A DNA stretch of 64,000 nucleotides, taken from NCBI RefSeq assembly GCF_044704955.1, contig NC_091992.1, positions 63,674,001 through 63,738,000 of the forward strand, given 5' to 3'. The stretch's first letter is position 1. Each line of letters begins with the position of its first letter. The translations under genes were made by a program, and so were the position numbers. Shown piece after piece: positions 1-64,000 of this stretch. The stretch comes from Pristiophorus japonicus. Its lineage: Eukaryota. A model generated the notes under the pieces. The model ran no database searches, was not told where the DNA came from, and saw only the letters and a list, made by a program, of their open reading frames with translations.

Positions 1-102
1 AATGTGATTAGAACTAATTACTCGTGTGGGGGATAAAACGCTGACACGGACTAGTTGGGTTGAGTGGTCTGTTTCTGTGTTGCACCTTTCACAGGTTTCT
101 AT
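1..102 (+). mobile_element. degenerate CR1-type LINE 3' tail
   Basis: ends in ggttgagtggtctgtttctgtgttg...tttctatg, resembling the CR1 3' stem-loop and (TTCTATG)-type tail seen elsewhere in the window. Confidence 0.45.
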
Positions 103-529
103 GTGTGGAAACCTCTCTCTGTGGTTCCGTTTGTCCGCTACGTAAACATGCCAGACTAGTTGGCAGAATGTTGCAAGTGCAGATTTCCTACACCCAGCAG
201 CCAAAGACAAGCAGGACAGAAGCAAGGGTTTAGAGACCATGCGCACACACCCCACTCTGAGCAGAGAACAATGCTGTACACATCACAGTCCTCACCTGGC
301 TCCATTCATACCTGCCCTATCAGCACATTTCCTGCAATGTTTTCTCCGTGTACCTCCTCACCTCACCTCACCTACATATTGTCCAGTTAGCAGGGAGGGG
401 GGGTGGCGGCACCTCTGGCTAATAGACAGAGCTACTGTTCCACGACTATTACTGTGTTGTCCACCATTTAAAATCACGGTTGAGCCATAACTTTCTGCGG
501 TTCAATACTGGCTGGCATGATTGATTCCA

Positions 530-1340
530 ACATGCATTTATATAGCACCTTTACATCCCAAGGCACTTCACAGGAGTGATTATAAAAGTCACAAGGAGTT
601 ATTAGGATGGATAGGTTTCCAGACGCTTGGTTTTAAGCAGCATCTTAACAGGAGGAGAGGAAGTGAGAGGGAAAGGCTAGGGATGGAATTCCAGAGCTTC
701 AAGCCTAGGCTGCTGAAGGCACGGTCGACAATAGTGGAATGATTAAAATCGTGGATGCCCAAGAGGCCAAAATTGGAGGAATGCAGATAGGGTGAGGCCA
801 TGGAGGGACTTGAAAATAAGGATGAGAATTTTTGAATCGAGGCATCACTTAACTGGAGCCAATTATAGGCAGCAAGCACAGGGATGATGGGTGAACGGAA
901 TTTGGTGTGAGCTAGGATACAGGAGGATGAGCGTAAGTTTATGCAGGGTGGCAGATGGGAGGCCAGACAGGAGCGCATTGAAATAGTCAAGTCTAGAGGC
1001 AATAAAGACGCGGACAAGGATTTCAGCAGCAGATGAGCTGAGGGAGGGGCGGAGTCAGGCGATGTTAGAGGTGGAAATTGGCAGCCTTCGTGATGGTATG
1101 GATGTGTGGTCGAAAGCTCATCTTAAGATCAAATATGACACCAAAGTTACGAACAGTCTGGTTCAGCCTCACGTAGTTGCCAAGAGAGGGATGGAATTTG
1201 TCGCAGTGACTTGAGAATGGCTACAAGTCTTCCCAATATTTAGTTGGAGGATATTTCTGCTCATCCAGAACCGGATGTCAGACAAGCAGTCTGACAATTT
1301 AGAGACTGTGGAGGCATTGAGAGATGGTGAGGTAGAGCTG
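530..1340 (-). mobile_element. L2-clade LINE 3' fragment in C1QBP intron 3
   Basis: minus ORF 589..1017 ([26 protein letters not shown]) is typical of the L2 ORF2 C-terminus; homologous to 38930-40250. Confidence 0.8.
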
Positions 1341-1811
1341 GCGGAAACCTAATTGGAGGGATCACGGATTTGGGAGGTGACAACATGCTCAAGGACTCCG
1401 GAGGAATGGGAGGTTGGAGTTCCATCATAATTGCAACCCGCTCCACACTAAACTCCACACCCATTCCCTGAATCTATTCCCTTTAAGGTCTGCTCATGTG
1501 CAACTTAATGGTGCACAATCTCAGTGTGCTACTTCAGCTCAGCTTCAAACTCCACACCCAGCCAGTTACCAAGACTTTCACCATTAAAAAATTACCAACC
1601 TCAGCCTTGTAGGGAAAGTGGTTGTAAAACAGGTGTTTAAAATATCCTGCTGCATTCTGTCCAGCCCTGGCTCCCTATCCACAGTCGCATTCAACGATCA
1701 CCCCTCCCTCACTGAGGACGAACAAAACGCAGCAAGTGCTTTCGCTCAACTGCCCGCTGACTATACCAATGTGACGTACTTGTAGTGCCATGTGAGGTCA
1801 ATCCATCTCAC

Positions 1812-1899
1812 CTCATTCTCTGCACCCTTCTGTCCTTCCTGCGGTTCTTCCTCCATTGTTGGCGGAATACTGTTGTTGATATTAAAGGAGACTGTGACC
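1812..1899 (-). CDS. C1QBP: C1QBP (p32/gC1qR, MAM33 family) exon 3; later exons lie beyond the window start
   Basis: (K)VTVSFNINNSIPPTMEEEPQEGQKGAENE; tttgtag acceptor, gtgag donor; phase continues from exon 2. Confidence 0.93.
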
Positions 1900-2329
1900 C
1901 TACAAACAGGAAGATGTGAATGGTCATCACCATCATGAACAAACAACGAGGAACACTGAACCTCACAGAGCAGGAACGTGACAAAGAGGACACTCCGATC
2001 ACAGACTGCCTTGAGTGATAAGTTCATTTAAAAACTAGGGCTGGGAGTACATCACTCACATTCAAGAGCAGGATGAAGCGCTACTCCAAAGCAGCATGGA
2101 ATAAAATCAGAATACTGGCACTGTGTAGACTGACTGCAAATATAACGTTCTGATCATTTCCAATGTTCAGCATTGTAATCTAAGTTTGATACTGAAAGTT
2201 TTACAGAATATATTTCAAAACTTTTCCAAAATTAAAATGGGATTTCTTTTCAATTTACAGTTAAGTACATATTTGTTCTATAGTCAATTCTTTTAGCACG
2301 GAGGTAACGCAATGCAGGATTAAGTAGTT

Positions 2330-2690
2330 GGCTCAGTGGGATGCACTCGCGTCTCTGAATCAGGTGGTCATGGATTATAAGTCTTACTCCAGGGATCTGT
2401 ACACAAAACCTAGGCCAACATCTCAGTGCATACGGAGGGGGTGCTGCACTGTCGGAGATGCTGTCTTTTGGACGGGACGTTAAACATGTTCAGGTGGATG
2501 TAAAAGATCCCACGGCACTATTCGAAGAGGAGCAGGGAAGTTCTCTTTGCCCTGTCCAAAATGTCTCTTAATCAACATCACTAAAACAGGCGAGCTGGAT
2601 GTCTCTCTCACTGCTGCCTGAAGACCTTACTGTGCACAAAGGGACTGCAATATTTATAAAGATTTCCATTGGCTGTGAAACACGATGCTG
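2330..2690 (+). mobile_element. tRNA-headed Deu-domain SINE (SacSINE1-like)
   Basis: ggctcagtgg A-box-like head, then gtcttttggacgggacgttaaac...caggtggatgtaaaagatcccacggcactattcgaaga core; further copies near 27160, 27740, 54130 and 63590. Confidence 0.75.
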
Positions 2691-2955
2691 TATCTATCTA
2701 AGTAGTCGACTCCTTTTGTGTTTTTGAATCAAATAATTTGAAATTAGTGACTGAATTAGCAGTAAACGGTGTCGCACAATCCAGAAGTGCCACAATAAAA
2801 GACTTCAAACCTACATTAGTTCATACAGGCAATATTCTCGGAGCGATTACTAAACCACACACCTTCCCAAGGCGCTTGGGAGGAAGAGGAATGGAACAGA
2901 CCCAGGGGAATCAACACTGAATAGCAGCACTGGGAAACAGAGACACTTAACTTAC

Positions 2956-3106
2956 TTTTCACCACCAACTTTTCGTACAAGTTTAGCTTCAGTCCCATTC
3001 AGCCCAATCTCCCAACCTCCCGACATCTTTGGCAGCATCGAACTTTTCTGGATTTTCTTCTCTTCTTTGATTTCATCTGTGAGAAATTCTGCAAATGCTT
3101 TATCAC
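2956..3106 (-). CDS. C1QBP: C1QBP exon 2
   Basis: GDKAFAEFLTDEIKEEKKIQKSSMLPKMSGGWEIGLNGTEAKLVRKVGGEK matches the C1QBP mature N-terminus; ctgcag acceptor, gtaag donor; 151 nt. Confidence 0.96.
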
Positions 3107-3369
3107 CTGCAGAGTGAATGAAGAACTGGTTAAAACTAAACACTGTGCCATGACCATGTTCCACAAGTGTAAACACAGAGCCCCTGCTGACTTCACTGTT
3201 AAATGCACAGCACAGTACTCCGTCACAAACAAAGCCGGCCGCAGATTTGATCCACAGCCTGGTCAGCCAGAATAATTAGGTTAAGGGGGTGGGGGGGGAG
3301 AGAGAGTGGGGGGAGGGGGAGGGAACGAGAGGGTGTGTGTGGGGAGTTTTGCGGCCGGCCTCGGCTTAC

Positions 3370-3595
3370 CCTCGGTGTGAAGCGCCCCGCAGCCGCACGA
3401 CAGGCCGTTGAGGGGCCGGCTAGAGCCGAGCGGCCCTCGCCCTGGGCCGGAGCTGCAGAGAAGCCACATGGAGCGGGCCAGGCCGCGGATCCCGGAGCTG
3501 CCGCTGGCGCCGGCCGGCTGCAGGAGAGGCAGCGGGGCAGCCCGGGAGCCGAGGCGGCCGGCTGAGCACAGGAGTCGGGGCAGCACTCTGAGCAT
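3370..3595 (-). CDS. C1QBP: C1QBP exon 1 coding part (mitochondrial targeting presequence)
   Basis: gccgccATG Kozak context; MLRVLPRLL...SCGCGALHTEG ending in a gtaag donor; Arg/Leu/Ser-rich presequence and conserved CGCGxLHTEG. Confidence 0.93.
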
Positions 3596-3945
3596 GGCGG
3601 CCCGACCTCTGAACACAACGTGGAGAGCGCGAACCGAAACCGGAACCGGAACCCCCGGCCCAAAGCCTTCGCCAATCGGCAGCAGCACAGGGCACCGGCG
3701 CCTGGCCAGCCAATCAGCTGGGTGACTGAGGCACCAATCAGCGGACGGGCTGAAGGCACCAATCCGGGGCTGCGTTGAAAGCACCAATCAAGGGCCGCGA
3801 TGAAGGCACCAATCGGGGGCCGGGCTGAAGGCATCAATCAGAGGCCAGGCTGAAGGCACCAATCCGGGGCCGGGCTGAAGGTACCAATCCGGGGCCGGGC
3901 TGAAAGCACCAATCAGAGGCCAGGCTAAAGGGACCAATCGGGGCT
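3596..3945 (-). promoter_or_regulatory. C1QBP CpG-island promoter with tandem CCAAT-box array
   Basis: about 11 CCAAT-like boxes, nine at ~25-bp period (ggctgaaggcaCCAATcnggggcc); ccggaa ETS-type motifs at ~3640-3651. Confidence 0.75.
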
Positions 3946-3974
3946 CGCCATCTCACTGCGATCCATCAGCGCCT

Positions 3975-4075
3975 AATGTTGCAACTCTCCGCGGGTCAGG
4001 CAGCATCTGTGGAGAGAAACAGAGTTAACGTTTCGGGTCGGTGACCCTTGGTCAGAACTGGAAAGGTTGGAGACC
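3975..4075 (-). mobile_element. Penelope-like element terminal repeat fragment with degenerate minimal hammerhead motif
   Basis: same motif (gggtcaggcagcatctgtggagagaaacagagttaacgtttc) recurs at ~4340, ~52100 and ~56270; a GIY-YIG remnant lies nearby. Confidence 0.6.
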
Positions 4076-4169
4076 CAGTGCAGGGGAGAGGGGAGAGAGA
4101 GTGGGAAAGAGCAAGGCAGGAGAGACAGAGCCTGCAAAGGGATATGGATAGGTTCAGTGAGTGAGTGGG

Positions 4170-4820
4170 TGGAGTATCATGTGGGGAAATGTGAGGTTAT
4201 TCACTTTGATAGAAAGAATAAAAAAACAGAATATTTTAAATGGTGAGAAACTATTAAATGTTGGTGTTCAGAGAGATTTGGGTCCTCCTACAGGAAACAC
4301 AGAAAGATAGCATGCAGATACAGCAACCAATTAGGAAGATGAAGGGTCGTCGACCAGAAACGCTAACTCTTTTTCTCTCTGCAAATGCTGAGTTTTTCCA
4401 GAATTTTCTGTTTTTATTTCAGATTCCAGCATCCGCAGTATTTTGCTTTTGAATTTGGAAGACAGTCGGCCTTTATTGCAAGGGGTTTGGAGTACAAGAG
4501 TAAGGAAGTCTTGCTACAATTGTACAGAGATTTGGTGAGCCCACACCTGGAGCCGGCCATTTAAGACTGAGATGATGAATAATTTCTTCACTCGGAGGGC
4601 AGTGAAACTTTGGAATCCTCTATCTCAAAGGGCCTTGGATGCTGAATCGTTGAGTATGTTGAAGACTGACATTGATAGATTTTTGGCCTCTAGGGGAATC
4701 AAGGGATATGGGGATCAGGCAGGAAATTGGAGTTGAGGTCGAAGATCAGCCATGATCTTACTGAATGGTGGAGCAGGCTCGAAGGTCTACTCCTGATCCT
4801 AATTCTGATGCTCTTATGTT
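4170..4820 (+). mobile_element. fragmented CR1 3' region interrupted by a Penelope repeat fragment
   Basis: gagtgggtggagtatcatgtggggaaatgtgaggttattcac...cagccatgatcttactgaatggtggagcaggctcgaagg tail. Confidence 0.75.
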
Positions 4821-5400
4821 CTTAAATGATAAAAGGTCTGATAGTACAAAGCAAAAGGAGATGGTAATGCGACAAGTAAAGAAACAAAAGAATGGTCTAG
4901 TGGACGTGTAAATGGCAATATCAGAATCCTCAACAGCTGCCATTTGAAAAAATAGGGGCAGAGATTATGGTCTGAAATTTTTGAGTCCAGAGGCTATAAA
5001 GTGCCTAAACAAAAGATGAGGTGCTGTTCCTCGAGCTTATGTTGCACTTCGTTGGAACAGTGCAAGAGGCTGAGGACAGATTGGGAGTGGAGCGGAGAAT
5101 TAAATTGACAGGTGACTGGAAGCCCGGGGACTGAACAGAGGTGTTCCACAAAACAGTCACCCAATCTACATTTGATCTCTCCAATGTAGAGGAGACCACA
5201 TCATGAGCAAAGAATACAGTATACTAAATTGAAGGAAGTACAATTAAATTGCTGTTTCACCTGGAAGGAGTGTTTGGGGCCCTGGACAGTGGGAATGGAG
5301 GAGATAAAAGGGCAGGTGTTGCATCTCCTGCGCTTACACAGGAAGGTGCCATGGAGAGGGGAGGGGGTATTGTGGGTGATTGAGGAGTGGATCAGAGCAG
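4820..5400 (-). mobile_element. Penelope-like element, GIY-YIG endonuclease remnant
   Basis: minus strand ~5135-5205 translates CGLLYIGEIKCRLGDCFVEHL, the YIG...RL..RF.EH signature of PLE endonucleases. Confidence 0.8.
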
Positions 5401-5534
5401 AGGGATTTACTCCTCTATTTCCTTCTTTGCTGGGTATTTACTGTAGATCCCCAAATAGATTTGGTCTTTCAACCCTCTAGTGTATCAAAGATAGATACTA
5501 GATATTAGCAATACTAGAATAGGGGTACTGTTTT

Positions 5535-5628
5535 GGAAAAAAATTAAGTAGAGGGAGCCTAATTAATCAAAGGAGACCTAATTAAGTAAAGTTTAAAAGC
5601 CACAAGCAAGGCTGAAAGAAAAAAAATT
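5535..5628 (+). mobile_element. LTR 5' fragment homologous to the LTR at 18333
   Basis: ggaaaaaaattaagta.agggagcctaattaatcaaaggagacctaattaagtaaagtt...aagcaaggctgaaagaaaaaaa is nearly identical to 18340-18430. Confidence 0.75.
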
Positions 5629-5857
5629 CAGATAATATTCTGCCTTCCTGTTTTTGCCACAAATGGATCTGCCATGCATTTGCCCACTCACCTAACCTGT
5701 CCAAGTCACTCTGCAGCCTCTTAGCATCCTCCTCACAGCTCACACTGCCACCCAGCTTAGTGTTATCTGCAAACTTGGAGATATTACATTCAAGTCCTTC
5801 GTCTAAATCATTAATGTTTATTGTAAATAGCTGGGGTTCCAGCACTGAACCTTGCAG
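5629..5857 (-). mobile_element. CR1 RT fragment
   Basis: [38 protein letters not shown] motifs. Confidence 0.85.
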
Positions 5858-5859
5858 TC

Positions 5860-6152
5860 TAGTCCCAAGCAGCTGAGACACAAAGGAGGAAGACAGAGGA
5901 GATCTATAGGGAATGACGTGCTAACTGGAGTAAGTACAGGGATCTCTCTAGTAGATGCACTAGATATACAGGCGATCCAAGCAGGAGAAGATAGTTTGAG
6001 GGGAACGATGGAGGTATTAATGAGGAAACAGGCTGGGATAGGGATAGAATTTTCAGAGTTAGGATCTAAAACATCCAAAATACTGCTAGAGGGTATATCC
6101 GCATTGGAAGACCATGCATGAACAATTAACGAGCTAAATAAACAGGAACGAG
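5860..6152 (+). pseudogene. ERV env piece 1: furin site, fusion peptide, N-heptad
   Basis: RQRR|[25 protein letters not shown]...; frame continues through one stop into TINELNKQER. Confidence 0.7.
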
Positions 6153-9100
6153 AGGAAGATGCCGAGGGGGTAAGTGATTGGTGATTGGTGAGTAGTTTTT
6201 CTTTTTTCTCTTCTATATCAGTGAGTAACTTTTAACATTGTTGTTGCCAATTTAAGTGTATCTAAGGGTTAAGTCATGGCAGGAGAGCTCGGACACGTGT
6301 TATGTTCCTCCTGTACTATGTGGGAAATCAGGTGTCCCTGACGACTACGTGTGCGGGAAGTGTATCCGCCTCCAGCTCCTGACGGACCACGTTGCGGAAT
6401 TGGAGTTGAAGGTCGATTCACTCTGGAGCATCCACGATGCTGAGAATGACATGAATAGCACGTTTAGTGAGGTGGCCACACCGCAGGTAAAGGGTACACA
6501 GCCAGATAGGGAATGGAAGACCAACAGGAAGAGCAGTGCAAGGAAGGTAGTGCAGGGATCCTCTGCTGTCATCCCCCTGCCAAACAGATACACCGCTTTG
6601 AGTGCTGTTGAGGGGGATGACTCATCAGGGGGGAGCAGCAGCAGCCAAGTTCATGGCACCGTGGCTGGCTCTGCTGCACTGGAGGGCAGGAAAAAGAGTG
6701 GCAGAGCGATAGTGATAGGGGATTCAATTGTAAGGGGAATAGACAGGCGTTTCTGCGGCCGCAACCGAGACTCCAGGATGGTATGTTGCCTCCCTGGTGC
6801 AAGGGTCAAGGATGTCTCGGAGTGGGTGCAGGACATTCTGAAAAGGGAGGGTGAATAGCCAGTTGTCGTGGTGCACATTGGTACCAACAATATAGGTAGA
6901 AAACGGGATGAGGTCCTACGAGATGAATTTAAGGAGCTAGGAGCTAAATTAAAAAGTAGGACCTCAAAAGTAGTAATCTCAGGATTGCTACCAGTGCCAC
7001 GTGCTAGTCAGAGTAGGAATCGCAGGATAGCTCAGATGAATACGTGGTTTGAGCAGCAGGGAGGGATTCAAATTCCTGGGGTATTGGAACTGGTTCTGGG
7101 GGAGGTGGGACCTGTACAAACTGGACGGGCTGCACCTAGGCAGGACTGGAATCAATGTCCTAGGAGGAGTATTTGCTAATGCTGTTGGGGAGGAGTTAAA
7201 CTAATATGGCAGGGGGATGGGAACCAATGCAGGGAGACAGAGGGAAACAAAATGGAGACAGAAGCAAAAGACAGAAAGGAAATGAGTAAAAGTGTAGGAC
7301 AGAGAAACCCAAGGCAAAAAACAAAAAGGGCCACTTTGCAGAAACAGGGTCTAAGTGTGTTAAAAAGGCGACTGAAGGCTCTGTGCCTCAATGCGAGGAG
7401 TATTCAGAATAAGGTGGACGAATTAACTGTGCAGATAACAGTTAACGAATACGATGTGGTTGGCATCACGGAGACATGGCTCCAGGGTGACCAAGGCTGG
7501 GAACTCAACATCCAAGGGTATTCAACATTTAGGAAGGATAGACGGAAAGGAAAAGGAGGCGGGGCGGCATTGCTGGTGAAAGAGGAAATTAATGCAATTG
7601 TAAGGAGGGACATTAGCCTGGATAATGTGGAATCGGTCTGGGTGGAGCTACGGAATACCAAGGGGCAGAAAATGCAAGTGGGAGTTGTGTACAGTCCTCC
7701 AAACAGTAGTAGTGATGTTGGGGAGGGCATCAGACAGGAAATTAGGGGTGCATGCAATAAAGGTGCAGCAGTTATATTGGGTGTCTTTAATATGCATATA
7801 GATTGGGCTAATCAAACTGGAAGCAATACGGTGGAGGAGGATTTCCTGGAGTGCATGAGGGATGGTTTTCTAGACCAATATGTCGAGGAACCGACGAGGA
7901 GGGAGGCCATCTTAGACTGGGTGTTGTGTAATGAGAGAGGATTAATTAGCAATCTCGTTGTGCGAGGCCCCTTGGGGAAGAGTGACCATAATATGGTGGA
8001 ATTCTACATTAGGATGGAGAATGAAACGGTTAATTCAGAGACCATGGTCCAGAACTTAAAGAAGGGTAACTTTGAAGGTATGAGGCTTGAATTGGCTAGG
8101 ATAGATTGGCGAATGATACTTAAGGGGTTGACAGTGGATGGGCAATGGCAGACATTTAGAGACTGCATGGATGAACTACAACAATCGTACATCCCTGTCT
8201 GGCGTAAAAATAAAAAAGGGATGGTGGCTCAACCGTGGCTATCAAGGGAAATCAGGGATAGTATTGAAGCCAAGGAAGTGGCATACAAATTGGCCAGAAA
8301 TAGCAGCAAACCCGGGGACTGGGAGAAATTTAGAACTCAGCAGAGGAGGACAAAGGGTTTGATTAGGGCAGGGAAAATGGAGTACGAGAGGAAGTTTGCA
8401 GGGAACTTTAAAATGGACTGCAAAAGCTTCTATAGATATGTAAAGAGAAAAAGGTTAGTAAAGACAAACGTAGGTCCCCTGCAGTCAGAATCAGGGGAAG
8501 TCATAACTGGGAACAAAGACATGGCAGACCAATTGAACAAGTACTTTGGTTCGGTATTCACTAAGGAGGACACAAACAACCTTCCGGATATAAAAGGGGT
8601 CAGAGGGTCTAGTAAGAAGGCGGAACTGAGGGAAATCCTTATTAGTTGGGAAATTGTGTTGGGGAAATTGATGGGATTGAAGGCCGATAAATCCCCAGGG
8701 CCTGATGGACTGCATCCCAGGGTACTTAAGGAGGTGGCCTTGGAAATAGCGGATGCATTGACAGTCATTTTCCAACATTTCATAGACTCTGAATCAGTTC
8801 CTATGGAGTGGAGGGTAGCCTTTTGTAACCTCACTTTTTAAAAAAGGAGGGAGAGAGAAAACAGGGAATTAAAGACCGGTCAGCCTGACATCGGTAGTGG
8901 GTAAGATGATGGAATCAGTTATTAAGGATATCATAGCAGCGCATTTGGAAAGAGGTGACATGATAGGTCCAAGTCAGCATGGATTTGTGAAAGCGAAATC
9001 ATGCTTGACAAATCTTCTGGAATTTTTTGAGGATGTTTCCAGTAGAGTGGACAAGGGAGAACCAGTTGATGTGGTGTATTTGGACTTCCAGAAGGCTTTC

Positions 9101-10249
9101 GACAAGGTCCCACACAAGAGATTAGTGTGCAAAGTTAAAGCACATGTGATTGGGGGTAGTGTGCTGATGTGGATTGAGAACTGGTTGGCAGACAGGAAGC
9201 AAAGAGTAGGAGTAAATGGGTACTTTTCAGAATGGCAGGCAGTGACTAGTGGGGTACCGCAAGGTTCTGTGCTGGGGCCCCAGCTGTTTATATTGTACAT
9301 TAATGATTTAGACGAGGGGATTAAATGTAGTATATCCAAATTTGCGGATGACACTAAGTTGGGTGGCAGTGTGAGCTGCGAGGAGGATGCTATGAGGCTG
9401 CAGAGTGACTTGGATAGGTTAGGTGAGTGGGGAAATGCACGGCAGATGAAGTATAATGTGGATAAAACAGAGACAGACTATTATCTGAATGGTGACAGAT
9501 AAGGAAAAGTGGAGGTGCAATGAGACCTGGGTGTCATGGTACATCAGCCATTGAAGGTTGGCATGCAGGTGCAGCAGGCTGTTAAGAAAGCAAATGGCAT
9601 GTTGGCCTTCATAGCGAGGGGATTTGAGTACAGGGGCAGGGAGGTGTTACTACAGTTGTACAGGGCCTTGGTGAGGCCACACCTGGAGTATTGTGTACAG
9701 TTTTGGTCTCCTAACTTGAGGAAGGACGTTCTTGCTATTGAGGGAGTGCAGCGAAGGTTCACCGACTGATTCCCGGGATGGCGGGACTGACATATCAAGA
9801 AAGACTGGATCAACTGGGCTTGTATTCACTGGTGTTCAGAAGAATGAGAGGGGATCTCATAGAAACGTTTAAAATTCTGACGGGGTTAGACAGGTTAGAT
9901 GCAGGAAGAATGTTCCCAATGTTGGGGAAGTCCAGAACCAGGGGTCACAGTCTAAGGATAAGAGGTAAGCCATTTAGGACCGAGATGAGGAGAAACTTCT
10001 TCACCCAGAGAGTGGTGAACCTGTGGAATTCTCTACCACAGAAAGTTGTTGAGGCCAATTCACTAAATATATTCAAAAAGGAATTAGATGTACTCCTTAC
10101 TACTAGGGGGATCAAGGGGTATGGTGAGAAAGCAGGAATGGGGTACTGAAGTTGCATGTTCAACCATGAACTCATTGAATGGCGGTGCAGGCTCGAAGGG
10201 CCAAATGGCCTACTCCTGCACCTATTTTCCATGTTTCTATGTTTCTATG
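6153..10249 (+). mobile_element. near full-length CR1 LINE (ORF1 zinc finger plus SGNH esterase; ORF2 APE-RT), disrupted
   Basis: ORF1 CSSC..CGKC, IVIGDSIVRG, VHIGTN, DGLHL; ORF2 LNARS, GITETW, SDHN, YLDFQKAFDKV, QGSVLGP, FADD; (TTCTATGT) tail; frameshifts and stops present. Confidence 0.95.
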
Positions 10250-10524
10250 ACAGGAAAAGAGACATATGTCATGCCTATGAAAAATGGATGATCGGTCAGG
10301 TGAGACACAATATGGATCAGATACAAACCGGGCGAGTTGCAGATTGGATAAATAGCACCCAGCTGAAAGAAATGCACAGCACACTGAACCATTAGACAGC
10401 TGCACCCTGAAAGGAATGACGAGGGTGTATGCGGTTACAGGAGGATGTAAGGGGAAACAAACCCCCATGGTAGGGATAATATTAGTGATCCCCGTAATAA
10501 ACCAAGGATCATACCCGTATCTTG
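10250..10524 (+). pseudogene. ERV env piece 2
   Basis: RDICHAYEKWMIGQVRHNMDQIQTGRVADWINSTQL../..GMTRVYAVTGGCKGKQTPMVGIILVIPVINQGSYPY; joins piece 1 across the CR1 with an acaggaa-gaga duplication. Confidence 0.65.
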
Positions 10525-12370
10525 ATAGAAACATAGAAAATAGGTGCAGGAGCAGGCCCTTCAGCCCTTCGAGCCTGCACCACCATTCAATAAGATCATG
10601 GCTGATCATTCCCTCAGTACCCCTTTCCTGCTTTCTCTCCATACCTCTTGATCCCTTTAGCCGTAAGGGCCAAATCTAACTCCCTCTTGAATATATCCAA
10701 TGAACTGGCATCAATGACTCTCTGCGGCAGGGAATTCCACAGGTTAACAACTCTCTGAGTGAAGAAGTTGTCCTCATCTCAGTCCTTAAGTTTAGGACTC
10801 TTGTTTCTGAATTAACTGTGTCACTCTCAATCTTAATAAAGAATTCTACCATATTATGGTCACTCTTCCCCAAGGGGCCTCGCACAAAAAGATTGCTAAT
10901 TAGTCCCTTCTCATTACACATCACCCAGTCTAGGATGGCCAGCTCTCTCGTCGGTTCCTCCACATATTGGTCAAGAAAACCATCCCAAATACACTGCAGG
11001 AAATCCTCCTCTACCGCATTGCTACCAGTTTGGTTAACCCAATCTATATGTAAATTAAAGTCACCCATGATAACTGCTGTACCTTTATTGCAAACATCCC
11101 TTATTTCTTGTTTTATGCTTTCCCCAACCTCACTACTACTGTTTGGTGGCCTGTACACAACTTCCACCAGCGTTTTATGCCCTTTGGTATTCCGCAGCTC
11201 CACCCATACCGATTCCACATCATCCAAGCCAATGTCCTTCCTTACTATTGCATTAATTTCTTCTTTAACCAGCATCGCCACCCCGCCTCCTTTTCCTCTC
11301 CGCCTATCCTTCCTAAATGCTGAATACCCCTGGATGTTGAGTTCCCAGCCTTGGTCACCCTGGAGCCATGTCTCTGTGATGCCAATTACATCATATCCAT
11401 TAACAGCTATCTGCGTAGTTAATTCGTCCACCTTATTCCGAATACTCCTCGCATTGAGGCACAGAGCCTTCAGGCTTGTCCCTTTAACACCCCTTTAGAA
11501 TTTTGCTGTAATGTGGCCCTTTCTGTTTTTTGCCTTGGGATTCTCCTTTCTATCTTTTGCCTCTGTCTCCCTTTTATTTCCCTCTGCCTCCCTGCATAGG
11601 TTCCCATCCCCCTGCCATATTAGTTTAACTCCTCCCCAACAGCACTAGCAAACACTCCCCCTAGGACATTGGCTCCAGTCCTGCCCAGGTGTAGACCGTC
11701 CAGTTTATACAGGTCCCTACTCCCCCAGAACCGGTTCCAATGCCCCAGGAATTTGAATCGCTCCCTTCTGCACCACTCCTCAAGCCACGTATTCATCTGA
11801 GCTATCCTGCGATTCCTACTCTGACTAGCACGTGGCACTGGTAGCAATCCTGAGATTACTACTTTTGAGGTCCTACTTTTTAATTTAGCTCCTAGCTCCC
11901 TAAATTCGTCTCGTAGGACCTCATCCCGTTTTTTACCTGTATCGTTGGTACCTATGTGTACCACGACAACTGGCTGTTCACCCTCCCTTTTCAGAATGTC
12001 CTGTACCCACTCCGAGACATCCTTGACCCTTGCACCAGGGAGGCAACATACCATCCTGGAGTCTCGGTTGCGGCCGCAGAAACGCCTGTCTATTCCCCTT
12101 ACAATTGAATCCCCTATCACTATCGCTCTGCTACTCTTTTTCCTGTCCTCCTGTGCAGCAGAGCCACCCATGGTGCCATGAACTTGGCTGCTGCTGCCCT
12201 CCCCTGATGAGTCATCCCCCCCAACAGTACTCAAAGCGGTGTATCTGTTCTGCAGGGGGATGACCGCAGGGGACCCCTGCACTACCTTCCTTACACTGCT
12301 CTTCCTGCTGGTCACCCATTTACTAGCTGGCTGAATACCCTTTACCTGCGGTGTGACCAACTCGGTAAAC
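10525..12370 (-). mobile_element. internally deleted CR1 (ORF1 3' half and APE joined directly to the 3' tail)
   Basis: ORF 11620..12417 is the esterase; ORF 10676..11431 is APE and jumps at ~10785 to the RTEMRR.. 3' end, so RT is missing. Confidence 0.9.
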
Positions 12371-12665
12371 GAATATGAAGTTGAAAACATAGGGATAATA
12401 TGAGGGGAACAGTACATCCGCCATTACCCGATGACCAGTATGCGATCAAAAAGAATGGAAAGATAAGGCGAATATCTTTATCTGGGTGCCGGAGAGAAGG
12501 AAGCCTAACTACATGCCCTCACCAGTGTGAAACGGGAGCAAGGATAGCTGCGGGTTTGACAATACTACGGAAGGATGTGTCATTGGAATAAGCCCTGCCT
12601 GAACCGAACCCACACATTACGCCTATCAAGGATGAGGAGAATATTGTGTTGTAACTAGCCTGGCA
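12371..12665 (+). pseudogene. ERV env piece 3 (Cys-rich region)
   Basis: EYEVENIGII..YAIKKNGKIRRISLSGCRREGSLTTCPHQC..DSCGFDNTTEGCVIGI..QG*GEYCVVT across frameshifts. Confidence 0.65.
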
Positions 12666-13743
12666 AACATAGGAACATAGAAAATAGGTGCAGGAGTAGG
12701 CCATTCAGCCCTTCGAGCCTGCATCACCATTCAATAAGATCATGGCTGATCATTCCCTCAATACCCCTTTCCCGCTTTCTCTCCATACCTCTTGATCCCT
12801 TTAGCCGTGGGCCATATCTAACTCCCTCTTGAATATATCCAATGAATTGGCATCAACAACTCTCTGCGGCAGGGAATTCCACAGGTTAACAACTCTCTGA
12901 GTGAAGAAGTTTCTCCTCCTCTCAGTCCTAAATGGCTTCCCCTTATCCTAAGACTGTGTCCCCTGGTTCTGGACTTCCCCAACATCGGGAACATTCTTCC
13001 CGCATCTAACCTGTCCAGTTCTGTCAGAATCTTATATGTTTCTATGAGATCCCCTCTCATCCTTCTAAACTCCAGTGAATAAAGGCCCAGTTGATCCAGT
13101 CTCTCCTCACATGTCAGTCCAGCCATCTCTGGAATCAATCTGGTGAACCTTCGCTGCACTCCCTCAATAGCAAGAACGTCCTTCCTCAGATTAGGAGACC
13201 AAAGCTGAACACAATATTCTAGGTGAGGTCACACCCAAGGCCCTGTACAACTGCAGTAAGACCTCCATGCTCCTATACTCAAATCCCCTCGCTATGAAGG
13301 CCAACATACCATTTGCCTTCTTCACCGCCTGCTGTATCTACATGCCAACTTTCAATGACTGATGAACCATGACACCCAGGTCTCGTTGCACCTCCCCTTT
13401 TCCGAATCTGCCACCATTCAGATAATATTTTGCCTTCGTGTTTTTGCCCCCAAAGTGGATAACCTCACAATTATCCACATTATACTGCATCTGCCATGCA
13501 TTTGCCCACTCAACTAACCTGTCTAAGTCACCCTGCAGCCTCTTAGCGTCCTCCTCACAGCTCACACCTCCACCCAGTTTAGTGTCATCTGTAAACTTGG
13601 ATATTACACTCAATTCCTTCATCGAAATCGTTAATGTATTTTGTAAAGAGCTGGTGTCCCAACACTGAGCCCTGCGGCACTCCACTAGTCACTGCCTGCC
13701 ATTCTGAAAAGGATCCGTTTATCCCGACTCTCTGCCTCCTATC

Positions 13744-15947
13744 AGAATGAAACAGTTAATTCAGAGACCATGGTCCAGAACTTAAAGAAGGGTAACTTTG
13801 AAGGTATGAGGCGTGAATTGGCTAGGATAGATTGGCGAATGATACTTAAGGGGTTGACTGTGGATGGGCAATGGCAGACATTTAGAGACCGCATGGATGA
13901 ATTCTGTCTGGCGTAAAAATAAAAAGGGAAGGTGGCTCAACCGTGGCTATCTAGGGAAATCAGGGATAGTATTAAAGCCAAGGAAGTGGCATACAAATTG
14001 GCCAGAAATAGCAGCGAACCCGGGGACTGGGAGAAATTTAGAACTCAGCAGAGGAGGACAAAGGGTTTGATTAGGGCAGGGAAAATGGAGTACGAGAAGA
14101 AGGCGGATTGCAAAAGTTTCTATAGGTATGTAAAGAGAAAAAGGTTAGTAAAGACAAACGTAGGTCCCCTGCAGTCAGAATCAGGGGAAGTCATAATGGG
14201 GAACAAAGAAATGGCAGACCAATTGAACAAGTACTTTGGTTCGGTATTCACTAAGGAGGACACAAACAACCTTCCAGATATAAAAGGGGTCAGAGGGTCT
14301 AGTAAGGAGGAGGAACTGAGGGAAATCTTTATTAGTCGGGAAATTGTGTTGGGGAAATTGATGGGATTGATGGCCGATAAATCCCCAGGACCTGATGGAC
14401 TGGATCCCAGAGAACTTAAGGAGGTGGCCTTGGAAATAGCGGATGCATTGACAGTCATTTTCCAACATTCCATTGACTCTGGATCAGTTCCTATGGAGTG
14501 GAGGGTAGCCAATGTAACCCCACTTTTTAAAAAAGGAGGGAGAGAGAAAACAGGGAATTATAGACCGGTCAGCCTGACCTCAGTAGTCGGTAAAATGATG
14601 GAATCAATTATTAAGGATGTCATAGCAGCGCATTTGGAAAATGGTGACATGATAGGTCCAAGTCAGCATGGATTTGTGAAAGGGAAATCATGCTTGACAA
14701 ATCTTCTGGAATTTTTTGAGGATGTTTCCAGTAAAGTGGACAAAGGAGAACCAGTTGATGTGGTATATTTGGACTTTCAGAAGGCTTTCGACAAGGTCCC
14801 ACACAAGAGATTAATGTGCAAAGTTAAAGCACATGGGACTGGGGGTAGTGTGCTGATGTGGATTGAGAACTGGTTGTCAGACAGGAAGCAAAGAGTAGGA
14901 GTAAATGGGGACTTTTCAGAATGGCAGGCAGTGACTAGTGGGGTACCGCAAGGTTCTGTGCTGGGGCCCCAGCTGTTTACATTGTACATTAATGATTTAG
15001 ACGAGGGGATTAAATGTAGTATCTCCAAATTTGCGGATGACACTAAGTTGGGTGGCAATGTGAGCTGCGAGGAGGATGCTATGAGGCTGCAGAGTGACTT
15101 GAATAGGTTAGGTGAGTGGGCAAAAGAATGGCAGATGAAGTATAATGTGGATAAATGTGAGGTTATCCACTTCGGTGGTAAAAGCAGAGAGACAGACTAT
15201 TATCTGAATGGTGACAGATTAGGAAAAGGGAAGGTGCAACGAGACCTGGGTGTCATGGTACATCAGTCATTGAAGGTTGGCATGCAGGTACAGCAGGTGG
15301 TTAAGAAAGCAAATGGCATGTTGGCCTTCATAGCGAGCGGATTTGAGTACAGGGGCAGGGAGGTGTTGCTACAGTTGTACAGGGCCTTGGTGAGGCCACA
15401 CCTGGAGTATTGTGTACAGTTTTGGTCTCCTAACTTGAGGAAGGACATTCTTGCTATTGAGGGAGTGCAGCGAAGATTCACCAGACTGATTCCCGGGATG
15501 GTGGGACTGACCTATCAAGAAAGACTGGATCAACTGGGCTTGTATTCACTGGAGTTCAGAAGAATGAGAGGGGACCTCATAGAAACGTTTAAAATTCTGA
15601 CGGGGTTAGACAGGTTAGATGCAGGAAGAATGTTCCCAATGTTGGGGAAGTCCAGAACCAGGGGTCACAGTCTAAGGATAAGGGGTAAGCCATTTAGGAC
15701 CGAGATGAGGAGAAACCTCTTCACCCAGAGAGTGGTGAACCTGTGGAATTCTCTACCACAGAAAATAGTTGAGGCCAATTCACTAAATATATTCAAAAGT
15801 CCTTACTACTCGGGGGATCAAGGGGTATGGCGAGAAAGCAGGAAGGGGGCACTGAAGTTTCATGTTCAGCCATGAACTCATTGAATGGCGGTGCAGGCTA
15901 GAAGGGCTGAATGGCCTGCTCCTGCACATATTTTCTATGTTTCTATG
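13744..15947 (+). mobile_element. 5'-truncated young CR1 with open RT domain
   Basis: 647-aa ORF 13932..15875 with all RT motifs; nearly identical to 8017-10249. Confidence 0.95.
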
Positions 15948-16351
15948 TAACCAGTTCTCTATCCACATCAGTACTTAACCTCCAATACCATGTGCTTTGA
16001 TTTTGCACACCAATCTCTTGTGTGGGACCTTGTCAAAAGCCTTTTGAAAGTCCAAATACACCACATCCACTGGTTCTCCTTTGTCCACTCTGCTAGTTAC
16101 ATCCTCAAAAAACTCCAGAAGACTTGTCAAGCATGATGTCCCTTTCACAAACCCATGCTGACTTGGACCGATCTTGTTCCAACTGTCACAGGAGCATCCA
16201 GTCGTGCCCCGGTAACTGCCCCCAAAGGAAGTGGAGTATGGGAAATTGCACTCCACTTCCATTGAGGGGTGGTAAGGCCAATTCTGCGGCAGGAGCAGGA
16301 CTTCCACGCTGGGGGCTAAAATTCCCTACCCCAGAAGGTTACCGGCCCCAA

Positions 16352-17060
16352 GATGGGAGCCTGTGCGAGGAGGCAGAGGGAAGTTGAGAGGAGACGGGGG
16401 CGGGGGATGGAGGGGAGAGTGGTGGAAGTGGAGGGGGCGCAGAAACCCAGGGCGGGGAGCAGGAGGGGCCACATTGCAGCTAACGTCTCGGGGGGCGAAG
16501 TGTGTTGGAGGGGCGGGCCTGGGGGCTCTGTGCCTCGTTGCGGGGAGTGTTTAGAGTGGAGTGGACGGGTTGACTGCGCAGATGGCGGTTGGTGGATGTG
16601 GTGTGGTTGGCGTCGCGGGGGCGTGGCTCCGGGGTGGCCTGGGCTGGGGGCTTGACATCCGGGGGTGTTCGGCATTTGGGAAGGATTCTGATGGGACGGG
16701 GCGGGTTGGGTGCGGGGGGGGAGTGTTCCCGGTGATGGGTGGGTCTGGAGCATGTGGGGGGGAGGCACGCTCTTGGGATGGGGCGTGGGCTGTTTGGGGC
16801 TGGGATTGGGAGAGACTTCTTCACTCGGGGAGTTGTTGGCCTGTGGGGATCCCTGCCGCGGAGAGTTGTTGATGACAGTTCATTGGATGTGTTCGGGAGG
16901 GAGTTGGATATGGTCCTTGCGGCTGGGGAGGTCGGGGGGTTTGGAGGGGGCGGAGGGGGGAGGTGCTGGGGTGGGTGTTCAGCCATGATCTTCTTGAATG
17001 GCGGTGCAGGCTCGAAGGGCCGAATGGCCTACTCCTGCACTTATTTTCTATGTTTCTATG
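16352..17060 (+). mobile_element. A-to-G hypermutated, internally deleted CR1 retrocopy
   Basis: aligns without gaps to the neighbouring CR1 (11311-11480 reverse complement) with most A replaced by G; 3' tail unmodified. Confidence 0.9.
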
Positions 17061-17676
17061 TCACTGCTTTCCAAATGCGCTGCTATTTCATCCTTAATGA
17101 TTGATTCCAACATTTTCCCCACTATTGATGTCAGGCTAACCGGTCTATAATTACCCGTTTTCTCTCCCTTCTTTTTTTAAAAAGTGGTGTTATATTAGCT
17201 ACCCTCCAGTCCATAGGAACTGATCCAGACTGTTGGAAAATGATCACCAATTCATCCACTATTTCTACGGCCACTTCCTTAAGTACTCTAGGATGCAGAC
17301 TATCAGGCCTCGGGGATTTATCGGCCTTCAATGCCATCAATTTCCCTAACACAATTTCCCGCCTAATAAGGATATCCTTTAGTTCCTCCTTCTCACTAGA
17401 CCCTTGATCCCCGAGTACCTCCAGAAGGTTATTTGTGTCTTCCTTCGTGAAGACAGAACCAAAGTATTTGTTCAATTCACATATCTATAGAAGCTTTTGC
17501 AGTCAGTTTTTATGTTCCCGGCAAGCTTTCTCTCGTACTCTATTTTCCCCCTCTTAATTAAACCTTTTGTCCTCCTCTGCTGAATTCTAAATTTCTCCCA
17601 GTCGTCAGGTTTGCTGCTTTTTCTAGCCAATTTATATGCCTCTTCCTTGGATTTAACACTATCTCTAATTTCCCTT

Positions 17677-18153
17677 ACAATTTACAATTATGGAGGCTTG
17701 ACTTGTAACATTACAATGCCTAACTTTTGCTTTACTCCCAGAGTGTTGGTGGCAGTGGGAAGAGCATGCATGACGTGCCAGGAAGACAATGACATTAAAT
17801 ATAAGCGATGAGATTCAGCAAAATATTGATAATTACATGAAAGAGCAAGCATCGCCAATTCCCCTGTTATCTGAAGATTTAACTGAGCTCAAAGGACCAT
17901 TAAGAAATAATTTAAAAGTTATTATGAGCTGAAGGTAAAGGCAAAGAACTGGATAGTGAAATAAAGGTTAACCTGAAAAATCCACCTTGGTACTTGAGAT
18001 TATGGAATTGGGGAATGAACATTGAAATACATCCGTGGATAAGTATCCTTTCATCCGTGGATAAGTATTCTAGTGGCAGTATAGATAGTAATAGCCATGA
18101 GTTGGTTGATGATGTTAAGTAACAAGTGCAAAAGACAGAAGAGGTGTACCTAA
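17677..18153 (+). pseudogene. ERV env piece 4 (C-heptad, Trp-rich juxtamembrane, TM helix, basic tail)
   Basis: YNYGGLTCNITMPNFCFTP../..ELDSEIKVNLKNPPWYLRLWNWGMNIEIHPWISILS..ILVAV*IVIAMSWLMMLSNKCKRQKRCT*. Confidence 0.65.
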
Positions 18154-18332
18154 GCAAAGCTACAAGCTAGGGAACAGGTCAAATTGTTGCAGAATGCATA
18201 CTTGACATGATTTGTGGGTGCTCCCAACCTATCGCCTGACCACCGAGACTGGGGCGGAGTACACGATAATCAGACAAGGTGAATTATTGGTCATGGTGAG
18301 TATTTGGGGTACCATCTGACCAAATGGGGGGA

Positions 18333-18996
18333 TTGGAGAGGAAAAAAATTAAGTACAGGGGACCTAATTAATCAAAGGGGACCTAATTAAGTAAAGTTGA
18401 AAATCATAAGCAAGGCTGAAAGAAAAAAAAAGAAAGATACGTGCTACAAAACACAGGGAAGATGCTAAACTAGAACTCGCAGGAAGATAAATGACCTTAT
18501 CACAGAAAAAAACAGACAGTTGGGAAAATTACACTGCAAGGCTAGGTCACATGGGGTGGTAAGAGATTGCGGGAAACAATGGATGATTGAGAACCCACAG
18601 CTGGTTGAGGGCAGATCGGCAAAGAGGGGAAGAGTTCAAAGACCCGAGAATGATGCAGCACGTAACTAATCAGATAAAAGGCACACAGGGGAGGTAACAA
18701 AGCTTGCTGTCAATATAATTATATTAACCAATTAATATTTGTAATCATAATAGATAGGCAAAACTTTGTGAAGTGGCAGGGAACCAATGGAAAGCTTCCG
18801 TGTGGAACTTCATGATTTTGTATGTATTTTGACAATATAAAAATAGCAGCCCCGAAGCTGCTCGGGGAGAATGGCTGATTTGGGTCACCGAGTTACTGAA
18901 CTCATGTGGAAGCCGGGTCTCCCTTGATCGATCGAGCAAAATAAACTCTCTTCTCCACATGCAGACTTGTGTCGAGTGTTATTTAAATACTCCACA
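18333..18996 (+). mobile_element. ERV 3' LTR preceded by a polypurine tract
   Basis: PPT-like aaatgggggga at 18322-18332; ends ttggag...ctccaca; TATAAAA at ~18836; AATAAA at 18940; 5' part duplicated at 5535-5628. Confidence 0.7.
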
Positions 18997-19239
18997 ACAG
19001 GTATAACACCTGCGAGCATTCAAAGATGGCTGTAGCTAGGCTAGTAGTTCCATAGGGAGTGCCTCATTGTTTCACCTCTATCCATGGGAATCTGCTGCCA
19101 TCCTCTGCCCTTTCTCTCTCACCCAAATCTCCTCACTTTCACTGTTCAAGTTCCCCTGGCTCCATCAGTTGGTGCATTTTAGCCCCAACTACAAATTAGC
19201 TGCTATCTTTAGCTGCCATTACCTATCCCCCACCCCTAT

Positions 19240-19923
19240 AAGAACATAACATAAGAATTAGGAACAGGAGTAGGCCATCTAGCCCCTCGAGCCTGTTCTG
19301 CCATTCAACAAGATCATGGCTGATCTGGCCGTGGACTCAGCTCCACTTACCTGCCCGCTCCCCATAACCCTTTATTCCCTTATTGGTTAAAAATCTATTT
19401 ATTTGTGATTTAAATACATTCAATGAGCTAGCCTCAACTGCTTCCTTGGGCAGAGAATTCCACAGATTCACAACCCTCTGGGAGAAGAAATTCCTTCTCA
19501 ACTCGGTTTTAAATTGGCTCCCCCATATTTTGAGGCTGTGCCTCCTAGTTCTAGTCTCCCCGACCAGTGGAAACAACCTCTCTGCCTCTATCTTGTCTAT
19601 CCCTTTCATTATTTTAAATGTTTCTATAAGATCACCCCTCATCCTTCTGAATTCCAACGAGTAAAACCCAGACTACTCAATCTATCATAAGCGGAATCAG
19701 CCTAGTGAATCGTCTCTGTACCCCCTCCAAAGCTAGTATATCCTTCCTTAAGTAAGGTGACCAAAACTGCAGTACTCCAGGTGCGGCCTCACCAATATCC
19801 ATTGCAGCAGGACCTCCCTACTTTTGTACTCCATCCCTCTCGCAATGAAGGCCAACATTCCATTCGCCTTCCTGATTACCTGCTGCACCTGCAAACTAAC
19901 TTTTTGGGATTCATACACAAGGA
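19240..19923 (-). mobile_element. CR1 3' fragment, host of the Tx1 insertions
   Basis: ORFs 19337..19657 and 19748..19933 encode the CR1 ORF2 C-terminus; (AAGAACAT) tail at 19240. Confidence 0.9.
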
Positions 19924-19929
19924 GACAGG

Positions 19930-20012
19930 ACAATGATGGCCGATTGGTTAAGGTGTTTGGTTTAAAATCTGATGGGTTTATACCCGCATCGGTTCGAACC
20001 CCACTCCTGGTA
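19930..20012 (+). pseudogene. tRNA-Leu(TAA)-derived sequence
   Basis: 83 nt collinear with vertebrate tRNA-Leu-TAA (GATGGCCGAxTGGTTAAGG...TTAA...GGTTCGAACCCCACTCCTGGTA); acceptor and anticodon stems mismatched; no CCA. Confidence 0.85.
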
Positions 20013-20036
20013 ATTCCTTAATTAAACAGAGATTTT

Positions 20037-21651
20037 ACAGAAGAAGCTGGTGGACTTCTTCTGGAACAACAGGAAGCACTGGGTCTCTGCCGCGGTCTTG
20101 AGTCTCCCGCTTGGGGAGGGCGGTCAGTCGTTGGTGTGCGTCAGCGCCCAGCTCGCGACTTTCCGTCTTCAGACCCTGCAGAGATACCTTTACGTTGAAC
20201 CCCCTCCTAGGTGGTGTGCTCTGGCGATGTATTTCTTCCGCCAGCAGCACGGCCTCAACTACGACACACAGCTCCTGTTTGTGAGTGTGGGGGGCGCCAG
20301 GACCGCCCTCCGGGAGCTGCCTGTCTTTTACAAGGAACTCATCAGGGTCTGGAACAAAGTCTCCACCAAGCGCAGCTCTCCACCGGCTGGAGTGGCGGCC
20401 GTCCTGCAGGAGCCGCTGCTCGGGGATCCGTACCTCCATGACCGAGGTTTTGGGTGGCGGTCGGACGAGAGGGCTGTGGCTGGTGAGGTGACCAGGGTCA
20501 GGGACCTGCTCGATGGTGGAGGAGCGGGCTGGATGGCGCCAGACACGCTGGTGCGGCGCCTAAATTCTGCCAATGTCCGCCACACGGCCGATGCCATCGA
20601 GTCTCTAAAAAGAGCTCTGGGCCCCGACTCCGTTAGGTGCATCGAGGAGGCTCAAGCACGTGGGGAGATCCCGTTCGAACTGACCCCCGTCTGGACGGAA
20701 TTCCTCATCAGCGCCAAACCCCGAAACCTCCCTCGGGGGCCGGCGCCTCACAACTTGAGCCGCCTCGGGGAAATCCCCTCCGTGCCTTTCAGTTCCGCGC
20801 GGAGGGGTTTCCTGTATGGGCTGCTCCTGCACACTCTCAACATTGCCATTCTCGCCTGCCGTCCGGACACGCCATGGCGTACCATCTTGCCGTCTGGAGG
20901 AGGCGGGGGTCCCCGATGGAGGGCACTCTACGCAGGGGTCCTCCCACTATTTGTCGGGGACTTGGCCTGGAGGGTGGTGCACGGAGCAGTGCCGTGCAAT
21001 AAATTTTTAAGCCGGTTCACGGGCTCCCAGGCCGCCTGCAATTTCTGTGGTCTGGAAGAGTCCGTGTTCCATGTTTTTATTGAGTGCACGAGGTTGCAGC
21101 CCCTGTTCTGTTATTTAAAGGGGCTGCTCCTGAAATTCTGGCTGCACTTCAGTCCCACACTCCTGATCTTCGGGCACCCTGTGCGGAGGGGAGCGGGTAG
21201 GTCCGAGGGCCTCCTTGTGGGACTGCTCCTGGGCACGGCCAAGGGGGCCATCAGCCAGTCCAGGCAGCGGGCGGTCGAGGGGGTCGTTCAGTCGGACTGC
21301 CTGCCTCTCTTCCGCGCATACATCCGGTCCAGGGTGTCCTTGGAGATGGAGCACGCGGTGTCCACCGGTACGCTCGCGGCCTTCCGCGAGAGGTGGGCAC
21401 CCGAGGGACTGGAGTGCATCATCACGCCCGGCAACCAAATTTTAATTTGATTTTATGTTTTTAAGTTAATTTGTTTTAAATGCCGGTGCTTTTAGTGTCC
21501 CCCTCCCCTTTTATAGGGGGCACTTGGAAAAAAATTTGATTCTGTGCCCAAAAAAACCCCCAAAAAATAACAAAAAGGGCCTTGTAAATGTTGGTGTTTC
21601 CCCCAGATCGGGGGGCACGGTTTAATGTTTTTTGTTTACTCCTAAACGAGT
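20037..21651 (+). mobile_element. 5'-truncated Tx1-clade non-LTR retrotransposon (ORF2 C-terminus and 3'UTR)
   Basis: open 466-aa ORF with DFFW..HWV..VL.LP..EGGQ and CNFC..EESVFHVFIEC zinc finger; 14-bp TSD ttcatacacaagga at 19910-19923 and 21652-21665. Confidence 0.9.
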
Positions 21652-21667
21652 TTCATACACAAGGACC

Positions 21668-24397
21668 AATGGTGGGGCTTTGGAGGCGTGGCCTAATCAG
21701 TTGGAGCCTGGCTGCTGAGAGAGAAGGAGCTACCTGCTTTGCTCCTGTCTAGAGGGCCTGGAGTGAGCCCTGAGAACAGCCCAGGAATAGGAGGAGAGGG
21801 CCAGGCTTACTACAACTCAACCTCTGGAGGGAGAGGTGGAGAGCTGAACAATTATCATTTATTACAACTACAGAGAGTTGGAGAGAGGGGGAAAGAACAA
21901 CCTGAGGAAACACCATCCAGTGTGGAAGGAGGGAGAGTCATTTCCACATCTTCGACAGGTGGGTGTGTTTTGGTGCATTCCCCAATAGACTTTGTGGTAT
22001 CGGTGGGGGGAGGAAAGAAAATAACTTGAGGGCCGGAACATCGCGGGGGTTGTGTGTGTGTGGAAGTGTGTGTGGGGGTCTTGCTTACAGCTAGGCCCCA
22101 CACACCACTGAAGCGCCCCTCCCCCATTGCCTAGCCTGGGATAGCTGGAGCTACCTGGATGAAGAATCTTTAATCACCCTTTAAACATCGTTGGGAGTGT
22201 GTGCCTGGGTGGCTCCAGCTACCCCAGGTGAAGATATCTTCTCCCCCCATCCGAAGACCACTCTACAAAGACTGTGTTTTTTTGCCATCTGGGGAGTGCA
22301 CCCCAAGAAACACCCACCCACCGTTGTGAGGGGAGACCTGCCCTCGCAGCTTCCCTCCTTCCCAACCCCTCACTCTATCTCTCTCTCTCTGTCTCTCCCC
22401 TCTCTCTCTGAGAGCCCTTTGCTCCTAATTTCTTTAAAAAAAAAGAAAACAATCAAGACAACTGAGCAGAGGGAGCAAGGCCCCTCCCCAATTGCCAACT
22501 AGGGGAGAAGTGTGCCTCTTTCAGAGCTCCTCTGCTCAAACATTCAAACGAGGCCAATTTAAGACCATTAAGGCCTGTGACTTTGGGGTGGGTGTAGCCC
22601 TTAAAGGGACCCCGTGATGGCGACCCCATCCACGCCGGTGGCAGGGCCAGCTAAGACTTATGCGCAGGCGGCATCCACATCCACGGCGCCTCCTGCGCCT
22701 CCTGCTGCCCTGCCACCATTCAGACTAATTACCAAGAAACACGGGGTCAAGAGCTACACTCACCCCACAATGAGCATTGAGGAGTGCGTGCGGGCGATGG
22801 CTGGGGTAGTCGGCCCGTCGGCCATTGTCGCAGCCTCCAAGATGTCTGGGAAGGCTGTATTCTTCCTGGGGTCGGAGCGAGCGGTGTCCCTGGCCATTGA
22901 AAAGGGGCTCACGGTGGGCGGGGCGTTCCTGCCGGTGGACCCTCTCAAGGCCACCGCGCAGAAGGTCATTCTATCGAACGTCCCGCCCTTTGTTCCCGCT
23001 GAGCTCCTCCTCCCTCACCTACACCAACTGGGAGAGGTAAGGTCGGGGATCAACCCCATACCGCTCGGCCTCAGGGAGAACAGCCTGCACCATGTGTTCT
23101 CCTTCCGCCGCCAGCTCTTTGTCGGGCTGGCGCGGGAGGAGACAACAGAGGGCAATTTTAATGTGGTGCACGAGGGGACTGCCTACCGCGTCTGCTGGAC
23201 GTCGGACGGCGTGCGGTGCCATGCCTGCAGGGAGGTGGGGCACGTTCGCAAGCCAAACCACCAAAGGCGGCCAAGGCTGGCGCTGCTGCCACCCCTCCCC
23301 CTAGTTGCGTCCGCGTGCCGGGAGCCGTAGGTGCGCGGGCATCGTCGGAGGCCTTTGTTTTCACGGCATCCGGCGGGGGGGAGGGAGAGCGTCTGACCGG
23401 AAAGAAGGCGCGGAAGAAGACGATCCATCTAGAGGCGGGTCCCCTCGGTGCGCCAGACAATCTGTTTACCGCGCTCGGCCCAACCCCGTCACCGGCGAGC
23501 GCGGGGTGCCCTGAGCCCGTGCCCGAGCCCTTGACCAATATCGCAGAGGGGCTCGGGCGCGGGCAAGAAAAGAAAAAGGGGTGGGTGGAGCGGGAGGCCT
23601 CGGCAGACATGGAGGTCTCCCTGCCTCCGTGCACCCCCAGGAACAAAAGGAGGCGCCGCTCCAATGAGGCGGAGGGGGAACAACATCCCTCCGCGGAGGA
23701 GTCGGTGCCCGCCGCGTGTCCCGCGTCCCCCACCTGCGCCCCCAAATTGCGCTGTAGGCGCGAGGAATCTGTCCCCGGGGAGGGTGAGACAGTCGAGGCT
23801 GTCCAGCCTCTGCCCCCCGGGGATGGCGTGGAAGATCTGCCTGTCATGGGGGGTGTGGGGCAGGCGGAGGAATGCATTGCCGCCGGGCCGAGCGTCCCGG
23901 GGACTGAGGCGGGCGGGGCCGAAAAGCCCGAACCTGAGCACGCCCAGCTATTAACCAACTTCCCCTGGGAGTCGCTTGACCCGGCAGAAACCGAAATTAT
24001 GAATAATTTTAAAGATTCTGTACACGCTGGGCCAGGGGGTGGCGGCGGGGAGGGGGAAGAACAACAACCCTCGCCCCCTACTTTGGAGCTGGGGTACTTG
24101 GTGGACCTGGAACATTACTTTGACCAGGTCTCTCCGTGTTCCCCGGTTCCTGGGCCGGAGGAGGAACCCCTTCTGCTGTCGCTTCCCGACCCAGCACCAA
24201 TTTTAAAAGAGCGCAGTGGGGACTCCTCTGCCGACGATCCTGGGGGTGGGATTGGGGCAGAGCCAGGGCCAGATGGAGCGGCCGGGCCGTTTGCCGTACA
24301 TCGTGCGGTCGACAGGCCGGCTGCTGGCGGCGACCTCCCGGAGGAGGACGGGGACTCGGTGGAGGACGCGGGTGAAGATCTCGAGTCCATCGCCAGT
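21668..24397 (+). mobile_element. second Tx1-clade element: 5'UTR and ORF1 (ATG 22617), 3' part missing
   Basis: KTYAQAA, KHGVK, SIEECVRAMAGVVGPSAIVAASKM, KVILSNVPPF, SFRRQ, zinc knuckle CHACREVGH (frameshifted) and acidic/Pro-rich tail typical of Tx1 ORF1. Confidence 0.88.
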
Positions 24398-26458
24398 GCT
24401 GCGTTTTACAATGCCCTACGCGGTGTCTGAGGTTTTCGTTGTTTTGCAAGTTATTTTTTTACGTTTTCGTGTTTTTTCCAAAGTTTCTCATGTTGCCTAT
24501 GGGTTATGCTGCATTTTACAATGATCTACGCTGTTTGAGTTTTTCGTTGTTTTTTGAGTTATTTTTTTTCTTTTTGGAGTTTTTCGAAGTTTCTAATGGT
24601 GCATATGGGTGGTGCTGCGTTTTACAATGACCGGCGCTGTTTCTGCGGTTTTCGTTGTTTTTCGAGTTATTTTTCTTTTTTCAGTTTTTGGATGCTTCTC
24701 ATGGTGCATATTGGTGTGCTGCATTTCAAACGGCCCTACGCTTTTTCTGATGTTTTTGTTGTTTTTCGAGTTATCTTTTTACTTTTGAGTTTTTAAAAGT
24801 TTCTCATGGTGTATATGGGTTGTGCTGCGTTTCACACTGCCCTACACTGTTTGAGGTTTTCGTTGTTTTGCGAGTTATTTCAAAACCTTTCTGTTGTTTT
24901 TCGCAGTTTCTCTTGGTGCATATGGATTCTGCGGAGTTTTGCAACGAGGTTGTTTGAGGATTTCATTGTTTTCTGTTATTTTTTTAGTTTATTTGTGTCT
25001 TTTGAAGTATCTCATGGTGTATATGGGTTCTGCTGCGTTTTACACTGCACTATGCTGTATCTGAGGTTTTCGTTGTTTTTCGAGTTTTTTAAAAACGTTT
25101 TTGAGTTTTTCGAGCTTTGTCATGGTGCCTATGAGTTGTGCTGCATTATTACAATGCCCTACACTGTTTCTGATGTTTTCCGAGTTTTTAAATTATGTTT
25201 TTGAGTTTTTCGAACTTTGTCATGGTGCCTATGGGTTGTGCTGCATTTTACAATGCACTACGCTGTTTCTGATGTTTTCGTTGTTTTTCGAGTTTTTTTT
25301 TGAGTTTTTTGAAGTTTCTCATGGTGCCTATCGGTTGTGCTGCGTTTCACACCGCCCTACGCTATTTCTGAGGTTTTCGTTGTTTTGCGAGTTATTTCAA
25401 AACCTTTTTGTTTTTCGTAATTTCTCGGTGCATATGGATTCTGCTGAGTTTTACAATGAACTACACTGTTTCTGAGGTTTTCGTTTTTCGTTATTTTTTA
25501 ATTTTTAAAAAAGTTTTTGAAGTTTCTCATGGTGTATATGGGTTGTTCTGCGTTTCGAATTGCCCTTCGCTGTTTCTCAGGTTTTTGTTGTTTTTCCAGT
25601 TATTTTTTTTCGTTTTGAGTTTTTCAAAGTTTCTCATGTAGTATATGTGTTGTGTTGCATTTTACAATGCCCTACGCTGTTTCTGATGTTTTCGTTGTTT
25701 TTCGAGTTTTTAAATGTTTTTTTGAGTTTTTTGAAGTTTCTCATGGTGCCTATCGGTTGTGCTGCGTTTCACACTGCCCTACGCTATTTCTGAGGTTTTC
25801 GTTGTTTTGCGAGTTATTTCAAAACCTTTTTGTTTTTCGCAATTTCTCTTGGTGCATATGAATTCTGCTGAGTTTTACAATGATCTGCGCTGTTTCTGAG
25901 GTTTTCGTTGTTTTGCGAGTTATTTCAAAACCTTTCTGTTGTTTTTCGCAGTTTCTCTTGGTGCATATGGATTCTGCGGAGTTTTGCAACGAGGTTTGAG
26001 GTTTTCATTGTTTTCTGTTATTTTTTTTAGTTTTTTTGTGTCTTTTGAAGTATCTCATGGTGTATATGGATTCTGCTGCGTTTTACACTGCACTATGCTG
26101 TATCTGAGGTTTTCGTTGTTTTTCGAGTTTTTTTTAAACGTTTTTGAGTTTTTCGAACTTTGTCATGGTGCCTATGGGTTGTGCTGCATTATTACAATGC
26201 CCTACACTGTTTCTGATGTTTTCCGAGTTTTTAAATTATGTTTTTGAGTTTTTTGAACTTTGTCATGGTGCCTATGGGTTGTGCTGCATTTTACAATGCC
26301 CTACGCTGTTTCTGATGTTTTCGTTGTGTTTCGAGTTTTTAAATGTTTTTTTGAGTTTTTTGAAGTTTCTCATGGTGCCTATCGGTTGTGCTGCGTTTCA
26401 CACTGCCCTACGCTATTTCTGAGGTTTTCGTTGTTTTGCGAGTTATTTCAAAACCTTC
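24398..26458. repeat. satellite array, ~20 monomers of ~105 bp
   Basis: recurring gctgc(a/g)ttttacaatgccctacgctgtttctga..ttttcgttgtttttcgagt..ctcatggtg; very T-rich on plus strand; HOR ~1045 bp. Confidence 0.95.
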
Positions 26459-27159
26459 CCTAAAATTAAGTGCAGCCCTTGTTGCGCTTGCTATATACTG
26501 ACTAAAAAAATTCTCCTGAATGCATTTTAGGAATTCTGCATCCTCACACTAATTTTATCCCAGTTAATAGGGTAGTTGAAATCCCCTACTATTACTGCCC
26601 TATAGTTTTTGCACTTCTCAGAAATTTGCCTACATATTTGCTTTTCTATTTCCCTCTGTGTGTAATATTGGAGCAGAGCCAGCCACTCCAGCATCAACCA
26701 ATTTTACATTGTTGTTGCGTCTGCCTCATGTTTTGGGGTGTGGTCACTGCTGGTTTCAGAACATCACCTGCTCCATGGCAACAACATGTTCTGGTAGTTT
26801 AACAGCTCAATAGGAAGACAAATGCTTTTGGCACTCATTTTTTGGTAATTTGTGGAGTGGCTGGTAGTGGAAGGGATGGGAGTTCACAAGATAATGGTGA
26901 GCCGTGGGTGGGGCCAGTGCCTGAGCCTTCAACTCCAACTTGTGTTTGTATAGCGCCTTTAAAATGGGGAGCATGGTAAAGCAATGAGTAAGGAGAACCA
27001 ATACTGGGCCAAAGGGCACATATCAGGATGGGCGGCTTAAAGCATTATCAGAGATGTTTTTTAAAAAAGGTTTAGGGAGTTCCAAATAGGATTAAGACAG
27101 TGAAGACTGTCACTCACTTTCATGAGTTCAGGATCTTCCAAATCACTTCGCAGCCGATG

Positions 27160-27440
27160 ACATATAGTTACTGTTGTAATGCAGGGAAATGTGGTGGTTA
27201 AATCGCACAGCAAGGTCTCATAATATTGAGATGAATATTTTATATTTTATGGTGGATAAATATTGGCCAGGACATAGTGCTCTTCAAATAGTGCCGTGGG
27301 ATATTTTACCTCCACCCAATAGTGCCGTACCCCCTGAGTATTGCACGTAACTATCAGCCTGGATTATCAACTCAAGGAGAGAGGCATGAACCCATGACCT
27401 TCCGACTCAGAGACAAGAGTGATGTCACTGAGCCACAGAC
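27160..27440 (-). mobile_element. degenerate DeuSINE
   Basis: reverse-complement similarity to 2330-2690 (aaatagtgccgtgggatattttacctccacc; cactgagcca). Confidence 0.6.
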
Positions 27441-28149
27441 TTCCACAAAGACGTGCTCTGAATCTTCTACTGTTTATAATATTTGTGAATGATGTTGGAC
27501 ACGGTGCCTGTAGTATTAATAATTTTGCTGTGGGCAGATAGTCTTACTTTCTTCTCCGCTCTCCTTGGCCTAATCACCGCAGCATAGTTGAAATCAGGCC
27601 ATGTGCTTGCTGAGTGAAGCTTCCCAGCGACAAAGGAATATCTCCAAAGTAAAGGAGAGCCAAAACGGAGGTCAATATCAATGGAACTAATTGTTAAAGT
27701 TGAGAGCATTAGTTTAGATGACCAATTTCCTGGTCACTGTTTATCCCTCAACCAGCGTCACAAACAGATTATCTGGTCATTATTGCATTGCTGTTTGTGG
27801 GAGCTTGCTGTACGCAAATTGGCTGTCGCATTTCCTACATTACAACAACGAGTACACTTCAAAAAGTACTTCATTGGCTGTAAAGTGCTCTGGGATGTCT
27901 ACAGGTCATGAAAGGCGCTTATAGAAATGCAAGTCTTTCTTTTAATTTGGCTGGAATTGTTAGATTCAGTTGGGACACCAATGCATTGTTCAAGAATGTG
28001 TATACTGTTCTGATTAACCGAGAAACCACTCCATAATTCCTGTCTATTTGCATTCATTTTGTTTGTAAAATTTGCTGTAGTGAAATATGGGGGATGTAAA
28101 TGTTAAGAAGCAGTTTGATTTTCATATAGCGTCCCTGGATTGATTATCG

Positions 28150-30770
28150 AAGACCGTAAGAATTAGGAGCAGGAGTAGGCCATTCGGCCCCTTGAGCCTG
28201 CTCCACTATTCAATGAGATCATGGCTGATCTTCGACCTCAACTCCACTTTCCTGCACTGTCCCCATATCCCTTGATTCCCCTAATATCCAAAAGTCCAGC
28301 GATCTCTGTCTTGAATATACTCAAAGACTGAGCCTCCACAGCCCTCTGGGGCAGAGAATTCCAAAGATTCACCACCCTCTGAGTGAAGACATTTTTCCTC
28401 ATAAATAGCAGGAGCAGGCCATTTGGCCCTTCAAACGTGCTCCGTCATTCAGTAAGATCATGGGCTCAGCTCCACTTCCTTGCCCTCTCCCCATAACCCT
28501 TTATCACTCAAAAATCTGTCTATCTCTACCTTAAATATATTCAATGACCCAGCTCTCTGGGGCAGAGAATTCCACAGATTTACTGAGAGAAGAAATTCCT
28601 CCTAATTTCACTTTTAAATGGGTGATCCCTTATTCTGAGACTATGCCCCCTAGTTCTAGATTTCCCCCGAGAGTGGAAACATCCTCTCTGCATCTATCTT
28701 GTCGAGCTCCCTCATTATCTTGTATGTTTCAATAAGATCTCTCATTCTTCTGAAGCCCAATGAGTATAGGCCCAACCTACCTTCATAAGTCAACCTCTTC
28801 ATAAGAATTAACCGAGTGAACCTTCTGAACTGCGTCCAATGCAAGTATATCCTTCCTTAAATACAGAGACCAAAACTGTAAGCAGTATTCCAGGTGTGGC
28901 CTCACCAATACCCTGTACAGTTGTAGCAGGACTTCTCTGCTTTTATGCGCCATCCCAATTGCAATAAAGGCCAACATTCCATTTGCCTTCTGATCACTTG
29001 CTGTATCTGCATACAAACTTTTTGTGTTTCATGCACAAGGACCCCCAGGTCCCTCTGTACTGCAGCATTTTGTAATTTTTCTCCATTTAAATAATAATTA
29101 GCTTTTTAATTTTTTTTGCCAAAATGGATAACCTCACACTTTACAAAATTATACTCCATCTGCCAGATTTTTGCCCACCTGTCTATATCCCGTTTCAGAT
29201 TTTGTGTGTCCTCCTCACAACTTGCTTTCCCACCCATCTTTACATCATCAGCAAACTTGGCTACATTAGACTCAGTCCTGAATGGCCGACCCCTTATTCT
29301 GATAGTGACCCTTGGTTGTAGACTCCCCAGCCAGAGGAAACATCCTCCCTGCATCTACCCATCAAGCCCTGTAAGAATTTTGTATCTTTCAATGAGATCA
29401 CCTCTCATTCTTTAAATCTCTAAAGAATATAGGGCCTGGTCTACTCAATCTCTCCTCATAGGACAATCCCCCCCCCCCCCCCCCCCCCATCCAAGGAATC
29501 AGTCTGGTGAACCTTCGTGGCACTCTCTCAATAGCAAGAACATCCTTCCTCAGATTTGGAGACCAAAACTGCACACAATACTCCAGGTGTGGTCTCACCA
29601 AGGCCCTGTATAACTGCAGTAAGACCTCCCTGCTCCTATACTCAAATCCCCTAGCTATGAAGGCCAACATACCATTTGCTTTTTTTAAACTGCATGCCTA
29701 CCTTCAATGACTGATGTACCATGACAACCAGGTCTCACTGCACCTCCTCTTTTATACTCTTGTATGCAAATCTCTTGTAATAAAGGCCAACATACCATTT
29801 GCTTTCTTAATTGCTTGCTGTACCTACATGTTAACTTTCAGGTGATTTGTGTACAAGGGCACCCAGGTCCCTCTGAACACCAACATTTCCCAATCTGTCA
29901 CCATGTAAAAAATACTCTGCTTCTATTTTTTCCTACCAAAGTGGATAACTTCACATTTCTCCACATTATATTCCATTTGCCATGCTCTTGCCCACTCACT
30001 TAGCCTGTCAATATCCTCTTAAAGCCTCATTGCATCCGCCTCACAACTGACATTCCCACCTAGCTTTGTATCATCAGCAAACTTGGATATATTATACTCG
30101 GTCCCCCCCCATCCAAATCATTGATAAAGATTGTGAATAGCTAGGGCCCAAGCACTGATCCTTATAGTACCCCACTAGTTATTTCCTGCCAACTTGAAAA
30201 TGACACGTTTATTCCTACTCTCTGTTTTCTGTCCCGTTAACCAATCCTCCATCCATGCTAGTATATTATCCCCAATCCCATGAGTCCTAATTTTGTTCAA
30301 TAACCTCTTGTGTTGGTACCTTATTGAATACTTTCTGAAAATCCACACCCACTGGTTCCCCCTTATCTATTCTGCTAGTTACAACCTCAAAACACTGAAC
30401 AGATTTGACAAACATGATTTCCCTTTCATAAATCTGTGTTGACTCTGCCCAGTCCTATTATTTTCTAAGTGCTCTGTAACCACGTCCTTAATAGATTCTA
30501 GCACTTACCCTACTATGGATGTCAGGCTAACTGGTCTGTAGTTCAGTTTTCTCTCTCCCTCCTTTCTTAAATAGCGGGATTACATTTGCTACCTTCCAAA
30601 CCATGGGAACCGTTTTAGAATCTATGGATTCTCTATAGCCACCTCTTTCGAAACTCTAGGATGCAGCCCATCGGGTCCATCGGATTTATTGGATTGCAGT
30701 CCCATTAATTTCTCCGGTACTTTTTTTTTTACAATACCAACTTATTTCAGTTCCTCATTCTCACTAGATC
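28150..30770 (-). mobile_element. cluster of CR1 ORF2 fragments
   Basis: several overlapping RT/C-terminal fragments (KANGMLAFIA, LVRPHLEYC, FADD) and tails. Confidence 0.85.
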
Positions 30771-30942
30771 CTACAGGGTTTACAAATCACGACAAGTCAA
30801 AGTACATTAGTATTTCCCATTTAATTCTTTCCACCTTCATCATGTGCCTTAGTACTTGTGATCTTTTTATTGAACAATCTCACTGGGGAAAAAAAATCAA
30901 GTACTTCCCATTGGGAGTATAGAGAGATATATAACAAAACTC

Positions 30943-30948
30943 TTTATT
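30943..30948 (-). terminator. probable RPAIN polyadenylation signal (AATAAA)
   Basis: tttatt on plus strand ~125 nt downstream of the RPAIN stop. Confidence 0.55.
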
Positions 30949-31071
30949 AAATTCGAGGTAGAATACAGAATGCATAAATGAAGTGCAGTGAAACAAAGCC
31001 GACATTGAGCAGACTGAAGGTCTGAGAACAGGCATGTTCGTTACTCTTGCAATGAAGCGAGCTCAGTGTAA

Positions 31072-31101
31072 CTACAGGATAACAGACAGGTAATCACAAG
31101 C
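31072..31101 (-). CDS. RPAIN: RPAIN exon 7 (last coding exon)
   Basis: ttctttcag acceptor then ACDYLSVIL-stop, completing the C-terminal CxxC with exon 6. Confidence 0.88.
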   Translation of the reverse strand, partial: ACDYLSVIL

Positions 31102-31453
31102 CTGAAAGAAGAAGAAAATGATTTTTAACACAAATTACCTTACTCGCACCAAGTCTCGTTCACCCATCACCCCTGGGTGGCGTGAGTGTACATGGAACCA
31201 GACCCGTTTTCATATGAGGGGGCCAAGGATATATCCTAGGGGGACTCGAGGTAAGAGTGTGTGGGTGGGAAGAGAAGCCCTCATAAACCTTTAACCGAAA
31301 GGGTGGGTGCATGTTCAGCTAGTGAATGAACAGCTTTGCAATTGCACTTTAATGAATCCCGTGATGGAACCGAGCATGCTGAAGTCCCATCTTTCCCCCG
31401 CAATAGCTGAAATGCTGCTACACCATGTTAGTGTAGTAAACGATCACACTCAC

Positions 31454-31588
31454 CCGACAGCTCATGAGAAGCGTGGTTTCTGCTTCGATACCATCTACCA
31501 GAGAGAAGCTTGGACAATGTGCACATTGGCCGCTATGTTCTGTGACACCATGCTCAAGAGCAGCTCGAAACTGCTGCACGCTCATCTC
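31454..31588 (-). CDS. RPAIN: RPAIN exon 6
   Basis: EMSVQQFRAALEHGVTEHSGQCAHCPSFSLVDGIEAETTLLMSCR; ag/gtgag boundaries; phase 0-0. Confidence 0.92.
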
Positions 31589-31719
31589 CTGCAAGTGAAT
31601 GGGTGGAAACTTGAAGCAACTCAATAGGCTGAAGCAACATTGGGTTCACATTACATACTCAACAGTGACTAAAGTGATTCCTCTACCTCAAGGTATGCCT
31701 TGGACACAAATAGGACAAA

Positions 31720-32495
31720 TCCAACCTGGCCACTCTACTGGCCTCCTCCCAGCCAACAGCAAAGTGATGAAAGGAATCTTCAACAGTGCTACTGAGTGGC
31801 ACTGACCCACCAATAACCTGCTCCCCGATGCCCAGGTTGGATTCCACCAAGATAACTCGGCTCCAGGCCTCATTACAGCTTTGGTTAAAACATGGACAAT
31901 TCCAGAGGCAGCATTCGATCAAGTGTGGTGCCAAGGAGCCATAGTTAAACTGGTCAATAGGGATCAGGAGAAAATCTCTCCACTGGCTGGAGTCACACCT
32001 AGCAAAAAGGAAGATGGCTACAGCTGTTGGAGACCAACAAACAACATCTCTGCAAGAGTTCCTTAGGGCAGCATCCCAGGCCCAACCATCTTTAGCTGCT
32101 ACTGCAATGACCTTCCCTCCATCACTTATGTGTGGGGCTGTTCACTGATGATTGCAGTGATCAGCTTCATTCACAATTTCTCATATAATGAAGCAGTCCG
32201 TGCCTGTGTGTAGCAAGACCTGGACAACTTCTAGGCTTGGGCTGATAATTTGGGTCACAAAAGTGGCAGGCAATGACCATCTCCAACAAGAGAGCCCAAC
32301 TACCTCCCCTTGACATGCAATGGCATTGTTGAGTCACCCATCAACATCCTGGGTGGTTGCTATTGCCCAGAAATTCAACTGGATCAGTCATATAAGTACC
32401 ATGGCTCCATGGCTACAAGAGCAGGTCACAGGTTGGGCATTCTGTGGGGAGTGGCTTACCTCCTGACTCCCCAAACCATCTCCACTTGCTGCTCC
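31720..32495 (+). mobile_element. degenerate non-LTR RT fragment (same family as 35950-36915)
   Basis: gttccttagggcagcatcccaggcccaaccatc...atcaacatcctggg similar to the 36086..36697 family. Confidence 0.65.
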
Positions 32496-32524
32496 AACAG
32501 ACAGACAGTAAGACCTTCTACAAG

Positions 32525-35290
32525 TATATTGGAGGGATTGGAAGTAATGTATTAGCATGGATAGAGGACTGGTTAACGGACAGAAAACAGAGTAGGGATA
32601 AACAAGTTTTTTTCAGGTTGGAAAACAGTGGGGTGCCGCAAGGATCGGTGCTGGGGCCTCAGCTATTTTCAATCTACATTAATGACTTCGATGAAGGGAC
32701 CGAGTGTAATGTATCTTGCTGTCGATACAAAGCTAGGTGGGACAGTAAACTGTGAGGAGAACACAAAGCATCTGCAAAGGGATATGGACAGAGTGAGTGG
32801 GCAGTAAGGTGGCAGATGGAGTATAATGTGGGGAAATGTGAGGTTATTAACTTTGGTAGGAAGAATTGAAAAAAGGAATATTTTTTTTAAAATGGTGAGA
32901 AACTTTTAAATGTTGGTGTTGAAAGAGATTTGGGTGTCCTTGTGCAAAAAACACAAAGCGAGCATGCAGGTACAGCAAGCAATAAGGAAAGCAAATGGCA
33001 TGTTGGCCTTTATTGCAAGGGGGTTGGAGTACAAGAGTAAGGAAGTCTTACTACAACTGTACAGTTTTGGTCTCCTTATCCAAGGAAGGATATACTTGCC
33101 TTGGAGGCGGTGCAATGGAGGTTCACTAGATTGATTCCTGGGATGAGAGGGCTGCCTTATGAGGAGAGATTGTGTAAAATACTTTCTGGAGTTTAGAAGA
33201 ATGAGGTGTACAAGATTCTAAGGGGGATTGACAGGGTAGATGCTGAGAGGTTGTTTCCCCTGGCTGGAGAGTCTAAAACAAGGGGGCATAGCCCCAAGAT
33301 AAGAGGTCAGCCATTTCAGACAGAGATGAGGAGGAATTTCTTCACTCAGAGGGTTGTGAATCTTTGGAATTCTCTGCCCAAGAGGGCTGCGGATGCTGAG
33401 TCTCTGAGTATATTCAAGGCTGAGATAATTTTTTCGACTTTAGGGGAAACAAGTGATATGGAAATCAGGCGGGAAAGTGGAGTTGAGGTCGAAGATCAGC
33501 CATGATCTTATTAAATGGCGGAGCAGGCTCGAGAAGCCGTATAGCCGACTCCTGCTCCTATTTCTTATGTTCTTATATAAAAAGGAAGAGAGTAGCTAAA
33601 GTAAATATTGGACCCTTAGAGGATGAGACTGGAAAATTAATAATGGGAAGCAAGGAAACGGCTGAGACTTTGAACAAATATTGTGTTATCTGTCTTCACT
33701 GTAGAAGACACTAAAAGCATCCAAATAATAGTAGAAAATCAGGGAGTAAAAGGGAGGGAGGAAATTAAAATAATCACTAGAGAAAAAGTATTAGGCAAAC
33801 TAATGGGATAAAGGTGGACAAGTCCCTTGGACCTGATGGCCTGCATCCTAGGGTCTTAAAAGAAGTGGCTGCAGAGATAGTAAATGCATTGTAATCTACC
33901 AAAATTCCCTGGACTCTGGAAAGGTCCCAGCGGATTCGAAAACTGCAAATGCAAATTCAAGAAAGGAGGCAGACAGAAAGCAGGAAACTATTAGCCCAAC
34001 ATCTGTCATTGGGAAAATGCTGGAGTCCATCATTAAGGAAGCAATAGCCGTACATTTAGAAAATTATAATGCAGTCAAGCAGAGTCAAAACGGTTTTATG
34101 AAAGGGAAATCATGTTTGACAAATTTTTGCGTTATTTAAGGATGTAACGAGCAGGGTGGATAAAGGGAAACCAATGGATGTGGATTTCCAAAAGGTATTC
34201 GATAAGGTGCCACAAGAGCTCACGGGGTTGGGGGGGTAATGGATTAGCATAGATAGAGGATTGGCTAACAGAAAGTCGGGATAAATGGGTCATTTTCAGG
34301 TTGGAAAACTAACTAGTGGGGTGCTGGGGCCTCAACTATTTACAATCTAGATCAATGACTTGGATGAAGGGATCAAGTGTATTGTAACTAAATTTGCTGA
34401 TGATACAAAGATGGGTGGGAAAGCAAGTTGTGAGGAGGGCACAAAGAGTTTGCAAAGGGATATAGACAGGCTAAGTGAGTGGGCAAACATTTGGCAGATG
34501 GAGTATAATGTGGGAAAATGGGAGGTTATCCACTTTGGTAGGAAGAATAGAAAAGCAAAATATTATTTAAGTGGAGAGGGACGACAAAATGCTGCAGTAC
34601 AGAGAGACCTGGGGGTCATCGTACATGAAACACAAAGTTAGCATGCAAGTAATTAGGAAGGCAAATGGAATGTTGGCTTTTATTGCAAGGGGGATGGAGT
34701 ATAAAAGTAGGAAAGTCTTGCTACAACTGTGAGGCCACACCTGGAGCACTGCATACAGTTTCGGTCTCCTTATTTAAGGATGGATATACTTGCATTGGAG
34801 GCAGTTCAGAAAAAGTTCACTAGGTTAATTCCTGAGACGAAGGGGTTGTCTTATGAAGAAAGGTTGAGCCGGTTGGGCCTGTACTCATGGGAGTTTGGAA
34901 GGTGATCTTATAATAACATATAAGAATCTGACAGGGCTTGGACAGGGTAGATGCTAAGAGGATGTTTCCCCTTGTGGGGGAATCTAGAACTAAGGGGCAT
35001 AGTTTCAGAATAAGGGGTCGCCCATTTGAAACAGAGATGAGAAAGAATGTTGTTTTTCAGAGGGTCGTGAATCTTTGGAATTTTCTACCCGAGAGCCGTG
35101 GAGGCTGGGTCATTGAATATATTTAAGGTGGAGATAGACAGATTTTTGAACTATAGGGTAGACAAGGGTTATGGGGAACAGGCAAGAAAGTGGAGTTGAG
35201 GCCAAGATCAGATCAACCATGATCTTATTGAATGGCGGAGTGGACTCGTGGGGCCGTATGGCCTACTCCTATTTCTTATATTCTTATGTC
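32525..35290 (+). mobile_element. two tandem CR1 ORF2 fragments
   Basis: RT motifs; 3' tails at ~33565 and ~35290. Confidence 0.85.
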
Positions 35291-35949
35291 CAACACTCAA
35301 AAAGCTCATCATCATCCAGGACAAAGCAGCCTGCTTGATTGACACTTCCTCCACTTGCTAAACATACACCTTCTTCACCACTGGCTGCAGTGTGTACTGA
35401 GCAAGGCTTCTTCAGCAGCATCGTCCAAACCTTCAACCTCTACCACCTAGAAGGACAACAGTAGGTGTATGAGAACACTACCACCTCAAAGTCACACACC
35501 ATCCTGACTTGGATATATATGCGGTGGATGTGCTCTCGATTGCACCTCCCGGAGGGTTCCTGCACTGCTTGCCTCTTCCTACCCTGCCGGATGGCCACCC
35601 ACTTACTTCCCCCTCCCCCCTCCTGAACTCTCTGTAGCTGCAGGATGACTACCTCCTGGAACATTTGCTCCAGGAAATTCTCAACCTCCCCTAACCCTTG
35701 CAGTGACTCCAGCCGCACCTCAAGCTCAGAAACCCTGAGCAGCTGAAGTACTTGCAGCACACGTGGTTATCCAGGACACATGGCATGGGCATTGCAGGCA
35801 ACAAGTCTCAGCTGTCCTATCATTTTACTTAAAAAATACCTTCAGTCTAATTAATTACTCTGTTTATTTATATATTTACTGTTGCCCCTTGGTTCAAAGC
35901 ATTTCCCCCTCTGCACTGAATTCGCACTCACCAAATTCCTTCTTTAAAA

Positions 35950-36915
35950 ATTCGTTCATGGGATGTGGGTGTCGCTGACAAGGCCGACATTTATTGCCCA
36001 TCCCTAATTGCCCTTGAGAAGGTGGTGGTGAGCCGCCTTCTTGAACCGCTGCAGTCCGTGTGGTGAAAGTGCTCCCACAGTGCTGTTAGGGAGGGTTCCA
36101 GGATTGTGATCCAGCAACTATGAAGGAACAGCGATATATTTCCAAGTCAGGATGGTGTGTGACTCGGAGGCAAACTTGCAGGTGATGGTGTTCCCATGCA
36201 TCTGCTGCCCTTGTCCTTCGAGGTGGTAGAGGTCGCGGGTTTGGGAGGTGCTGTTGACGAAGCCTCGGCGAGTTGCTGCAGTGCATCTTGTAGATGGTAC
36301 ACACTGCAGCCACGGTGCGCCGGTGGTGGAGGGAGTGAATGTTGACGGTGGAGGATGGGGTGTCAATCAAGCAGGCTGCATTGTCCTGGATGGTGCCAAG
36401 CTTCTTGAGTGTTGTTGGAGCTGCACTCATCCAGGCAAGTGGAGAGTATTCCATCACACTCCTGACTTGTGCCTTGTAGGTGGTAGAAAGTCTTTGGGGA
36501 GTCAGGAGGGGAGACACTCGCCACAGAATATCCAGCCTCTGATCTGCTCTTGTTGCCACAGTATTTATGTGGCTGGTCCAGTTAAGTTTCTGGTCAATGG
36601 TGACCCCCAGAATGTTGATGGTGGGGGATTCGGTGATGATAATGCCATTGAATGTCAAGGGGCGGTGATTAGACGCTCGCTTGTTGGAGATGGCCATTGC
36701 CTGGCACTTGTGGTGCGAATGTTACTTGCCATTTATCAGCCCAAGCCTGAATGTTGTCCAGGTCTTGCTGCATGTGGACATGGACTGCTTCATTATCTGA
36801 GGAGTTGTAAATGGAACTGAACACTGAACATCAGCGAACATCCCACTTCTGACCTTATGATGGAGGGAAGGTCATTGATGAAGCAGCTGAAGATGGTTGG
36901 GCCTAGGACACTGCC
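35950..36915 (-). mobile_element. CR1/L2-group LINE 3' fragment of a distinct family
   Basis: ORF 36086..36697 ILGVTIDQKLNWTSHI...YKAQVRSVMEYSPLAW, RT thumb region. Confidence 0.8.
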
Positions 36916-37186
36916 CATTCAGTTTACAAGCCATTCGGTTTAGTAGATACACACAATTCGGAGTACTTCCAGTAGTACAGGAATCAAATGACATCTTGAC
37001 TCAAGGAACACATGCAGTAGGTTTTTGGACAAAGTTTTCACGTAGACAGAGGTTAGGTAAGCAGTGCCTTGACCCACAGCACTCGAGCATGTAGGATGCA
37101 AGTCCAGTAAGGCTCATCTGCTTACCATTCTCAGGCAGGAAAGAAAGAAACCAAGGGAATCAGATTGCTATATGCGAGAAACTTAC

Positions 37187-37250
37187 CCGTGTATTAATAC
37201 ACATCCCACATGGACAAGTTATAAAGTCACTGCTCACATTTAGGTAGTTC
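37187..37250 (-). CDS. RPAIN: RPAIN exon 5
   Basis: (R)NYLNVSSDFITCPCGMCINTR; ttcccag acceptor, gtaagt donor; phase 2-0 fits exons 4 and 6. Confidence 0.9.
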
Positions 37251-37499
37251 CTGGGAAAGGAAAGTAGCTTTGGTTAGATTGTCAGTCCTTTTTGCCTTTT
37301 GCTGAAATACATTCTGGAGAACGGTCAGTATAGTAAACACACAATGTGGTCAAATACATGATCTACTCTCAATTTTCCTCCCTTACCCCATCTCCTTGAC
37401 TTCATGATGGAGTACAGTTCTGAACCAAGCTGGATCTCTATTTATAAATGACTGCACCAAAAATGCACTTTCCCAAGCCAGACCCCACCGCCTCTGCTC

Positions 37500-38250
37500 A
37501 GAACATAAGAACATAAGAAATAGGAGCAGGAGTAGGCCATACGGCCCCTCGAGCCTGCTCCGCCATTCAATAAGATCATGGCTGATCTGATCATAGACTC
37601 AGCTCCACTTCCCTGCCCACTCCCCATAACCCTTTATTCCCTTATCGCTCAAAAATCTGTCTATCTCCACTTTAAATATATTCAATGACCCAGCCTCTAG
37701 AGCTCTCTGGGGCAGAAAATTCCTCAGATTCACAACCCTCATAGAAAAAATTCCTCCGCATCTCAGTGTTAAATGGGTGGCCCTTTATTGTGAGACTATG
37801 TCCCCTAGTTTTAGTTTCCTCTATGAGTGCAAATATCCGTTCTGCATCCACCTAGTGAGCCCACTCATTATCTTATATGTTTCGATATCATCTCTCAATT
37901 CTTCTGAACTCCAAGGAGTATAGGCCCAACCTATCTTCACAAGTCAACCCCCTCATCTCCGAAATCAACCTAGTGAACCTTCTCTGAACAGCCTCCAATG
38001 CAAGTATATCCTTCCTTAAATACGGAGACCAAAACTGTACGCAGTACTCTAGGTGTGGCCTCCCCAATACAGTTGTAGTGGGACTTCTCTGCTTTTATAC
38101 TCCATCCCCCTTGCAATAAAGGCCAACATTCCATTTGCCTTCCTGATCACTTACAGTACCTGCATACCAACTTTTTGCCACATTATACCCCATCTGCCAA
38201 ATTTTTGGCCACTCACTTAGCCTGTCTATATCCCTTTGCAGATTTTATGT
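37500..38250 (-). mobile_element. CR1 3' fragment
   Basis: (AAGAACAT) tail and ORF2 C-terminal sequence. Confidence 0.85.
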
Positions 38251-38929
38251 CTCCAATGAGGGACTGGTCACATGATGAACAATTACCCCTTTATCCAGTC
38301 ATTTCGTACTGGAGGTTCCACCTGTTGCCCACGATGCACTGCCGTGGAAAGTGGAAACCCAAACCGTCTGATCGTATTGTTTAATACTAATCAAATTAAA
38401 TTACAAGAATTCTAATTACACAGAAGCCAAAGAAAGGCAGCTGCATAATATAAATGCTTAAGTTGCACAAAAGAACCAGAGGTAACACAAGGAAAATCTA
38501 TTCGGCAAAATAGTTAAGTGGTTTCTCAGTTCAATCCCTCGGCTCACTAACCAGCGCCCAGATAATAAAGGCAGGTGAAGACGCACTCTGAATCAGAAGG
38601 CAATAAGGGGCGGTCTTCATCACCGCACCAATAAGATCTACAGTTAAAGACTTTAAAAAAATACATCAAAATGTAAGCAGGACTGTGCTCCGCTTCCAGC
38701 ACACTCCCTCGAGACTTCATGCTGGACTTTAGTTTAAATCTCTTTGGCAACTTGCCCAAGTAACCATTCTCCATGTATAAACAGTGGATGACTAAAGGTT
38801 GGTTGACAGGAAGGGAGCATCACTCCCGAGCCCAGTGTAGTCTTCACCCAGCGTCGACCTCTGGACCTGTCAGCGGGAATCATTGGATACTGAACAGAAG
38901 CAGGAATGCTGGGATATTTTTCTTCTGCT

Positions 38930-40250
38930 CAATCAACAACTTGAATTTATATAGAGCCTTTAGCATAGTGAAATGTCCCACGGCACTTCACAGGAGCATT
39001 GAGATAAAAAGTTTGACACCAAGCCGCATAAGTAGAAATTAGCACGTGATCAAAAGCTTGGTCAAAGAGGCATTGCTTAATCCCTGGGAGCCATTGTAGG
39101 TCAGCGAGCACAGGGGTGATGGTTGAGCGGGACTTGGTGCGAATTAGGATACAGGCAGCCGATCATCTCTAGTTTACGTAGGGTAGAATGTGGGAGGCCA
39201 GCCAGGAGTACGTTGGAATAGTCAAGTCTAGAGGTAACAAAGGCATAGATGAGGGCTTCAGTAGCAGATGAGCTGAGGCAAGGGCAAAGACGGGCCATGT
39301 TAGAGGTGGAAATAGGCGGTCTTAGTTATGCCTCGAAAATGTGATTGAAAGCTCATTTCAGGGTCAAATATGACACCAAGGTTGCGAACAGTCTGGTTCA
39401 GCCTCAGACAGAAGGTGCGGAGAGGGATGGAGTCAGTGGCTAGGGAACGGAGTTTGCGGCGGGGACCGAAAACAATGGCTTTGGTCTTCCCAATATTCAA
39501 TTGGAGAAAATTTCTGCTCATCTAGAACTGGATGTCGGACAAGCAGTCTGACAATTTAGAGACTGTGGAGGGGTCGAGAGAAGTGGTGGTGAGGTAGAGC
39601 TGGGTGTCGTCAATGTACATGTGGAAACTGACGTTGTGTTTCCGGATGATGTCGCCAAGGGGCAATATGTAGATGAGAAATAGGAGGGGGCCAAGGATAG
39701 ATCCTGGAGGTGGGGGGCACCAGAGGTAATGATGCAGGGGTGGGAAGGGAAGCCGTTGCAAGTAATACTCTAGTACTCTAGCTACAATTAGCTGGATAAG
39801 AATGGAACCAGACGAGTGCAGTCCCACCCAGCTGGATAACGGTGGAGAGGCGTTGGAGGAGGATGGACTGGTCAACTGTATCAAGGACTGCAGACAGGTC
39901 AGGAAGGACGAGGAGGGATAGTTTGCCTTTGTCAGTCACAAAGGATGCCGTTTGTGACTTTGATGAGAGCCGTTTCGGGGTACTGTGGCAGGGGCGAAAA
40001 CCAGATTGGAGGGATTCAAACATGGAATTGCAGGAAAGACGGGCATGGATTTGGGAGGTGACAACACGGTCAAGAACTTTGGAGAGGAAAGGGAGGTTGA
40101 AGATGGGGCGGTAAGTTTGCAAGGACGAGGGGTCGGGGGTATTTTTTGAGAAGAGGGGTGATAACGGCAGATTTAATGGAGAGGGGGACAGTACCCGAGG
40201 AGAGAGAACCGTTAACGAGGTCAGCTAACATGGGGGCCAGAAGGTGCCCA
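38930..40250 (-). mobile_element. L2-clade LINE RT and 3' region
   Basis: YRPIFNLPFLSKVL, LQSGFRPCHS, GSILGPLLFLIY, YIDDTQLY, AFVTSRLDYSN. Confidence 0.9.
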
Positions 40251-40459
40251 CCACCACAGCTAACTGTACAAAGACCCGAGACCAAAATTAAGACCCGACT
40301 GGATTGCTACCTCAAAAATAAATTTCAGGTATTTCAATAAAAGATGTTCCAAAGTCACATAACTTTTCTCTCCAGCTCCTCTCCATTTGTATGCGTGTAA
40401 AACTGCTACTTTAGGAACAGGAGTCAGCTATTCAGACTCTCGAGTCTGTTCTGCCATTA

Positions 40460-43400
40460 AATCTGGTCCTGTGTAATGAGACAGGATCAATAAACAATCT
40501 CCTAGTAAAGGATCCCCTTGGATTGAGTGATCATAGCATGGCTGAATTTCAAATTCAGATGGAGGGCGAGAAAGTTGGATCTCAAACCAGCGTACTGAGC
40601 TTAAATAAAGGAGACTACAAAGGTATGAGGGCAGAGTTGGCTAAAGTGGACTGAGAAAATAGATTAAAGTGTAGGACGGGTGATGAACAGTGTTGTACAT
40701 TTAAGGAGATATTTCATAACTCTCAAGAAAAATGTATTCCAGTGAGGAGGAAAGTGCGTAAAAGAAAAGATAGCCATCCGTGGCTAACTAAAGAAATAAA
40801 GGACGGTATCCAATTAAAAACAAGGGCATGCAAGGTGGCCAAGGAGGACAGAAGATTGGAAAGTTTTTAAAAGCCAGCAAAGAATGACTAAAAAAAATGA
40901 TTAAGAAAGGGAAGATAAGACTATGAAAGTAAACCAGCACAAAATATAAAAACAGATAGCAAGAGTTTCTATAGGTATATAAAAAGGAAAAGAGTGGCTA
41001 AAGTAAATGTTGGTCCCTTAGAGGACAAGACCGGGAATTAATAATGGGGAACATGGAGATGGCAGAAACTCTGATAAATATTTTGTATCAGTCTTTACAG
41101 TAGAGGACACTAAAAATATCCCAACAGTGGATAGTCAAGGGGCTATGGTGGTTGGGGGGGGGGGAAGGAAACTTACCACAATCACTAAGGAGGTTGTACT
41201 CAGCAAGATAATGGGACTAAAGGCAGATAAATCCTCTGGACCTGATGGCTTGCATCCTAGGGTCTTAAGAGAAGTAGCAGCAAGAATAGTGGTTGTAATT
41301 TACCAAATTTCCCTGGATTCTGGAGAGGTCCCATCAGATTGGAAAACTGCAAATGTAACTCCTCTATTTAAAAAAGGAGACAGACAAAAAGCAGGAAACT
41401 ACAGACCAGTTAGCCTAACATCTGTCGTTGGGAAAATGTTGAAGTCCATTATTAAGGAAGCAGTAGCAGGATATTTGAAAAAACATATTTCAGTCAGGCA
41501 GAGTCAGCATGGATTTATGAAAGGGAAGTCATGGTTGACAAATTTGCTGGAGTTCTTTAAGGATGTAACGAACAGGGTGGATGAAGGGGAACCAGTGGAT
41601 GTGGTGTATTTGGACTTCCAGAAGGCAATTGACAAGGTGCCACATAAAAGATTACTGCACAAGATAAAAGTTCACGGGGTTGGGGGTAATATATTAGCAT
41701 GGATAGAGGGATTGGCTAACTAACTGAAAACGGAGAGTCGGGATAAATGGTTCATTCTCTGGTTGGCAATCAGTAACTAGTGGAGTGCCGCAGGGATCAG
41801 TGCTGGGACCCCAAATATTTACAATCTATATTAACGACTTAGAAGAAGAGATCAAGTGTAACGTAGCCAAGTTTGCTGACGATACAAAGATGGGAGGAAA
41901 AGCAATGTGTGAGGAGGACACAAAAAAACCTGCAAAGGACACAGACTAAATGAGTGGGCAAAAATTTGGCAGATGGAGTATAATGTTGGAAAATAGAAAG
42001 AAACGTAGAAATTTATGGCACAGAAGGATGCCAATCGGCTCATCGTGTCCACACAGGCCGACAAAGAGCTGCGCGGCTCTTGGTCAGCAGCCTTGAAGGT
42101 TACATATAAACCTATGAACAATGACGGAAAGGCAAAGAGCACCCAGCCCAACCAGTCCGTCTCACACAACTGCGACACCCCTTATACCGAAACATTCTAC
42201 ACTCCACCCCAACCGCAGCCATGTGATCTCCTGGGAGAGATAAAATCCCAGGTCAATTTAGGGAGAAAATATATGGGAAAATTCCTCTCCGGCCCATCCA
42301 GGCGATCGAAACTAGTCCAGGAGATCACCCTGGCCGTATTCTATTCCCTGCAGTACTTACCATTATATCTGCGCTGTCCAAAAGGTCATCCAGTCTAATC
42401 CCAATTACCAGTTCTAGATCCGTAACCCTAAGGTTACTGCACTTTTAAGTGCCCATCCAACCATCTCTTAACAGTGGTGAGGGCTTCTGCATCCACCACT
42501 CTTCCAGGCAGCGAGTTCCAGATCCCCACAACCCTCTGCGTAAAGAAGCACTCCCCCACCCTCAAATCCTTCCACCAACCACCTTAAAACTATGCCCCCT
42601 CGTAATAGACCCATTCACCAATGGAAATAGACCCTTACTATCCACTATGTCCAGGCCCCTCAATATTTTGCACACCTCAATGAGGTCTCCTCTCAACTTC
42701 CTCTGTTCCAATGAGAACAAACCCAGCCTATCCAATCTGTCCTCATAACTAAGGTTCTCCAGTCCAGATAGCATCCTAGTAAATCTCCTTTGCTCCCTCT
42801 CTAGTGCAATCACGTCCTTCCTATAATATGGCGACCAGAACTGCAAGCAGTGCTCCAGCTCCAGCCTAACCAAAGTATTATACAATTAAGCATAACTTCC
42901 CTGCTCACCGCATATTCTTTGCCTCGGCCAATAAAGGCAAGCATTCCGTATGCCTTCTTAACCACCTTATCCACCTGGTCTGCAACTTTCAGGGATCTGA
43001 GGACAAGGTCCCTTTGTTCATCTACACTATTAAGTGGCCTCCCGCTTAATGTGTAGACCCTTTCCTTATTAGCCCTCCCAAAGTGCATCACCTCACACTT
43101 CTCTGAATTAAATTCCATTTGCCACTGCTCTGCCCATCTGACCAGTAGTGTGATATCCTCCTGCAGCCCATGACTTTCCTCTTCATTATCAACCACTCAG
43201 CCAATTTTAGTGTTGTCTGCAAACTTCTTAATCATACTCCCTATATTCAAATCTAGATCATTGATATATACCACAAAAAGCAAGGGACCCAGTACTGAGC
43301 CCTGCGGAACCCCACTGGAAACATCCTACCAGTCACAGAAACATCCAGCAACCATTACCCTTTGCTTTCTACCTCCAAGCCAATTTTGCATCCAACTTGC

Positions 43401-44600
43401 CACTTTGCCCTGGATCCCATGGACTTTAACCTTCATGACCAGTCTACCATGTGGGAAAAGCCTTGTTAAAGTCCATATATACTACATTGTACACACTTCC
43501 CTCATCGACCCTCTTGGTTACCTCCTCAAAAAATTCAATCAGGTTAGTCAAACATGATCTTCCCTTAACAAATCCGTACCGACTAATTAATCCTTGCCTT
43601 TCCAAATGTAGATTTATCCTGTCTTTCAGGATGCTTTCCAATAATTTTCCCACCACTGAAGTGAGTCTGACAAGCCTGTAACTACTCGGCCTATCCCTTT
43701 CTCCCATCTTAAACAAGGGTTTAACTATATTAGCAGTCCTCCAATCCTCTGGCACCATGCCCAAATCCAAAGAGGACTGGAAAATGGTGGTCAAGTGTGA
43801 GGTTATGCACTTGGCAGAAAAAAAAATATCGAAGAGCACGTTATTATTTAAATGGAGAAAAATTGCAAAGTACTGCAGTACAGCAGGACCTGGGGATCCT
43901 GGTGCATGAAACACAAAAGGTTAGTATGCAGGTGCAGCAAGTGATCAGGAAGGCCAATGGAATCTTGGTCTTTATTGCAAACGGGATGGAGTATAAAAGC
44001 AGGGAAGTCTTGCTACAGCTATACAGAGTATTGGTGAGACCACACCTAGAATACTGTGTGCAGTTTTGGTTTCCATATTTACGAAAGGATATACTTGCTT
44101 TGGAGGCAGTTCAGAGAAGGTTCACTAGGTTGATTCCAGGGATGAGGGGGTTGACTTATGAGGAAAGGTTGAGTAGGTTGGGCCTCTACTCATTGGAATT
44201 CAGAAGAACGAGAGGTGATCTTATCGAAACGTATAAGATTATGAGGGGGCTTGACAAAGTGGATGGAGAGAGGATGTTTCCACTGATAGGGGAGACTAGA
44301 ACTAGAGGGCATAATCTTCGAATAAGGGGCCGCCCATTTAAAACTGAGATGAGGAGGAATTTCTTCTCTCAGAGGGTTATGAATCTGTGGAATTCGCTAT
44401 CTCAGAGAGCTGTGGAAGCTGGGACATTGAATACATTTAAGACAGAAATAGACAGCTGCTTAAACGATAACGGGGTTATGGAGAGCGGGCAGGGAAGTGG
44501 AGCTAAGTCCATGATCTGATCAGCCATGATTGTATTAAATGGCGGAGCAGGCTCGAGGGGCCGTATGGCCTACTCCTGCTCCTATTTCTTATGTTCTTAT
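40460..44600 (+). mobile_element. CR1 ORF2 (40460-41995 and 43795-44600) interrupted by an antisense CR1
   Basis: ORFs 41127..41723 and 43797..44519 are collinear across the break (tataatgttggaaa|gtgtgaggttatgcac). Confidence 0.85.
41996..43794 (-). mobile_element. CR1 of a second subfamily with extended 3'UTR
   Basis: ORFs 42562..42885, 42810..43196 and 43444..43914; WAEQWQMEFN motif. Confidence 0.85.
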
Positions 44601-45147
44601 GTAAATTAGATCATGGTTTGTATCATAACTGCATCCACCCACCTTGATTCTGTAACCTTAATAACTTTACACAACAAAAATCTATTAATCTCAGTTTCTA
44701 TGTTTTGAGCTGACCCCCAGTCTCAGGAGAGAGAGTTCCAGATTCCCACTGCCCTTTGTGTGAAGAAATGTTTCCTGACATTCTCCGGAGTGGCCTGGCT
44801 CTTATTTTAAGGACTCCCCCACCAAAGGGAATAGTTTCTATCCATCTTCCCTATCAACTCCTTTGATCATCCTAAATACCTCAATTAGATCACCCCTTAA
44901 TCTTCGATAAGCAATGGAATACAAGCCTAGTCTATGCAACCTGTCCTGATAATTGCACCCTCTCCAAGGCCAATATATCCTTCCTGAGCTAGTGTCCAAA
45001 ACTGAACGCAGTTACTCAAAATGGGGTCTAACCAGAGCTTTCTATAACTGTAACATAACTTGCACCCCTTTGTATCTAGCTCGTTTGAGACAAGATTCAG
45101 TTAATTAGCTCGAAATCCAATTGACAGCCTGATTCCAGCACACTCAC

Positions 45148-45262
45148 CTGTTACAAACAGGGCATATAAGCCTGTCGGGAACATCAAATCCGTCAAGAAT
45201 GGCATTCAAGCACGCTTCATCAAAATGCAAGCTGGCCTCGTACTCCTTTATAATGGCATGTT
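45148..45262 (-). CDS. RPAIN: RPAIN exon 4
   Basis: (E)HAIIKEYEASLHFDEACLNAILDGFDVPDRLICPVCN; tgtag acceptor, gtgag donor. Confidence 0.93.
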
Positions 45263-46199
45263 CTACAAGAAATATCACAGACACCATTTATTATCAAAAA
45301 AATTATACTTTGTACAAACCCACTGAAAGAACAGCCTTTAAAAGTTCTATTCTATAAACCAAATGCTTTATCCTAAACTTTTAGCGGTGAAAGAGGAATT
45401 TCAGAGCTTCCTGTTAATTGTTGCTTTCACAAGCAGTGCTGTTCCATTGCTTCCCCTAATTAGTACAAGCTTCTTCATGTTCCTTCTCTGTTACTGTTCT
45501 TTAGTTTCACTTTTATTCCCTCATGCTCCATCCCATTTTGTTTCTATTTTGCTAAACTATATTCATACTTCAAAGGGTCATAACATTACAGCAGTTCAAT
45601 CCAACAGAAATAAATACCATTAACAACAGTGAATTTATTTCCATATTTCGTAAGAACTTAATAGGAGCAGGAGTAGGCCATCCAGCCACTCGAACCTGCT
45701 CCGCCATTTAATATGATCATGGCTGATCCAATCATGGACTCGGGTCCACTTCCCTGCCTGCCCACCCCCTATAACCCCTTATATCCCAAGTACACTTATC
45801 CTCGTCCACATGGCAATAACAAACAGAATGTTGGCTTTCAATCTTGTGACACACATTTAGATCGGTCATTGATCTGCTAGGTCGGAGTTTTGTTACACCA
45901 ACATTTTCAAGCATGGATCAAACAATCTCCAAATCCTGCTCCTCTCACCCCTGACTCGATTGAGAATTTGTTGCAGTGATCATAAATAGGTCAGGATGAG
46001 CAGCAGCATTCTCCCTCCCCATCTATATTGCAGAAGCAACTCCACAAACTCAAAGCCAGTTAAACATCACTGAACAGGCCGAGTTAATGAAAGCTTTCCG
46101 ATTTCACGCGGCCAATTTAGCCTCACCCGCCAGGAGTGTGTACTGGGAAATTGCGAGGTATGTCAGTGCACTCCTGCTTAGTGGATCACTTGTGTAACC

Positions 46200-47040
46200 T
46201 GAAGAAAGCTGCGGACTGCAGGAAGTTATCAATATATTGGTCAGGTGGGCAGAACAGTGGCAAATGGAATTCAATCCGGAGAAGTGTGAGGTAATGCATT
46301 TGGGGAGGGCTAACAAGGCAAGGGAATACACATTAAATGGTAGGACACTGAAAAGTGTAGAGGAACAAAGGGACCTTGAAGTGCATGTCCATAGATCCCT
46401 GAAGGTAGCAGGCCAGGTGGATAAGGTGGTTAAGAAGGCATACTGAATACTTGCCTTCAACAGTCGAGGCATAGAATATGAGCAGTGAGGTTAATATAAA
46501 ACACTGGTTAGGCTGTAGCTGGAGTACTGTGTGCAGTTCTGGTCACCACATTAAAGGAAAGATGTGATTGCACTGGAAAGGGTACAGAGGAGATTTACAA
46601 GGATGTTGCCTGGACTGGAGAGTTTTAGCTTGGATAGGCTGGGTTTATTTTCTTATTGAGGGGTGACCTTATTGAGGTGTATAAAATTATGAGGGGCCTG
46701 GATAGATTGGATAGGAAGGTCCTGCTTCCCTTGGCAGAGGGGTCAACAACCAGGGGCATAGATTTAAAATAATTGGGGGGAGGTTTAGAGGAGATATGAG
46801 GGGAAATTTCTTCACCCAGAGGGTGGTGGGGGTCTGGAACTCACTGCCTGAAAGGGTGGTACAGGTAGAAACCCTCTCCACATTTAAAAAATACTTGGAT
46901 GTGCACTTGAAGTGCCGTAACCTACAGGGCTACGGACCTAGACTTGGAAAGTGGGATTAGGCTGGATAGCTCTTGGTCGGCCGGCGCGGACATGATGGGC
47001 CGAAATGACCTCCTTCCCTGCGGTAAATTTCTATAATTCT
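46200..47040 (+). mobile_element. CR1 3' fragment (second subfamily)
   Basis: ORF 46237..46446 WAEQWQMEFNPEKCEVMH and tail. Confidence 0.85.
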
Positions 47041-47589
47041 GTGATAATCAGGTTCAGCATTGATACTTAGTCCATTCTCCACCAGGCTGCGCATCAATTT
47101 CTTTGCGCCTCAGCTGTTGAATATATTTATATTATTTCTAATGTCCATCATTATTTATTTATTGGCATATTTTCAAACTCAAACATTTATCAATCTCAAT
47201 ATTCCAACCAAAGACTGAGGTGACATTATCTTTTTTTAAAAAAAACTTTCATTTCATAATAGCCTACAATTCTTTCAGTAATTTGAGGGGATTAAACTAC
47301 CACAAATATATATTCAAAGATACCACAGTTATTTTAAAGGATTTTAATACATCATGCAGTAGCAGAAGTACACTGTTGGGAAAGAACTGGCATGCACAGG
47401 TGGTCCGACCTGTGACAGAGACTGGAATTCCCATATTGGACTGTTCAGTCACTTAAGAACTCACTTTTAGAGTGGAAGTAAGTCTTCCTCGATTTCGAGG
47501 GACTGCCTATGATGATGGCATGCAAAAGGATTATTTCTCCATTATATTGAATAAAGGAAATGTGTCTAGGAGTTAAGCAAGTGTGTGTT

Positions 47590-49370
47590 TAGTAAGAGTT
47601 TCAGGTGCATAAAAAGGAAACATAAAAGTTAATCCCTTAGAGGATGAGACTGGGGAATTAATGAGGAACAGGGAAATGGCAGACTTTCAACAAATATTTT
47701 GTATCAGTAGTCATGGTAGAAGACACTAAAAACATCCCAATAATGGATAATCAAGGGACTATAGAGAGGGAGGAACTTAATACAATCACTAATCACACAA
47801 AGTAGTAGTACTCGGTAAAATAATGGGATTAAAGGTGAATAAGTCCCCTGGACCTGATGGCTTGCATCCTAGGGTCTTAAAAGAAGTGGCTGCAGAAATA
47901 GTGGATACATTGGTTGTAATCTTCCAAAATTCCCTGGATTCTGGGGAGGTCCCAGCGGATTGGAAAACCGCAAATGTAACACCCCTATTTAAAAATGGAG
48001 GCCAACAGAAAGCAGGTAACTATAGACCAGTTAGCCTAACATCTGTTGCTGGGAAAATGCTGGAGTCCATTATTAAGGAAGCAGCAGCAGGACATTTGGA
48101 AAAGCATGATTCAATCAAGCAGTCAGCGTGGTTTTATGAAAGGGAAATCACGTTTGACAAATTTGCTGGAGTTTCTTTAAGGATATAACGAGCAGGATGG
48201 ATAAGGAGGAGCCAATGGATGTAGTATATTTGGATTTCCAGAAGGCATTCAATAAGGTTCCACAATAAGGTGCACAAGGGGTCATATATTAGCACGGATA
48301 GAGGATTGGCTAACTAACAGAAAACAGAGAGTCTGGATAAATGGGTCATTTTCCAGTTGGCAAACAGTGACTAGTGGGATGCGGCAGTGATCGGTGGTGG
48401 GGCCTCAACTATTTACAATCTATAATAACGTCTTGGATGAAGGGACCGAGTGCACTGTAGCCAAGTTTGCTGATGATACAAAAAAGGGTGGGAAAGCAAA
48501 TTGTGAGGAGGACACAAAAAATCTGCAAAGGGATATAGATTAGTTAAGTGAGTGGGCAAAAATTTGGCAGAAAGAATATAATGTGGAAAAATGTGAGGTT
48601 ATCCACTTTAGCAGAAAAAATAGAAAAGCAAATTAAAATTTAAATGGAGAAAAATTGCAAAGTGCTGCAGTACAGAGACACCTAAGGGTCCTTGTGCATG
48701 AAACACAAAAGTGAGTACACAGGTACAGCAAGTAATCAGGAAGGCAAATGGAATGTTGGCCTTTATTGCAAGGGGGATAGAGTATAAAAGCAGAGAAGTC
48801 CTGCTACATCTGTACAGGGTATTGGCGAGGCCACACCTAGAGTACTGCATACAGTTTTGGATATATTTGCATTGGAGGCTGTTCAGAGGTTTATTAGGTT
48901 GATTCCCAAGATTAGGGGGTTGACTTATGAAGATAGGTTGAGTAGGGCCTATACTGATTGGAGTTCAGAAGAATGAGAGGTGATCTTATCGAAACATATA
49001 AGATAACGAGGGGGCTTGATAAGGTGGATGCAGGGAGGGTATTTCCACTCATGGGAAAAGCTAAAACAAGGGGACATAGTCTTAGAATAAGGGGCCGCCC
49101 ATTTAAAACTGAGATGAGGAGGAATTTCTTCTCTCAGAGGGTTGTAAATCTGTGGAATTCTCTGCCCTAGAGAGCTGTGGAGGCTGGGTCATTTAATATA
49201 TTTAAGGCGGAAAGAGACAGATTTTTGAGTGATAAGGGAATAAAGGGTTATGGGGAGCGGGCAGGGAAGTGGAGCTGAGTCCATGATCAGATCAGGTATG
49301 ATCTTATTAAATGGTGGAGCAGGCTTGAGGGACCAAATGCTCCTGCTCCTATTTCTTGTGTTCTTATGTG
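47590..49370 (+). mobile_element. CR1 ORF2 fragment
   Basis: KSPGPDGLHPRVLKE, NYRPVSLTS and 3' tail. Confidence 0.88.
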
Positions 49371-49567
49371 CATTATAGAAATGGGGTATTTTACACAGTG
49401 AACTCGATGTCAAGTGAAATATCTAAAGACCACGTTTTCCCTCAGCCTAGGCCAACTGGCAGAATAACCACGAAGACGCAATTATATTTAGCTATCGCTA
49501 GTTTGCATGCAGAAATGCCAGTCTTCCCTGACAAACAATGGAGGTGTGGTTTGCAAGTAGTTTCTAC

Positions 49568-49640
49568 CTTCGCTGAGGAGTTCCTGTTGAATTTCCTCAA
49601 GTTCTGCCAATTCATTTATATTCTCCAGTGTATTCAGCAC
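49568..49640 (-). CDS. RPAIN: RPAIN exon 3
   Basis: VLNTLENINELAELEEIQQELLSE; cccag acceptor, gtaga donor; LEEIQQEL conserved in RPAIN. Confidence 0.9.
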
Positions 49641-51166
49641 CTGGGAAGCAATAACCACAGACAGACACATCACTGCAATGGTGGATGTTGAATGAGGAAC
49701 AGGCTCAAGGAATCTGATAAAACAGAACGAGGGGACATTGTAAAGTTAAAACTAATGCAGTTCAGTTCTTCATACAAAAGGCCAAGAGTGTGGAACACGC
49801 TGTCCCCGAGGTGCTGGGTGCAGAATCAATTCAGGGATTTAAAGAAGGGAAATAGCAAGGGATAAAGGCAGAGAATGGGTATTAAAAGCATAAAAAGCGG
49901 AAGTGGCTAACAAATTGATCCAGCAAGAATGGTCTCATGCTGTTTCCATGTTGCTAAAAGGATTGGAACTATAAAAATATTGGATTATATCATAGTATAG
50001 AATCCCCCCCCCATAATCTTAATCTATAATTGTGAAAGTAAAGTAGTAACATGTCAGATACACCTCCAGCAATCACATCACTGTAGGAGACTGTCATTCC
50101 AGTGTGACAATTTACAGAGTTCCCATTGCAAGTGTGAACATTGGAATGTATAATGGGGAAAGTTGACAGGAAGTGTGCAGATGCAAGATTCTGAATACAT
50201 TACAGATAGATTATAACACACGCCAACTTTTATAACTTAGAATAGATTATAACACACTCTCCAAGAAAACAAAGGAAGAGTTTTAATACCATAATTTTTT
50301 TAAAATTATAAATAGGGGCTAGAAGCATGTTCCAGACCATTAACTGCTCTACAACCGTAGAACGTGTCAGTTATTAAACACAACTACACAAACAGCTGGC
50401 TTCACTAGGCTGTATCACCATCCAAGCTCTGGTACAGTATTGAGACAATCGCATCCATTCAGGTACCACAGGCTGCCACGTGAAATGAGATCAGAGGACG
50501 GGAATTCAATGTTTTTGAAAAAACTATTCAAGCACTACTACATTTTCCAATGAAACGATTATATTAAAGAGCAGAGCTATTAATGATTCACTGAGACCAT
50601 TAGCTGGATGATCACCGGCAGCAATTCTGAACTTTTCAGAAAGACACTGCTGCATTACAGCAACCCCAAATTATTACAATTTTATATTTACATTCTATTC
50701 TACTCCTATTTATTGAATTAGAATTACTCTAATCAGACAGCCCTTTGTGAAGTGATTGCTCTTCAAAATATAAGTGGTGACATTTTTGGACAAAATTGTA
50801 TCGCACTTTCAATAGTGCAGTGTAACTAAACACATCAAAACAGCAAAGTAACAATCTTAAATGTCATCAGTGAAATATCAAATTGGTGCTCAAGATCTTC
50901 TGACTAATTAAACATCATACTCTTATATAGATTCAATTAATACACAACTGGACTTTGTCATTATTTAAATATCTGCTACAGGACAGATCTGCTTGGATTG
51001 CTAAATTACTAAGAACAATGGCCTTGAACGTGTTCATATGCTCTTCCTTGGTTATTTCAGTGGAGGTGCTATCCCTGTTTATTTTAATATTTGCACCACA
51101 ATTTCAAAATCAAGAGATCAAAATATATAATTAGAACCTATCATAAGGATGTTCAGATTAACAAAC

Positions 51167-51355
51167 CTCTGCTAAACTCCCCTTCTTCCACAGTGATGGA
51201 AAATCTCTGTCCAGTGCTTTCAGAGCGCTCCATTCTTCTTCCATCACTTCTCGCACGAGAAACGACCTATTGAGGCTGCAGCTTGCATTCTCTCCCAAAT
51301 GCCTGTACTTGTCCAACAGCTTCGCCCGACTGTTCTTCAGTCTTTCCACACACCT
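51167..51355 (-). CDS. RPAIN: RPAIN exon 2
   Basis: RCVERLKNSRAKLLDKYRH...LVREVMEEEWSAL...; RPA-interacting N-terminal domain. Confidence 0.95.
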
Positions 51356-52229
51356 CTTACAGGGGAACATGGGAAATGAGAATCAATGAATAATCATTTC
51401 ACATTGCAAATCATCCAATTTAAACACAGATTGCAACACACCAGCAATCTTTCAGGGATACAGATCACAAAAATCTGTGAGAAGAATGAGAGTGTGCTGG
51501 ATTTTATAGCAATGCTACTAAGACTTAGAAAACTCTTCAAAAAGATCAGCTGTGATAATATACTTAAAAGATGACACCTCTAATATTTGGAAACTTTCCC
51601 CCTAGCGCTCTCCATCCCTTTGCTTGGGCTGTTGGTCATAAAAGGTGCTATATAAATGCAATTCTTTCTTTGGAAGATATCGACACCGGCTGGGCTCTGG
51701 TCCCTCGACTGTCCCATCACCAGCAAGTTACCGCAGCGGCCACTCCTGCCAGCCAGAGCCAGTGGTTATTCACAAATACAGTTGGGAAATTCTTATTTTA
51801 ACACATTCAAAATTAAAGATCTTGCATTTATAGAGTACTTTTCGTGACCTCAGGACGTCCCAAAGTGCTTTGAGCAAAGAAAATTCTTCCTAAATTATCT
51901 CCTCATTTACAACAATGCCAATCCTACCGTCTCATAAATCATGAAATTTGGTAGTTACTTTTTATTTAAATTAGTTACTTTTTAAAATTAAAACACCCAC
52001 TCTGACATTTGCTGCTGGACAGGACTGCATTTCGTGATCTTTGTTCCCAGAGAGGAAGCACATTCGGCCATCACTACTGACATAACAACAGAAAGAGGAG
52101 GTCATTGACCCGAAACGTTAACTTTGTTTCTCTCTCCAAAGATGTTGCCTGACCCGAAGTATTTCCAACATGTTGTGTTTTTAATTCAGATTTCCAGCCT
52201 CCGCAGTATTTTGCTCTTCTGGGAGGCAT

Positions 52230-52595
52230 AGGTGGATCATTGGCCTCTCTGTCGCATCACTCACATGCCGGCCTCGCTCTGCCTCTTCCAGTCCTACAAC
52301 TCGCAGAGATCTCTGCGCCTCCAATTCAGGACTCTTGCGCATTCCCAATTTGAATCGCGCCACCATTGACGGCTGTGCCTTCAGTTGCCTTGGTACCAAG
52401 CTCTTAAATTCCCTCCCTAAACCTCTCCATCTTTCTCTCCTCCTTTAATGATGCTCCATAAAACCTAGCCCTTTGACCAGGTCACCTGCCCTAATATCTC
52501 CTTAGGTGGCTCATTGTCAAATTCTGTTTGATAATTGCTCCTTTGAAGTGCCTTGGGACGTTTTATTATATTAAAGTAATTAAATACAAGTTATT
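52230..52595 (+). mobile_element. L2 3' tail
   Basis: ccaccattgacggctgtgccttcag...aattccctccctaaacctct...gccttgggacgttttatta. Confidence 0.75.
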
Positions 52596-52824
52596 GTTAT
52601 CAACTTCTCGTCAGTTCATTTCCTTCTTTTGAGATAACATAACCTGTAGGCCAGCGTTCAACTCTCTTTAATGTACCAGGAAACCACTGTAGACCAGGAA
52701 AGATTGAAATTAGGTGTTAAAATGGCTGGTAATTTATTGAAAGATGTTTTTGATTGTAGCACAAACATATAAACCCATGTAGCAGCAATGGCAATAGTCC
52801 AACTGCACATGTAGTATTTTGCAG
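52580..52824. repeat. ~250-bp segment with an inverted copy at 60927-61180
   Basis: direct comparison, about 90% identity by eye; both ORF-track translations share CSWTIAIAATWVY.FVLQ..NKLPA.LT.NFNLSWSTVV. Confidence 0.9.
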
Positions 52825-52854
52825 TCAATATGTTCTTATTTCTGCAAATAATAG

Positions 52855-53170
52855 TGTAAGAAATAGGAGCAGTAGGCGGCCACTTGGCCCCTTGAGCCTT
52901 CTCCGCCATTTAATAAGATCATGACTGATCTGGTCATGGACTCAGCTCCACTTCCCTGCCCGCTCCCCATAACCCTTTACTCCCTTAATCGCTCAAAAAT
53001 GTGTCTATCTCCACCTTAAACATATTCAATGACCCAGCCTCCACAGCTCTCTGGGACAGAAAATTCCTTGGATTTACAACCCTCAGAAGAAATTCCTCCT
53101 CATCTCAGTTTATTATTCTGAGACTATGTCCCCTAGTTTTAGTTTCCCCTATGAGTGCAAATATCCTCTC
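52855..53170 (-). mobile_element. CR1 3' tail fragment
   Basis: aagaaataggagcagtagg...ctcagctccacttccctgcccgctccccataaccc. Confidence 0.8.
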
Positions 53171-53286
53171 TCCGGGCCCCTCCATCCTGCCCCCTCCGCT
53201 CCCTGACCCCAACCCCCCTGCTCCCTGACCCCGGGCCCTGCCGCTCCCTGGCCCCGACCCCGCTACTCCCTGACCCCGCCGCTCAC

Positions 53287-53358
53287 CTTCCTGTAGGTCT
53301 CCTTCCAGGGGACGGTGCTGCCCTTGTACAGAGCTCTGTGCCTGGAATCTGCTTCCAT
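53287..53358 (-). CDS. RPAIN: RPAIN (RPA-interacting protein) exon 1
   Basis: MEADSRHRALYKGSTVPWKETYRK followed by gtgag; the seven exons sum to 678 nt in frame (225 aa plus stop). Confidence 0.94.
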
Positions 53359-53707
53359 CGCCTCAGTGCGGAGCTGTGTCCCTGTCTGTGTCCCTGTCCC
53401 TGTCCCTGTCCCTGTCCCGGTCCCGGTCCCGGTCCGTCCCCCGGCGGCGGCTGCCTGGAGCCGGAGCTCAGCCACCAATCGGCGTCATTCCCCGCTCCCA
53501 GCAACCTACACTTGCGCACTAGCGCCTGGGCGCATGCGGACTAAGTTGCGGGCGGGTGCGTGTTGTGCGCAAGCGCGCTGCCCGGCCCCCCCTACTGGCT
53601 GGCGGTTATAGTGACGCGCTGGGCGGGTTGTGCGCAGGCGCGCTGGCCGGCCCCCCACTGGCTGGCGGGTATAGTGACGCGTTGCGGGCCGGGCCAGGCG
53701 GTTGAAG
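53359..53707. promoter_or_regulatory. RPAIN/NUP88 bidirectional CpG-island promoter
   Basis: ATGs are 350 bp apart on opposite strands; NRF1-type GCGCAnGCG motifs at ~53530, 53566 and 53631; GC boxes; duplicated ~63-bp unit. Confidence 0.8.
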
Positions 53708-53914
53708 ATGGCCGAGATGTGTGAGCGCTGGTGGGGTGGCCTCCTCAAACACCCGCTCTTTGATCGGCTCAAGAGGGCCCAGGGGCGAGCGGACGAGCCG
53801 GCCAAGAATCTCACCTTCTGCCTGGACGGGGACATCTTCTTCTGGGACGGCGCCGAGAGCGTGTTTCACACCACCAACCTCAAGTTCCTCAACTCCGGCA
53901 TCAACTCGCACCAG
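53708..53914 (+). CDS. NUP88: NUP88 exon 1
   Basis: MAEMCERWWGGLLKHPLFDRLK...KNLTFCLDGDIFFWDG...NSHQ followed by gtaccg. Confidence 0.9.
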
Positions 53915-54314
53915 GTACCGGCCGCGGCTCCCGGGGGGAGAGGGAGAGGGAGAGGAACAGGGACAGGAATAGGCCATTCACTTAGATCACGGCTGAACTG
54001 TACCTTAACTCCATTTACCTTATTTTGCTCCAGATCCCTTGATACCGTTATCTAACCAGAATCTGCCAATCTCAATTTTGAAAGCTCCAATTGACTGCCA
54101 GCTTTTTTGGAAGAGAGAGTTCCAGATTTCTCAGTCAGAAGGTTGTAGGTTCAAGTTCCACTCCTGAGGGAGTGCAGTCCTGAGCGAGTGCTGTATTGTT
54201 GGTTTGAGTCTCATCCTCCCACATCCCAGTCTGGCCCCTCGGGTGGATGTAAGCGATCCCATAACACTATTTGAAGAAGAGCAGGAGCCCTGGTGTCCTG
54301 GCCAATATTTCATC

Positions 54315-54885
54315 ATCATAGGCAGTCCCTCGAAATCGACTTGTTTCCACTCCAAAAGTGAGTTCTCAGGTAGCTGTACAGTCCAATATGGGAATTACAG
54401 TCTCTGTCACAGGAAAGGGTGGGTGGGCAGTCTGGTTTGCCGCACACTCCTTCCACTGCCTGCGTTTGGTTTTTGCATGCTCTCGGCGATGAGATTCGGG
54501 GTGCTCAGTGCCCTCCCAGATGCTCTTTCTCTACTTAGGGTGGTCTTTGGCCAGGGACTCTCAGGTGTCGGTGGGGATGTTGCACTTTATCAAGGAGGCT
54601 TTGAGAGTGTCCTTGAAATACTGGCTTGCCGTTTAGGAGTTCAGAGTAGAGCGCTTGCTTTGGGAGTCTTGTGTCAGGTATGCGAATAATGTGGCCCGCC
54701 CAATGGAGCTGGTTGAGTGTGGTCAGTGCTTCGATGCTGGGGATGTTGGCCTGATCAAGAACACTAACGTCTATCCTCCCAGGGGATTTGCAGGATCTTG
54801 CGGAGACATCGTTGGTGGTATTTCTCCAGCAATTTAAGGTGTCTACTGTATATGGTCCATGTCTCTACAGGAGGGCAGATATCAC
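54315..54885 (-). mobile_element. RTE-clade LINE 3' fragment inserted in a DeuSINE
   Basis: (GAT)n tail at 54310-54320; homologous to 62085-63090; SINE halves at 54130-54310 and 54890-55075. Confidence 0.8.
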
Positions 54886-55854
54886 TACAGCCAATATTTA
54901 TCCCTCAACCAATATCACTAAAACAGATTATCTGGTCATTATCACATTGCTGTTTGTGGGAGCTTGCTGTGTGCAATTTCCCACATTACAACACTGCACA
55001 ATGTACTTAATTGGCTGTAAAGTGCTTGAGATGTCCTAAGGTCGTAAAAGGCGTTATATAAATGGCAAGACTTTCTATTTCTGTACCCAAATCCCCTTGT
55101 TCTGCATTTCTCCCGGTTGACTTTTGCAGAAAAATGGCGGGTTGATTGCGGTAAAAAAATATTTAAAGCACAGCAAAATCATTATTAGCCAGAGCAATGT
55201 TTTGTGGAGACGACGCTCCCTTTTATTTTGCTATGTTTGTCGTCACTCCTTTCTTACAAATGTGCATACATGGATGGGTGGACAGTGAACATGGGTTGAC
55301 ATCTGCGAAGTAATTCTGCAAAGCAGTATTGTCACAGGGTTTTTGCCAGGATTAAAATCTCTGTTTGTGATTAAGTAAACTGTGGATCTGCAATAGATAT
55401 GTTTCATATATTGTTCCTTGTGTCCTTCCACCTCAAAGGGAGGCAGTTCTGGGGCTGATTCTAATCAGTATGCATCGACTTTAAAACCAAATCATTGTCA
55501 CTGCTTAGATGATTCTTGGGACTCCGATCTGAATGCAGATCAGTTTGGGGCAAAAGTCCCATCTGTCTGGTGTAATAAATGTGGACAGTTTTACCTGACT
55601 TCCCAGAGGCCGAGAGGATACGGTGCCCATAATTAAAGTGGCTTCTGTGGGGAAATAGAAATGTCCTGATGGTACAATAATAGGTACCGTTCTAGCATTG
55701 GGTGGGGGGTGGGGAGGGGTGGGGAGGGGTGGTGGTGGTAACAATTTATGTGCCATTGGAGATTTCACTTGCCACATTTGTTGTTTATGAAGTCCTTTTT
55801 AAGATGTAGCTTCACGCCATAAATGTTTAACTTGTTTCCTTTGTTCGCCTGCAG

Positions 55855-56024
55855 ATGTTACTATGTATAAACCCACCTTTGTTTGAAGTTAATGAAGTTC
55901 TGCTAAGTCCAGCGCAGCATCATGTGCTACTGATTGGAACCAAAGGACTGATGGTGTTGGAGCTGCCACAGCGATGGGGCAAGAGGTCAGCGTTCGAGGG
56001 TGGAAAATCCAAGATCAATTGTCT
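55855..56024 (+). CDS. NUP88: NUP88 exon 2
   Basis: [56 protein letters not shown]; ctgcag acceptor, gtgagt donor; 170 nt. Confidence 0.96.
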
Positions 56025-56209
56025 GTGAGTCTCTGCTTGATTCTTTTGTCGTCCTAATTTGGCTCCTTTTTGAAGAAGTGAAACCACATAAAATAAAGGC
56101 ATTCGGTGTTCATCATGGTCCGCCACTTCATGGAAAATAATTGAGTGCAGAATTTTATACTCTGCTGAAGTTCTATGATGAATAGAGAGAATATCCAGAG
56201 CACAACATG

Positions 56210-56475
56210 CGAACAAAAGCAAAATACTGCGGATGCTGGAAATCCTAAATAAACAGTCAATGCTGGAAACACTCAGCGGGTCAGGCAGCATCTGGGGAGA
56301 GAGAAACACAGTTAACGTTTCAGGTCGATGACCTTTTGTCAGTACTGGAAAAAGTTAGAAATGTAAGTTTTAAGCAAGTGCAGAAGCAGGAAAAGAGGAT
56401 GGGAGGAAAGAACAAAGGGTGGAAGGCAGGAGAAATTAAATGACATGTAACGATGATGTCGGGCAGAGGGAGATA
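56210..56475 (-). mobile_element. Penelope-like terminal repeat
   Basis: aaaagcaaaatactgcggatgctggaaat...gttaacgtttcaggtcgatgacc, same family as 3975-4075. Confidence 0.65.
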
Positions 56476-57189
56476 AACATAAGAATTGGAGCAGTAGGCC
56501 ATTCGGCCCCTCGAGCCTGCTCCACTATTCAGTGAGATCATGGCTGATCTTCGACCTCAACTCCACTTTCCTGCCTGCTCCCCATATCCCTTGATTCCCT
56601 TAATATCCAAAACTCCATCGATCTCAGCCTTGAATATACTCAATGACTGAGCCTCCACAGCCCTCTGGGGTAGAGAATTCCAAAGATTCACACCCTCTAA
56701 GTGAAATTTATTTTCTCATCTCAGTCTGAAATGGCCAACCCCTTATCCTGAGACTGTGTCCCCTGGTTCTGGACTCCTTAGCCAGAGGAAACATCCTCCC
56801 TGCATTTACTTTGTTGGGGCCCTCTGGGGGGGGGGGGGGTAGAAATAGAGTGCTGGGGAGGGAGTGGCGGGGAAAACCAGTTGTGAGGAGGACACAAAGC
56901 GGATAGTGTATACAGTTCGATTTATTTAGTTATCAATTCATTTCCACAGTTCACCCTTCACAAAAGTCACCCAATGAAATTTGCTGGGACAGTTTTTCTT
57001 TTCTAAGAGGACATTGCAAACATCCAATTGGAATTACCATCAAAAAAAGTAACAATGTAATGAACCTTGTCTGAGAAATAGTCCTTTCTGATCTTTAGCT
57101 TTCATCCAAACTCGATTAATTAGTTTCTCTCTCCACCTCCCTTTATCCCAGTTTACATTATATAATGTTTGAGAAATGACATAGATCTT

Positions 57190-60145
57190 GGATCTGGTAC
57201 TGAGTAATGAGACAGGATTAATAAATGATCTCACAGTAAAGGATCCTCTAGGAAAGAGTGATCACAGCATGGATAAATTTCAAATTCAGTTGGAGGGTGA
57301 GAAAGTTGGGTCTCAAACCAGTGTCCTAAGCTTAAATATGAAACATAGAAAATAGGTTCAGGAGTAGGCCATTCGGCCCTTCGCGCCTGCACCGTCATTC
57401 AATGAGTTCATGGCTGAACATGCAACTTCAGTACCCCATTCCTGCTTTCTCGCCATACCCCTTGATCCCCGTAGTAGTAAGGACTACATCTAACTCCTTT
57501 TTGAATATATTTAGTGAATTGGCCTCAACAACTTTCTGTGGTAGAGAATTCCACCGGTTCACCACTCTCTGGGTGAAGAAGTTTCTCCTCATCTCGATCC
57601 TAAATGGCTTACCCCTTATCCTTAGACTGTGACCCCCTGGTTCTGGACTTCCCCAACATTGGGAACATTCTTCCTGCATCTAACCTGTCTAACCCCGTCA
57701 GAATTTTAAACGTTTCTATGAGATCCCCTCTCATTCTTCTGAACTCCAGTGAATACAAGCCCAGTTGATCCAGTCTTTCTTGATATGTCAGTCCCACCAT
57801 CCCGGGAATCAGTCTGGTGAACCTTCGCTGCACTCCCTCAATAGCAAGAATGTCCTTCCTCAAGTTAGGAGACCAAAACTGTACACAATACTCCAGGTGT
57901 GGCCTCACCAAGGCCCTGTACAACTGTAGTAACACCTCCCTGCCCCTGTACTCAAATCCCCTCGCTATGAATGCCAACATGCCATTTGCTTTCTTAACCG
58001 CCTGCTGTACCTGCATGCCAACCTTCAATGACTGATGTACCATGACACCCAGGTCTCGCTGCACCTCCCCTTTTCCTAATCTGTCACCATTCAGATAATA
58101 GTCTGTGTCTCTGTTTTTACCACCAAAGTGGATAACCTCACATTTATCCACATTATACTTCATCTGCCATGCATTTGCCCACTCACCTAACCTATCCAAA
58201 TCACTCTGCAGCCTCATAGCATCCTCTTCGCAGCTCACACTGCCACCCAACTTAGTGTCATCCGCAAATTTGGAGATACTACATTTAATCCCCTCGTCTA
58301 AATCACTAATATACAATGTAAACAGCTGGGGCCCCAGCACAGAACCTTGCAGTACCTGCCATTCTGAAAAGTACCCATTTACTCCTACTCTTTGCTTCCT
58401 GTCTGCCAAGGCAGAGTTAGCTAAAGTGGACTGGGAAAATAGATTAAAATGTAAGATGGTTAATGAGCAGTGTCAGACATTTAAGGAGATATTTCAAAAC
58501 TGTCAACAAAAATATGTTCCAGTGATCAGGAACGACTTTGAGAAGGGAGAACCATCCGTGGCTAACTAAGGAAGTAAAAGGAGGTATCAAATTGAAAACA
58601 ATGTTGCCAAGATTAGTGGGAGGCCAGAGGATTGGGAACTTTTTAAGGGATGACAAAAAAAATAATAATGGGAGAGAAGATGGATTATGAGAGTAAACTA
58701 GCAAGAAATATACAGATAGGAAGAGCTTCTACAGGTATATAAAAAGGTAGCTAAAGTAAACACTGGGCCCTTAGAGGATGAGATTGGGGAATTAATAATG
58801 GGGAACAGGGGAAATGACAGAGACTTTGAACAAATATTTTGTATCTGTCTTCACAGTAGAAGACACTTAAAACATCTCAATAATCAAGGGCTATAGAGAG
58901 GGGGCAACTTAAAACAATCACTAAAGAAAAGTACTCTAAAATAATGGGATTAAAGATGGACATGTCCTCTGAATCATGATGGTCTACATCCTAGGGTCTT
59001 AAAAGAAGTGGGGATAAGGGAGAACCAGTGGATGTGTGCATTTGGATTTCCAGAAGGCATTTGATAAGGTGCCACATAAAAGGTTTCTGCACAAGATATA
59101 AGCTATGGAGTTGGGTAGAGGATTAGCTAACTCTCAGAAAACCGAGAGCCTGGATAAATGGGTCACTTTCCAGTTGGCAAACGGTAACTAATGGGGTGCC
59201 ACAAGGATCTGTGCTGGGCCCTCAACTATTTCCAATCTATATTAATGACTTGGATGAAGGGACTAAGTATAATGTAGCCAAGTTTGCTGATGATGCAAAG
59301 ATAGTTGGCAAAGCAAATTGTGAGGAGGACACAAAGAATCTGCAAAGGGATATAGACAGGTTAAGTGAGTTTGCAAACATTTGGCAGATGGAGTATAATG
59401 TGGGAAAGTGTGAGGTTATCCACTTTGGCAGGAAAAATAAAAAAGCAAATTATTATTTAAATGGAGAGAAATTACAAAATGTTGCAGTACAGAGGGACCT
59501 GGGGGTCCTTGTGCATGAAACACAAAAAGTTAGTATGCAGGTACAGCAAGTAATCAGGAAGACAAATGGAATGTTGGCTTTTATTGCAAGAGGGATAGAG
59601 TATAAAAGCAGAGAAGTCCTAGAGTACTGCATACAGTTTTGGTCTCCGTATTTAAGGAAGGATATACTTTCATTCGAGGCAGTTCAGAGAAGGTTCACAA
59701 GGTTGATTCCTGAGATGAAGGGGTTGACTTATGAAGACAGGTTGAGTAGGTTGGGCTTATATTCATTGGAGTTTAGAAGAATGGAAGGTGATCTTATTGA
59801 AAGATATAAGATTCTGAGGGGTGTCGACAAGGTAGATGCAGAGAGGATGTTTCCACTCGGCGGGGGAATCTAGAACTAAGGGGCATAGTTTAAGAATAAG
59901 GGGCTGCCCATTTAGAACTGAGTTGAGGAGGAATTTCTTCTCTGAGGGTTGTAAATCTGTGGAATTCTCTGCCCCAGAGAGCTGTGAAGGTGGAGATAGA
60001 CAGATTTTTGAGCGACATGGGAATAAAGGGTTATGGGAGCAGACAGGGAAGTGGAGCTGAGTCCATGATCAGATCAGCCATGATCTTATTAAATGGCGGA
60101 GCAGACTCGAGGGGCCAAATGGCCGCTCCTGCTCCTATTTCTTAT
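57190..60145 (+). mobile_element. CR1 ORF2 (57190-57338 and 58408-60145) interrupted by an antisense young CR1
   Basis: collinear with 40470-41990; ORF 59196..59873 carries RT motifs. Confidence 0.85.
57339..58407 (-). mobile_element. young 5'-truncated CR1
   Basis: ORF 57609..58409 nearly identical to the 13932..15875 C-terminus. Confidence 0.92.
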
Positions 60146-60149
60146 AAAT

Positions 60150-60500
60150 GGGGGGAGTGGGGTCAGGGAGTTTTGAGTCTCAGGAAGTGGCAGTGACTTG
60201 GGGATGGCAGTGGTGGGGGGAGGGGGGAAGGGAGGGAGAGAGAGTGGGGTCAGGTAGTGACTGGGAGAGCGGGGTCAGAGAGTGACTGGGGGATGGCAGT
60301 GGGGTCAGTGAGTGACTGGGGGAGCAGGGTCAGTGAGTGACTGGGGGATGGGGAGCAGGGTCAGTGAGTGACTGGGGGATGGCAGTGGGGTTAGTGAGTG
60401 ACTGGGGGAGCAGGGTCAGTGAGTGACTGGGGGATGGCAGTGGGGTCAGGGAGTGACTGGGGGAGCGGGGTCAGTGAGTGACTGGGGGATGGCAGCAGTG
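60150..60500. repeat. G-rich minisatellite (gggtcagtgagtgactggggg + atggcagtg/agca)
   Basis: about 10 tandem variants of 26-31 bp. Confidence 0.9.
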
Positions 60501-60926
60501 AGCACCTTTTTAAATTAGCACGGGTGGCCGGGCCCAAACCCCGCGTGGGCCTGAAGTAGCTGGGCATATCGCGCTCCCTCCTGGAGCCAGCCGTTGAAGA
60601 GTGTTTGCCGTTGCCCGGTCAAGCGGCTTAATGGCAGGGGGAGGGTCTCCAGGCTGTTGGAGATGAAAGGGGTTGATGAGTTCAGCAGGTGTCCTGCTCG
60701 CCTCCCCCATTTCATGGGGTGGGGATGTGGGGTGCGGTCTTAAGTGCACTCGGTATCGTGCCAACTCTATGGTGTGATGGGAATGTCGTGATTTATTGAG
60801 GTTGATTGACTAGTGTATGCAGTCAGGGACACCAGTCACTGCAAACATGGGATAATGTCAGCTTCCACACAATTAACTGTCTTCTCAGTGTTAAAACCTG
60901 CAATTTCTTCAAATAATAGTCTACCC

Positions 60927-61180
60927 GCTGCAAAATTCTACATATGCAGTTGGACTATTGCCATTGCTGCTACATGGGTTTATATATTTGTGCTACAAGC
61001 AATAACATCTGCCAATAAATTACCAGCCACTTTAACAACTAATTTCAATCTTTCCTGGTCTACAGTAGTTTAATTACACTGGTACATTGGAGAGAGTTGA
61101 ACACTGGCCTACAGGTTATGATATCTCAAAGAAGAAAATGAACTGACCAGAAGTCGATAACAATAACTTGTATTTAAATA
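60927..61180. repeat. inverted copy of 52580-52824
   Basis: direct reverse-complement comparison. Confidence 0.9.
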
Positions 61181-61584
61181 GCACCTTTAAGTCTTGTCAA
61201 TTTTAAGTCTCGTTTAATTAAATGGTTGCAATAATTAAATCTGGTCACGCCACCTCTCTATCAAATATACTTTATGAAATGTGTCAATTCAGATTATGTC
61301 AACAGGCTAAAATATTTTCAAAAGATATCTCTGAAAAGTTTAAATAGAATCCCATCCTGCTCATGCTTCAATTTTGTGGCTTTATCTGAACAAAGACAGT
61401 GTAGTAACTGCTTGAAATACTTTCCAGTCTCTGTGTACATGTTTGTGGATTCAGTTCACTGTGCTGAGAGGGAGAGAAAGAACAATGCTCATTAAAATTA
61501 AGATATTTATATTCTGTTTAATAGTTTATTACAAAGGACAAAAGATTGTGGATGCTAAGCTGATTATTTTTTTTGGATTTACAG

Positions 61585-61710
61585 CACGGTTCCTATAGCA
61601 GAAAGATTCTTTACTAGTTCGACATCGCTGACACTGAGACATGCTGCTTGGTACCCCAGTGAAACCGAGGAGCCACATGTTGTCGTGTTGACCTCTGATA
61701 ATACTATGAG
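61585..61710 (+). CDS. NUP88: NUP88 exon 3
   Basis: [41 protein letters not shown]; tacag acceptor, gtact donor; 126 nt. Confidence 0.96.
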
Positions 61711-62084
61711 GTACTGAATCTGCGGTCGCTAGAAAGCCTAAACTAACAATATAAAGCCTTTACCAACCATCGGAAGAAAGATCTTCATTCCATCTTTTAG
61801 GAATGAGCCGTTTCTTATTTAGCAGCGCTCCACTTTTTTCCCCTCCTTCACAAGCAGTTTGAAATTTCATTGCAAATTCAGATCAGACTGATTAGATCCT
61901 GTGTGTACATTCATTTGCCAGTGCACTGGCTAGTGGGCATGGACCTACAGCATAAAACTGCACCAGTTTTTCATTTAAGTTGGTGTAATAGAAAAATATC
62001 TCACTGCTACAGCAGGAGGTTCTCTCAAGCTTGGGACAAAAGCAGATTATTGAGACAGGAGGTTTACTCTGCATTGAACCATTA

Positions 62085-63090
62085 TCATCATCATCATAGG
62101 CAGTCCCTCGGAATCGAGAAAGACTTCCACTCCTGAAATGAGTTCTTTGGTGGCTGAACAGTCCAATGCGAGAGCCACAGTCCCTGTCACAGGTGGAACA
62201 GATTGTCATTGAGGGAAGGGGTGGGTGGGACAGGTTTGCCGCACGCTCTTTACGCTGCCTGCGCTTGTTTTCTGCATGCTCTCGGCATTGCGACTCGAGG
62301 TGCTCAGTGCCCTCCCGGATGCACTTCCTCCAGTTAGGGCGGTCTTTGGCCAGGGACACCCAGATGTTAGTGGGAATGTCGCACTTTATCAGGGAGGCTT
62401 TGAGGGTGCCCTTGTAACGTTTCCGCCGCCCACCTTTGGCTCAATGCCATGAAGGAGCTCCGAGTAGAGCACTTGCTTTGGGAGTCTCGTGTCCGGCATG
62501 CAAACTAAATGACCTGCCCAGCAGAGCTGATCGAGTGTGGTCAGTGCTTCAATGCTGGGGATGTTGGCCTGGTTGAGGACACTAATGTTGGTGCATCTGT
62601 CCTCCCAGGAGATTTGTTGGATCTTGCGGAGACATCGTTGGTGATATTTTTCCAGTGACTTGAGGTGTCTACTGTACATGGTCCATGTCTCTGAGCCATA
62701 CAGGAGGGCGGATATTACTACAGCCCTGTAGACCATGAGCCTAGTGGCAGTTTTGAGGACCTGGTTTTCAAACACTTTTTTCCCCCAGGAGCTGAAGGCT
62801 GCACTAGCGCACTGGAGGCGGTGTTGGATCTCGTCGTCAATACCTGCTCTTGTTGATAGGAGGCTCTCGAGTTAGGGGAACTGGTCCACGGTGTCCAGGG
62901 CCGCGCATGGATCTTGATGACGGGGGCAGTGCTGTGCGGCGAGGATAGGCTGGTGGAGCACCTTTGTCTTACGGATGTTTAGCGTAAGGCCCATGCTTTT
63001 GAATGCCTCAGTAAATATGTCGACTATGCCCTGGAGTTCAGTCTCTTTTTGTCCGCAGACATAGGCGTTGTCCGCGTACTGTAGCTCGAT
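62085..63090 (-). mobile_element. RTE-clade LINE RT/3' fragment
   Basis: ELQYADNA, VYRAVVISALLYGSETW, CSTCDRDCGSRIGLFSHQRTH, (GAT)n tail. Confidence 0.92.
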
Positions 63091-63237
63091 GACAGAATGT
63101 TGGCAATGAGCCACTGAAATGCAAAGTGTTTTGTTGCTCAACAATACCATCTTTGCTATAGATGAGAAACAATGCATTAAAAGATCATATAGATGAAGTC
63201 GATATTTATTTGTTCTCTAACCATTCTCTCGCCATAG

Positions 63238-63324
63238 GTTTTATGATTTAAAGCAACCACAGACGCCAGTAAAGATGTTCTCCCTTACTCAGTGTGAAGA
63301 GGAAAATATTGTACCTGCTACACG
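63238..63324 (+). CDS. NUP88: NUP88 exon 4; gene continues beyond the window
   Basis: (R)FYDLKQPQTPVKMFSLTQCEEENIVPAT; catag acceptor, gtaaa donor; phase 2-2. Confidence 0.9.
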
Positions 63325-63589
63325 GTAAAATATATTCACTCCTTTGATAGTTAAACGGAAATGATTTTGACTGACTTAATTTTCTCTTAGATAGAGAAAT
63401 TGTAAACTAAAATGAGAACAAATTAGCGTCTGGTCAATTGGTCAACTCCAACTGTTGCCCTCTCCCCTGCCAGGACTCAAACTACTGACTAATCGGCTTA
63501 TGACTGATCTTTGAAAGTCACCTCCCAACTGTCTCTGCTGAAAATACCAACTAACAAATGGTGTAAGCCACCTGTTTTTATAATGTAAG

Positions 63590-63910
63590 AAATAAATAAT
63601 ATTTCTAGAGCCCCTTTCCCATCCTCAGGATGTCTCAAAGCACTTTACAGCCCATGAAATACTTCTGAAGTGCAGTCACTGTTATAGTGTAGGCAAATGC
63701 AGCAGTCAATTGTGCACAGCAAGGCCCATTCATGAGATGAATGACTGGTTAATTTGCTTGAGGGATATATATTGGCTGCGACACTGGGATAACTCCCCTG
63801 CTCTTCTTTGAATAGTTGTCATTGGATCTTTTACATCCACTTGAGAGTAGCCGGGGCCTCGGTTTAATGTCTCATCTAAAAGACAACACTTCTGACAGTG
63901 CAGCACTCCT
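63590..63910 (-). mobile_element. DeuSINE
   Basis: reverse complement of the Deu core (ctcttctttgaatag...ggatcttttacatccac...ctcggtttaatgtctcatc). Confidence 0.75.
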
Positions 63911-64000
63911 GTGTTTAAATTCTGCAGCAGGGCTGGAACCAATAATTCCTCTAAGCTGTCTGCCAGTCCCATGCTAAATTATTAAATTTCATACAGTATG

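Follow-up and report, generated by a model that had tools for sequence, protein, structure and literature searches.

A CR1-derived retroposon family in Pristiophorus japonicus, probably founded by an ADAR hyper-edited RNA

Within the 64,000-nt stretch of the Pristiophorus japonicus genome analysed here (the ‘window’), we find one 5'-truncated, plus-strand copy of a dispersed, non-autonomous CR1-derived retroposon family, the body of which differs from ordinary CR1 almost exclusively by A>G changes on the sense strand. We put at roughly 85% the probability that the family was founded by germline ADAR hyper-editing of one CR1 RNA, which was then reverse-transcribed by CR1; we infer the enzyme, its RNA substrate and the germline timing, and name ADAR because the spectrum of changes, their 5' context, their strand and their recurrence all fit. 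The first-pass annotation of this DNA had placed a hyper-edited CR1 at 16352-16978, but the actual unit runs from 16176 to 17061 and consists of two CR1 pieces, joined at 16682-16686 (Table 1). It had also taken the window copy's own RNA to be the one that was edited; instead the edits were inherited, since the family has over 1,000 copies and 142 edited sites, and the window copy carries G at 130 of these.

Table 1. The edited element, its parts and its surroundings in the window.
Feature	Position	Strand	Basis
Family copy, 5'-truncated	16176..17061	+	Matches to other loci, exact junction matches
Last part-unit of 37-bp VNTR and unique head	16176..16351	+	Common to family copies
A>G-hypermutated CR1 segment: just after ORF1, and start of ORF2 endonuclease	16352..16686	+	Alignment to CR1 majority
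Deletion junction, 5-nt microhomology	16682..16686	+	Two CR1 pieces meet, ~2.4 kb of ORF2 including RT missing
A>G-hypermutated CR1 ORF2 end and 3' region	16687..16975	+	59 A>G in 3' segment alignment
Essentially unedited CR1 3' end: predicted stem-loops and short TTCTATGT-type repeat tail	16976..17061	+	1/17 A changed
Host: one half of interrupted antisense CR1	15949..16175	-	Self-BLAST to 8958-9186
Host: other half of interrupted antisense CR1	17062..17675	-	Self-BLAST to 8244-8961
Unedited CR1 relative, reference of the first-pass annotation, not the parent	11290..11620	-	Sequence comparison

An aligner that tolerates transitions without favouring either direction placed the two pieces such that 16350-16686 aligns to CR1 after ORF1 and at the start of ORF2, and 16682-17062 to the CR1 3' end. 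Four of the five nucleotides of microhomology at the junction are present in the unedited parents, and the edits of the window copy begin at 16359, with the last body edit mapping to 16975. Unedited relatives in the window carry an ORF1 matching PF13472 (Lipase_GDSL_2; 2e-13) and an ORF2 matching PF03372 (Exo_endo_phos; 1.6e-13) and PF00078 (RT; 5.2e-35); the parent layout is thus an SGNH/GDSL esterase in ORF1 with an APE endonuclease and reverse transcriptase in ORF2, which we take to be that of the CR1 clade. As it is the unedited relatives that carry these domains, A is read as the ancestral state. The element itself is not an autonomous CR1, having lost around 2.4 kb of ORF2 and retaining no intact copy of that frame; its edited frame gave no Pfam match, a weak test for the short piece present. 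Its 3' end is shared with the partner LINE, 84 of 86 tail positions being the CR1 majority letter, and folds at -26.8 kcal/mol (z -2.0, 7 of 200 shuffles folding as well); this segment likely acts as the signal for the CR1 reverse transcriptase. At the insertion site within the antisense CR1 there is a 3-nt overlap and no clear target-site duplication, the host junction matches the CR1 majority, and empty-site joints of the host antisense CR1 are seen in contigs.

Several other features of the window deserve mention in their own right. The reference CR1 copy (10676-11494, minus strand) is internally deleted, its endonuclease region joining the CR1 3' end near 10785, and is unedited. The segment 12077-16662, a 4.6-kb nested CR1 block together with the first part of the edited element, resembles positions 591-5208 of locus L063 on another chromosome (G000:C4, about 274.45 Mb) at 96.5%, and is either a segmental duplication or a larger mobilised unit. 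T-rich sequence repeats in tandem roughly every 105 nt across 24396-26457, and short tandem repeats lie within GC-rich stretches at 3729-3943, 53558-53700 and 60243-60492.

An exact search with a 21-mer across the deletion junction gave 1,041 matches in the genome, and no control matches. Searching the animal's own genome (5.9 Gb) returned the window and at least 39 other places (all 40 of the 40 places scored), the others matching almost all of the 627 nt at 92-93%; against the extended window unit, each of the 29 other top loci aligns at 90-93% over 717-902 nt, mostly from 16176 through to the tail. In loci picked by other parts of the element the junction was found in 19 of 29, 16 of 27 and 12 of 15; the family comprises roughly 1,300-1,800 junction-bearing copies, a figure that is a floor, since the samples of loci lean towards well-kept copies. 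These units are dispersed and multi-copy, with a fixed 3' end and variable 5' truncation, as befits a non-autonomous, LINE-dependent retroposon. A search for target-site duplications found repeats of at least 7 nt flanking the insertion in 7 of 61 copies (against 3.7% of shuffled pairs), mostly not at clean edges. Outside CpG, copies diverge from the family majority by 2.4%, and their decay is mostly at CpG. Two groups of near-identical copies with common flanks (L005, L006, L010 and L012 on G000:C22, 37.12-37.19 Mb; L018 and L019 on C8) lie in local duplications. A normal G-rich subfamily had been put forward in the first-pass annotation as grounds for dropping the editing reading; more than 1,000 copies do form a family, but this moves the editing event to the founder and does not remove it.

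To derive the spectrum of changes, the family majority was taken from an alignment of 80 copies (10 duplicate or paralogous loci, and loci covering 500 nt or less, having been removed beforehand) and compared with CR1 majorities built from as many as 29 and 28 unedited loci. Across the body there are 141 A>G changes, 63 kept A and 14 other substitutions, with no T>C and just three G>A, a pattern confined to A>G on one strand; about 69-70% of body adenines are changed, and the 5' and 3' segment alignments contribute 88 and 59 changes respectively. Over the last 86 nt, by comparison, the family majority has a single A>G among 17 A. The rate of change depends upon the 5' neighbour, with T at 30/30, A at 54/67, C at 29/42 and G at 28/65 (chi2 p 2.6e-8), the same order being seen in both CR1 segments; the rate for C is lowered, because CA>CG edits decay back through CpG loss. 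This order matches the in vitro preference of human ADAR1 and ADAR2, given as U>A>C>G (PMC3113232). The same source gives an in vitro 3'-neighbour order of G>C~A>U; the 3'-neighbour effect in the family is not significant (p 0.36). Relative to the CR1 column-majority, the window copy itself shows 131 A>G, 67 kept A and 35 other substitutions. Aligned copies carry G at a median of 96.5% of edited sites (minimum 77%, in a degraded copy, among the 80), and because the edits are shared to this extent they must predate amplification and point to a single founder.

Much of what had been seen by hand in the first-pass annotation withstands this analysis. The comparison of 16512-16681 with the reverse complement of 11311-11480 is indeed gap-free, the 51 reference adenines being read as G at 38 positions, as T at two and kept at 11, with seven differences other than A>G; all 10 adenines preceded by T are changed, and those kept follow G (six), C (three) or A (two). 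That A>G extends throughout the stretch is correct for 16350-16700 (76 A>G against 4 G>A, relative to the CR1 copy at 6400-8100) and for the 3' part (57-71 A>G against 4-5 G>A, relative to five CR1 copies), but not for the essentially unedited last 86 nt. The proposed ADAR-type spectrum and 5'-neighbour order emerge again when CR1 majorities replace the single relative, and the predicted gain of CpG- and G-run-rich DNA is evident in the composition of the body, in which A falls from 34% to 11%, CpG dinucleotides rise from 9 to 37 and G4-like motifs from 0 to 4.

Upstream of the body lies a 175-nt head, itself preceded by a VNTR with units of 37-38 bp that extends for anything from nothing to 29.9 kb and is cut at variable points. 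The head retains its TA steps and contains a hairpin (fold z -2.45); it has no Rfam match at the gathering score and no match outside the family among the loci compared, and tRNA scans of four loci found none in any, so that the tRNA, 5S or 7SL-type Pol III head of a strict SINE is not seen. The head and the part of the VNTR at 16176..16351 are likely 5' flank carried over from a source locus. Following 18 copies upstream (17 with 0.8-5.3 kb of VNTR, and one with the 29.9-kb array) revealed no sequence common to them beyond the VNTR that might represent a 5' end, a source locus or a promoter. The copy with the 29.9-kb array (L069, L204-L206; G000:C4:158337332-158367214; at least 762 VNTR units) was considered as the source and rejected, as its 5' edge falls within a VNTR unit and the copy has itself been inserted; the array is possibly a secondary source locus, or one that grew after insertion. 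Read by eye, this copy seems to have inserted into a Gypsy-like gag, close behind an LTR-like sequence.

Newer, mutually different A>G clusters occur in the 5'-most VNTR units of three family copies. They do not define a subfamily with an edited VNTR, there being just three matches with differing patterns, and none of 1,569 VNTR units in 20 long-array stretches has three or more edits. Searches for an unedited precursor gave only edited members: the deletion junction written in CR1 letters had two matches, both ordinary edited copies, and a head-CR1 motif had 16, of which the 15 examined were all edited. Locus L034, which had looked like the head joined to unedited CR1, is actually a paralog of the window locus with a separate CR1 lying behind it.

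Editing of CR1 is not restricted to this founder. We searched outside the family with a 30-nt motif from the RT region in which all four TA steps were required to read TG, taking as denominator the same motif with A or G allowed at every A, and obtained 16 sense-edited matches among 122,705 motif-bearing CR1 copies. In 14 of the 16 there are tracts that pass an identity filter, spanning about 130-1,150 nt and mostly lying beside unedited CR1; the other two (L164 and L165) have short tracts seen by eye and were left out of the pooled context, from which the search motif itself was also excluded. Pooled over the 14 single copies, the 5'-neighbour rates are T 0.75, A 0.71, C 0.47 and G 0.34, and by 3' neighbour G is highest (0.61) and C lowest, where the in vitro order is G>C~A>U. 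Pairwise agreement at non-TA sites is low (median 0.62 over 82 pairs) and the 3' flanks are unshared, with similarity in one pair only among the 16, at 73% and offset, which argues that these are separate events. As a rough inference, dividing 16/122,705 by 0.75^4 suggests that about 1 in 2,500 CR1 copies is edited at the motif site. The edited CR1 copy L167 has 183 of 265 sites changed in a single insertion, and L168 and L176 inserted with 7/17 and 8/17 of their tail adenines changed; since these two have an edited 3' end, a strict need for an unedited tail is argued against. A preference of the reverse transcriptase for stopping at edited tracts is not supported (8/16 against 15/42, p 0.38). 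We also observed that in L175 the 3' part of an edited CR1 is followed by an inverted CR1 3' end, without a normal tail.

The mirror-control motif gave one match, L177 (G000:C5:221125386-221128415), in which an antisense piece of the CR1 RT region, hyper-edited at 58 of 77 sites (TA 17/17), is joined to a sense 3' end and tail that are unedited. Because its edits are collinear with its own tail, L177 too was edited on the copied strand, and it could record a switch of the reverse transcriptase onto the antisense partner of a duplex. All told, 17 of 17 edited tracts lie on the tail-collinear strand (p 1.5e-5), in agreement with the earlier expectation that the bias would follow the strand of the copied RNA. 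Strand alone, however, does not separate RNA editing from mutagenesis at the copying step: were skewed dNTP pools to make the CR1 reverse transcriptase place C opposite A, or were second-strand DNA attacked by an adenine deaminase, the product would likewise be tail-collinear A>G that stops at the insertion edges, and hypermutagenesis by reverse transcriptases under biased dNTPs does exist. What speaks against non-ADAR mutagenesis of this kind, which we consider improbable, is that the ADAR neighbour order is present in three sets, namely the family, the 14 single copies and L177 (T 17/17, with a small G class at 5/8), and that the tracts are patchy and sharp-edged, with unedited CR1 in the same insertion, as would be anticipated for duplex-limited editing.

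The densities reached in single insertions also bear on the idea that G accumulated gradually over successive master elements, through a ratchet of mild editing or biased mutation. Some columns are polymorphic, with A in 35/80 and G in 44/80 copies at one site and a gain of G in 12/78 at another, at three columns a minority of copies still has the CR1 letter, and the newer edits in the VNTR indicate RNA that is still being edited, all of which might be expected of such a ratchet. Yet no intermediate copy is found among the 80 aligned, nor among 15 more picked for one unedited site (with A at 2-9 of ~140 sites); L167 and L177 equal the density of the family in single insertions; and later A>G changes among copies (1.1%) fall below G>A (1.8%). 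We therefore regard gradual enrichment as very unlikely.

Hypermutation of DNA in place after insertion, whether of the TpA type known from Bigelowiella or by R-loop editing, and followed by spread, is largely refuted, and we give it little credence. TA is the most changed context, and TpA hypermutation of integrated DNA has been described in that alga (bioRxiv 10.64898/2026.01.13.699255); a process confined to TpA would nonetheless leave other contexts alone, and in the family most A preceded by A or C, and 28 of 65 preceded by G, are changed. There is no sense-strand T>C, and every one of the 17 tracts follows the RNA strand of its element. In the seven copies with their 5' end inside the tract, 62 TA steps are found in the host flanks against 12 inside (p 1.6e-9), and as the flanks keep their TA steps the edits stop at the insertion edges.

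The reality of the family was also assessed in sequence data beyond the assembly. Short-read contigs cover the G-rich body in three of four runs, of which X1 is possibly the source sample, and so not independent, X5 comes from another sample and study, and X7 from another study under a different organism label; one X7 contig reaches across the junction and shows 8 differences within 16490-16751. The run labelled organism C lacks coverage in 10 of 30 bins, which all fall within the head or body, and gaps in its contigs prove nothing. The independent-read check proposed at the outset is thereby answered for the G-rich body, since these contigs confirm the family but not the exact window copy. 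An assembly or long-read consensus artefact, to which a window full of inverted CR1 pairs might be prone, is scarcely credible in the face of 1,041 dispersed exact junction matches with none in the control, a 4.6-kb paralog on another chromosome that shares the edited body at 96.5%, CpG decay among copies at CpGs made by the edits, and contigs from two other samples or studies that carry the body.

Synthesising this evidence, we favour hyper-editing of a single founder RNA and propose the following sequence of events. A CR1 RNA would have paired with an antisense CR1 RNA and been hyper-edited at ~69% of its adenines, except over the last 86 nt; target-primed reverse transcription would have read inosine as G, with ~2.4 kb of ORF2 lost at the microhomology in the same event or earlier. 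The product may then have come to lie downstream of a transcribed 37-bp minisatellite and the unique head, such that read-through RNAs ending in the CR1 3' signal could be mobilised in trans by CR1 to give copies 5'-truncated in the VNTR, head or body. Here the unedited 3' stem-loops would be what lets CR1 move the element; a requirement for the 3' end sequence is assumed for many LINEs (PMC3747384). Inverted CR1 pairs are common in the window by self-BLAST, and exons encoding an A_deamin domain, which may belong to ADAR, ADAD or ADAT genes, are present at six genome loci. Human L1 RNA is reported not to be edited by ADAR1 in cells (PMC5224506). The edited body can still pair with antisense CR1 through G-U (-554 against -615 kcal/mol over 300 nt), and for this reason we treat any advantage of the element in escaping silencing as a hypothesis only.

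Each component of this picture has precedents. ADAR-type provirus cases are known among avian retroviruses. Clusters of ADAR-type A>G changes have been described in the 3' LTR of integrated BLV proviruses (at least 7 changes in ~70 bp, in three proviruses; PMC8025556), and resemble the family in that A-to-I edits were carried through reverse transcription into integrated DNA; they are, however, somatic, small and unamplified, whereas the family has ~141 edits over ~620 nt and is heritable, LINE-derived and present in more than 1,000 copies. Hypermutated retroelement copies with a deaminase context have been documented in vertebrate genomes by Zaranek et al. (PMC2873906), and APOBEC-edited LTR retroelements carry G>A from deamination of C in cDNA, in a screen by Knisbacher and Levanon that dropped A-to-G (PMC4866542). 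Such elements share with the family hypermutated copies fixed in vertebrate genomes; the family differs in being A>G and not G>A, non-LTR, and of ADAR context.

Among composite elements, the bipartite LINEs that lack open reading frames (RTE, Ingi, Vingi and R2, usually with their own LINE 5' end; Kojima 2018, PMC5786205) likewise consist of two pieces joined by an internal deletion, with no coding capacity and the LINE 3' end kept, but the family is derived from CR1, its 5' piece is internal, and it combines a hypermutated body with a VNTR and head of foreign origin. SVA and LAVA (PMC4432496) are also non-autonomous composites that contain tandem repeats of 30-50 bp and rely on a LINE to move them in trans; their sequence is unrelated, and the family has its VNTR at the 5' end without a defined 5' domain having been found, and a CR1 tail in place of poly(A). 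The abstract of that account states no editing origin. With the CR1-tailed SINEs HE1 and HER1 of sharks and rays (PMC3747384) the family has in common a 3' end from a CR1-type LINE, but no tRNA or other Pol III head was found in it. The terms ‘editing’, ‘ADAR’ and ‘non-autonomous’ are absent from the main text of a 2026 CR1 survey (PMC13343379), and the accessible portions of PMC8072771 and PMC8586724 add nothing on genomic LINE copies. Among the papers listed in our literature search, mainly open-access ones, we saw none describing an edited RNA as the founder of a retroposon family, and the family may be catalogued in Repbase or Dfam without this reading. It is the combination that is new: a hyper-edited founder whose family has grown beyond 1,000 copies, together with recurrent, independent edited insertions.

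A further proposal, which we offer tentatively and with the odds against it, is that a host defence against dsRNA here made a new mobile element. With A reduced from 34% to 11%, the targets of ADAR would be mostly removed, antisense pairing weakened and the element disguised from silencing, with its 3' signal intact, and amplification might have followed; ADAR would then mutate LINE insertions in the germline time and again, affecting roughly 1 in 2,500 CR1 copies at one site, and would spread CpG- and G4-rich DNA.

The family is, on the reading preferred here, a heritable DNA record of A-to-I editing in the vertebrate germline, of a kind that screens for G-to-A changes are built to discard, and it suggests that a hyper-edited RNA, beyond leaving a dead copy, can give rise to a new retroposon family. 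It raises the questions of whether ADAR catalysis acts on LINE RNAs that are still able to retrotranspose, where the cell work with human L1 found none, and of whether editing can help a retroposon to escape silencing. For the genome of this shark, the family has meant the spread of more than 1,000 new CpG-rich and G-run-rich blocks genome-wide, each often accompanied by a minisatellite.

Follow-up and report, generated by a model that had tools for sequence, protein, structure and literature searches.

Structure of the insertion and its surroundings

The window analysed here is a 64,000-nt stretch of the Pristiophorus japonicus genome (contig NC_091992.1, positions 63,674,001–63,738,000), part of a 5.9-Gb genome. 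It contains an interrupted LINE. The 3′ part of the host element's ORF2, which carries a Tx1 target, occupies 19241..19923 on the minus strand and shares 91% identity with an empty-site copy across 716 nt. The ORF is of the RT type, with 41–51% identity to bird RT ORFs and 60–66% to cartilaginous-fish ORFs. None of these matches was named CR1, ESM Atlas returned RVT_1 only, and the element is tentatively called a CR1-type LINE.

The interrupting sequence reads on the plus strand throughout. It opens with a 14-nt TSD (19910..19923), which repeat comparison and target listings show to be a rare A variant of the Tx1 family's fixed target. This is followed by a 6-nt 5′ leader (19924..19929), at whose first base the homology to donor genes starts exactly, and by a degenerate 83-nt tRNA-Leu(TAA) body without CCA (19930..20012), judged by Rfam, gene comparison and folding. 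Within the body lie an A box with one change (19937–19947), the anticodon TAA (19963–19965) and an intact B box (19991–20001). A 20-nt 3′ trailer that matches array genes (20013..20032) and a TTTT, part of a Pol III terminator (20033..20036), lead into Tx1. Comparison with siblings delimits a 5′-truncated ORF2, the C-terminal part with zf-RVT in an open frame (20036..21450), and a 3′ UTR (21451..21651) that ends in a 4-bp terminal mini-hairpin predicted from motif conservation. The right TSD (21652..21665) closes the insert. The initial annotation had described the same TSD, leader, body, trailer and T-run, all of which were found as placed. Its 1.6 kb of Tx1 ORF2 3′ end is indeed a Tx1 3′ end, but consists of 1.41 kb of open ORF2 and a 0.2-kb 3′ UTR. 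After the right TSD comes not the remainder of the host LINE but another Tx1, inserted in tandem at the re-created target and present with its 5′ 2.7 kb. This copy comprises a 5′ end and ORF1 (21666..24398, plus strand), is 85–87% identical to positions 1–2730 of five full-length copies, and is cut off by a 107-bp satellite (24396–26457).

Several observations bear on whether this is one insertion. The direct repeats at 19910–19923 and 21652–21665 agree perfectly over 14 nt. Both carry the A variant, present at one of 100 listed sites in each of two genome listings, so the duplication is local and real. Repeat comparison within the insert found no second TSD around the tRNA part. With 20013–20400 as query, all 39 other genomic matches (97–99% identity) start at 20036, a position at which 29/29 siblings have a templated T. 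Three of the Ts are thus tRNA-derived and the fourth is common to Tx1, a 1-nt microhomology; aligning the insert to Tx1, as had been advised, fixes the junction. The tRNA–Tx1 junction was found once, as would be expected of a chimera rather than a SINE-like family, and a variant 29-mer of the tRNA part had no second genomic match at up to one mismatch. A small RNA and a truncated sense LINE inside one TSD, with no internal TSD, is the structure of the U6/L1 type of chimeric retrocopy. We conclude that 19910..21665 is a single insertion of a site-specific Tx1, headed at the 5′ end by a complete copy of a pre-tRNA-Leu(TAA). An RNA-level chimera was one of the origins first proposed, and it is borne out by the leader-to-terminator homology, the one TSD and the single junction. 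Assembled contigs of four public runs did not span the stretch, which speaks neither for nor against the structure; their loose ends fall on the three boundaries at 19923 and 20036.

A Tx1 family with a fixed target in a LINE

Full-length siblings of the window copy are 7.2 kb long and have two ORFs. A CCHC knuckle lies in ORF1, while ORF2 combines an AP-endonuclease and an RT with a zinc motif at the C-terminus (the zf-CCHC and zf-RVT matches fall under their curated cut-offs). On sequence comparison, the 3′ part of the insert is assigned to the Tx1 clade of non-LTR retrotransposons. The family ORF2 is 63% identical over 99% to that of Xenopus laevis Tx1 (Tx1L), which likewise has two ORFs and, according to PMC4494074, inserts into another transposon family. 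The target differs, being a 14-nt site in a CR1-type LINE rather than Tx1D. The same 14-nt site stands at the 3′ end of 27/29 siblings, and the genome holds 14,699 exact Tx1 3′ junctions at this target, which sits inside the ORF of an abundant LINE. The 14-bp TSD first reported is real, but it is also the family's fixed target, a site specificity that had gone unnoticed. Dewa, a Tx1 family that targets tRNA-array spacers, had been offered as an analogue. The analogy is not supported, since the present family targets a LINE; moreover, a 327-kb sample of the tRNA array on contig C23 held no close Tx1 body and one distant 212-nt Tx1-like match.

The terminal hairpin motif is present at 39/43 Tx1 3′ ends. 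Folding of the terminal 112 nt of Tx1 does not surpass shuffled sequence (z −0.18), so motif conservation is the sole basis on which the hairpin is predicted. Inserts consisting of just 11–12 nt of Tx1 tail exist, which suggests that synthesis often stops there. This stop coincides with the conserved 4-bp motif (structure predicted), and the 5′ arm of the motif is incomplete in 40/47 tail-only chimeras. Units at L073 that begin 'agccatc' were considered as a new SINE and proved to be truncated Tx1.

A degenerate pre-tRNA-Leu and its donor genes

With its leader, lack of CCA and trailer running to a T-run, the window head is a copy of a Pol III precursor. The tRNA it encodes is poor: it scores 22.3 bits in Rfam (cut-off 29), receives no call from default ARAGORN, has five broken stem pairs and folds no better than shuffles (z 0.38, versus −2.30 for an array gene). 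In a donor search with 19924–20100 as query, 40 of 1,329 candidates were scored and all 39 other matches inspected. These are 86–90% identical and limited to the tRNA part; 38 are tRNA-array genes, mostly on C23, and the 39th is L020. L020 was considered as a natural Val–Leu gene pair and rejected, being itself a chimera. ARAGORN called tRNA-Leu(TAA) in 28/29 array loci scanned. Homology to the closest array genes starts at G(−6), after pyrimidines, and ends inside a terminator of mostly 5–6 T, so the insert spans the extent of a Pol III primary transcript. The leader's first G would correspond to the Pol III start of the donor gene.

The closest genes differ from the insert at one of 30 leader and trailer positions. 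The tRNA body has 11 changes in 83 nt relative to the gene family, and the nearest of 67 sampled tRNA genes still differs at 10/83. By comparison, the Tx1 ORF departs from the column majority of 29 siblings at 29/1415 positions (2.0%). Post-insertion decay alone was rejected as the cause (P ∼1e-6). RT misreading at modified bases was also rejected, since 8/11 changes occur in sampled genes and other captures are near-exact; most of the 11 presumably lie away from known RT-blocking modified sites. Two other chimeras, L065 and L070, match one degenerate C23 gene at 109/110 and 57/57 positions, the head of L070 ending at a T5 run within the variable arm. Such near-exact matches indicate that degenerate genes are transcribed and copied faithfully. 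Given that the tRNA part has changed more than the Tx1 ORF and that degenerate genes are captured faithfully, the window donor was likely an already degenerate array gene that is now lost, unscored or unassembled. The tRNA-pseudogene donor suggested by the initial annotation thus gains support. The donor-locus search that it recommended yielded array genes with matching leader and trailer, but not the exact donor, among the 40 of 1,329 candidates that were scored and in the 327 kb sampled from the 68-Mb contig C23.

A genome-wide class of chimeras

The window insert is one of ∼95 chimeras, a class missed by the initial annotation, and the multi-RNA chains of this class favour jumping over ligation. 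Chimeras were sought with three patterns that join the target, 8–22 nt and an A box, and that by design select sense heads. The patterns gave 15, 40 and 31 matches (86 in total, all fetched), and reversed-pattern controls gave 0, so the chimeras are not due to chance. After four adjacent tandem duplicates were dropped, 82 independent inserts remained, 72 pre-tRNA-first and 10 SINE-first as classed by eye. Twelve more lie outside the patterns (L020, L059, L167, L206, L244, L247, L249, L252, L254, L255, L257 and L259), bringing the total, with the window's insert, to ∼95. In an unselected 100 of 2,907 listed sites, 52 insertions were recognised by eye and 3/52 were tRNA-headed, one of them among the 86. 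By rough extrapolation, the true number of chimeras is probably 100–250, or ∼1% of insertions.

A second TSD was found in 77/82 inserts and is identical to the first in 71, with L091 and L104 counted after correction. Of the other five, four have it beyond the fetched flank and one has it eroded; the tails of L095, L132 and L141 were mis-parsed. Leaders are 2–13 nt long (median 6) and begin with a purine in 68/72; purine starts are also common among plain truncated Tx1 copies (∼36/49 non-C starts, by eye). At least three T occur in the last six bases before Tx1 in 55/81 inserts, compared with 17% inside heads (a crude null), and in 12/18 of those with long Tx1 parts. The intron is kept in all 15 Tyr heads and in four Arg copies, and CCA status is ambiguous in one head, L074. 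The Tx1 part measures at most 20 nt in 49/81 (11–13 nt in 43), 21–100 nt in nine and more in 23. Identical heads join Tx1 at different points, which makes these independent captures.

The class is not uniform. A T-run is absent at some head ends (e.g. L084, L116, L135), and a number of the 5S or tRNA segments are incomplete. The first T-run was read through in captures L020 and L065. Shortened or eroded TSDs with 5′-junction microhomology occur in L020, L206, L059, L244, L249 and L255, and unidentified filler in L109, L140 and L141.

Chains of small RNAs

Two or more small RNAs, as judged by eye, are present in 18/82 inserts; Rfam, run on 20 chosen loci, gave at least two matches inside the insert in seven. 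The longest order described here, L244, reads Gly, Asp, Tyr, 5S and tail within one site. The Tyr donors form a 1.42-kb tandem array, in which genes end in T4 and then give way to spacer. In the inserts the same Tyr precursor is followed instead, depending on the locus, by tail, Arg, Ile, 5S or Tx1 body, and no other genomic match spans the Tyr–Arg junction. One Tyr leader variant is found 21 times: in two array genes, right after the target in eight, after another RNA's 3′ end at the target in six, and elsewhere in five. The Tyr precursor thereby starts at the same G after the TSD (eight loci) and after another RNA (six loci). Similarly, 5S starts at +1 in five inner junctions, while in three others it is 5′-truncated or altered.

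Probable template jumping and its alternatives

Read from the sequences of the whole class, serial jumps of the Tx1 RT from template to template, end to end, are the likely explanation of the chimeras. ORF2p would nick the target in the CR1-type LINE and prime on its own RNA, and synthesis would stop after 1.6 kb at the window and after 11–13 nt in most other cases. The RT would then jump end to end onto the oligo-U 3′ end of a nearby nascent Pol III transcript and copy it to its first base, sometimes jumping across several such transcripts in series. Joining of the cDNA end to the upstream target strand would give the 14-bp TSD. The setting would be the germline nucleus, because the captured RNAs carry leaders and introns. 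In vitro, an R2-type non-LTR RT is able to run through several templates in succession, end to end (PMC8594491).

The first alternative, that ligation joins a pre-tRNA to a piece of cleaved Tx1 RNA, as in U6/L1, and the chimeric RNA is then retrotransposed, we regard as unlikely. The window junction, with one jump and 1-nt microhomology, fits ligation equally; discrimination comes from the sibling loci. Blunt or 1-nt junctions after a short T-run do resemble the U6/L1 junctions described in PMC6789731, the 11–13-nt hot spot might mark where a nuclease cleaves the 3′ hairpin, and for U6 fused to R2-inserted transgenes PMC11371274 leaves jumping versus ligation open. Against ligation, the inner RNAs of chains begin at the start nucleotide, an end unsuited to RtcB; chains would need up to four ligations; and an 11–13-nt tail would have to recruit ORF2p. 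The Pol III start nucleotide normally bears a triphosphate, and pre-tRNA 3′ ends are 3′-OH, again contrary to ligation. To judge by where they begin, the inner RNAs would have carried a 5′-triphosphate. A ligase for 5′-phosphate ends would escape the RtcB argument. RtcB itself needs a cyclic-phosphate 3′ end and a 5′-OH, and triphosphate gave 0/26 full-length products (PMC6789731). Finally, U6 dominates L1 chimeras (PMC4476161) and the extra-template junctions of R2 in human cells (PMC11371274), whereas a genome search for U6-headed inserts at the target, made with a U6 motif and no positive control, found 0. With inner RNAs that begin at the transcription start and no U6 heads, jumping by the Tx1 RT fits better than RtcB ligation.

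It is improbable that the heads were instead captured at the repair stage, with an aborted Tx1 cDNA and a separate RT or host-polymerase step that fills the 5′ gap with small-RNA cDNA. Such a step would suit the several chimeras with shortened or eroded TSDs and 5′-junction microhomology, and the few with unidentified filler. Yet the heads are sense with Tx1 (a property for which the A-box patterns select) and mostly run from start to terminator, the second TSD equals the first in 71/77, and twin priming in human yields antisense halves (bioRxiv 2025.02.02.635956). Two events, in which a tRNA retrocopy landed where an older Tx1 had its 5′ junction, or else a DNA-level recombination, would accommodate the finding that divergence from the respective family is greater in the tRNA part than in the Tx1 part. 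This reading is very improbable, for the tRNA part has no second TSD, its homology is confined to the transcribed region, and the structure recurs ∼95 times. A retroposed read-through from a tRNA gene with a truncated Tx1 at its terminator, the other origin first proposed, can be set aside almost entirely even though captures L020 and L065 pass the first T-run, because 0/38 donor genes are followed by Tx1, the C23 sample offers nothing beyond its one distant match, the family inserts in a LINE target, and the same heads meet Tx1 at many different points.

Comparison with known systems

Among the closest known systems are U6/LINE chimeras (L1, L2, RTE; PMC4476161, PMC6789731), which likewise combine a sense, full-length Pol III RNA, a short T-run, a 5′-truncated LINE and one TSD. 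The present chimeras differ in that many pre-tRNAs, 5S and SINE RNAs serve as partners and no U6 was found, in that a site-specific Tx1 drives them, in the frequency of multi-RNA chains (18/82), and in RNA ends unsuited to RtcB. Human tRNA/LINE-1 chimeras (Law and Burns, bioRxiv 2025.02.02.635956) also show a tRNA co-inserted with a LINE inside one TSD, but most of those 21 loci have half-length tRNA parts in antisense (twin priming), whereas whole sense precursors with leader, intron and trailer are found here. Crocodilian Tx1-Mar and SINEU (Kojima 2015, PMC4494074) offer a further parallel: a Tx1 that targets other transposons, tandem insertion, and recurrent 5′ addition of small RNAs ascribed to template switching or jumping. 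There, U1/U2 heads (Pol II RNAs) were amplified as families and insertion is into Mariner, Harbinger or LTR elements; the present family inserts into a LINE ORF and takes Pol III precursors as heads, in captures independent of one another.

Tripartite chimeric retrogenes of Magnaporthe and mammals (PMC2104539) share double template jumps, one TSD and preferred sites. One tripartite case stands beside 33 bipartite there; here the share is ∼1/5, and as many as four small RNAs can precede the tail (L244). The Bombyx R2 RT carries out serial template jumping in OTTR (PMC8594491), although that is an engineered enzyme of another clade working in vitro, while here a genomic footprint is seen and the mechanism is inferred from it. 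Finally, tRNA-derived SINEs with LINE tails (PMC5786205, PMC3747384) have the same tRNA head and LINE 3′ end, and their birth by template switch has been proposed; unlike them, the window copy keeps its terminator and no dispersed amplification was seen. Searches of the open literature, as distinct from subscription papers, Repbase and supplements, turned up no account of Tx1 capturing whole pre-tRNAs, of chained pre-tRNAs or of any Tx1 directed at a CR1 ORF.

Implications and the birth of SINEs

Whether small-RNA/LINE chimeras arise by jumping or by RNA ligation is unsettled, and precursor chains that each start at a transcription start, at one fixed target, allow a direct genomic and biochemical test of it. 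On balance, we favour the broader view that the Tx1 RT routinely jumps serially across nascent germline Pol III transcripts. The resulting ∼100–250 fixed-site inserts would amount to a fossil library of the points at which pre-tRNAs start and terminate and of their introns, degenerate and lost genes included, and would furnish SINE birth with tRNA-head/LINE-tail units. Ends of pre-tRNAs as formed in vivo are preserved in the inserts, which also show that degenerate array genes undergo transcription. A readily jumping, site-specific RT from a vertebrate could serve small-RNA sequencing, and it bears on gene insertion with retrotransposons, where RNA may be captured unintentionally.

The joining of a tRNA head to a LINE tail, a proposed step in the birth of SINEs, is seen here ∼95 times as independent raw events, most of them dead ends in which the terminator is kept and the tail is too short. 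The window copy had been regarded as a proto-SINE with an intact B box. The B box is intact, but the case is weak for this copy, whose insert contains 12 runs of at least four T, the first at the junction and 11 after it; transcription by Pol III would likely end short of the Tx1 tail. A SINE would be present as many dispersed copies sharing head and junction, and here the junction was found once, heads have varied joins, and duplication is limited to the four adjacent tandem cases. With the terminator kept at the junction and no dispersed amplification seen, the window copy has so far not become a SINE. More suitable as candidate proto-SINEs are the 29/47 tail-only chimeras that have no T4 run.

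Tx1 arrays and their target

Genome-wide, a single 14-nt site in the ORF of another LINE holds about 14,700 exact Tx1 insertions. Copies of 7.2 kb are arranged in head-to-tail arrays; in the window, two incomplete copies stand in tandem at 19910-24398. A literature search of open sources returned no description of any Tx1 that targets a LINE. The full target-site duplication (TSD) also surrounds inserts that consist of just the last 11-12 nt of Tx1, at loci L173, L176 and L182 and upstream of loci L075 and L076.

Chimeras of captured RNA and Tx1 are also duplicated side by side. In four adjacent pairs (L099/L100, L113/L114, L120/L121 and L142/L143), the first 90 nt are identical while the Tx1 sequence downstream is 0.5-4% divergent. 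This pattern suggests that the Tx1 arrays undergo unequal crossing-over or gene conversion.

In the window, the downstream Tx1 is cut short by about 20 copies of a 107-bp satellite at 24396-26457. No remainder of the host LINE was found in the window. LINE fragments of the host clade dominate the window (for example, 8018-10242 and 13744-15948, with many more), and several are mutually 92-93% identical.

Donor tRNA gene arrays

Very large tRNA gene arrays, with many degenerate copies, lie within 12-64 Mb of contig C23 and on contig C1155; the genome search with the Leu query gave 1,329 first-look candidates. C23 carries a degenerate subfamily of tRNA-Leu-derived genes (L205, L207-L217) that have the anticodon GGT and a T5 run inside the gene. 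The subfamily numbers about 17 copies within one mismatch, and at least three captures derive from it (L065, L070 and L206).

The Tyr genes make up a 1.42-kb tandem array. The leader base of most captured Tyr copies occurs in just two degenerate genes of the assembled array (L258; C1155, at 764278 and 768599), whereas the bodies of the same copies agree with the majority of array genes. Either there has been turnover in the array after these captures, or the assembly lacks a variant of the array.

Unusual ends and off-target precursors

The repeatedly captured tRNA-Gly(TCC)-like (L087, L088, L104, L139 and L146) and tRNA-Cys-like (L066 and L075) heads have unusually long trailers of about 80-110 nt. 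Captured 5S copies at L090 and L244 (5S part) carry A-rich insertions at one position, and oligo-A replaces the T-run at the pre-tRNA end in L084 and L116; these A-rich features possibly reflect reverse transcriptase stutter or adenylated decay intermediates.

Intron-containing Tyr precursors also occur at sites without the Tx1 target (L243, L250, L253 and L256, as well as L242), one of them within an Asp-Val-Tyr chain. A different upstream flank is common to three of these sites and a downstream motif to two. Possibly, a second retroelement family makes the same kind of chimera. Finally, an Rfam scan found a full U1 snRNA match on the minus strand of L141 (2500-2663), about 960 nt upstream of the chimera target.
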